Positions 1-32,014 of a stretch of DNA of 32,014 bases are shown here, in pieces. Source of the DNA: Candidatus Hydrothermarchaeales archaeon (GTDB lineage: Archaea; Hydrothermarchaeota; Hydrothermarchaeia; Hydrothermarchaeales; JAZGAD01). Positions within the stretch are counted from its first letter, which is position 1; each line of letters opens with the position of its first letter. Made by a program: the position numbers and the translations under genes. The stretch covers positions 1-32,014 of the forward strand of contig JAZGAD010000056.1 of the NCBI GenBank assembly GCA_036444275.1. The letters run 5' to 3'. The notes beneath the pieces were generated by a model. That model had not been told where the DNA came from. It was given only the letters and a program-made list of their open reading frames with translations, and made no database searches.

Positions 1-2
1 AA

Positions 3-656
3 TACGACTTAGTTGAAACGATCATTCGAGAGATCAACTCGATTACTAGATTTGTATTTATACCGATGCTCACAAGAAATGACAATAGGGGAGATGGAAA
101 CAAGCTTGATTATAGTCGTGCCAAGGCTGGCTCGAAAAACAAGAATCTTGTAAGATTTCTGGGGACCTGTGTTAAAGAGAACAAGAGGGATATTCGTGAG
201 ATAAAGAAGTACTACGAAAATTATAATATAGAGATAGTCTTCTACCGGGAAGCTGAGTATTTCAACCATCGGGAAAGAGCCAGCTACTTCGAAGGGATAG
301 ATGGAGAACTACTGTCAGGTTCTGTTATAGTTGTGGATCCTGACAATGGCCTAGAGGTTAAGAATTCTAACCATAAACACCTACTATTTAGAGAGGTAGA
401 AGGCCTTTATCAAAAGATGGATAAGTCTTCGATACTGGTATTATTCCAGTTCTTTCCCCGCGTTCATCGGAATACTTATTTATCTAGAAGGTCAAAAGAA
501 TTGAGAGAGAATACTGGTGATCTACCGGTATACATCCATGACAACGATGTCGTATTTTTCGTCCTTACAAAAAACCATAAACTAAAAGAAAAACTGAGTA
601 AAATAATTCTTGAGTACAGGGACTCCTACCCCGAACTAATTACTGGAAACCAATAA
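3..656 (+). CDS. Conserved hypothetical protein with a VVDPDNG motif, 5'-partial (possible Rossmann/methyltransferase-like fold)
   Basis: Frame is open from the window edge (YDLVETIIREINSITRFVFIPMLTR...), so the track start at 66 is internal. A hydrophobic strand precedes DPDNGL. Ends at TAA 654-656. Confidence 0.7.
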   Translation, partial: YDLVETIIREINSITRFVFIPMLTRNDNRGDGNKLDYSRAKAGSKNKNLVRFLGTCVKENKRDIREIKKYYENYNIEIVFYREAEYFNHRERASYFEGIDGELLSGSVIVVDPDNGLEVKNSNHKHLLFREVEGLYQKMDKSSILVLFQFFPRVHRNTYLSRRSKELRENTGDLPVYIHDNDVVFFVLTKNHKLKEKLSKIILEYRDSYPELITGNQ

Positions 657-769
657 GTGGTTGTTTAAGGAAATAGAAACTTGCTTATAGCAAAGACCGT
701 ATTATTTTTCGATGATCGAGTAGTGTTTTATTGTTGTGAGGAAAGGATAAGAGTGGAGTAAACTTAAAA

Positions 770-1510
770 TTGACTACATGTGCTGATGCAATAAGGGAAG
801 CTATGAAAGAACTTGGGGGACTAGCTACAATCAAGGAGGTCAAGGGATTTATAGAAGAGAAGTATCCAGGCAGATGGAAAGACATCAGCACGAATATGGT
901 CGATCTAAGCGTTGATAGCACATCCTCGTCAGTACCCATGGATAAGAGGTTTTTATCTAGAATTGGCAGAGGGAGATACAAACTATTGAATATTAACCAA
1001 GAAGCCGTTGGAAGAAAAATCCCAGTTCAAAAGTTATCCAAGAGCCAAATGTCTCCATTTAAGGAATCCGAAGTAGAAGACCTTCTTGTTGAATGGTTCA
1101 AAAACAAGGGGTATAAGGTTATAACCCAATGCGTGGACGATCCTAACAAGTTCGATGGCATCACAAAATGCAAAACACACTCGATATGGGGTATTGATGT
1201 CGTTGCACAGAAAAAGAGGGACCTCTGGATAATAGAGGTGAAGGGCGAGGACAAGGGAAGAAGTGCATCAGGTAGCGTGAATTTCGCCAGTGGACTAGGG
1301 CAATTGCTGTCCTACATGACTAAATTCGATGATAACATCCACTATGGATTGGCGATCCCCCATCCATCAAAAGACTTCAAAAGTACTATCAAGAAAATGG
1401 GCAAGTCAAAGGCCTTTGAAGAACTGGGAATACATCTATTCCTAGTTGAAAAAGAAGGTGTTGTAAAACATATTCTACCAAATAAATTTCAGGAATTCGT
1501 CAAAGAATAA
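770..1510 (+). CDS. N-terminal winged-HTH-like domain fused to a PD-(D/E)xK endonuclease (Mrr/type IV restriction-like)
   Basis: TTG start after GGAG. E(SEVE)...GIDVVAQK...IIEVKG catalytic motif followed by GLGQLLSY. The N-terminal ~70 aa is helical and ends in RIGRGRYKL. Confidence 0.7.
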   Translation: MTTCADAIREAMKELGGLATIKEVKGFIEEKYPGRWKDISTNMVDLSVDSTSSSVPMDKRFLSRIGRGRYKLLNINQEAVGRKIPVQKLSKSQMSPFKESEVEDLLVEWFKNKGYKVITQCVDDPNKFDGITKCKTHSIWGIDVVAQKKRDLWIIEVKGEDKGRSASGSVNFASGLGQLLSYMTKFDDNIHYGLAIPHPSKDFKSTIKKMGKSKAFEELGIHLFLVEKEGVVKHILPNKFQEFVKE

Positions 1511-1677
1511 TAAATTAATAGATCGTTTCTATACATCTGCTATACATCAATTGTAACCGTGTAGCTACTTAATAGATAAATGGATTTTCTTTATAAAAAA
1601 GGAGTAGGTTCCTCATAGAGACCTACAACACTGAATTTAAGTATAGGGTTCAATTCTCGATAGAACCTTCTCACTTT

Positions 1678-2967
1678 TCATAGAGATAACGAAATACAAA
1701 CCTTTTCCCACACTTCATTCGGACTCCGTCCAAGCACACGTATCATCGCTTCCTTCCCAACAGCGCCAGTGTCGTAGATCACATCAGGCACAGAACCAAG
1801 GTCCTTTATTGCCTGCGTAGTTCCCCATTCCATCGTACTCACCCCCCCCGGCTCTTGCTTTCTATCAAAAGTTGAGACCTTGAACTTCTCCTTAAGCATT
1901 TCAACTGAATCCCCAGAATATCTGATATTCATAGCACACCTAACCGCTGGATCAAAATTCATTGCAGCTAGAACAATGCTCCCGACATGCTTGCTCGCAC
2001 CGAAATCCACCTCACCTGCCCTGACACGATCCCCCATCCGCACTATCCTGCCCCTAACACCGGCGAGGTCCTCAAGGTTGCGTCCACTGGGCATTGCATA
2101 AACAATATTCATGCCTACTTCAGGCACCAACCGATATACCTCCTTGTTTTCCGCTATCTTGCATACAACGCTACGCAGTTCAGACAACACACGGAACTTC
2201 TCAGCTTCCTTCAATACACCTCCAAATTGGTTGGCAACTCTAGCACCCTTACCAGGACTATAAGAACTAGCAATAGCCGTAGATATGAAGTCCTTGGCTT
2301 GAGAAACCGCATCTTTGAGGTCTCGGCCTTTAACGAGGCACGCCGCTATTGCAGATGCGAATGTACAACCAGAGCCATGGACAGAAAAATCAAATTTCTC
2401 TCCTTTGAACACGCTGAACTCACCTTGGTGGTACATTACATCGGTAGCGTTCAGGTGGCCGCCCTTTACCACAACACTACAGCCAAGCTCTGATATTGCC
2501 TCACACGCACGCTTCATATCCTCAACGCTCTTTATCTTTAAACCAGATAGAACCTCAGCCTCAGGAACATTAGGGGTAACAACAAGAGCCCTGGGAAATA
2601 ACCTGTGTTTCAAGGCATCCACTGCATCTTCTCTCAATAGCCTATCACCAGATTGCGCCAGCATCACAGGATCAACGACTAGGGGATAATCACCGACGTC
2701 TTCAGCGACTGCTTCTATTATCTCCTTGTTGCTCAGCATACCTGTCTTTGCAGCCTTTACGTTGAAATCCCTGTGTATGGCAGAGAACTGGGCCTTAATG
2801 AACTTCATCGGCAAATCAAATATCGCCTCAACCCCTTGAGTATTCTGGGCGGTGAGAGAAGTAACGACGCTAACACCGTGTACTCCGAATGCTGCGAAGG
2901 TCTTCAAGTCAGCCTGTACGCCTGCACCGCCTCCGGAGTCAGAGCCAGCTATTGTTAAAGCAGTCAT
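1678..2967 (-). CDS. thiDN: Bifunctional HMP/HMP-P kinase and thiamine-phosphate synthase (ThiD-ThiN fusion)
   Basis: ThiD motifs [42 protein letters not shown]. ThiN motifs PEVGMN, FGASKH, STMEWG, GKEAMIR. Confidence 0.95.
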
Positions 2968-3021
2968 GTAGAAAAATTCATTACAAATCTATATATTAGT
3001 ATCCGAAGTAGGGCTTGACAA

Positions 3022-3825
3022 ATGAAAGCAAAGAAATTAATAGACTGGTTCAAGGACAAAGACGGCGTACTAGTAGCATTCTCAGGAGGCGTGGACAGCT
3101 CTGTAGTCGCAAAGGCTGCCTATCTCGCTCTAGGCAACAGGGCAATAGCGACAACTGCCAAATCCAGGACGCTTCCAGCGAGAGAGCTAGAGCTAGCAAA
3201 GAAGACAACCAGTGAGATAGGGATAACACACGAGATCTTCGAAGAAGACGAATTCTCTAACGAGAAATTCGTAGCGAACTCGCCTGAGCGCTGCTACTAC
3301 TGCAGGAAAGGCTTGACCGACGGACTAAAAGAAGTTGCAGTGAAGCATGACATCTCTTGCATCGTTGACGGCGCAAATGCTGACGACACCAAGCAGCATC
3401 GACCCGGGCTAAGGGCGATGAGGGAGAATGGAGTGAGGAGCCCCCTGTTAGAGTTGGGTCTTGGCAAAGAAGAGGTGAGAGAAATAGCCGGGTACTTCGG
3501 TTTATCTGTCAGAGATAAGCCGTCCATGGCATGCCTAGCAAGCAGGATCCCCTACGGTGAGATGATTACAACTGAGAAGCTATCCATGGTGGAGAAGGCG
3601 GAGGACTACCTCCATGAGTTAGGATTCAAGCAGGTGCGGGTCCGCCACCACGATGGAATAGCCCGGATAGAGGTATGTAGGGCGGATATTCCAAAGCTTT
3701 TAGAAGTCAAGGGCGAAGTCGCCGTGCGGCTTCGGAAGTGGGGATTCGCATATGTTACCCTTGACTTGGAGGGCTATCGAAGTGGAAGCATGGACGAGGT
3801 CCTGTCATCGTCACCAAAAAGTTGA
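3022..3825 (+). CDS. larE: ATP-dependent sulfur transferase LarE (PP-loop)
   Basis: AFSGGVDSS PP-loop, RCYYCR, RPGLRA, ACLASRIPYG, QVRVRHH, GYRSGSM. Confidence 0.9.
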   Translation: MKAKKLIDWFKDKDGVLVAFSGGVDSSVVAKAAYLALGNRAIATTAKSRTLPARELELAKKTTSEIGITHEIFEEDEFSNEKFVANSPERCYYCRKGLTDGLKEVAVKHDISCIVDGANADDTKQHRPGLRAMRENGVRSPLLELGLGKEEVREIAGYFGLSVRDKPSMACLASRIPYGEMITTEKLSMVEKAEDYLHELGFKQVRVRHHDGIARIEVCRADIPKLLEVKGEVAVRLRKWGFAYVTLDLEGYRSGSMDEVLSSSPKS

Positions 3826-3826
3826 G

Positions 3827-3839
3827 GTTTTTCTTTTCC
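3827..3839 (+). terminator. Possible oligo-T terminator between convergent larE and apgM
   Basis: GGTTTTTCTTTTC immediately after the larE stop. Confidence 0.35.
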
Positions 3840-3842
3840 AAA

Positions 3843-5012
3843 TTATTTTAGAAGCATCCTCATAAACTCCTCGCCTTCTATCAGACCCAAGGAGCCTCTC
3901 TTTGCAGAAGCCTCATCAAAGGATTCTGCACCATCGCTTTCGCCGTTGGGCGAATATATGGCGAAGGGCACAGGGTCGCGGGCATGGGTCTTCATACTTA
4001 TGGGGGTTGCATGATCTGGCAGGACAGCTATCCTGGCTTCTGTATTGTCTAGCACCTTGCTCACAAGCCTCTTGTCCAAGTCCTCTATGGTCTTGATCTT
4101 CATCTCGAGATCGCCGGCGTGGCTCGCCTCATCAGGAGCTTCAACATGCACGAAGACATAATCCACATCTTCAAGCGCCTTCAAAACCGCTTCTGCCTTG
4201 GCCTCGTAATTGGTGTCATAGTAGCCTGTAGCGCCGGGCACATCAAGCACTTTCATGCCTGCATAGATGCCGATGCCCTTGAGGAGGTCTACCGCTGAAA
4301 CCATTGCGCCGCTAACACCGTACTTCACTTTCATAGGCTCTATCCTCGGCCTCTTTCCCTGCCCCCAAAGCCAGATCAAGTTGGCTGGGTTCTTACCTGC
4401 TTCCTCCCTTTTCTTATTTATCGGGTGCCCTGAAAGCACGGCCTTAGAACCCAAAATCATATAGTTTAGCCTCTTCGCCGCTGGATTATCCCTAGGCTTT
4501 ATTAGGTGCTCCGATATCTTGCCCCCTAATACGTCGTGTGGAGGAGTGCACTCTAGTCCATCGCCGTTTCGCATTACGAATAGGTGGCGGTAGCTCACAC
4601 CCGGATAGAAATCTCCTATATCAAAGGCCTTGTCAAGCTCTCCTATAAGCTCCCTCGCTTCCTCTGACGTTATGTGGTCAGCGCAGTAGTCAGCTATCTC
4701 TCCAGCGTTCTCAGTAATGAGGTTGCACCTAAACGCTAATTCCCCGTCCTCCAGCTCAACGCCGATGCTGGCAGCTTCTAGCGGGCCTCTGCCTGTGTAA
4801 TACTTCCTTGGGTCATAGCCCATAATAGAGAGGTTTGCAATATCCGAGCCTGCGCCCATATTGTGAGGTATGGTACTAAGGAGGCCGCTTTTCCCCCTCG
4901 AAGCTATGCTGTCCATGTTTGGCTTGTTAGCAACCTGCAAGGGAGTCTTACCATCTAACTCATCTAGGGGATAGTCGGCCATGCCGTCCCCAATGATAAC
5001 CACGTACTTCAT
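3843..5012 (-). CDS. apgM: Cofactor-independent phosphoglycerate mutase, archaeal type
   Basis: IGDGMAD, GKTPL, GSDIANLSIMGY, GRGPLEA, GVSYRH, HVEAPDEASH, PDHATP. Confidence 0.93.
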   Translation of the reverse strand: MKYVVIIGDGMADYPLDELDGKTPLQVANKPNMDSIASRGKSGLLSTIPHNMGAGSDIANLSIMGYDPRKYYTGRGPLEAASIGVELEDGELAFRCNLITENAGEIADYCADHITSEEARELIGELDKAFDIGDFYPGVSYRHLFVMRNGDGLECTPPHDVLGGKISEHLIKPRDNPAAKRLNYMILGSKAVLSGHPINKKREEAGKNPANLIWLWGQGKRPRIEPMKVKYGVSGAMVSAVDLLKGIGIYAGMKVLDVPGATGYYDTNYEAKAEAVLKALEDVDYVFVHVEAPDEASHAGDLEMKIKTIEDLDKRLVSKVLDNTEARIAVLPDHATPISMKTHARDPVPFAIYSPNGESDGAESFDEASAKRGSLGLIEGEEFMRMLLK

Positions 5013-5045
5013 GTCAATCTCGCCTTATTGACTAACAAGTAAAAA

Positions 5046-6056
5046 CTAGTACTTGCTCTTCTCCCAAATCTTAATGAGATCACTCAGTATCGCGCTATTA
5101 GTTTCAATCGAGCCGGCACCCTTGCCTACTATGGTTACCTCCCCGGCGATATCAGTTTGGAACAAGGCTACGTTGAGAATCCCCTCTACGTTGAGGGGGT
5201 GAGTCAGCGGCACAAGGCGTGGAGCAACCTCTAAGTTAGAGTTCCGCACCTCGCCTATCAGCTTCACCGCATAGCCGTCCTCCCTAGCGAGTCTCACAGC
5301 TTCAGGGGTTATCTTTCTTATTCCCTGTACTTCCACATCTTTTATGCTTGCATCCATCCCCATTATAGCGCTGGCGAGTATAGCTAGTTTGCTCGCAGTA
5401 TCTATGCCGTCTACATCGTAGGAGGGATCTGCCTCAGCTATCCCCAGCTCCTGGGCTTCTCTCAGCACTATTTCAAAGGGGCTTCCTTCCTTTGCCATCC
5501 TGGTGAGTATATAGTTTGTAGTGCCGTTCAATATACCCTCAATGGCATAGATTTCGTCTCCTGACATAATCTCGTTGGCCAGGTTTATTATTGGCATGGC
5601 ACCGCCTACACTGGCTTCATACCTGAACTCTACTCCATGCTCCTGAGCTTTTTCCTTCAATCTACGAAATTCTAATGCTAGAGGCCCCTTATTGGAGGTC
5701 ACCACGTGCTTCCCTGCCTTCATCGCTGCCAGCATATGCGACAGCCCGGGTTCACCGGTTTCTATGTTAGACGGGGTAGCTTCCAATACGACGTCTGCCT
5801 CGATATCACGTACCGCTTCCAAGCCAGACATATCTCTAGCGCCTTTGCAGCCGGATACGCCCTTCCCCTTCTCGATAGATTTAAGGACCTTGTCTAGGTC
5901 TAAGCCACGCTCGTCGGCCACCGTGCCAGTTATATCTGAGATGGAGACTACTTTTGCTTCCAGGCCATGCCTCTTCTTCAGGTATCTTTTCTTCTTAAGC
6001 AGGACCTTAGCGAAGCCTTGCCCTATGTTGCCGAAGCCTAATAGCTGGATCCTCAT
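5046..6056 (-). CDS. hom: Homoserine dehydrogenase
   Basis: GFGNIG NAD-binding motif, [36 protein letters not shown] at 6056 follows the ACT gene stop. Confidence 0.95.
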
Positions 6057-6057
6057 T

Positions 6058-6552
6058 TTAAACACCCAGTGATTTGATGACGAGTAGGTTCTTCTCTCTA
6101 GCGATATCTTCCAATCGCTGGAGTACCACTTTCACCTTCTTTGGCTCAGATACTTCTATGTCCATCCTGCAGGAGGACTCCTCCTCGGGATGCGGCATCG
6201 CTAGACTGACGTCCAACACCAAGGCGCCCTTGATCTCGTTTATCTTGTCTATGGTGTCTCTCAAATCAGTGTCTACCACATGGCCTATCAGCACGACGGT
6301 GAGCTTATGCTTCTTCTTCACCTCGTCCACCTTGGAGACCCAGATATCCCTCTTCTCCAGTTCCTTCAGAATCTTCTCCAGGTTATCAGGCTCTACCTCC
6401 AGTACCAGAGTTACAGACACTCTGCCCCCCTTTATCTCTTCTCTCAGGTGCACGATGCTGATTATGTTACCCCCGCAGAGGGACACAGGCGCTAGAGCTT
6501 CAACCAGCTGCCCTGGGATATCCTTAAGCACTACTTCTAAACGGACCTTCAT
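6058..6552 (-). CDS. Tandem ACT-domain protein (archaeal allosteric subunit associated with homoserine dehydrogenase)
   Basis: LKDIPGQL...GGNIISIVH and [14 protein letters not shown]. Directly upstream of hom. Start chosen at MKVRLEV. Confidence 0.88.
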
Positions 6553-6602
6553 TTCAAACACGGGTATAACTAAGGAAGATATAAATATTAATCGATTTGC
6601 CG

Positions 6603-6881
6603 TCATCTGTATCGAACTTCAAAGGTCTCGAATTCTCCCTGGTATTCATCCCACTGTACTTGCAAGTCATCTACACTGGCATATGGTGGCCCATCCTTAC
6701 ACCATCCCAGCATCCTCTCCAGTGCCTCTTTCTCACCCTCAAAGACAGCCTCTACCCGGCCATCCCACATATTCCTGACCCAGCCCGTTATCCCTAGCTG
6801 TATTGCCTTTTCCCTGGTGTTAGCTCTAAAGAACACGCCCTGCACCCTTCCAGATATGAAAACATGGGCCCTGGCTTTCAT
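6603..6881 (-). CDS. acyP: Acylphosphatase
   Basis: SGRVQGVFFR, GWVRN, GPPYASV. Confidence 0.95.
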   Translation of the reverse strand: MKARAHVFISGRVQGVFFRANTREKAIQLGITGWVRNMWDGRVEAVFEGEKEALERMLGWCKDGPPYASVDDLQVQWDEYQGEFETFEVRYR

Positions 6882-7022
6882 TTTAAATCATCCAAGTAGG
6901 GTTTGCAATAGAGGAGTTCGGTTTAACTATACTTCTCATAACATATAAATAAGCCTTCTCTTGAAGCATATGCCCCACACCAAGAGCCAATGTTTATATA
7001 CCCCTCTTCCCCCTCTTTAATT

Positions 7023-7682
7023 ATGCAATCGGCAGCTGTGATTCCAGCTTACAATGAAGCGAAAACTATCCGCAAAGTAGTGGAACAAACAAGAAATTTC
7101 GTAAACAAGGTAGTCGTGGTTGATGATGGTTCTAATGATGCTACTGCCATCGAGGCGGAGGGAGGCGGAGCAGAGGTGATTTCCTATCGGCGGAACCGCG
7201 GCAAAGCCCATGCCATCAGGCTTGGATTTAGGGAATGCAGAGACTGCGATGTAGTAGTTGTATTGGACGCTGATCTCCAGCACTTGCCTGAAGAGATTCC
7301 GCTGCTGCTTAAATGCATAGATGATGGAAGCGATCTCTGCATAGGGAGTAGGGCACTCAAAGTTAATAATATGCCCTCTTCTAGGAGGTTATCCAACTGG
7401 GTTGCCTCTACGCTTATAGGCCGCCTCATCGGCAAACGAATTACTGATCCACAGTCGGGTTTCAGGGCTATTAGGGGGGAGAAGCTAGGGCTCTTAGAGC
7501 TGAGGGCCGAACGCTATGCAATAGAGCATGTCATGATCTTGGAGGCTGCTAGGAAAGGATTTAAAATATGCGAGGTTCCTGTGTCCTGCAGGTACGCTGG
7601 CGAAGAATCAGATATAAAGATGGTGAGGGATACGGTAAGGGTAATCTATTACATATCAAGATTTTTGGTGGCGAGGAGATGA
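7023..7682 (+). CDS. Glycosyltransferase family 2, DPM1/polyprenol-phosphate glycosyltransferase-like
   Basis: VIPAYNEA, VVDDGSND, NRGKAHA, DADLQH, TDPQSGFRA. Confidence 0.9.
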   Translation: MQSAAVIPAYNEAKTIRKVVEQTRNFVNKVVVVDDGSNDATAIEAEGGGAEVISYRRNRGKAHAIRLGFRECRDCDVVVVLDADLQHLPEEIPLLLKCIDDGSDLCIGSRALKVNNMPSSRRLSNWVASTLIGRLIGKRITDPQSGFRAIRGEKLGLLELRAERYAIEHVMILEAARKGFKICEVPVSCRYAGEESDIKMVRDTVRVIYYISRFLVARR

Positions 7683-8692
7683 TAGTCTATTCCGAGAAAT
7701 ATCTGGGGCACAATCAAGAATATCACCCAGAGAACAATCAGAGATTAAAGGCGATAATGAATCACCTGACCCGAGAGGATGTATTCGAGAAGGTGCCACT
7801 GCTAGAGCCCTATGCCGCTAGGGAAGAGGACATCCTAAGGGTGCATACTCGGGATTATTACCAACAAATGGAGAGCCTTTCCCTAGAAGGGGAAGGAATG
7901 CTGGATGCAGATACCTATCTCACTGAAGACAGCTTTTCAGTGGCACTGCTAGCCGCTGGTGGACTAATGACGTGTGTTGACAAAGCCTTCGAGGGATACG
8001 ATTTCTCCTTTGCACTGATAAGACCCCCGGGGCACCATGCTACTCAAGATAAGGCAATGGGCTTCTGCATCTTCAACAACGTTGCTGTTGGAGCGAGTTA
8101 TGCAATCAAGAAATACAACCTTGATAGGGTCTTCATTCTGGACTACGACGTTCACCACGGCAATGGAACCCAAGATATATTCTATTCAGATCCAAAGGTA
8201 TGCTATCTCTCACTGCATCAACATCCCTTCTATCCAGGCACTGGGAGCGCTGAGGAAGTGGGGGATGGGAAGGGAGAAGGCTACACTGTGAATATCCCTC
8301 TGCCGCCTATGATATGTGACGAAAGCTATCTGAGAGCTTTTAGAGAGATCGCAGTCCCCATACTGGAGCAATTTGAACCTCAACTAATCATTGTTTCAGC
8401 TGGCTACGACTCCCATCACGATGACCCGCTAGGTGGAATGAAACTCTCCACCAAGTGCTACTACGAGATATCCAATAAGCTGAGAGAGACAAACTGCAAG
8501 GTGATCTTCGCTCTAGAGGGAGGTTATAATCTTAAGGTGCTGCCGGCTTCCGTCTATGCTACTATTGCTCCCTTATTTCACCTCCCGGTTGGACTAGAGG
8601 AAACCATAGAGGAGGACAAGAGGATTACAGACTACGTGGACTCAAAGATTGCTGCCTATAAAAGGGAACTCTCAAGGTACTGGAGTTTTTAA
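7679..8692 (+). CDS. Histone deacetylase family (Zn-dependent, AcuC/HdaH-like) deacetylase
   Basis: HPE, RPPGHHA, GFCIFNN, DYDVHHGNGTQ, YPGTG, SAGYD, EGGY. SD GAGGAG and ATGA overlap with the GT2 stop. Confidence 0.92.
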   Translation: MIVYSEKYLGHNQEYHPENNQRLKAIMNHLTREDVFEKVPLLEPYAAREEDILRVHTRDYYQQMESLSLEGEGMLDADTYLTEDSFSVALLAAGGLMTCVDKAFEGYDFSFALIRPPGHHATQDKAMGFCIFNNVAVGASYAIKKYNLDRVFILDYDVHHGNGTQDIFYSDPKVCYLSLHQHPFYPGTGSAEEVGDGKGEGYTVNIPLPPMICDESYLRAFREIAVPILEQFEPQLIIVSAGYDSHHDDPLGGMKLSTKCYYEISNKLRETNCKVIFALEGGYNLKVLPASVYATIAPLFHLPVGLEETIEEDKRITDYVDSKIAAYKRELSRYWSF

Positions 8693-8700
8693 ATCTTTGT

Positions 8701-9504
8701 TCAGAAGAAGAACCTCTCCCTCACAGCATCTATGTTCTCTCCCACTACCTCTATCCTCTTGAGTGTTGATTCTCCAAAGCCGTAGTAGGCAGCCTTCACT
8801 ATGTGCTCCACCTGGCCTGGATTTAGCCCCATGACCTTGCAACAGACGGTATCTAATGCTACCGCGTCGGTGCTCGCGAGTACGAGGTCCATTCTCTTAG
8901 GGTAACCCTTTATCTCGTCTCCCTCCATGGCTATCATACCGTCCATTATGTTCAGGTCTGGCTTTCTAATCTTCATGAGGTCACATATCGTCTCAACTAG
9001 CTTGGGGTGGTATGTCGCTTTCTTCCCTGGTATTATCCCAAGGAGGTTCATCAGGCTAAGGCTCACTGTCGCGAGCGAGTGGGTCTTCATTACAGGAAGG
9101 TTTACCAAGACGTCGGCTTTCATTACGGTACGTGGAGTCTTGAAGTCTTTGAAGACACTGTAGTCACGCTTCACAGGGATACAGATATCACTGCTCAGGT
9201 TTACGAATTTAGCGCCGTAGTAGTCGCATATGTCCTTGGCACCTGTGGCCTCGAAAGCTTCCTCTGCAGTTGTGTAGTAGCCGTTGCTCTCGACGACGAT
9301 ACGCTCTTCGGCTAGGCCTTCATAGAGCTTCAGAACCTGCTCTAAGATTCGTAGATCAGTTGTGGCGCCGGTGCTGAAGTGCTTTGGGACACAGAAATTG
9401 GGTTTTATTACAACAGTCTCACAGATATCTGGAGTGAATCCTATAAGCTCCAGCGCCCTGTTTACATCAGGGGTATCATTCTTCACTATGCTGACTTTCG
9501 TCAT
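8701..9504 (-). CDS. DUF362 domain protein
   Basis: VVIKPN, GATTD, NLPVMKTH, DGMIAMEG, STDAVALD. Confidence 0.85.
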   Translation of the reverse strand: MTKVSIVKNDTPDVNRALELIGFTPDICETVVIKPNFCVPKHFSTGATTDLRILEQVLKLYEGLAEERIVVESNGYYTTAEEAFEATGAKDICDYYGAKFVNLSSDICIPVKRDYSVFKDFKTPRTVMKADVLVNLPVMKTHSLATVSLSLMNLLGIIPGKKATYHPKLVETICDLMKIRKPDLNIMDGMIAMEGDEIKGYPKRMDLVLASTDAVALDTVCCKVMGLNPGQVEHIVKAAYYGFGESTLKRIEVVGENIDAVRERFFF

Positions 9505-9790
9505 TTCCAGCCCGCCACACAGTATTAAGTTCTTTACTTTATCCCAACTAAGTGTCACATCTCAGCCGAACACTCACTTATTCTCCTTTAACTTTTGAGC
9601 TTCTTTAATATTACTCTTTCGATTATTTTTCCTTTCTTGTAGACCTAAAAGCGGTTTCTCTTTCATTTGATGCTTAAAACTGAACTTAGCTAACCCCAAG
9701 CCAGAACATCCACATACTTAGGATATAGACGGACGAACAGACAGAAAGCCAAAGGTAAGATTTTTAACCCTGTAGGGGAAATGCAGATTT

Positions 9791-10270
9791 ATGTTCGGTG
9801 AAGAGGAATTCAAACAAGCTTTGAAAGCGTATGAGAAGGAAACCACTGCGAAGAGAAGCGAGGACTTCACCTCCTTGAAGAAGAATAATACTTTCTTCGC
9901 AGATATTACGAGCAGCGACGCGTTTAAGGAACAGGTTCTGTGTTTTATTCAGCTAAGCTCCAAGATGAATAGGGACGAATACGGACATAGATACGTGCTT
10001 CAAACATTTCTATCGGAGTTCTGCAAGTACCTGGATAAGGACTTCCTATTCACGATCACCGAAGGCAAGGCCTTCTTTGAGACGAAGGAGAAGCTCAAGG
10101 AATTCACAGGAAAGATATATGAATCCCATAAGAAGTTCACCCAAAGTGTGGCCCTTTACAGCCTAGAGCACCTCATCGAAGACTATGGGACGCTACTCCG
10201 CTACATAGAACAACAAGGAGAAACTAGGACAGAGGAAACCGGGAGCGCTTTCGGAAGCTTCTGGGGCTGA
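9791..10270 (+). CDS. Hypothetical alpha-helical protein
   Basis: 159-aa ORF with GGGGA SD, an upstream TTTTTAA box and host-like codon usage. No recognised motif. Confidence 0.75.
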   Translation: MFGEEEFKQALKAYEKETTAKRSEDFTSLKKNNTFFADITSSDAFKEQVLCFIQLSSKMNRDEYGHRYVLQTFLSEFCKYLDKDFLFTITEGKAFFETKEKLKEFTGKIYESHKKFTQSVALYSLEHLIEDYGTLLRYIEQQGETRTEETGSAFGSFWG

Positions 10271-10313
10271 CACGCCTAGTTCAGCTCTCAGTAGACCTCT
10301 CAGCTTCAGCCTA

Positions 10314-10349
10314 TATTGTTACTTTGGTAGTTATTGTTACTTTGGTAGT
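10314..10349. repeat. Perfect 18-bp tandem duplication (TATTGTTACTTTGGTAGT x2)
   Basis: Read directly: 10314-10331 is identical to 10332-10349. Confidence 0.9.
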
Positions 10350-10372
10350 GATAGAAGGCGAGCAAGTAATGA

Positions 10373-10387
10373 CGAAAAGCTTTAAAT
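10373..10387 (+). promoter_or_regulatory. BRE-TATA promoter of tRNA-Tyr
   Basis: CGAAAAGC-TTTAAAT about 30 nt upstream of the tRNA 5' end. Confidence 0.6.
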
Positions 10388-10417
10388 GCCGAGTTGGGAA
10401 TCTTTATAAAAATTTTT

Positions 10418-10491
10418 CCCGTCGTAGCTCAACCTGGAAGAGCGTGCGGCTGTAGACCGCATGGTTGCTGGTTCAAATCTGGCCGACGGGA
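10418..10491 (+). tRNA. tRNA-Tyr (GTA), intronless, CCA not encoded
   Basis: Acceptor stem CCCGTCG/CGACGGG with discriminator A (C1-G72 identity). D arm GCTC..GAGC. Anticodon arm TGCGG-CTGTAGA-CCGCA. T loop GGTTCAAATC. Confidence 0.95.
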
Positions 10492-10697
10492 CTCGTCTTT
10501 TCGTTGCTTCTATCTGAAGTTTGGCTTAGCTAGTTAATTAAATTAGTTCGAGGGGAGAGGGCATACTTCAAAGCGCATAAAAGAGATGAGCAAGAGCATA
10601 TGTTGCGAAAGTAAAAAATACCCTAGCTGTTGTAAGTAGAGTAGATTATTCTAATGAATAAGTTGAATTGAAAAGAAGAGAGGAGAAAAAGAAAAGT

Positions 10698-11666
10698 ATG
10701 AAGCTCTCTGAGCTAGGTGAGCGTAGGATCATCGATATCTTCGTCAAGAACCTTGCTAAGAATGAAGATGCTCTCGTGGGCATAGGCGACGATGCATGTG
10801 TATTGAGATTCGGCAACGATTATTTGGTAGTCTCGACTGACTTGATTGTCCAGAAGACACATATCCCACGCGAGATGACCCCCAGCCAGATAGGCAGGTA
10901 CGCGGTCAACGTTAACCTGAGCGATATTGCAGCCATGGGCGCTGCTCCCCTCGGCCTAGTATTCTCGTTCGGTCTGCCCAGGAGCTTGGACGAGAGCTTC
11001 GTAAAGGAGTTGAGCAAAGGTATAAATCAAGCGTGCAGGGAGCACAATACCCATGTTTTAGGGGGTGACACGAAGGAGCATGTTGAGATAACTATCGCTG
11101 GCACCGCATTTGGAAAAGCGCACAACAGGATACTCGCCAGGAGTGGAGCGAAAGTAGGGGATCTGATATGCGTTACAGGCACCGTTGGATCAGCTGCCGC
11201 CGGATTTTACTGTCTGACAAAAAATCTCACGATCAAAAGATTCATCGATATTGCTTTAGAGCCGAGAGCTAGAATCCAAGAGGGCTTAATATTGGCTAAA
11301 TATGCTAGCGCCTGCATCGATGTCAGCGACGGCCTTGCATACAGCATTCACGAGATCGCCAGAGCAAGTGGTATGGGTTTTCTAATCCAAGAGGAAGCTG
11401 TACCCATGGAAAGAGGTATCGAAGAGGTTTCAATGGCAGTTAACGTGCCGATTAGGGAGCTACTTTTCTTTAAGGGAGGCGACTACGAACTGCTGTTCAC
11501 CATTCCCCAAGGGAAATTCGACGCTGCTGCTGCGGAGATGAAGCGACTTGGAACACAGCTAAGCGTTATAGGGGAGGTAGTGAAGAAAGGAACCAAAATC
11601 ATTTCTGAGGGAAAAGAGGAAGAGCTCGATGCAAGGGGCTACGAGGCTTTCTTTAATTTCCCTTAG
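10698..11666 (+). CDS. thiL: Thiamine-monophosphate kinase
   Basis: MKLSELGE, GIGDDA, VNLSDIAAMGA, GGDT, IDVSDGL, GGDYELLFT. Confidence 0.95.
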   Translation: MKLSELGERRIIDIFVKNLAKNEDALVGIGDDACVLRFGNDYLVVSTDLIVQKTHIPREMTPSQIGRYAVNVNLSDIAAMGAAPLGLVFSFGLPRSLDESFVKELSKGINQACREHNTHVLGGDTKEHVEITIAGTAFGKAHNRILARSGAKVGDLICVTGTVGSAAAGFYCLTKNLTIKRFIDIALEPRARIQEGLILAKYASACIDVSDGLAYSIHEIARASGMGFLIQEEAVPMERGIEEVSMAVNVPIRELLFFKGGDYELLFTIPQGKFDAAAAEMKRLGTQLSVIGEVVKKGTKIISEGKEEELDARGYEAFFNFP

Positions 11667-11687
11667 TTAACTCTACGAGATAGCGAT

Positions 11688-12698
11688 ATGGAACAGGAGG
11701 CCATGCTCTGGGAGCCCCTCGGTAATACGAAGGTGAAGTGCAGCCTCTGCGCCAGGCGATGCAAAATAGGTGAGGGGAAAAGAGGATTCTGCAAGGTCAG
11801 AGAGAACAAGGAAGGGAAGCTATACACCCTGAACTACGGCCTCGCCTCCTCTGTTGCTTCTGACCCCATAGAAAAGAAGCCCCTTTTCCATTTCTACCCG
11901 GACACCAATGTGTTCTCTCTGGGCACAGTGAGCTGCAACTTCCGATGTCTTCACTGCCAGAACTACTCTATATCCCAAACTCTCTTAGAAGATGCAAAGG
12001 GATACCTACGGGAATACCCACCAGAAATGGCGGTAAGGCTGGCGAAGCAATACGGCTGCAGCGGCATAGCATGGACCTACAACGAGCCTACCATATGGTT
12101 CGAGTACACCTATGACTCTGCTAAGCTGGCCAAACAAAACGGCCTCTATACGGTCTATGTCACTAACGGCTACTTCACCGAAGAAGCTCTAGACACTATA
12201 GCGCCCTATCTCGACGCTATGAACATAGATATCAAAAGCTTCAGGGAGGATTCCTACAAGGAGCTAGCATCAGCCAAGCTACAGCCGGTATTAGAGAGCG
12301 TGGAGAGGGCGGTGGCGAAAGGGCTTCATGTGGAACTAACGTACCTCGTGATACCTGGTCGAAACGATGGAGATGAAGAGCTCAGAGAATTCGTGGACTG
12401 GGCAGCCGGCGTGGACGTGGACATGCCTGTACACTTCTCTCGTTTTCACCCTGACTACAAGCTCCTACACCTTTCGCCTACCCCAATTGAAACGCTCGAA
12501 AAGGCTAGGGACCTAGGCCTTGAGAAGCTTCATCACGTATACCTAGGCAACGTGGTAGGGCACAATGGAGAGAATACCTACTGCTACAACTGCGGAGAAC
12601 TCCTAATCCCTAGAGGGGGATTCATTGTTCGACAGATGAATCTAACTAAAGAGAATAAGTGCCCGGCATGCAGCGCTAGAATTCGTATAATAAGGTAG
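11688..12698 (+). CDS. amrS: AmmeMemoRadiSam system radical SAM enzyme (PFL-activase-like)
   Basis: N-terminal CSLCARRC..GFCKVR, DPIEKKPLFHF, CNFRCLHCQN, TYNEP, C-terminal CYNC..CPAC. Confidence 0.9.
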   Translation: MEQEAMLWEPLGNTKVKCSLCARRCKIGEGKRGFCKVRENKEGKLYTLNYGLASSVASDPIEKKPLFHFYPDTNVFSLGTVSCNFRCLHCQNYSISQTLLEDAKGYLREYPPEMAVRLAKQYGCSGIAWTYNEPTIWFEYTYDSAKLAKQNGLYTVYVTNGYFTEEALDTIAPYLDAMNIDIKSFREDSYKELASAKLQPVLESVERAVAKGLHVELTYLVIPGRNDGDEELREFVDWAAGVDVDMPVHFSRFHPDYKLLHLSPTPIETLEKARDLGLEKLHHVYLGNVVGHNGENTYCYNCGELLIPRGGFIVRQMNLTKENKCPACSARIRIIR

Positions 12699-12712
12699 CC
12701 CCTAGAACAGAA

Positions 12713-13036
12713 CTAGAGGCTAATGATTCCCAAGCTAGCTAGAGCTGAAAGCAAGAGTAGAATGCCTGCTATACGGACTGCCAGTTTCGCCATTCCTTGT
12801 CCAACAACTAATAGGAATACTCCGGCTACAGCTGGGAAGGCAGCGATGAGGAGCGTCCAAGGAGGCTTTGAAAAAGCAACTAAGTCTGGAAAGCGGTATA
12901 AGGCGATGCCAACGAGGATGAGTGCGATGCCGAGTATCCGCATAACTAGTCCAACTATTTTCGGTGCAACTAGAAGTAGCGCTAAACCCAAAACTATCAT
13001 TCCTGCTTGAGTAGCTATCTGAGTAGGCGCTGCCAT
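12713..13036 (-). CDS. Small membrane protein with about four TM helices and a two-fold internal repeat
   Basis: Highly hydrophobic. GLALLLV..MRILGIALIL resembles GVFLLVV..VRIAGILLLL. Confidence 0.7.
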   Translation of the reverse strand: MAAPTQIATQAGMIVLGLALLLVAPKIVGLVMRILGIALILVGIALYRFPDLVAFSKPPWTLLIAAFPAVAGVFLLVVGQGMAKLAVRIAGILLLLSALASLGIISL

Positions 13037-13077
13037 CGCGATACCTATTTATAAACAGGGGATTAAAAAACTTTCGA

Positions 13078-13830
13078 ATGATCGAAGGCATCTTCCATTT
13101 AGAGGCTCAGAGCAATAGAGAAGACGTTGCTAGGACATCCCTAGAGAACCTCGTGAACAAGCTGAAGCAGGAAGACAAGACAGAGGTAACGCGGGAAGAC
13201 CTAGACGAAGTCATCGAAACGGATGGTATGTTCTCTGCCACAGGCGAGGTAGAGGCAAAGTTCGAGGACTTAACTACCTATCTCTTGGCCGCTATAAAAT
13301 ACGGCCCCTCAGCCATAGAGATACAGGAACCAGCGAAAATAGTTCTCTCTGCCAAAGAATTCCTCATTGCGCTGGGGGAGATCATAAAGCTGGCGAAAAA
13401 CTTCTACACCAAGTATCAAGTGAGCTTCAAATTTGGAAAAGTAAAGGGGAAAGTCGGTCTAGATGAAGAGGCGATCGATGGATTATTGGATCAGGGGGCG
13501 ATAAGGGCTAAGATAATCGTTGAATCCAAGGGGAAGTCCAGGAGAGAAGTCATCAATGCTTTCGCTGGTGCAGTTAAAGGCGATGTCTTCGTTAACAAAG
13601 CTAAGACCAAGCAGATGGAAAAGGGCGATGGATTCGAGGGGCTGGTTGGAATAGATGCATTTATGTACGAGCCAAAGACGCTAGTAGATATAGCTGTAAA
13701 GCACACCCCGGTGCTAGTCGAGATAGTTGAGCCTGAAGAGATCGAGCTTAGCATGCTGGACCTGCAGGATATTGGGGTGGATTTGGCTAGTATTTTCTTT
13801 GAGGCATCTCATATAGTACTAGCAAGATGA
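13078..13830 (+). CDS. Archaeal hypothetical protein with a duplicated domain
   Basis: KYGPSAIEIQEPAKIVLS and KHTPVLVEIVEPEEIELS occupy equivalent positions in the two halves. Confidence 0.8.
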   Translation: MIEGIFHLEAQSNREDVARTSLENLVNKLKQEDKTEVTREDLDEVIETDGMFSATGEVEAKFEDLTTYLLAAIKYGPSAIEIQEPAKIVLSAKEFLIALGEIIKLAKNFYTKYQVSFKFGKVKGKVGLDEEAIDGLLDQGAIRAKIIVESKGKSRREVINAFAGAVKGDVFVNKAKTKQMEKGDGFEGLVGIDAFMYEPKTLVDIAVKHTPVLVEIVEPEEIELSMLDLQDIGVDLASIFFEASHIVLAR

Positions 13831-13951
13831 ATCTGCCGCCCGGTTCGTATACGAAATCCGGTGGATGGAAATATGGTTGGACAAATTGCCAATGTTACTT
13901 CCAGAATATTTAAATAACCTCTGATATACAAGTATTCTAGAGTGCATTCCG

Positions 13952-14176
13952 ATGTCTGAAATTGAAATATTGAAAAGGATTGCAGACGACGTGGCCTTCC
14001 TCAAAGAGAAGGTAAGCCACATGGAAAGCCTTCTTGGAGAAATGGTTTATCCACAGGAGGATCTTATTAAGCAGGCTTTTATAGAAAGCGTTGAAGCTGC
14101 TGAGGAACGAATTGAAAGGGGCAAGGGGCTGAAGTTCAAGGATATGGACGACTTCCTGGAAAGTGTCGAACAATGA
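13952..14176 (+). CDS. Putative type II antitoxin
   Basis: Small acidic protein ending GKGLKFKDMDDFLE. ATGA overlap with the downstream toxin. Confidence 0.75.
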   Translation: MSEIEILKRIADDVAFLKEKVSHMESLLGEMVYPQEDLIKQAFIESVEAAEERIERGKGLKFKDMDDFLESVEQ

Positions 14177-14436
14177 CCTATCGGGTTATTGCAGACCCCC
14201 TGCTGCAAAAGAAGCTCAGGAAACTCTTCAGAAAGGACAGGAAGACGTATGAACACCTGAAAAAGAAACTCATAGATATTGGCCACAACCCCGAAATTGG
14301 TAAACCCTTGAGAAATGTTTTGAAACACAAGAGACGTATTCACATAGGGCCTTTCGTGCTGATTTACAAAATTGACGAAAACACCAAGACAATAACGCTT
14401 CTCGAGTTCGACCACCACGACAGGGCATACAGATAA
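14173..14436 (+). CDS. Type II toxin, RelE/ParE (StbE) superfamily mRNA interferase
   Basis: Basic 87-aa protein: GKPLRNVLKHKRRIHIGPFVLIYKID..FDHHDRAY. Confidence 0.88.
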   Translation: MTYRVIADPLLQKKLRKLFRKDRKTYEHLKKKLIDIGHNPEIGKPLRNVLKHKRRIHIGPFVLIYKIDENTKTITLLEFDHHDRAYR

Positions 14437-14510
14437 TTACACACCCCCCCCATTCGTCCCTACAAAACAATTTTATACCCCCCCTATTTATTGATAAATT
14501 ACAAAATGTT

Positions 14511-15695
14511 CTATGCAATACCTATCGCCTCATCGGTGAGATAACAGGCGGGATCAGGAGCCCAGATATCGTTGTAGACAGCCTCTGCCCTTACACGGAA
14601 GTTGCCGTTGCATATATCTAGGTATTTACACGCACTGCAACGCCCCTTAAGAAGCGGTTTCCTGTCTTTGAGACCAGCCATCAGGGGATCGCTAGTGTCC
14701 ATCCATATCTCGCTGAACTTTCGTTCTCGTACATTGCCAAAGGAGTAGTGCCACCAGAACTGGTCTGGATGCACATATCCTAAGTTGTCCACATCAGCTA
14801 TAGCTATGCCAGAGTTGTTGCCACCGTTCCAGCGCAGCATCTGAAGTACCTGCTCTGCCCTTTCTGGCTCTTCCTCTTTGAGCTTGAGATATAGGTAGAC
14901 CCCGTCGGTATGGTTATCCACTGTCAAGATCTCGATATCTAGGCCTTTCTCGTAGAACTCCCGGGTCTTATGAAATATAAAATTAACAACATCCCTCGTC
15001 TCATTGTGGTTTATATCCTCATCCTTCATCTCGCGTGCCCTACCTGAATAGACTAAGTGATAGAAGCAAGCACGCTTAATGCCCCCCTCCTCAATCAAAT
15101 CAAAGATCGCTGGTATATCGCGGTAGTTATGCCTATTTATAGTGAAGCGCAGACCGACACGCACACCAGCTGCACTGCAGTTCTGCATTCCTTGCAGGGC
15201 ATTCTCAAAGGCTCCCTTGTGCCCCCTGAACCGGTCGTTTGTCACCTCGGTACCATCGAGGCTCACTCCTACATATGAGAAGCCCGCCTTGCTTATCTCC
15301 ACCGCTTTTTCAGGAGTTATAAGGGTGCCGTTCGTGGATATAACCGTCCTTATCCCCTTATCAGCTGCATACCTCCCGAGTTTCAACAGGTCACCGCGTA
15401 TTAGGGGTTCGCCGCCCGAAAAGAGTAGCACCGGAGCCTTGAATTCAACTAGGTCGTCTATAAGGGCAATCCCTTCCTCGGTGGTCAGCTCCCCCTCGAA
15501 TTGCTTATCCTCAGCTCCAGCATAGCAGTGCCTGCACCTCAAGTTGCATCTTCTCGTTGTATTCCAGACCACGATGGGTTTTTTGTCCTTTGAGAATTGG
15601 AGCAACTCATGAGGCATCTTAGAGGAGTCGCGTCCATATCGGAGGGCATCCCCAGGTGCGACAGTGCCGCATAGAAGTTTCGTACAGCCTATCAT
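14511..15695 (-). CDS. ahbC: Radical SAM/SPASM 12,18-didecarboxysiroheme deacetylase (Fe-coproporphyrin III synthase)
   Basis: AhbC-type N-terminus MIG.TKL.CG...DALRYG..LLQFSKDKKP, CNLRCRHC, SGGEP, GNNSGIAIA, CSACKYLDICNGNFRVRA, DPACY. Confidence 0.9.
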   Translation of the reverse strand: MIGCTKLLCGTVAPGDALRYGRDSSKMPHELLQFSKDKKPIVVWNTTRRCNLRCRHCYAGAEDKQFEGELTTEEGIALIDDLVEFKAPVLLFSGGEPLIRGDLLKLGRYAADKGIRTVISTNGTLITPEKAVEISKAGFSYVGVSLDGTEVTNDRFRGHKGAFENALQGMQNCSAAGVRVGLRFTINRHNYRDIPAIFDLIEEGGIKRACFYHLVYSGRAREMKDEDINHNETRDVVNFIFHKTREFYEKGLDIEILTVDNHTDGVYLYLKLKEEEPERAEQVLQMLRWNGGNNSGIAIADVDNLGYVHPDQFWWHYSFGNVRERKFSEIWMDTSDPLMAGLKDRKPLLKGRCSACKYLDICNGNFRVRAEAVYNDIWAPDPACYLTDEAIGIA

Positions 15696-15881
15696 GATAT
15701 CAATCCCGTTTTAAGCAACCAGGTGGAAGCACCAACTAAAATATTATTTGCAATCTACGTAACATTTATTAGATGTTAATCAAAATAGCCTGATAAGCCA
15801 GGTGTAGATATAAAATAGTATGAAGTGTATGAAGTAGATAAATAGTGTGTATTATGGGTAGTAAACATATGGAGATGGCTT

Positions 15882-16253
15882 ATGGCCAAGATACTCTTTG
15901 TTGATGATGAGCCGGATATATTAGAGGTCTTCGGCAGTATATTACGGAAAGAGGGACACAACGTTACAGCATTTGATAACGGCAGAGCCGCCCTCGAAGA
16001 GCTGAAAAAGGATGAAAAGCCTGATCTGATTATCCTCGACGTCATGATGCCAGAGATGGATGGCTGGGAAGTATGCAAGACTATAAAGACAAATGCGGAT
16101 ACTAAAGATATAACCGTGGTTATGCTCACCGTCAGGCGATCTTACCAGGATAAGATAAAGAGCTTCTATGAGTCGCTGGCTGACGGGCATATAGCAAAAC
16201 CTGTAGACAAGGATACTTTTTTGGAGGGGATACGAGGGTATCTCAAGGAATAA
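15882..16253 (+). CDS. Stand-alone response regulator receiver (CheY-like)
   Basis: FVDDE, LDVMMPEMDGW (phospho-Asp), MLT, KP. GGAG SD. Confidence 0.92.
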   Translation: MAKILFVDDEPDILEVFGSILRKEGHNVTAFDNGRAALEELKKDEKPDLIILDVMMPEMDGWEVCKTIKTNADTKDITVVMLTVRRSYQDKIKSFYESLADGHIAKPVDKDTFLEGIRGYLKE

Positions 16254-16254
16254 A

Positions 16255-16737
16255 CTAGTCCCTGTATCGCTTGTACGTCTTCTTGTATTCCTTGGTGCTG
16301 TAGAGCATTTTGTATTCCTTTATCCCAACTGCTCGGGATATCTGCTGCATAGTCCGCTCCACACTCCCCCGCTCATAGCCGTGCACCACCACGAACACAT
16401 TGTACTCCCATTTTCCAGGCACGGTCTCCCGCTCATAGCAGTGAGTGACCTCATCAAAAGAGGCCATCTTCTTCCCCACTTCTTCCACCCTATCTTGCGG
16501 TACCTTCCAGGCCACCATTGGGTTAGCAGTTATACCAAGTTTTCGATGGCTTATGGATGCGCTGAAGCGTCTCACAATGCCCTCATCAAGCATGCGCTTC
16601 ACACGCTCTATAACCTCGTCCTCGTTTATACCAATCTTTTCTGCTACTTCTAGGAAAGGACGTGATATAAGGGGCACGTTGTCCTCCATCATCACTAGAA
16701 CCTGTTTATCGGTTTCATCCAGTTGCAATAAGATCAC
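16255..16737 (-). CDS. ahbB: Siroheme decarboxylase subunit beta (Lrp/AsnC-like fold)
   Basis: PLISRPF, RRFSASISHRKLG..ANPMVAW, VTHCYER, KEYKKT. Confidence 0.9.
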   Translation of the reverse strand: MILLQLDETDKQVLVMMEDNVPLISRPFLEVAEKIGINEDEVIERVKRMLDEGIVRRFSASISHRKLGITANPMVAWKVPQDRVEEVGKKMASFDEVTHCYERETVPGKWEYNVFVVVHGYERGSVERTMQQISRAVGIKEYKMLYSTKEYKKTYKRYRD

Positions 16738-17189
16738 CTGACATTAAATCTGACGTCTATCTTGAACCTTCGCAGGATCGGGAGGTTAAGCATGTCCTCA
16801 TATTCAACTTCGCTAGCTATCCTATCCAGACTCTTCTTCAACGCATCTTCATTCCTTTCAATAACAGTAAACCATAGGTTGTACTCATGCTCCCGCGCAT
16901 AGTTGTGAGTGACGCTCTCATAGCGATTAAGCCTAGCTGCGATCTCATCCATCTTCTCCCAGGGCACCTTCATTGCTACCAAGGTGCTGGCAAAGCCAGC
17001 CTTCCTAGAGTCTATACGGAGGCCGAATTTCCTTATTATACCTATGTCGATAAGATTCCTGATCCGCGTGAAGAGTTCCTCCTCACTCATGCCTACGCTT
17101 TCAGCTATGGCTGCGAAGGGCCTTTTCACTATCGGCAGGTTTCCCTGGAGTTCTCTGAGTATGGCTTTGTCCTTATTATCCAGTTGCAT
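16734..17189 (-). CDS. ahbA: Siroheme decarboxylase subunit alpha
   Basis: QGNLPIVKRPF, STLVAMKV, VTHNYAREHEYNLWFT, FKIDVRF. GTGA overlap with ahbB. Confidence 0.9.
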   Translation of the reverse strand: MQLDNKDKAILRELQGNLPIVKRPFAAIAESVGMSEEELFTRIRNLIDIGIIRKFGLRIDSRKAGFASTLVAMKVPWEKMDEIAARLNRYESVTHNYAREHEYNLWFTVIERNEDALKKSLDRIASEVEYEDMLNLPILRRFKIDVRFNVR

Positions 17190-17205
17190 TGGGCATCACT
17201 CCCTT

Positions 17206-17235
17206 AGTTAACATTTATACTTTAAATCGTTAACT
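17206..17235. promoter_or_regulatory. Inverted repeat spanning the divergent ahbA / 17264 promoter region
   Basis: AGTTAAC-ATTTA-tactt-TAAAT-c-GTTAACT. Confidence 0.45.
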
Positions 17236-17263
17236 TAACCTTTCCAAAGAAGAAGGTGAAAGC

Positions 17264-18043
17264 TTGATTGCGTTGGTAACGGGCAACTCGCGGTTCTACT
17301 ACGAGGGGGCCAGAGAGCTGAAGAGGCGGGGCGTGGAATTTCTAAGCCTAAGTCCCTCAGACGAGATACCTGGACACGTTAAAGTCGTGCTCACCAGCGA
17401 GGAGGAGAAGGGTGTAATAGACTTCCCGGATGTAGTCACTGCAAAGGATATCAGCGCAGCGATTGGAGCGTGCCTCAGGATATCAAAGGGCGTAGGAGCC
17501 TGTGAAAGGCTTATTATAGGCATAGACCCAGGGAAGAAACCAGGGATTGCAGTTCTAGCAGACGGCGTGATTGTAGAAGCAGACCGCCTTAAGTCACCTG
17601 AGGAGGTTCTAGGTGCTGTAGATGAAGCTCTTGACGCCTATCCAGGAGGCACGGTGCTGATACGGGTCGGGAAAGGCGGCGGGATATACAAGAACAGGAT
17701 ATTAAAGGCCCTTCAGAATCTAGATGCCCACATAGAGATGGTAGACGAGACCTCGACTACACCAGACCTGAAAATGGCTTCTTCCCCTGAACTCAAAGAT
17801 ATCATAGCAGCCGTTAATATTGCTCTGAAAAAAGGGCACTCGTTGAAGGGAACTATAGAGCTGCTTCCAAAACAAGGAGAGATCAAAGAGCTCCAGAAGG
17901 AAAGCAGGAAGCTCAGCGGCAATATAACTATCTCCAAGGAGCTGGCTGAGAGGGTAGCCAAAGGAGAGCTCTCGTTAGAGGATGCCGTTAAAGAACATAA
18001 AAACGGGAATTCTCGGGAGAGAAAGGCTCCTTTCCATCGTTAA
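17264..18043 (+). CDS. Archaeal uncharacterised protein with an RNase H-like (YqgF/RuvC-type) motif
   Basis: IIGIDPGKKPGIAVL, IRVGKG, VDETSTT, DIIAAVNIA. TTG start after AAGGTGA. Confidence 0.75.
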   Translation: MIALVTGNSRFYYEGARELKRRGVEFLSLSPSDEIPGHVKVVLTSEEEKGVIDFPDVVTAKDISAAIGACLRISKGVGACERLIIGIDPGKKPGIAVLADGVIVEADRLKSPEEVLGAVDEALDAYPGGTVLIRVGKGGGIYKNRILKALQNLDAHIEMVDETSTTPDLKMASSPELKDIIAAVNIALKKGHSLKGTIELLPKQGEIKELQKESRKLSGNITISKELAERVAKGELSLEDAVKEHKNGNSRERKAPFHR

Positions 18044-18060
18044 TTTTAGGCTTTATCTAG

Positions 18061-20868
18061 ATGAAATCCTTTTCCCTGCTTCGCCGCGAGATAAAGGAGG
18101 CACTAAGCGAATCAAATTTCAAGCGGCCCACAGACATCCAAGAGATAGCAATACCCCGAATCTTAAAGGGTAAGAATGCGCTTTTAATAGCATCCACGGG
18201 TAGAGGAAAAACCGAGGCAGCCCTCTTACCCATCTTCCACAGATTCCTGGAGTTCAGAGAGGGGAGAAAGAAAGAAAAGAGTGGAATAAACATCCTGTAC
18301 ATCACACCCTTAAGAGCACTGAACCGCGACCTACTGGATCGCATGACGTGGTGGTCCAAGGAGCTGAAGATAAACATAGCGGTCCGCCATGGCGATACAT
18401 CACAGTATATGCGTAGAAAGCAGGCTTTGCATCCACCAGATATGCTCATCACCACCCCTGAGACTCTCCAAGCAATTCTCCCGGGTTCGGTTATGAAGAA
18501 GCACCTTGCTAAGGTACGCTTCGTGGTGGTCGACGAGATTCATGAGTTAGCTGAAGACAAGCGAGGTGCGCAGCTCAGCTTAGCCCTAGAAAGGCTCTCG
18601 GAATTAATCGCTAGGGCAGGCGGCAATCCGAATTTTCAACGTATAGCTCTAAGCGCCACCATAGGCTCCCCAAAGCTAGTCTCACTATTCCTTTCAAAGA
18701 ATGTACCCATAGAGATCCTAAAGGTATCTGCCTCCAGAGAGATGGAGCTATGGGTTGAGAGACCCAAACCTGAACGGGGCGATAAGAGGATAGCCGAGAG
18801 AACCTTCTCCAGCCTTGAAGCTTCTGCAAGGCTCAGACGAATGACAGAGCTTGTGAAAGAGCACAATTCCACTTTAATTTTTGTCAATACAAGAGCGATG
18901 GCTGAGACTCTTGCCTCAAGGTTTAGGATGCTTGGTGAAAGCGCAGCGATTCATCACTCCTCTTTATCTCAAGAAGTGAGAATAGCGGCTGAAAAGGAAT
19001 TCAAAGAGGAGCAGCACAAGGCATTGATCTGCACTTCATCGCTGGAATTGGGCATTGACATTGGGAGCGTGGACCTGGTAATCCAATACAGCAGCCCTAG
19101 GCAGGTTACTAGGCTTCTGCAGAGGGTAGGTCGGTCAGGTCACAAGATAGGTGAGCGTGCTAAAGGGGTGGTAATAGCATCGGACTCAGAAGATATCTTG
19201 GAGTCCTTGGTGATCGCCTCTAAAGCTAAGAAGGAGAGCTTAGAAAAAGTAAAGATACCAGAGAATCCCTGCGACGTCCTTGCACATCAACTCGTAGGTT
19301 TGGCGTTAGACCTCGGCAGGGTCTATAAGGATGATGCCTTAGAGATAGTTAGGAGGAGCTTCGTCTTCTCGAATCTTTCCAGAGAGGAATTCGAAGAAGT
19401 GCTAGAGCTTATGGCATCCTTAAGATTACTATGGCTTGAAGACGATGTATTTGGAAAGACTCGTGCCTCTTGGAAGTATTATTTCGAGAACATTTCTACC
19501 ATACCAGATGCAAGGCGCTATTTTGTCAAGAATATAGTGACCCAGAGTAAAGTCGGAGTATTAGATGAGGCCTTTGTGGTACACCATGTTGCCCCTGGCA
19601 ATTTGATTATATTCAAGGGATCGCCCTGGCGGGTCGTGGCCCTCGACGAAGAGGAGGTGACTGTAGAACCTGTAGAGGATATAGTTGGGGCTATACCCTC
19701 TTGGGTCGGCGAAGAGATACCTGTTCCTTTCGAGATTGCTGAGAAGGTAGGTAAAACCAGGGGAGCGCTAGCCAAGAATGGATCCGTCTTAAATGGATAT
19801 TCATCAGATGCCTACACCAAGAAGCTGGCTGGATCGAAGGTAAGAAGGCACGTTCGGAAAGGAATCCCAGTGCCTAATGAGAAGTACTTGCTCGTAGAAC
19901 TCTTTGAAAACTTCGTGGTTATACACGCGCCTTTTGGCACCAAAGTGAACCAGACTGTAGGTAGGACATTCTCCACTTTGCTCACTGCCAGATTAGGCTC
20001 CTCTGTCGCTCTGCAGAGCGATGCATACAGGATAATCCTCCAGACGCCAGAAGAGCTGCGGGAAGAGGATATAAAAGAACTCTTCTCCATAGAGCCTAGT
20101 CTACTAGAGCCGTTGTTGAGCAAGAGTCTCAAGCGAACTTCTCTTTTTAAATGGAAATTCTTGCATGTTGCAAAGCGCTTCGGCGCTGTATCCAAAGATG
20201 CATCCTATGCACATATACACATGGGTAAGATCATTGCCAACTACGAGGACACGCCTATCTACCAGGAAACGCTGAAGGAGATATTCAGGGACAACCTCGA
20301 TCTGAAGAAATCGAAAAGCATGCTAAGGGGCATTAGGAAAGGGACTGAACTACATATCCTAGAACTGAAGAAGCCTTCGCCCTTAGCAGAACTAGGATTA
20401 CAGGCCTATGGTGAGGTAATCCTGCCGGAGAGGGCTGAGAGAATGATTCTCAAGGCACTGAAGAAGAGGATCTCGAATAGGAGGATAGAGCTCTTTTGCA
20501 TATACTGCGCTAAAGGAGCTTCGTCTATGAGGATCAAGAATATAGCTGAAGATGCTACATGCCCTAAATGCGGAGCCAGAATGCTTGCAGTGTTGAAGGG
20601 CAGGAATAAAGAGCTCAAACGCCTGTACCGGAGGTTCAAGGCTGGAAAAGCTTTAGGCAAGGAGGAGAAGCAGGAGCTGAAGAGGATGCAGACCGCTGCC
20701 AGCCTTGTGTTGTCATATGGTAAGAGAGCCATGGTTGCCCTTGCTGCCCGCGGAGTTGGTCCTGAAGTGGCTAAGAGAGTGCTCCAAGCAAGGGACGAAG
20801 AAGGGTTGTATAAGGCGATTCTCAAGGCTGAGAGGGACTATGCTAGGACAAAGAGGTTCTGGGACTAA
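18061..20868 (+). CDS. lhr: Lhr-like SF2 DEAH-box helicase with a C-terminal Zn finger
   Basis: TGRGKT, TPLRALNRD, RHGDT, TTPETL, DEIH, SAT, TSSLELGIDIG, QRVGRSGH, IPSWVGE, CIYC..CPKC. Confidence 0.92.
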   Translation: MKSFSLLRREIKEALSESNFKRPTDIQEIAIPRILKGKNALLIASTGRGKTEAALLPIFHRFLEFREGRKKEKSGINILYITPLRALNRDLLDRMTWWSKELKINIAVRHGDTSQYMRRKQALHPPDMLITTPETLQAILPGSVMKKHLAKVRFVVVDEIHELAEDKRGAQLSLALERLSELIARAGGNPNFQRIALSATIGSPKLVSLFLSKNVPIEILKVSASREMELWVERPKPERGDKRIAERTFSSLEASARLRRMTELVKEHNSTLIFVNTRAMAETLASRFRMLGESAAIHHSSLSQEVRIAAEKEFKEEQHKALICTSSLELGIDIGSVDLVIQYSSPRQVTRLLQRVGRSGHKIGERAKGVVIASDSEDILESLVIASKAKKESLEKVKIPENPCDVLAHQLVGLALDLGRVYKDDALEIVRRSFVFSNLSREEFEEVLELMASLRLLWLEDDVFGKTRASWKYYFENISTIPDARRYFVKNIVTQSKVGVLDEAFVVHHVAPGNLIIFKGSPWRVVALDEEEVTVEPVEDIVGAIPSWVGEEIPVPFEIAEKVGKTRGALAKNGSVLNGYSSDAYTKKLAGSKVRRHVRKGIPVPNEKYLLVELFENFVVIHAPFGTKVNQTVGRTFSTLLTARLGSSVALQSDAYRIILQTPEELREEDIKELFSIEPSLLEPLLSKSLKRTSLFKWKFLHVAKRFGAVSKDASYAHIHMGKIIANYEDTPIYQETLKEIFRDNLDLKKSKSMLRGIRKGTELHILELKKPSPLAELGLQAYGEVILPERAERMILKALKKRISNRRIELFCIYCAKGASSMRIKNIAEDATCPKCGARMLAVLKGRNKELKRLYRRFKAGKALGKEEKQELKRMQTAASLVLSYGKRAMVALAARGVGPEVAKRVLQARDEEGLYKAILKAERDYARTKRFWD

Positions 20869-20886
20869 TTTTTGTTTTTTTATTTT
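20869..20886 (+). terminator. Oligo-T terminator after lhr
   Basis: TTTTTGTTTTTTATTTT directly after the stop. Confidence 0.55.
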
Positions 20887-21034
20887 ATACGGAATAAGAA
20901 CTGCTAAAAACTGCTTTTCCACACTACCATTGCTCGCTGGCTGGAAGAAGTAATTACTCAAAAAATGTTTTATATCTCTGAACCCCGTATTATGATTCTC
21001 TAGCATTATACTGTAGACTTGCATATTGAAGGTG

Positions 21035-23047
21035 ATGAAAATAACTGAGAAGATCCTAATAACCTGCGCTCTGCCTTACGTAAACAACGTGCCACACATA
21101 GGGAACATAGCGGGCTCTCACTTACCAGGAGACATCTTTGCACGCTTCTGCCGCTTATTCGGCTACGAAACCCTATACATAGGTGGAAGCGACGAGCATG
21201 GCACTCCAATAGAAGTTGCTGCAGAGAAGCTGGGCATAAGCCCTAAGGAGCTCTCAGCCAAGTATTACGAGGTCCACAAAGAGATCTACGACTGGCTCGA
21301 CATCTCCTATGACAACTTCTCCCGCACCTCCCTTAAGCTGCACCACGAGACGACTGAACAGTTCTTTCTCAAAGTCTATGAGAACGGCTTCATAAGCGAG
21401 GCCACCATACGCTTGCCCTACTGTGAGCGGGACAAGAGGGTGCTGCCAGATAGATACGTAGAGGGCACATGCCCTATCTGCGGCTATGAGCACGCGAGAG
21501 GTGACCAGTGCGAGATGTGCTCGAATCTACTGAACCCAGACGAATTGAAAGAGCCCAGATGCTCGCTGTGCGGCACTCGGCCTGTGATGCGGGAAGTAAA
21601 GCACCTCTTCTTGGGTCTAGACAAGCTCCAGAGAGATCTGGAGAAGTGGATCAAGAGCAATGAAAAGATCTGGAGCAGTCAGGTCGTGACCATGGCAATG
21701 GGATGGATAAGAGAGGGGTTAAAGCCGAGATGCATCACGAGAGATATAAAATGGGGTGTGAAGGTCCCCATAAAGGGCTACGAGGATAAGGTGCTCTATG
21801 TCTGGTTCGATGCCCCGATAGGATATGTCTCTTCCACCAAGGAATGGGCTGCAAAAAAAGGTATGCCTGAAGAGTGGAGGAAGTTCTGGCAGGGCGACGC
21901 CAAGATCTTCCACTTCATCGGCAAGGACAATATTCCCTTCCATACTATCTTCTGGCCAGGGATGCTCATGGCAAACGGCGATTATACCCTGCCCTACCGC
22001 GTCGTTGGCTTGCAGTATCTTAACTACGAAGGGGGCAAGATCTCCAAGTCCAGGAACTGGGGTGTTTTCTGCGAAAACCTATCAAAAACAGGATTGAGCA
22101 GCGATATATGGCGCTTCTACCTCGCCATGCTGATCCCAGAGACTGACGATACAGAGTGGAAGTGGAATGAGTTTAGGGGACGCATCAACAATGAGCTCGT
22201 CGCTAACCTAGGGAACTTCATCTACCGCACAATGAGCTTCATCAAGAACAACTTCAACGGCGTGGTCCCAGAAGCCAGCCTTACAAAAGAGGATGAAGAA
22301 GTCCTAAAGCTGGGAGAGGAATACGCTGGAAAGATCAAAGAATTAGCTTGGGATATACGCTTAAGGGATGCCCTGCGCAAGGTCCTGGAGCTTTCAGATA
22401 AAGGAAACAAGTATTTCCAGGAAAACGAGCCCTGGAAGAGCGTGAAAGAGGATAACGGGCGGGCTGCTACCACGGTCTATGTATGCGCTAATCTCTGCTA
22501 TGACCTAGCAATCCTCATGAGCCCTTTCATGCCTCAAAGTGCCTACAATGCGAGCCAGCAACTAGGTGTACCTCTGGGTAAACTCGACGATGTTGGAAAG
22601 CGAAGGGTTAAGGGAGGGCAGAAACTAGGAGACGTGGAAATCCTTTTCCCAAAGCTGAAGGAAGAAGACCTTAAAAGGCTTAAAGAGGTAACAAGCAAAG
22701 TGACGGAATACGAGGAGATGTTCACTATGGTTAACCATGATGATTTCCAGAGATTGGATCTACGTGTTGCAAAGGTCCTCGAAGTAGAGCACGTAAAGGA
22801 CTCTGACAAGCTTCTCAAGCTCACTATAGACGTCGGAGGTACGAAGAAGCAGATTGTAGCTGGTATAAGCCAGCACTACACCTCAGAGGAGCTTGTAGGC
22901 AAGAACATCATAGTCGTGAATAACCTCAAGACCGCTTTAATCAAGGGGGAGAAGAGCGAGGGCATGCTACTTGCTACTGATTCTGAAGGCAAGATAGTCC
23001 TATTAACGACTGACAGAGAAGTCAAAAGTGGGAGCAAGGTTAGCTGA
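21035..23047 (+). CDS. metG: Methionine--tRNA ligase with a C-terminal tRNA-binding OB domain
   Basis: ALPYVN, HIGN, GSDEHG, Zn knuckles, YVWFDA, GKDNIPFH, KISKS, C-terminal LDLRVAKV...SEGMLLA. Confidence 0.97.
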   Translation: MKITEKILITCALPYVNNVPHIGNIAGSHLPGDIFARFCRLFGYETLYIGGSDEHGTPIEVAAEKLGISPKELSAKYYEVHKEIYDWLDISYDNFSRTSLKLHHETTEQFFLKVYENGFISEATIRLPYCERDKRVLPDRYVEGTCPICGYEHARGDQCEMCSNLLNPDELKEPRCSLCGTRPVMREVKHLFLGLDKLQRDLEKWIKSNEKIWSSQVVTMAMGWIREGLKPRCITRDIKWGVKVPIKGYEDKVLYVWFDAPIGYVSSTKEWAAKKGMPEEWRKFWQGDAKIFHFIGKDNIPFHTIFWPGMLMANGDYTLPYRVVGLQYLNYEGGKISKSRNWGVFCENLSKTGLSSDIWRFYLAMLIPETDDTEWKWNEFRGRINNELVANLGNFIYRTMSFIKNNFNGVVPEASLTKEDEEVLKLGEEYAGKIKELAWDIRLRDALRKVLELSDKGNKYFQENEPWKSVKEDNGRAATTVYVCANLCYDLAILMSPFMPQSAYNASQQLGVPLGKLDDVGKRRVKGGQKLGDVEILFPKLKEEDLKRLKEVTSKVTEYEEMFTMVNHDDFQRLDLRVAKVLEVEHVKDSDKLLKLTIDVGGTKKQIVAGISQHYTSEELVGKNIIVVNNLKTALIKGEKSEGMLLATDSEGKIVLLTTDREVKSGSKVS

Positions 23048-23053
23048 AATTGT

Positions 23054-23686
23054 TCACGCTTCTAACAGCGCCCCTATTATCAGCAACCCCACCACTAGGG
23101 CGTAGTACAATAGTTCCTTCCTTGCCTCTGTGTCTAGTTTCTTCCTGAATTCTCCTTCTGAGAAGACTGCCCTCTCTGCGATAGATAAGCCGATGCTCCC
23201 AGCGAGTAAGATGCCCGGAATCTCGAAGAAAGCATGCGGTAGGAGGTTGGCGAAATATGCCTCTAGGTTCTCACTATAGAGGATGAAGAAAGCACCAAGG
23301 ACGAATCCATTGAAGAAGAGGATGAAGATCGGGAAGGTATAGAGGGCGAGATAGTGTTTTACCCGCTCTATAGGCAGCCTCGCTATCTTTGCATCCAAGA
23401 GCCTAAGAATTCTAGCGACGGTGGAATGTGCACTGCTATCGAAGTGGAGGAATACCCTAGAAGTGAGATAACCGCCATATGCACACATGAAGGCGGCAAA
23501 AACATTATTCAAGCTTATTGAAAGAGCTGGATTACCTCCTAATACCTCTTTCTGCACCTCTGCCTTTTTGATTAAGAGGGCTAAGAAGGCATAGTATAAG
23601 GCCGGAAAAGAGAGAAGGAGTATGAAGCATATAATGACGCCAATGGTAAAGCCAAATAAATATATCTTAAAGCTTTTTTTGATCAT
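23054..23686 (-). CDS. SpoIIM (stage II sporulation protein M) family membrane protein
   Basis: ISLNN, FNGFVLG, LLPHAFFEIP, ALLEA. Multiple TM helices. Confidence 0.85.
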   Translation of the reverse strand: MIKKSFKIYLFGFTIGVIICFILLLSFPALYYAFLALLIKKAEVQKEVLGGNPALSISLNNVFAAFMCAYGGYLTSRVFLHFDSSAHSTVARILRLLDAKIARLPIERVKHYLALYTFPIFILFFNGFVLGAFFILYSENLEAYFANLLPHAFFEIPGILLAGSIGLSIAERAVFSEGEFRKKLDTEARKELLYYALVVGLLIIGALLEA

Positions 23687-24304
23687 TTACTTAGAGACCG
23701 TTACAGCCTCAGCAAATATCATGGTTCCCTGGATGCCATTGATCCTCGCCTTTACCTGCTGGCCGATCCTCGCATTGCTCACGAAGACGATGTATTTACC
23801 CAGTCTTGCGGTGCCGTCCCCCTTCTTCCCTATACCTGTAATATCCAGCGTGATCTCCTCTCCAATTTCTGGTTCTTTTGACTCTGCCTTGGGTATTGCC
23901 TTGGGAGCGCTCAATGCGTGCTTAGAGCCGCACGCCTCACATTTCAGAAAATGAATCCTCCCCTCTTTGATTATCTTAGTATCCGGCCTTCCGCACTCAC
24001 CACAGAGGACGAATTCCTTGACGAAGCCCTCGAATTTCTCCTGTGCCTGAGCCTGTCTAAATTGGCCTTTCAGAGTGAGGTGCTGCCCATTCTGAACGCC
24101 AGAGGTGCCGCATTCCATAATCAGGTGCTTCGCAACCATATCTGCGTCGCGACTTATGGCCTTACTGACCTCTCCAAGGTTCTGTATCACCGTAATCTTT
24201 CCTTGGATTATAGATTGCACCATAGGCATCTCGAACCTAGAATGCTCCTTCAGAACCGCTGGCAACTCGCTATATGCCTTTTCAAGTAGAGCTTCATATT
24301 TCGT
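23687..24304 (-). CDS. eif2b: Translation initiation factor aIF2 beta subunit with a C-terminal TRAM domain; inferred ACG start
   Basis: KYEALLEKAYSELP N-terminal helix, RFEMP, CGECGRPDT..CEACG Zn ribbon, TRAM motif GKKGDG. GGAGG lies 7 nt before ACG (24304-24302), with an in-frame TAG upstream. Confidence 0.92.
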   Translation of the reverse strand, partial: TKYEALLEKAYSELPAVLKEHSRFEMPMVQSIIQGKITVIQNLGEVSKAISRDADMVAKHLIMECGTSGVQNGQHLTLKGQFRQAQAQEKFEGFVKEFVLCGECGRPDTKIIKEGRIHFLKCEACGSKHALSAPKAIPKAESKEPEIGEEITLDITGIGKKGDGTARLGKYIVFVSNARIGQQVKARINGIQGTMIFAEAVTVSK

Positions 24305-24863
24305 TTTTCTTCCTCCGTCCTTGTAAGAGGCCTAGCTCACTTAGTGTATTATAGACGTTCTCAGCAGCCCTCTCAGCGTCCTCTACACTCTTCGCTCCAG
24401 TGCATACTATCTTGCCAGAACCGAAGAGGAGGAGCACCACCTTTGGGTCCTTCATTCTGTAGACTAATCCAGGGAACTGCTCAGGCTCATACTCTGTGTT
24501 GTCAAGCCCTACAGCAATAGCGTCCAAATTCAGCTCTGCCTCTAAATTTGCCGTAGCAACGACATTTTGAACTATTACCTCTGGTTTCTTGTCTATCTCG
24601 ACTCCCGACTCTTTTATCTTCTGTACTATCCGTTCTATAGCTAGTTTCGCCTCATCTATACTCTTCGCCCCTGTGCATACTATCTTGCCAGAACCGAAAA
24701 TCAGGGCCGCAGCCTTGGGCTCGTCTAAGTGGTATACCAATCCAGGGAACTGCTCAGGCTCATACTCCACTTTGTCCATGGCCACTGTTATGAGTCCAAG
24801 ATCGAACTTCTGTCCTAGTGAAGTAGAGGCGACTACATTTTCTACTTTTACCTTCCTAACCAT
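24294..24863 (-). CDS. tbp: TATA-box binding protein
   Basis: Two NVVA..YEPEQFPGLVY..FGSGKIVCTGAKS repeats. GGAGG SD before ATG 24863. Confidence 0.98.
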   Translation of the reverse strand: MVRKVKVENVVASTSLGQKFDLGLITVAMDKVEYEPEQFPGLVYHLDEPKAAALIFGSGKIVCTGAKSIDEAKLAIERIVQKIKESGVEIDKKPEVIVQNVVATANLEAELNLDAIAVGLDNTEYEPEQFPGLVYRMKDPKVVLLLFGSGKIVCTGAKSVEDAERAAENVYNTLSELGLLQGRRKKNEI

Positions 24864-24953
24864 AATCTGCCTCCAGTACTCTTTGAGATGGTATAGTTTT
24901 GTTTTAATAACATTAAACACCTAAAAGGATTTAAACGTTTATAAAGGATTTGC

Positions 24954-25187
24954 ATGAATAATACTGGAACGCATGACTTCAAAGTTGGCGACGAGCTGAA
25001 CCCGTACCTAGGCAAGCCGGTGCTAGTGAGGCTTAAAAATGGGAAGGAATTTAAAGGGCTTCTTAGGGGATTTGATGAGTACATCAACCTAGTGATCGAT
25101 GATGCCGAAGAAATAGGAACGCCAGGAAGACAGTTTGACACCCTTATATTCAAAGGAGGACTGGTAGGCTCTATTACCCCAGAATAA
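24954..25187 (+). CDS. Sm-like (Lsm/SmAP) RNA-binding protein
   Basis: Sm1 motif VLVRLKNGKEFKGLLRGFDEYINLVI and an Sm2-like LIFKGG. Confidence 0.9.
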   Translation: MNNTGTHDFKVGDELNPYLGKPVLVRLKNGKEFKGLLRGFDEYINLVIDDAEEIGTPGRQFDTLIFKGGLVGSITPE

Positions 25188-25348
25188 CGTTTATAATATC
25201 TCCTGCAGCTAAACCCTCCCTTTTGGGGCAGGCGGGACGCTACTTCCCACCTGCCAACGTCAACCCCGCTAGTTATTTATACTAGTAGGGCCAAATGCCA
25301 TGTTCTAACCCATAAATATCTTAGGGAGTTTATCAGCGAGGTGGTGAA

Positions 25349-25630
25349 ATGGCAGGAACTAAGGCAGATGACAACGTTGTTTTTGTTGGGAGAAAACCAG
25401 TCATGAACTATGTGCTAGCAGTGACCACACAGTTTAGTACCTCCAACGAGGTCATCATCAAGTCCAGGGGACAGGCGATAAGCAGGGCCGTTGATGCAGC
25501 TGAAATAGTCAGGCACAGATTCATGCCTGAGGTGAAAGTTAAGAGCATAAGCATCGATACCGAAGAAGTAACCAGGGAAGACGGCTCCAAAATGAACGTA
25601 TCTGCTATGGAGATAACCCTTAAGAAGTGA
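25349..25630 (+). CDS. albA: DNA/RNA-binding protein Alba
   Basis: [44 protein letters not shown]. Confidence 0.97.
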
Positions 25631-25633
25631 CGT

Positions 25634-26518
25634 CTAGTGCAAGATGGCACGCTGCTCCACTAGGCCTTTCGCCAATCCATAGCCAAATCTTTCTAGGGCT
25701 ACACCTACAAATTCCTCTAGGAAAGTGCCTTTTCGGTATTCCACAAGCGACGGCTCACCTTCTATGCCGCCTAATTGGGCAGCTTTTCTAATAGCGTAAT
25801 CCCTATTCCCAACTTCATCTACCAATCCAAGTTCCTTCGCTTTGCTACCGGTGTATATCTTTCCCTCGGCTACGCTCTTTAAATAGTCGAACGAGAGGTT
25901 CCTGTTCTCGGCGACATCGGATAGGAAAACATCATATGTCTCTAGAACAACGCTTTCCATCATCTCCTTCTCCTCATCGCTCATAGGTCTGAAGCCAGAG
26001 GAGAAATCCTTGAATTCCCCGGCCTTTATCACAGTGATATTCACCCCAATCTTTTCTAGAAACTTGGAATATTCCGGAAAGACAGAGATCACTCCAAGGC
26101 TGCCGGTTATCGTCGCCCTATCAGCTATGATGAAATCACATGCAGATGCCACATAGTAGCCACCTGAGGCTGCTATCTCACCCAGCCAGCACACAGTGGG
26201 TTTCTCCGCCTCCTTTATAGCCTCGGCTATCGCCGCGGATGCAACGACCGAGCCACCTGGGCTATTTATGTCTACAAGAATGGCCTTAACCGAGCTGTCC
26301 TTCTCGGCTTTCTTCAACCCCTCTTTGAACTTCTGTGGCGTTGCCTGGTCCCCCCCTAGAAATCCAGTGGCACCGGAGAGGGAAATGCCGCCATGGACGT
26401 TCACTACGGCTATCTTATCCCCAAAAGCGAAGCCCTGGTCATGTTTAGTAAGTAGGAATGCAAGAAGCAGGGAGACTACGAAGGCCCCCAGCAGAATTGT
26501 TAGGATGATTTTCTTCAT
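25634..26518 (-). CDS. sppA: Signal peptide peptidase SppA (36K type, S49)
   Basis: N-terminal TM helix, INSPGGS, AASGGYY, TGSLGV, KAGEFKD, GLVDEVG. Confidence 0.95.
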   Translation of the reverse strand: MKKIILTILLGAFVVSLLLAFLLTKHDQGFAFGDKIAVVNVHGGISLSGATGFLGGDQATPQKFKEGLKKAEKDSSVKAILVDINSPGGSVVASAAIAEAIKEAEKPTVCWLGEIAASGGYYVASACDFIIADRATITGSLGVISVFPEYSKFLEKIGVNITVIKAGEFKDFSSGFRPMSDEEKEMMESVVLETYDVFLSDVAENRNLSFDYLKSVAEGKIYTGSKAKELGLVDEVGNRDYAIRKAAQLGGIEGEPSLVEYRKGTFLEEFVGVALERFGYGLAKGLVEQRAILH

Positions 26519-26535
26519 GCCACACCGAAAAAGAA

Positions 26536-26543
26536 TATAAATA
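26536..26543 (+). promoter_or_regulatory. TATA box (with A-rich BRE) for the rps17e-dapA-dapB unit
   Basis: GAAAAAGAA-TATAAATA in the divergent sppA/rps17e gap. Confidence 0.5.
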
Positions 26544-26593
26544 CTCCCTTTATATATCTAGCGTTTAATGAAAAGTGAACAGGAGGCATCTAC

Positions 26594-26785
26594 ATAGGTA
26601 GGATACGACAGGGATACATCAAACGTACGGCACGTGAGATCGTTGAGAAGCATAGGGACGAGCTATCTACGGACTTCAAAGAGAGCAGGAAAGTCGTGGA
26701 CAAGTACGTCAAGGTGCAAGGCAAGTTTTTAAGGAATAGGATAGCCGGGTATGTAACACACCTACTCACACGGAAGGGTAGATAA
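26594..26785 (+). CDS. rps17e: 30S ribosomal protein S17e; inferred ATA start, absent from the ORF track
   Basis: (M)GRIRQGYIKRTAREIVEKH..STDFKESRKVV..KFLRNRIAGYVT. AGGAGG lies 7 nt before ATA, with an in-frame TGA at 26576. TAATG overlap with dapA. Confidence 0.93.
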   Translation: MGRIRQGYIKRTAREIVEKHRDELSTDFKESRKVVDKYVKVQGKFLRNRIAGYVTHLLTRKGR

Positions 26786-27669
26786 TGCTAGAAGGTTGCT
26801 TCACGGCAATAGTGACGCCGTTCTCGGGTAGTGGGGTAAAGGCACCCGTGGATTGGGATGCATTCAGCAAGCTGCTGTCCTTCCAGAAAGAGGGAGGTGT
26901 AACCGGCATTGTAGCATGTGGCACCACAGGGGAATCCCCTACACTCGCCCATGAAGAGCACAACAGAGTCATAGCGCTAACAGCTGAAGAATTCGACGGC
27001 ATCACGATAGCTGGTACCGGTTCTAATAGTACCTGGGAAGCTGTAGAGCTAACTAAACACGCCCAAGATGTCGGCTCAGATGCAACGCTGCAGGTATGCC
27101 CATATTATAACAAGCCAAATCAAGAGGGGCTCTACAGGCACTTCGCTGCTGTGGCAGAAGCCGTGGATATTCCAGTAATCCTCTACAATGTGCCCGGGAG
27201 AACAAGCCGGGAGATAGCACCAGAAACAATGGCCAGGCTCTCTGAAGAATACTCCAATGTAGTCGGAGTGAAAGAGGCCTCTGGAAAGGAGGAAAACTGG
27301 AAGGGTATTAGGGAAAAGTGCGGCGAAGATTTCCTGATCCTCGCTGGCAACGACGGCGACACGTACCGTTTGATGAAGGATTACGGCGCCAAAGGCGTTG
27401 TCTCTGTGGCCTCTAATGTTATCCCTAGACAGATCAGTGATCTTGTCGCCTTCGGTTTAAATGGTAGATTCGAAGAGATGGAAAAAGAAGTCAATCACCT
27501 GGATGAATTCTTTAAAGCCCTCTTCATAGACACTAACCCAATACCTGTCAAGGAAGCCATGAACCTACGTGGGATTAACGCTGGGAATTACCGGCTTCCC
27601 CTTTGCGAGCTGAGCATGGATAAGAGGGATAGATTAAAGGAAGTGCTAGATAGATTGGGTTCTCTCTGA
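26785..27669 (+). CDS. dapA: 4-hydroxy-tetrahydrodipicolinate synthase
   Basis: TAIVTPF, GTTGESPTL, PYYNKP, YNVPGRT, GVKEASG, TNPIPVK. Confidence 0.97.
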   Translation: MLEGCFTAIVTPFSGSGVKAPVDWDAFSKLLSFQKEGGVTGIVACGTTGESPTLAHEEHNRVIALTAEEFDGITIAGTGSNSTWEAVELTKHAQDVGSDATLQVCPYYNKPNQEGLYRHFAAVAEAVDIPVILYNVPGRTSREIAPETMARLSEEYSNVVGVKEASGKEENWKGIREKCGEDFLILAGNDGDTYRLMKDYGAKGVVSVASNVIPRQISDLVAFGLNGRFEEMEKEVNHLDEFFKALFIDTNPIPVKEAMNLRGINAGNYRLPLCELSMDKRDRLKEVLDRLGSL

Positions 27670-27681
27670 GGTTTTTGAAAA

Positions 27682-28500
27682 ATGATCAAGGTAGCTGTTA
27701 TCGGCGCCTGTGGCCGAATGGGAAGCAGTATAATCAAGGCACTTCAAAGCAGAGCTAACATGAAGCTGGTATGCGCCGTGGAATCCGAGCATAATCCATA
27801 TCTAGGGAAAGATGTCGGTGAGGCTGTAGGCATCGAGAGACGGGGAGTGAAGCTGGTATCTAGTACCAGTCTGGATGAAACCCTAAAGGACTGTAAACCA
27901 GCTGTACTCGTGGATTTCACAAATGCAAATGCAGCTGTAGACAACATGAAAACAGCAGCTAGGAACAGTGTCAACTTGGTGATTGGGACGACTGGTTTCA
28001 GTGAGAAACAGAGTAAAGAGATAGAGGCAGCGATAAAAGAAGCAGGGGTATCGGCAGTGGTATCCCCAAATATGGCTACTGGTGTGAATGTATTCTTTAA
28101 AATTGCTCAGGCGGCAGCTGGAATACTAAAAGATTATGAAGTCGAGATCATCGAGGCCCATCATAGATTCAAAAAAGATTCACCATCAGGCACAGCGTTA
28201 CGTGTAGGGGAACTTATCGTCAAGGAGCTGGATGGGAACTTGGAAGAGAGTGCAGTCTATGGCCGGAAGGGAGCTGGGCAGAGGCCACCTAGAGAAATTG
28301 GCTTCCATTCCATTAGAGCTGGAGATATAGTTGGGGAACATACAGTGCTCTATGCAGGAGAAGGTGAGAGGCTTGAGATCACCCACCGTGCCCATAGTAG
28401 AGACCCTTTCGTCAGAGGCGCTATAGACGCTATAGAATTCGTAGATGGAAAAAAGGACGGGAAGATCTATAATACCTGGGATGTCCTCGGGATATCCTAA
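27682..28500 (+). CDS. dapB: 4-hydroxy-tetrahydrodipicolinate reductase
   Basis: GACGRMG, DFT, GTTG, EAHHRFKKDSPSGTA, RAGDIVGEH. Confidence 0.97.
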   Translation: MIKVAVIGACGRMGSSIIKALQSRANMKLVCAVESEHNPYLGKDVGEAVGIERRGVKLVSSTSLDETLKDCKPAVLVDFTNANAAVDNMKTAARNSVNLVIGTTGFSEKQSKEIEAAIKEAGVSAVVSPNMATGVNVFFKIAQAAAGILKDYEVEIIEAHHRFKKDSPSGTALRVGELIVKELDGNLEESAVYGRKGAGQRPPREIGFHSIRAGDIVGEHTVLYAGEGERLEITHRAHSRDPFVRGAIDAIEFVDGKKDGKIYNTWDVLGIS

Positions 28501-28592
28501 CAACTTTTGTCTACGTTTAATCACTGGCTTTGAACTTATGTCACAAAAATTAATAAGGGGAGTCCTGATAGAAAGAAGAATGAGGAAGGTGG

Positions 28593-29507
28593 ATGTCCCG
28601 ATTCCTTCGTTTGATGCAGCAGTACCCTAAGGCAATAATGAGGTACTGTGAGGCTCTACAATGGGATTACGACAAATTCAAGGTTAGTATCAGCGATGAA
28701 GGGATATCCCATCCGGACTTATACTTAGAAGACCCTAACCTTGGGATTATAGACAAGCTCAGTCAATTTCTAGAGCCCACGAACCAGTCTTCGGTCTTCA
28801 TCATATGGGACGATGTAGGCATGGGTAAGAGCTCTATCCGCGACTTCGTGAGCAAATCTCTGGACGAGATAGGCAATTACCACGTAGTCCTAATCACTGA
28901 CCCGAGGATCACCTCTTTCCAGCTGTTAAGGGAGATAGCCCTCCAGATCGAGGCTGAAGCGAAGTGGAGGGACCGCGCGAAGGTTAAGCGTGCCCTATCA
29001 GAAAGGCTTGCGGAAATAGTAAAGAAAGGAGTAAATCTCGTTATATGGGTGGACGAGGCTGAGAAGGTGACTAAGGATATAATCTCAGAGCTACGCGCAC
29101 TAAGCGATGTCAAGGCCGAGAGTGGCCTCAAGGTCTGCAAGATCGTCCTGTCCGGCACCCCGCGTTTAATGCAGAAGATAGACGAGTATATAGAACACGA
29201 CCCAGAGGATGCCTTAGCCTTCGACGACCGCGCCAGTTTGAATACCTTTAGGCTAAATAAATGGACCAGCAGAGATATATTTAATTACTGGAAACTAGTC
29301 TCCCAGTTCTGTGGTGAGATGAATCCCTTCACTGTCGACGCAGCCGACACAGTGCACAGGATCAGCGAAGGAAAACCACGTACTATATCCCAGATAACCA
29401 AACTGGTTATAAACCTAAAGTCAATGAAACATACAGTCGACGACTCAGCGTTAGAGATAAGCTCAGAGGACATCTTGGCATCGCTGAAGGGACACCTGGA
29501 AGAATAG
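28593..29507 (+). CDS. ExeA/GspA-like AAA+ ATPase (AAA_22-type) without a C-terminal extension
   Basis: Walker A DDVGMGKS, ITDPRI..QLLREI, Walker B VIWVDEAE, ELRAL, IVLSGTPRL, SEGKPRTI. Confidence 0.82.
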   Translation: MSRFLRLMQQYPKAIMRYCEALQWDYDKFKVSISDEGISHPDLYLEDPNLGIIDKLSQFLEPTNQSSVFIIWDDVGMGKSSIRDFVSKSLDEIGNYHVVLITDPRITSFQLLREIALQIEAEAKWRDRAKVKRALSERLAEIVKKGVNLVIWVDEAEKVTKDIISELRALSDVKAESGLKVCKIVLSGTPRLMQKIDEYIEHDPEDALAFDDRASLNTFRLNKWTSRDIFNYWKLVSQFCGEMNPFTVDAADTVHRISEGKPRTISQITKLVINLKSMKHTVDDSALEISSEDILASLKGHLEE

Positions 29508-29553
29508 TCGTTAGACAAATCATGAATGAACTTATATGCAGGAAGTCTTGCTT

Positions 29554-29784
29554 ATGAGAAAGAAACTGGACCTCAGAGAAAAGTTAAAGATGCTATCACC
29601 AGAGGCAGCAGGGACGACGCCCTTACTAAAGGCAGTTAACGCTGCGGAAATAGAGCTCGGAGAACCAAGAACCAAACCAACATTAGGTGACTTCGAACTC
29701 GAACTTGATGAAATCACTAGTAAAGCATCGTTTTTGGATAAGGCGCTGCTCAACCTTATCAAGCCGAGTTCTCCCTCCGTGTAG
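29554..29784 (+). CDS. Small hypothetical protein downstream of the ATPase; its 3' end probably runs into the IS remnant
   Basis: Co-oriented ORF about 45 nt after the ATPase stop. The last codons overlap the antisense transposase C-terminus. Alternative start at 29536. Confidence 0.45.
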   Translation: MRKKLDLREKLKMLSPEAAGTTPLLKAVNAAEIELGEPRTKPTLGDFELELDEITSKASFLDKALLNLIKPSSPSV

Positions 29785-30825
29785 GCAGTCAAGGCGTTGA
29801 GGAGGTGTAAGCACCCACCCACGCCTATGAGGGACGTGTGCCCACCTCTTGCCCCTGTGGGGCATGATCGTGAGCCCATAGCCATTGTCCAGACTGTACC
29901 GCTTCTCAACTGCGGGGCGCACATCATACACCGGGTCGAGATAGGGCCACAGCCCGTTGGGTATGTACTCGCCCTTGAAGTGCTCTCTGCCAGGCGTCTT
30001 TATCACCCTCGCCTACCGCGTTCTCCCTGGCCCTAATGATAGGTATGATGTTATGGCCCAAGACCAACTCGTTGTTGTCGTGGCTGTCGCTACCCCCATC
30101 GCTCAGCCGTGCTAGGAGTTTCATAGCTGCATAGCCCCGCATGTAGCCCTTGAAGGTAGGGGGAATACCACCTGGTCACTCAGCCTAGCGTTGTACTCCC
30201 TGAAGTAGTCAAGTAGGCTTCACCAGCTGTTGAGGACACTGGAGTTGGTGTAACCATTACCTCTGTACTTGGGCTTCTTGTAGGGACCCGCTTGAGCATC
30301 ACTGGTGAAGTAAATCTTGAAGAAACGCCAATCCCAGATCTTGAGGGGGCTCCCCATGAGCCCATAAGCATAGCACTCGTTCCCTCTCGCCAGGAAGTAG
30401 TAGTCCACGCCAATGCCGGCCATAGCGAGGAGTTTGAGGTACTGGCGCTCCGAGAGCAACCGCTTCTCTTCAAGCCCTAGGTCTTTCCTCAGATCCTCGC
30501 CCTCAAGCCTCTCTAGCTAGGGCGTATGCCTTAGGACTGCTTGCTTGTACCTGGTGAGTTCAGCCCTGAAGGCATCCCCAAGGGTGAAACTCGTGGAGTG
30601 GATGTGGACACCCAACAACCGCTGGAGCCAGTCGAAGAAGCCGAAGTCGTTGAGTTCGAAGAGGTATTTGAGGTAGCCCTTGTCCTTAGGCTCCCTGACC
30701 TCTTGTCCCTCGAAGCCTCTGTGCTTGCGCCTCCGTAGGATGTGGTAAGCCAAGCCTCTGAGTGGATAGCATCTTAGAGAAGATGGGAATAAGGACTGTC
30801 TATACGCCGTGATAAGTCGAATCAA
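29750..30825 (-). pseudogene. Degraded IS4/IS5-superfamily DDE transposase
   Basis: Joined fragments give IWD..DAQAG..GNGY, LSDGGSDSHDN..NIIPIIRAREN and YDVRPAVEKRYS..YGL..PHRG (YREK-like). In-frame stops at 30517 and 30220, frameshifts near 30160, 30003 and 29835. Ends are approximate. Confidence 0.72.
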
Positions 30826-30950
30826 GGTGTATGTGCATCAGAGCAGGAGGGCCCGCAGGGAGAATATATTACCTGTTAAAGCCTGTGGGTTCATTATCCA
30901 CGATATTTATATTTAATATGATAAACATGTTTTTCAATGGGATGATAGAA

Positions 30951-31277
30951 ATGCGGGCAATAAACAAATATTTATCGAGGATGCTAGGACGCACCACACC
31001 TGGAAAGGAAGAGCTGCCGCCTGCTATTAAGTACACTGTTCTAAGATACTTTGCAGTTGCAGACGTCAAAAAAGCAACGAAGATGGCTTTTTTGGAAATA
31101 GATGACTTAGACTCTGAGGATGCTCTTTATGTATTCCAGAAACTAGCAGAAATTAATGCTACTCCCCTCCCCAATGCTCCACCATGGGTTAGTACTTCCC
31201 TTGAGAACATGAGAAAAGCTCTTACGGAAATGTGGCACCCTCGCGGGAAAAAGAAGAGTGAAGGGATAGTACGATAA
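30951..31277 (+). CDS. Hypothetical protein
   Basis: 108-aa ORF downstream of an AT-rich TTTATATTTA promoter-like stretch. The start is uncertain and no motif was recognised. Confidence 0.55.
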   Translation: MRAINKYLSRMLGRTTPGKEELPPAIKYTVLRYFAVADVKKATKMAFLEIDDLDSEDALYVFQKLAEINATPLPNAPPWVSTSLENMRKALTEMWHPRGKKKSEGIVR

Positions 31278-31719
31278 TTGCTCTCATCAATTAATTAACC
31301 AGTTTTAAACTAAACATACTTTTCGTCAGTATAATACAAATGCTGACTTTTATGCTCTCTAACCAGGTTCAGTCTTAAAAACAGGAGCACCTGAAGTCTC
31401 CTATTAACGGAGGCCATTATCTCATCCACGGCCATAAGGCCAAATTTAAAAATCGATGTATATCCTATCCCCTTCTCCATAGTTTTTCCTGCCAGTAGGG
31501 GATGATCTTAGATGTGAGCCTCCTTCCATGACTTGTCCAAGAACCCCTTATTGGCGAGCCACCCTTCCGATGCCCCCCCGGGGCAATTTTCCTGAGGGCA
31601 TCTCTGAAGATATGAGGAGTGAGAGGAGCTGTGGTTTGATCTCGCTCTACATATATTTTCACGTCCCTGGAGCGAGCTTGGTGTAAGACACTACTGGGCG
31701 AACGAGCAAAGCCTGCACT

Positions 31720-32013
31720 TCACTTGGCAGTTGGCTCTTCATGCATTCCTAGCGCTTTTAATATCTTCGTAGACGACTCTGGATCGAAGAACATCAAAAA
31801 CTGTCCGCCCAAGATCTGGGGAGGCAGGCTGAATTCGGTGTCAATAATCAGTGCGCGCTCCACAGTTCGACTTAGATCTATCAACAAAAGGTCGATTACT
31901 GCTCCAGCCATGTCATAGGATAGATAGGGAACAGAGGGTATGATGTTAAGTCCCATGAAGTTACTCAGTGCGGTCATATATGCCCCCATTAGTATGTTCC
32001 CTAGTTCCTTGAG
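31720..32013 (-). CDS. cheC: Chemotaxis phosphatase CheC, 5'-partial
   Basis: LKELGNILMGAYMTALSNF (E-x-x-N motif), PSVPYLSYDMAGAVID, IIDTEF, DPES..ILKAL. Confidence 0.9.
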   Translation of the reverse strand, partial: LKELGNILMGAYMTALSNFMGLNIIPSVPYLSYDMAGAVIDLLLIDLSRTVERALIIDTEFSLPPQILGGQFLMFFDPESSTKILKALGMHEEPTAK

Positions 32014-32014
32014 A

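Follow-up and report, generated by a model that had tools for sequence, protein, structure and literature searches.

How is an initiation factor made when its own reading frame carries ACG at the place of the start codon? The gene for aIF2-beta in the window (the whole stretch of DNA analyzed here, a contig of 32,014 nt) raises this question. On the minus strand, the aIF2-beta frame is intact and open from an in-frame TAG at 24334-24332, and none of the nine codons between this stop and the ACG is ATG, GTG, or TTG. The ACG is directly followed by the peptide KYEALLEKAYSELP. The public gene call of 192 aa (P0001) starts instead at the first canonical codon of the frame, a TTG further downstream. 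The original prediction, which drew attention to this locus, described the frame, the ACG, and the lack of ATG, GTG, and TTG ahead of the N-terminal helix correctly in every detail. The reading that we favor, and to which we give a probability of about one in two, is that a T-to-C replacement private to this lineage has turned an ancestral ATG into ACG, and that full-length beta would still be produced from this codon at reduced efficiency, without this being a conserved regulatory design. The features involved are collected in Table 1.

Table 1. Features at the junction of the TBP and aIF2-beta genes (positions in the window)
Feature	Positions	Strand	Remarks
aIF2-beta + TRAM fusion gene	23687..24304	-	ACG to stop 23689-23687; 205 codons
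ACG at the ancestral start-codon position	24302..24304	-	Aligned with the relatives' starts
TTG, first canonical in-frame start (Leu of SELP)	24263..24265	-	From reading of the frame
Out-of-frame ATG	24295..24297	-	Overlaps the TBP stop; ORF of only 15 codons
Conserved N-terminal helix YEALLEKAYSELP, anchor of beta to gamma	24260..24298	-	Alignment with 2d74_B; PMC6412873, section 2.1.1
GGAGG Shine-Dalgarno (SD)	24312..24316	-	7-nt spacer (24311-24305) before the ACG
TBP gene	24294..24863	-	ATG 24863 taken as start; stop TGA 24296-24294; 189 codons
TBP tail QGRRKKNEI, nine codons	24297..24323	-	Runs over the SD and the ACG

The original prediction overlooked an ATG that lies out of the aIF2-beta frame, just downstream of the ACG. 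This ATG derives from the conserved Tyr-Glu codons, and it is also present in L002 and other loci. As a start for beta it was rejected, being in the wrong frame, opening an ORF of 15 codons, and arising as a by-product of those conserved codons.

The protein read from the ACG matches the eIF-5/eIF-2B domain (PF01873) over residues 19-128 (E 1.6e-32; 112.3 bits versus a Pfam cut-off of 27) and the TRAM domain (PF01938) over residues 146-201 (E 1.1e-7). Both Pfam domains, beta and TRAM, are carried by 81 of the 82 homologue matches. The C-terminal TRAM domain, an RNA-binding domain, is encoded at 23702-23869 of the minus strand; homologues from outside the Hydrothermarchaeales, about 45% identical and about 140 aa long, consist of the beta part only, with no TRAM match. 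Among solved aIF2-beta chains, 1nee_A and 2d74_B are matched by the window protein. Like archaeal aIF2-beta in general (PF01873; 1nee_A, 2d74_B, 3cw2_K), it contains the alpha-beta core and the zinc-knuckle region (E 7.5e-35 and 1.7e-33) as well as the N-terminal helix YExLLEKAY, whereas the C-terminal TRAM domain and the ACG in place of a canonical start set this gene apart from the solved archaeal aIF2-beta.

The position of the start matters because of this helix. In the protein read from the ACG, residues 3-15 can be aligned with residues 8-20 of 2d74_B, the beta chain of the P. furiosus beta-gamma complex, and section 2.1.1 of PMC6412873 describes beta as anchored to the nucleotide-binding domain of gamma by its N-terminal helix alone. 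The helix is encoded only when translation starts upstream of the TTG. This alignment, together with that section, upholds the original prediction that the helix is encoded ahead of any canonical start and would be deleted by a start at the TTG. The helix codons are intact and conserved as much as the remaining protein; across KYEALLEKAYSEL, 12 of the 13 helix residues are identical to those of P0002, the closest protein. One aIF2-beta copy was found in the source genome (G000), a metagenome-assembled genome (MAG) of 61 contigs and 81% completeness.

Comparison with relatives indicates what stood at this codon before. By the source names of its homologues, the genome belongs to the Hydrothermarchaeales. 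All 35 Hydrothermarchaeales genomes of the collection were examined, and the 5' end of the gene was read in 29 of them and in G001, the only other genus of the same family. In 29 of these 30 genes, a canonical codon in frame precedes the conserved Tyr by 1-5 codons (the nearest one being ATG in 24, TTG in 4, and GTG in 1). Metagenome loci numbered 35, two of them cut; all 33 informative ones have a canonical start (ATG in 31, GTG in 2), placed 2-10 codons ahead of the same Tyr. In total, a canonical start stands at the ACG position or within a few codons of it in 62 of the 63 related loci. G001 and L022 have ATG exactly at the window's ACG codon, the G001 junction reading ATGGACTATGAA where the window reads ACGAAATATGAA. 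In four loci of the f5 family (L003, L005, L007, and L011), the codon is TTG, within a TTGA that overlaps the TBP stop.

The proteins give the same picture. P0002, 85% identical to the window protein, has the N terminus MDKYEALLEKAY (MDKYEALLEKAYEELP), and the next four proteins (73%, 73%, 71%, and 71% identity) open with MEKYE or MKYE; all five closest proteins thus have M, zero to two residues, and then KYE or YE at the N terminus. Of 81 homologous proteins with public calls, 69 begin shortly before the helix; among the other 12, five start inside the helix (at Met or Leu), five, all from one lineage, start at the Leu of ELP, and two start further downstream. TTG at this ELP Leu occurs in 3 of 31 Hydrothermarchaeales aIF2-beta genes (the window's gene and its 30 relatives). 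A metagenome scan for closer relatives returned none above 68% identity, and the protein collection has no variant that starts at ATG and is at least 90% identical. As judged from these alignments, the ACG is homologous to the relatives' start codon, lies one transition away from ATG, and is private and derived. A non-AUG start conserved across relatives, the pattern sought by the original prediction, is not borne out by the 62 canonical loci and by the ATG of G001 and L022 at this very codon. The original prediction had itself taken ATG at this position in relatives to mean an assembly error or a private mutation, and such relatives exist (G001 and L022).

A second lineage, that of G006, also has a near-cognate codon at this place. 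In L024 (1486-1545; G006:C18), the TBP stop TAA is directly followed by a CTG in the beta frame, which aligns with the GTG of the family relatives G014, P0021, and P0028. The helix peptide EYGELLDKAYKELP comes after this CTG with its codons intact, and canonical codons occur in the locus only as two TTGs, one inside the helix and the other at ELP. Since a sister group that is 81% identical to L024 (P0063, P0064, P0066, P0068, and P0070; two sources, seven contigs) is likewise called from the ELP TTG, comparison of these genes suggests that the G006 lineage has long been without a canonical upstream start.

The ACG lies within the end of another gene. The ORF upstream (24920-24294, minus strand) encodes TBP (PF00352, E 1.7e-65). 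TBP lies directly upstream of aIF2-beta at 26 of 32 junctions, the window included, with spacers of 0-20 nt, and the pair therefore looks like a conserved, possibly coupled unit. Where TBP is upstream in relatives, it ends right after an ELGL-type motif, and the codon that follows is TAA, TAG, or TGA; in the window, the codon after ELGLL is CAA (24323-24321). Among the 119 TBP homologues listed, 68 end exactly after the ELGL-type motif, and the basic nine-residue tail of the window TBP is absent from all 119. Two C-for-T letters, 18 nt apart, thus remove the TBP stop and the beta start, and the TBP frame now extends to 5 nt beyond the ACG. In the relative assembled from run X3 (91% alike), one base is missing at 24318; since such a deletion is harmless only in a non-coding spacer, this comparison suggests that the CAA is recent in the window's lineage.

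In another lineage, P0105 and P0112 represent TBPs whose tail has eight residues and likewise Q at its beginning; the loss of this stop is thus recurrent. Because this lineage shows it too, the loss seems to be tolerated, as far as sequences can tell. Several TBP homologues from other lineages (P0084, P0086, P0102, P0118, and P0150; 272-289 aa), about 51-57% identical to the window TBP, have an additional PF11858 domain.

The arrangement resembles that of translationally coupled genes. The two ORFs are co-directional, and the TBP stop is close to the ACG. For overlapping gene pairs in Haloferax and E. coli, Huber et al. 2019 (PMC6728339) give coupling for 13 of 14 pairs. Like such pairs, TBP and aIF2-beta are co-directional and overlap (by 11 nt, with the TBP stop 5 nt beyond the ACG), and an SD lies inside the upstream ORF. 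The pairs described there have ATGA or TGATG overlaps and canonical starts, whereas the window has an ACG and an overlap that came about through the loss of the TBP stop (PMC6728339).

We then consider the signals that could direct a ribosome to the ACG. The 3' end of the 16S rRNA, found on contig C6, reads GGATCACCTCCT and contains the anti-SD. We surveyed SD spacing at the first canonical start of each of 1,258 long ORFs, 146 of which are preceded by GGAGG at a distance of up to 20 nt. From GGAGG to the start, the modal spacing is 7 nt (43 of 146), the runner-up being 9 nt with 18 sites; the control, ATG, GTG, and TTG codons in the second halves of ORFs, has no 7-nt peak (16 of 632) and shows codon periodicity only. 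The GGAGG before the ACG is therefore at the organism's optimal distance: the 7-nt interval noted in the original prediction is present, and it equals the modal spacing of the genome. GGAGG-N7-ACG alone is common, with 51 cases among 4,584 genomic GGAGG sites, and the motif by itself thus proves little; over the whole genome, ACG has no excess at spacing 7 after GGAGG. The SD before the ACG carries weight because relatives hold a G-rich, SD-like run in the short spacer of the same TBP/aIF2-beta junction. Moreover, the ACG is the sole near-cognate codon that this SD serves.

A genome-wide habit of ACG starts was rejected. In 1,373 long ORFs, we scanned every codon that follows the upstream stop and precedes the first canonical start: 77 have GGAGG at 6-8 nt, and two of these are ACG (2 of the 129 pre-start ACG codons). 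The other SD-served ACG is a false positive, since it lies inside the end of a neighboring, different gene, ahead of an obvious ATG start. Nor does ACG show an excess at spacing 7. A special decoder of ACG was also rejected: the initiator tRNA (C53) is normal, with a CAT anticodon, A1-U72, and three G-C pairs in the anticodon stem (read by eye), and tRNA-Thr(CGT) is an ordinary elongator. The aIF1 (SUI1) gene of the source genome is intact, with an ordinary ATG and an AAGGAG SD (G000:C28:47349-47654; L068 1435-1740). It comes after the gene for ribosomal protein L29, and its product has an N-terminal CxxC...CxC motif, a zinc knuckle of the kind that a review mentions for some archaea.

As for RNA elements, no Rfam family matches the junction, and the 106-nt junction RNA folds no better than its shuffles (z +0.56). 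A sub-threshold match to RF00132, a C/D-box snoRNA (24898-24988, plus strand; 26 bits against a gathering threshold of 38, E 0.082), lies antisense to the TBP 5' region and is probably due to chance.

How the weak start would work can be proposed as follows. A lineage-private T-to-C change would have turned the ancestral ATG into ACG in an aIF2-beta + TRAM gene that is otherwise intact. The SD would set the ACG in the P site, where Met-tRNAi would initiate at reduced efficiency, and the full-length beta so produced would retain its helix and could still dock on gamma. Ribosomes that end TBP 5 nt downstream may re-initiate at the SD-served ACG by termination-reinitiation coupling, and this coupling to TBP translation would make a weak ACG tolerable. 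We infer that full-length beta is still made since beta is essential, as stated for Haloferax volcanii in the relevant part of PMC3828320, since the helix is the sole gamma anchor, and since the gene and the helix codons are intact. For a factor that is essential, ACG should be a poor choice of start, given that a review names AUG, GUG, and UUG as archaeal start codons in its passage on the subject (PMC7531240), that aIF1 destabilizes non-AUG complexes according to the section of PMC6237735 that treats it, and that aIF1 is intact in this genome. In the parts of the Haloferax volcanii ribosome profiling study that deal with initiation sites (Gelsinger et al. 2020, PMC7261190), near-cognate sites were seen and set aside. 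That study shares with the present case near-cognate codons as candidate archaeal starts (PMC7261190); its sites are presented there as alternative ones and possible false positives, whereas here an essential gene would have no start other than the window's ACG. No description of an ACG-initiated archaeal gene turned up in a limited search of the literature. Taken on the sequence, the ACG is probably real and still used weakly.

This reading presupposes that the letter itself is correct. If the consensus or the assembly were wrong, or if the window carried a minor allele of a population that has ATG, the ACG (and perhaps the CAA) would be a non-dominant state, and several facts are in keeping with this: the source is an 81%-complete MAG in 61 contigs, the ACG state is unique among 63 related loci, and two unexpected C-for-T letters stand 18 nt apart, both at translation signals. 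We checked the sequence against assembled Logan contigs; contigs of X2 (record 10) and X6 (record 25), 97% alike, and of X3 (record 19), 91% alike, also cover the site. The X1 contig (1,310 nt, word depth 12.8), which may come from the MAG's own sample, spans 23690-24772 with five differences from the window. Those listed, at 23741 and 23770, are both synonymous (codons read by eye), and nothing at 24302-24304 or 24321-24323 is among the differences listed. From the ranking of these differences, X1 is taken to agree with the window at the ACG: the listed differences reach down to a support of about 7, so that one of depth 12.8 should appear, as two others of the same depth do. In addition, the same 192-aa TTG-start call and the same extended, 189-aa TBP are present on two NCBI contigs of unequal length, the longer of 32,042 nt (the window's contig has 32,014 nt), and the protein collection is without an ATG-start variant of at least 90% identity. 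We consider an error or minor allele unlikely, and the ACG is very probably the true dominant sequence. Alternatively, the start may have moved to the TTG at 24265. Without the helix, beta could not dock on gamma, and the gene would be a hypomorph or decaying, or its product would act apart from gamma. This TTG is the first canonical start and the one chosen by the public call, and both G000 and G006, the genomes without a canonical upstream start, have TTG at the ELP Leu, where 28 of the 29 remaining Hydrothermarchaeales genes have other Leu codons; this sharing is what a shift to the TTG would predict and is a counter-point to use of the ACG. However, no SD match of at least 4 nt occurs in the 20 nt upstream of the TTG, and the 13 codons ahead of it are intact, and 12 of them agree with the 85%-identical P0002. 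The shift is also at odds with anchoring by the helix alone (PMC6412873, section 2.1.1) and with the essential role assigned to beta in the passage on Haloferax (PMC3828320), and no second beta copy was found in this 81%-complete genome. A shifted start thus appears improbable to us.

C-to-U editing of mRNA that creates start and stop signals is a pattern known from plant organelles. Here it would restore both signals, ACG becoming AUG and CAA becoming UAA, which would fit two anomalies on one strand, 18 nt from each other, in both of which the T of the relatives is a C and a translation signal is lost. Yet the genome scan of GGAGG-served genes gave no second genuine ACG start candidate, and the TBP stop loss needs no editing to explain it because the Q-first loss is also found in the lineage of P0105 and P0112; editing is, in our estimate, extremely improbable. 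We give hardly any credence to a +1 ribosomal frameshift on the five A's at 24308-24304 that would fuse TBP to aIF2-beta in the manner of prfB, where the SD lies 3 nt before the shift codon and the A-site codon is slow. The geometry is suitable: beta is read in the +1 frame with respect to TBP, AAA can pair again without mismatch after a shift of one base, and 3 nt separate AAA from the end of GGAGG. The A-site codon, however, is AAC, an ordinary sense codon and no stop, the site is not conserved, relatives having a stop and a spacer instead, and none of the aIF2-beta matches carried a TBP domain in the 112-359 aa range searched. Lastly, the original prediction proposed that the near-cognate start could form a feedback sensor of initiation stringency; in such a model, the start would be selected, and beta synthesis would rise as stringency falls. 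Autoregulation through a sub-optimal start is the case for infC (IF3), with its AUU start, and for eIF1 and eIF5, with their poor context; in both infC and eIF1, the weak signal is shared throughout a clade, and discrimination against it is a function of the factor itself. The window gene resembles these in being an initiation-factor gene with a sub-optimal start signal of its own, the logic is coherent, and start codons of aIF2-beta do vary within the order (ATG, TTG, GTG, and, at the ancestral site in G006, CTG). Unlike theirs, its signal, the ACG, occurs in one genome alone, and the closest relatives have ATG (62 of 63 loci canonical; 69 of 81 proteins starting before the helix). Since it is private and derived, autoregulation of the infC or eIF1 type has no comparative support; archaeal beta is not known to set stringency against ACG, and the aIF1 gene of this genome has an ordinary ATG and SD. 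What holds of the original interpretation is a helix encoded upstream of the canonical starts and an SD-served ACG at the ancestral start; the feedback sensor does not hold against the canonical starts of the relatives. We regard such a sensor as most unlikely, and the regulatory interpretation as unsupported by the sequences compared.

Whichever way the start is settled, the locus bears on how archaeal genomes are read. If the ACG is a consensus error, or if the gene is a hypomorph, the case illustrates that gene callers shorten such genes without warning (here, 13 residues are lost and with them the docking helix), and start-site anomalies in MAGs require read-level checks before they are interpreted. 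If the weak ACG start is true, an essential single-copy gene on ACG would show that the aIF1/aIF2 machinery uses a near-cognate codon productively, and the junction would serve, just as it is, as a reporter of both start-codon stringency and coupling to the ORF upstream. At the level of the order, one may speculate that aIF2-beta of Hydrothermarchaeales, translated behind TBP, has repeatedly come to lie on a near-cognate start (ACG here; CTG in G006, maybe across about 19% protein divergence) and forms a natural stringency-sensing loop, an idea that we hold to be very unlikely. If the helix is still under selection in the G006 lineage, near-cognate initiation would be more than an accident; and if these near-cognate codons do serve as starts, the amount of beta available would depend both on the permissiveness of initiation and on the translation of TBP.

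Follow-up and report, generated by a model that had tools for sequence, protein, structure and literature searches.

Probable near-cognate initiation of aIF2-beta (ACG) and rps17e (ATA) behind strong Shine-Dalgarno sequences in Hydrothermarchaeales

Near-cognate start codons are known from bacteria, where E. coli infC (IF3) and pcnB start with AUU and IF3 controls its own synthesis through the AUU of infC. The alternative starts of NCBI table 11 include ATT, ATC, ATA and CTG; to our knowledge, ACG is absent from this list. In eukaryotes near-cognate starts comprise CUG, GUG, ACG and others, and eIF1 controls itself via a poor start context. Eukaryotic near-cognate initiation is policed by eIF1, according to PMC6237735. 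For archaea, reviews of initiation give AUG, GUG and UUG as the only start codons (PMC7531240). For an Asgard tubulin gene, a ‘rare ATT start codon’ was proposed in a methods section (PMC13394414). This ATT excepted, no conserved AUA, AUU, AUC or ACG starts in archaea were found in the literature, with supplementary start-codon tables lying outside the scope of the search.

The window, a stretch of 32,014 nt, belongs to a Hydrothermarchaeales MAG (G000; 61 contigs, 81% complete). The original prediction placed an ACG start at aIF2-beta and an ATA start at rps17e, each behind GGAGG with a 7-nt spacer, and sequence, Pfam matches and alignment to Met1 of relatives agree with it. Start codons were searched in about 40 genomes of relatives, whose kinship means that counts per gene do not represent independent events. 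G001 stands for the sister genus of G000 and genus g3 (three genomes) for another family. The following features surround the aIF2-beta start:

23687–24304, minus strand: aIF2-beta gene with C-terminal TRAM domain, 205 codons plus stop, read from ACG
24302–24304, minus strand: proposed ACG start codon of aIF2-beta, aligned with Met1 of relatives
24312–24316, minus strand: Shine-Dalgarno (SD) sequence GGAGG of aIF2-beta, within the TBP coding region
24263–24265, minus strand: TTG taken as aIF2-beta start by gene callers (ORF listing)
24294–24863, minus strand: TBP gene (Pfam TBP)
24295–24297, minus strand: ATG in another frame, fused with the stop of TBP (ATGA) and opening a 15-codon frame

The aIF2-beta product matches PF01873 (eIF-5_eIF-2B) with residues 19–128 and PF01938 (TRAM) with residues 146–201. 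It is 52–67% identical to its orthologues at the loci of 29 relatives, and scans of metagenome and genome contigs yielded no relative above 68% identity; the nearest database protein, P0002, is 85% identical and has the N-terminus MDKYEA. The frame opens behind a TAG (24334–24332, minus strand) and translates as ASYKDGGRK-T-KYEALLEKAYSELP, with no in-frame ATG, GTG or TTG between this stop and the conserved YEALLEKAY. The ACG aligns exactly with Met1 of P0004, P0006 and P0009 (MKYEA..), the start positions of other relatives varying by 1–5 codons. A spacer of 7 nt, AAGAAAA, separates it from GGAGG. The first canonical codon is TTG 24265–24263, located 13 codons past the ACG and inside the conserved N-terminal motif; the database protein P0001 is read from it (192 aa, N-terminus MPAVLKEH). 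The motif YEALLEKAYSE, which we take to be the helix of aIF2-beta that binds aIF2-gamma, is kept in all 29 relatives. The start is canonical at 28 of the 29 relatives' loci and in G001, which has ATG, and ACG was seen in G000 only. With its 3’ end (stop 24296–24294), the TBP gene reaches 11 nt into aIF2-beta. TBP of G000 extends 10 codons beyond the relatives' stop position: they end in ..LGLL-stop, and the same place in G000 reads TTA CAA GGA...

On the opposite strand, rps17e is embedded as follows:

26594–26785, plus strand: rps17e, encoding ribosomal protein eS17 (63 codons and a stop when read from ATA)
26594–26596, plus strand: proposed ATA start codon of rps17e, aligned with the start codons of relatives
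26582–26586, plus strand: SD sequence GGAGG of rps17e, 7 nt ahead of the ATA
26576–26578, plus strand: in-frame TGA closing the rps17e frame upstream, with 5 codons (T G G I Y) between it and the ATA
26785–27669, plus strand: dapA, with a one-base overlap between its ATG and the stop of rps17e (TAATG)
25634–26518, minus strand: sppA (peptidase S49), divergent from rps17e

Residues 2–60 of eS17 match positions 2–60 of the Ribosomal_S17e profile (PF00833), and orthologues were found in 34 of 40 relatives. Behind the spacer CATCTAC (7 nt) the gene reads ATA GGT AGG ATA CGA, or (M)GRIR; the first canonical codon follows 34 codons past the ATA. Canonical starts are present in 26 of 29 relatives (TTG in 18, ATG in 7, GTG in 1), and G001 has ATG. 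The three genomes of genus g3 carry ATA, ATA and ATC at the same codon, bringing near-cognate starts to 4 of 30 genomes. At most of the relatives' loci the SD is GGAGG(T) at equal distance, and a few show weaker SD-like variants such as GGAAGGTG, GAGGTG and GGAGAT. Recurrence in independent genomes was thus seen for rps17e (3 of 3 in g3) but not for the aIF2-beta ACG. Likewise, the suggestion that both starts overlap an upstream ORF applies to aIF2-beta but not to rps17e: the latter has no upstream gene on its own strand, is separated from the divergent sppA by 75 nt with TATA-like runs, and overlaps another gene only at its own stop, where the dapA ATG begins.

A distance of 7 nt is also the modal GGAGG-to-ATG spacing in G000. 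GGAGG occurs there with a frequency of 0.0015 per position, and the chance of two exact matches at that spacing is P ~2e-6. The 3’ end of the 16S rRNA in G000 reads GGATCACCTCCT, of which ..CACCTCCT is complementary to the GGAGG of both genes. An inspection of the initiator tRNA for changes had been suggested; G000 (81% complete) yielded neither a changed initiator anticodon nor a second initiator tRNA. Its one initiator-type copy (C53:77825-77900; A1:U72, GGG/CCC) has the standard CAU, and two further tRNAs with CAU belong to the elongator type. The start codon of aIF1 is ATG in 30 of 30 genomes. Among the aIF1 proteins, only that of G000 has Thr, against Lys in 29 relatives, at a loop-1 position where PDB 5zcy has the Arg of its RYGK motif. 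This site presumably corresponds to R31 of P. abyssi aIF1, a 30S-binding residue according to PMC6237735.

We compared 1011 ORF pairs of G000 and G004 genome-wide, and 175 flagged G000 ORFs were triaged manually, by eye. This tabulation of conserved Met1 positions, together with the roughly 40 relatives, did bring up other cases. In G000, SD-led near-cognate starts were found at rpoE’ (ATA), a PRS2-type AAA ATPase (ATC; first canonical codon 103 codons into the frame) and a DUF61 gene (ATA). In G004, prefoldin beta starts with an ATA aligned exactly to the ATG of G000, oapC starts with ATC, and the AAA ATPase has a GTG 6 codons upstream of its near-cognate start. When SD-led non-canonical codons lacking a canonical alternative were considered in G000, 7 of 14 were near-cognate versus 18.5% expected (P=0.007); the same SD-anchored census showed no near-cognate excess in G004 (1 of 15). 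A homology-free SD-anchored count over the whole of G000 showed no enrichment, with 101 near-cognates versus about 117 expected. It was replaced by the G000/G004 comparison because many GGAGG occur within genes and the signal is swamped by codons beside canonical starts.

During triage, flagged frames over the rRNA operon (C6 vs L207) and antisense shadow frames (e.g. C11:5149, C9:18240, C19, C10:375, C29:107, C13) were set aside. So were cases whose upstream similarity reflects a conserved promoter, 5’ leader or overlapping upstream gene, a canonical start being present (HicA-like C12:31992, hemC-like C53, EF-1alpha C28 and leuA-like C10, among others). MetRS, uS14 (which has a GTG), C23 and C12:92835 were dropped as near-cognate cases, canonical codons lying close by, and a sigma-70 promoter scan was discarded as inapplicable to archaea. 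C37:2002 and C30:16055 were ambiguous. At C12:17031-17273 the conserved part is preceded by neither a canonical start nor an SD.

Across order and class, the codon at the conserved Met1 of rpoE’ is near-cognate in 27 of 35 genomes (ATA 19, ATT 4, ATC 3, ACG 1, besides ATG 2, GTG 2, TTG 3 and unclear 1); in three genomes of the outgroup this codon is TTG, TTG and ATG. For the AAA ATPase the fraction is 31 of 33 (ATA 14, ATT 10, ATC 4, ACG 3; ATG 2) and for oapC 11 of 29 (ACG 10, ATC 1; ATG 14, TTG 3, GTG 1), where some loci counted for these two genes may hold an in-frame canonical codon farther upstream. In six genomes the oapC ACG is found 1–3 codons behind an in-frame stop and therefore has no alternative start. 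At genes other than aIF2-beta, ACG is fixed in whole genera. For prefoldin beta, 4 of 30 genomes, spread over two families, have ATA. The control genes TBP, SppA, DapA, Alba and LSm had a canonical start available in 73 of 73 instances, a criterion laxer than that applied to the test genes. The idea that the lineage uses SD-led non-AUG starts is supported, as repeated use, by the three further G000 cases and by these order-wide counts.

Since several unrelated genes across the order share near-cognate starts, we regard them as a habit of the lineage, and it appears likely from the sequence comparisons that ACG and ATA are genuine initiation sites and instances of an order-wide, SD-assisted trait. 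Each codon is, however, a single transition away from ATG, the codon of G001 in both genes, and with an ACG unique to G000 in a MAG of 61 contigs and 81% completeness one could suspect base-call errors or minority variants at one or both sites, above all at aIF2-beta, with ATG as the true codon. Only about 4–5 of the 894 G004 ORFs with partners in G000 are genuinely split there, the disruptions being one in-frame stop and three frameshifts (a first count of 120 ‘splits’, dominated by shadow frames, was discarded). At this level of damage three private start-codon changes by error have P ~0.01–0.02, as a rough bound. Contig X1 covers the ACG with 7 differences in 1170 nt and 0 gaps; both X1 and X2 are gap-free across the aIF2-beta start, with none of the differences listed, weaker-support ones included, falling there, and uncovered parts and depths of these overlays were excluded from evidence. 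The same codons are, moreover, fixed at other genes in other genomes. Because so few genes of G000 are broken, chance assembly error at both codons seems unlikely, as originally argued, and we consider errors or variants a decidedly unlikely source of these codons. It also seems decidedly unlikely that aIF2-beta starts elsewhere, be it at TTG 24265, at ATG 24297–24295 with the frame then changing (by programmed shifting, or because the assembly lacks 1 nt), or by codon-independent re-initiation after TBP. Gene callers do pick the TTG (P0001), yet it has no SD and its use would remove YEALLEKAYSE. A TTG inside the motif may serve in G006, whose gene has no canonical codon ahead of EYGELL and a suitably spaced GGTGA; this genome was left out of the near-cognate counts. 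ATGA overlaps are a common arrangement for translational coupling, and an extra G behind the ATG would give MEALLEKAY. This ATG, however, sits 14 nt from GGAGG, X1 and X2 are gap-free there, and an inserted base would lengthen TBP by 15 more codons, whereas the ACG has exactly the modal spacing and coincides with Met1.

It had also been put forward that near-cognate starts form a regulatory layer for the translation machinery; one form of such a dedicated layer would be autoregulation by aIF2-beta or start-codon stringency in the manner of infC. In its favor, translation genes make up 2 of the 5 G000 cases, and 22 of 30 rps17e genes pair a strong SD with a weak start (TTG, ATA, ATC). Yet 2 of 5 is not a significant enrichment if about a tenth of genes belong to translation, the 1011 pairs brought up no further gene for a ribosomal protein or factor, and the conserved cases code for a subunit of the transcription machinery, an AAA ATPase, a zinc-ribbon protein associated with origins and a subunit of a chaperone. 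In an infC-type circuit the weak start of a factor gene would be kept across the clade; ACG occurs at aIF2-beta in 1 of 30 genomes (1 of 31 with G001), and aIF1 has ATG throughout. A focus on the translation machinery thus finds little backing here, and we hold such a layer to be highly improbable.

If initiation at near-cognate codons is an order-wide trait, pairing of the 16S rRNA 3’ end (..CACCUCCU) with GGAGG would position the P site 7 nt past the SD, where AUA (third-base mismatch) or ACG (middle-base mismatch) would be paired by the ordinary initiator tRNA (CAU), the weak codon being offset by a strong, optimally spaced SD. At aIF2-beta, ribosomes ending the overlapping TBP gene may help. 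The codons would presumably be read as Met by the initiator tRNA, with lowered output and a helpful effect of coupling. Order-wide, AUA, AUU, AUC or ACG behind strong SDs are kept at rpoE’ and the PRS2-type AAA ATPase, and they recur in rps17e, oapC and prefoldin beta. Both cases in the window may then be recent single transitions, probably ATG to ATA relative to the sister genus in rps17e and ATG to ACG relative to the MKYEA-type relatives in aIF2-beta, tolerated by a start machinery already accepting such codons. A more speculative and on balance unlikely extension is that Hydrothermarchaeia have a relaxed or tunable start check, with a regulon of rpoE’, AAA ATPase and, in several families, oapC kept deliberately at AUH/ACG behind a perfect SD so that output tracks aIF1/aIF2 stringency, and that this check was loosened further in G000. 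Archaea would then have their own version of the infC and eIF1 circuits, distributed across a small regulon, and the loosening (aIF1 Thr) would explain why three more genes, including aIF2-beta, have ATA or ACG.

Compared with bacterial infC and pcnB, the Hydrothermarchaeales genes likewise show a near-cognate where Met1 is conserved, SD dependence and a weak codon shared by orthologues, and the initiator tRNA is normal in both. Unlike there, the machinery is archaeal (aIF1, aIF1A, aIF2) and not based on IF3, several unrelated genes are concerned, and ACG recurs (oapC, 10 of 29), which sets these starts apart from those of table 11. Autoregulation as in infC is hypothetical here. Eukaryotic near-cognate initiation shares the homologous e/aIF1 and e/aIF2, an acceptance of ACG and AUH at reduced fidelity and compensation by a favorable context; scanning and Kozak context are replaced by an SD duplex at fixed distance, and aIF1 itself keeps ATG in 30 of 30 genomes. 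As in the Asgard tubulin gene, the conserved N-terminus is recovered only from a near-cognate with a plausibly spaced ribosome-binding site. That case, as given in the methods section of PMC13394414, concerns one gene in one MAG, whereas the pattern described here is order-wide and includes several families.

In an order with fixed near-cognate starts, the way in which aIF1 and aIF2 balance SD against codon could be studied in a natural setting. Common gene callers would systematically truncate, extend or lose such genes; rps17e would be missed entirely, distorting marker-gene completeness scores, and conserved genes that look ‘missing’ or ‘short’ in Hydrothermarchaeales MAGs may be annotation artefacts. 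The anticipated mishandling by gene callers is evident for aIF2-beta, read from TTG in P0001, and for RpoE’, of which the database holds many truncated or extended proteins. Four NCBI entries, however, begin with MF(K/R)L, and at GTDB loci whose N-terminal residues agree with them this codon is ATA.

The window corresponds to contig C56 in the source genome (G000), a 1.49-Mb MAG of 61 contigs with 46.5% G+C and a completeness of 81%. The following genes are located within the stretch of 23.0–28.5 kb of the window:

minus strand, SpoIIM-like membrane protein
minus strand, aIF2-beta, with a Pfam IF2B/IF5 domain and a TRAM domain
minus strand, TBP
plus strand, LSm protein
plus strand, Alba
minus strand, SppA
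plus strand, rps17e, Pfam S17e, profile position 2 matched at residue 2
plus strand, dapA
plus strand, dapB

It had been proposed that two of these genes use near-cognate start codons, ACG in aIF2-beta and ATA in rps17e, and the core of this proposal was confirmed: both codons lie 7 nt behind GGAGG, and in neither gene does a canonical codon (ATG, GTG or TTG) precede the conserved N-terminus. The frame of aIF2-beta opens past TAG 24334–24332 and translates as ASYKDGGRK T KYEALLEKAYSELP.., ATG, GTG and TTG being absent from the frame opening until a TTG at 24265, which encodes the L within the conserved ..ELP. The ACG is found at 24304–24302, with GGAGG (24316–24312) 7 nt upstream and the TBP stop codon (24296–24294) 8 nt downstream. 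The frame of rps17e opens past TGA 26576–26578 and reads T G G I Y, the ATA (26594–26596) and then GRIRQGYIKRTA..; GGAGG (26582–26586) is located 7 nt upstream of the ATA and the nearest canonical codon downstream lies 34 codons past it. The claim that rps17e overlaps an upstream ORF was wrong: 75 nt separate the gene from the divergently oriented sppA, and the sole overlap is that of the rps17e stop codon with the ATG of dapA. GGAGG pairs perfectly with the 16S rRNA of G000, since the 3' end of the latter reads ..GGATCACCTCCT. In long ORFs of G000, every SD-complement 5-mer has its peak ahead of the first ATG at 7 nt (as GGAGG-to-start distance). With 4588 GGAGG sites on the two strands (0.0015 per position), the probability of two exact placements by chance is about 2e-6.

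Two features of this region were noticed in addition. TBP of G000 lacks the stop codon that follows ..LGLL in relatives (TTA CAA GGA versus TTA TAA or TAG) and is extended by 10 codons through the SD and start of aIF2-beta (24294–24326, minus strand). aIF2-beta carries its TRAM domain, an RNA-binding module, at the C-terminus (23687–24130, minus strand); both Pfam domains are found in 81 of 82 database relatives (E<=1e-40), and alignment with Thermococcus and other archaeal homologues is limited to residues 3–132. aIF2-beta-TRAM appears to be a lineage-specific fusion.

For each of the two proteins 40 relatives were searched, and the codon aligned to the conserved N-terminus was read in at most 30 loci per search. 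In 28 of 29 relatives' loci of aIF2-beta an ATG, TTG or GTG is present 1–6 codons upstream of YE..LL; the gene of the sister genus (G001) begins ATG GAC TAT GAA. In one relative, G006, a canonical codon before EYGELL was not found, and the start may be the TTG inside the motif, which has GGTGA at the right distance. This locus (L024, contig C18 of G006, about 1485–1545) reads CTG GAT AAG AAC GAA TAT GGT GAA TTG.. directly after the TBP stop TAA, and the later TTG of ELP is the called start in five G006-type database clusters (P0063, P0064, P0066, P0068 and P0070; 192 aa). The nearest database relative of the G000 protein (P0002, 85% identical) has the N-terminus MDKYEALLEKAY, and Met1 of P0004, P0006 and P0009 (MKYEA..) falls on the exact position of the ACG. 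G000's own entry, P0001, is called from TTG, as MPAVLKEH. The ACG did not recur in independent assemblies among the relatives' loci examined. For rps17e the Met1 codon in 30 loci including G000 is TTG in 18, ATG in 7, GTG in one (G013, after an ATT), ATA in three (G000, G002, G023) and ATC in one (G019), with GGAGG(T) at equal distance in most loci of relatives. The ATA thus recurs in independent assemblies, as it is also present in G002 and G023. All sampled members of genus g3, which belongs to a different family from G000, have ATA or ATC (three relatives).

We compared stop-to-stop frames of at least 35 codons from G000 and from about 1.31 Mb of the relative G004 by blastp. The comparison yielded 1011 best-frame pairs; in 982 the G000 frame lies away from contig ends. 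In 175 of the 982 G000 frames the alignment starts at least 3 residues ahead of the first canonical codon; on inspection by eye most of these were rejected as rRNA-operon frames, antisense shadow frames, conserved promoters or leaders, or overlapping upstream genes. The cases left in G000, in addition to the two window genes, are:

C39:12306, rpoE' (Rpb7-like), ATA directly before FKLVVLKDLVRVPP, AGGAGG 8 nt upstream, Pfam match
C14:3845, PRS2-type AAA ATPase, ATC, GGAGG 7 nt upstream, first canonical codon 103 codons into the frame, Pfam match
C12:33042, minus strand, DUF61 gene, ATA, GGAGG 7 nt upstream, Pfam match

In G004 itself prefoldin beta has an ATA that aligns exactly to the ATG of G000, with GGAGG 7 nt upstream, and oapC starts with ATC. 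An SD-anchored census took in non-canonical codons that have an SD of 5 nt or more at 6–8 nt, provided that no canonical codon was present close by or in frame as far as the alignment start. The census returned 14 places in G000, 7 of them near-cognate (ATA 3, ATC 1, ATT 1, ACG 1, AAG 1) against a background of 18.5% (P=0.007), and 1 of 15 in G004. Among the comparable genes of G000, about 0.5% are affected. Two frames showed peculiarities. The 80-codon frame C12:17031–17273 of G000 is 70% identical to a G004 gene starting ATG GTA GCT AAA GCT GAG; ahead of the conserved part it lacks a canonical codon (the first TTG is codon 34), and it has neither an SD nor a Pfam match. The frame may represent a decaying copy; C29 carries a second one. 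The rpoE' frame (C39:12306–13094; L236:507–1295) comprises 263 codons, while relatives' matches reach a stop after about 200–220 residues and Pfam coverage extends only to about residue 164; the tail may reflect read-through or fusion with the next gene.

Assembly error was considered as an alternative source of the near-cognate starts. If substitution errors were many, conserved genes would be expected to be broken, and few broken genes were found in G000: of the 894 G004 frames that have a G000 partner, nine correspond to a pair of adjacent G000 frames. About four or five of these look like real disruptions (one in-frame stop, three frameshifts), the others being tandem paralogues or shadow frames of rRNA. 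If a gene is taken as about 900 nt and about 4% of substitutions as creating a stop, a rough bound for three private hits among 982 start codons is P of about 0.01–0.02, which supports the original claim that random errors are unlikely. The in-frame stop splits a conserved gene (C15 minus 1051/1432), and apparent frameshifts split three others at C10 plus 46755/47386, C53 minus 60346/60714 and C53 minus 62386/62939 (minus-strand positions in reverse-complement coordinates). Logan contigs of four other runs (X1–X4) were compared over 23600–26900. A contig of X1 (23603–24772) showed 7 differences and one of X2 (24188–24338) 4 differences, both with 0 gaps, which speaks against the loss of 1 nt behind the out-of-frame ATG 24297–24295 that overlaps the TBP stop. 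None of the X1 and X2 differences listed falls on 24302–24304, lending weak support to these bases. The X4 contig (about 91% identical) has a 1-nt deletion at 24318, within the overlap of TBP and aIF2-beta, and X1 and X3 share +T at 26558 and -1 at 26568 in the sppA-rps17e spacer.

Across the order and class, the Met1 codon of rpoE' in 35 genomes is ATA in 19, ATT in 4, ATC in 3 and ACG in one, the remainder being ATG (2), GTG (2), TTG (3) and one ambiguous case (G004); in all Met1 counts the genomes are kin, so that the numbers overstate independent events, and some loci may have an in-frame canonical codon further upstream. Three outgroup genomes have TTG, TTG and ATG. For the AAA ATPase 33 genomes (leaving out one locus truncated at a contig end and two without N-terminal alignment) gave ATA 14, ATT 10, ATC 4, ACG 3, all in genus g12, and ATG 2. 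oapC starts with ATG in 14, ACG in 10, TTG in 3, GTG in one and ATC in one of 29 genomes, one contig-edge locus being left out. Its ACG was found in 3/3 sampled genomes of family f6, 5/5 of genus g18 and 2 from genus g12. At six of the ten loci the ACG stands immediately ahead of PHKCT.C and 1–3 codons past an in-frame stop, so no alternative start is possible. Prefoldin beta has ATA in 4/30 genomes (G004 and G012; G007 and G015), each with AAGGAGG at the usual distance, and for DUF61 G000 alone is non-canonical among 26. As controls, aIF1 has ATG in 30/30, and a canonical start is available, by a laxer criterion than for the test genes, in TBP (20/20), SppA (17/17), DapA (28/28), Alba (7/7) and LSm (1/1).

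The use of SD-assisted non-AUG initiation by this lineage is therefore supported, recurring in rpoE', AAA ATPase, oapC, prefoldin beta and rps17e. A layer specific to the translation machinery is not supported. We saw no sign of a particular connection with translation genes. In rpoE' and the AAA ATPase weak codons have been kept throughout the order, which suggests selection for low or conditional output. The starts of rps17e, aIF2-beta and DUF61 in G000 are more simply read as recent transitions that were tolerated.

What these starts have in common is a strong SD at optimal spacing, a conserved Met1 position occupied by a near-cognate codon, and a normal initiator tRNA. The SD duplex would fix the 30S subunit and place AUA or ACG in the P site, where the initiator tRNA would pair with two of three start-codon bases; with a stable SD duplex the complex could still get through aIF1 proofreading, at a lowered rate. 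In genes whose start is reached or overlapped by the end of the upstream gene, terminating ribosomes may also contribute to initiation; candidate sites are TBP over aIF2-beta and the stop directly before the ACG in oapC. The initiator tRNA and aIF1 were inspected for changes. G000 has one tRNA (C53:77825–77900) that we take to be of initiator type by its A1:U72, three G:C pairs in the anticodon stem and anticodon CAU; it is standard, and two further CAU tRNAs are of elongator type. aIF1 (C28:47349–47651) has an ordinary ATG start. Residues 3–101 align with the M. jannaschii protein of PDB 4mo0, and the basic loop 1 reads KR-T-FGK, with a Thr 34 (ACC, C28:47448–47450; L369:1534–1536) private to G000, compared with ..(K/R)R-K-FGK in 29/29 relatives, RRRFGK in an outgroup, KRRFGK in 4mo0 and RYGK in 5zcy. 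In P. abyssi aIF1, R31 of this loop contributes to 30S binding together with K34 (PMC6237735). Judged from the RYGK motif of 5zcy, Thr 34 would correspond to this R31. A link between the Thr change and the three private near-cognate starts of G000 is a lead only.

In databases these starts have a practical effect, RpoE' proteins being begun internally or at an upstream TTG. Many of 120 homologues begin internally (MEDLVRVPP.., MRVPP..) or at a TTG inside the SD (LVKIFKLV..), and G000's own entry (P0083) begins MKDLVRVPP. Four NCBI entries begin MF(K/R)L.., and GTDB loci with matching N-terminal residues have ATA; therefore the NCBI pipeline seems to have accepted ATA starts for these four genes already, without comment. 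Comparison systems are infC and pcnB (AUU), the start list of table 11 and the self-control of eIF1. A literature search, with subscription journals outside its coverage, found no report of conserved AUH (AUA/AUU/AUC) or ACG starts in archaea or of start codons in Hydrothermarchaeota. AUG, GUG and UUG are the archaeal start codons named in a review (PMC7531240), and another paper proposes that a single tubulin gene from Asgard archaea begins at a 'rare ATT start codon', which has a plausible RBS (PMC13394414). Judged from the same review, the rps17e product is located near the element on which its own weak start depends (PMC7531240).
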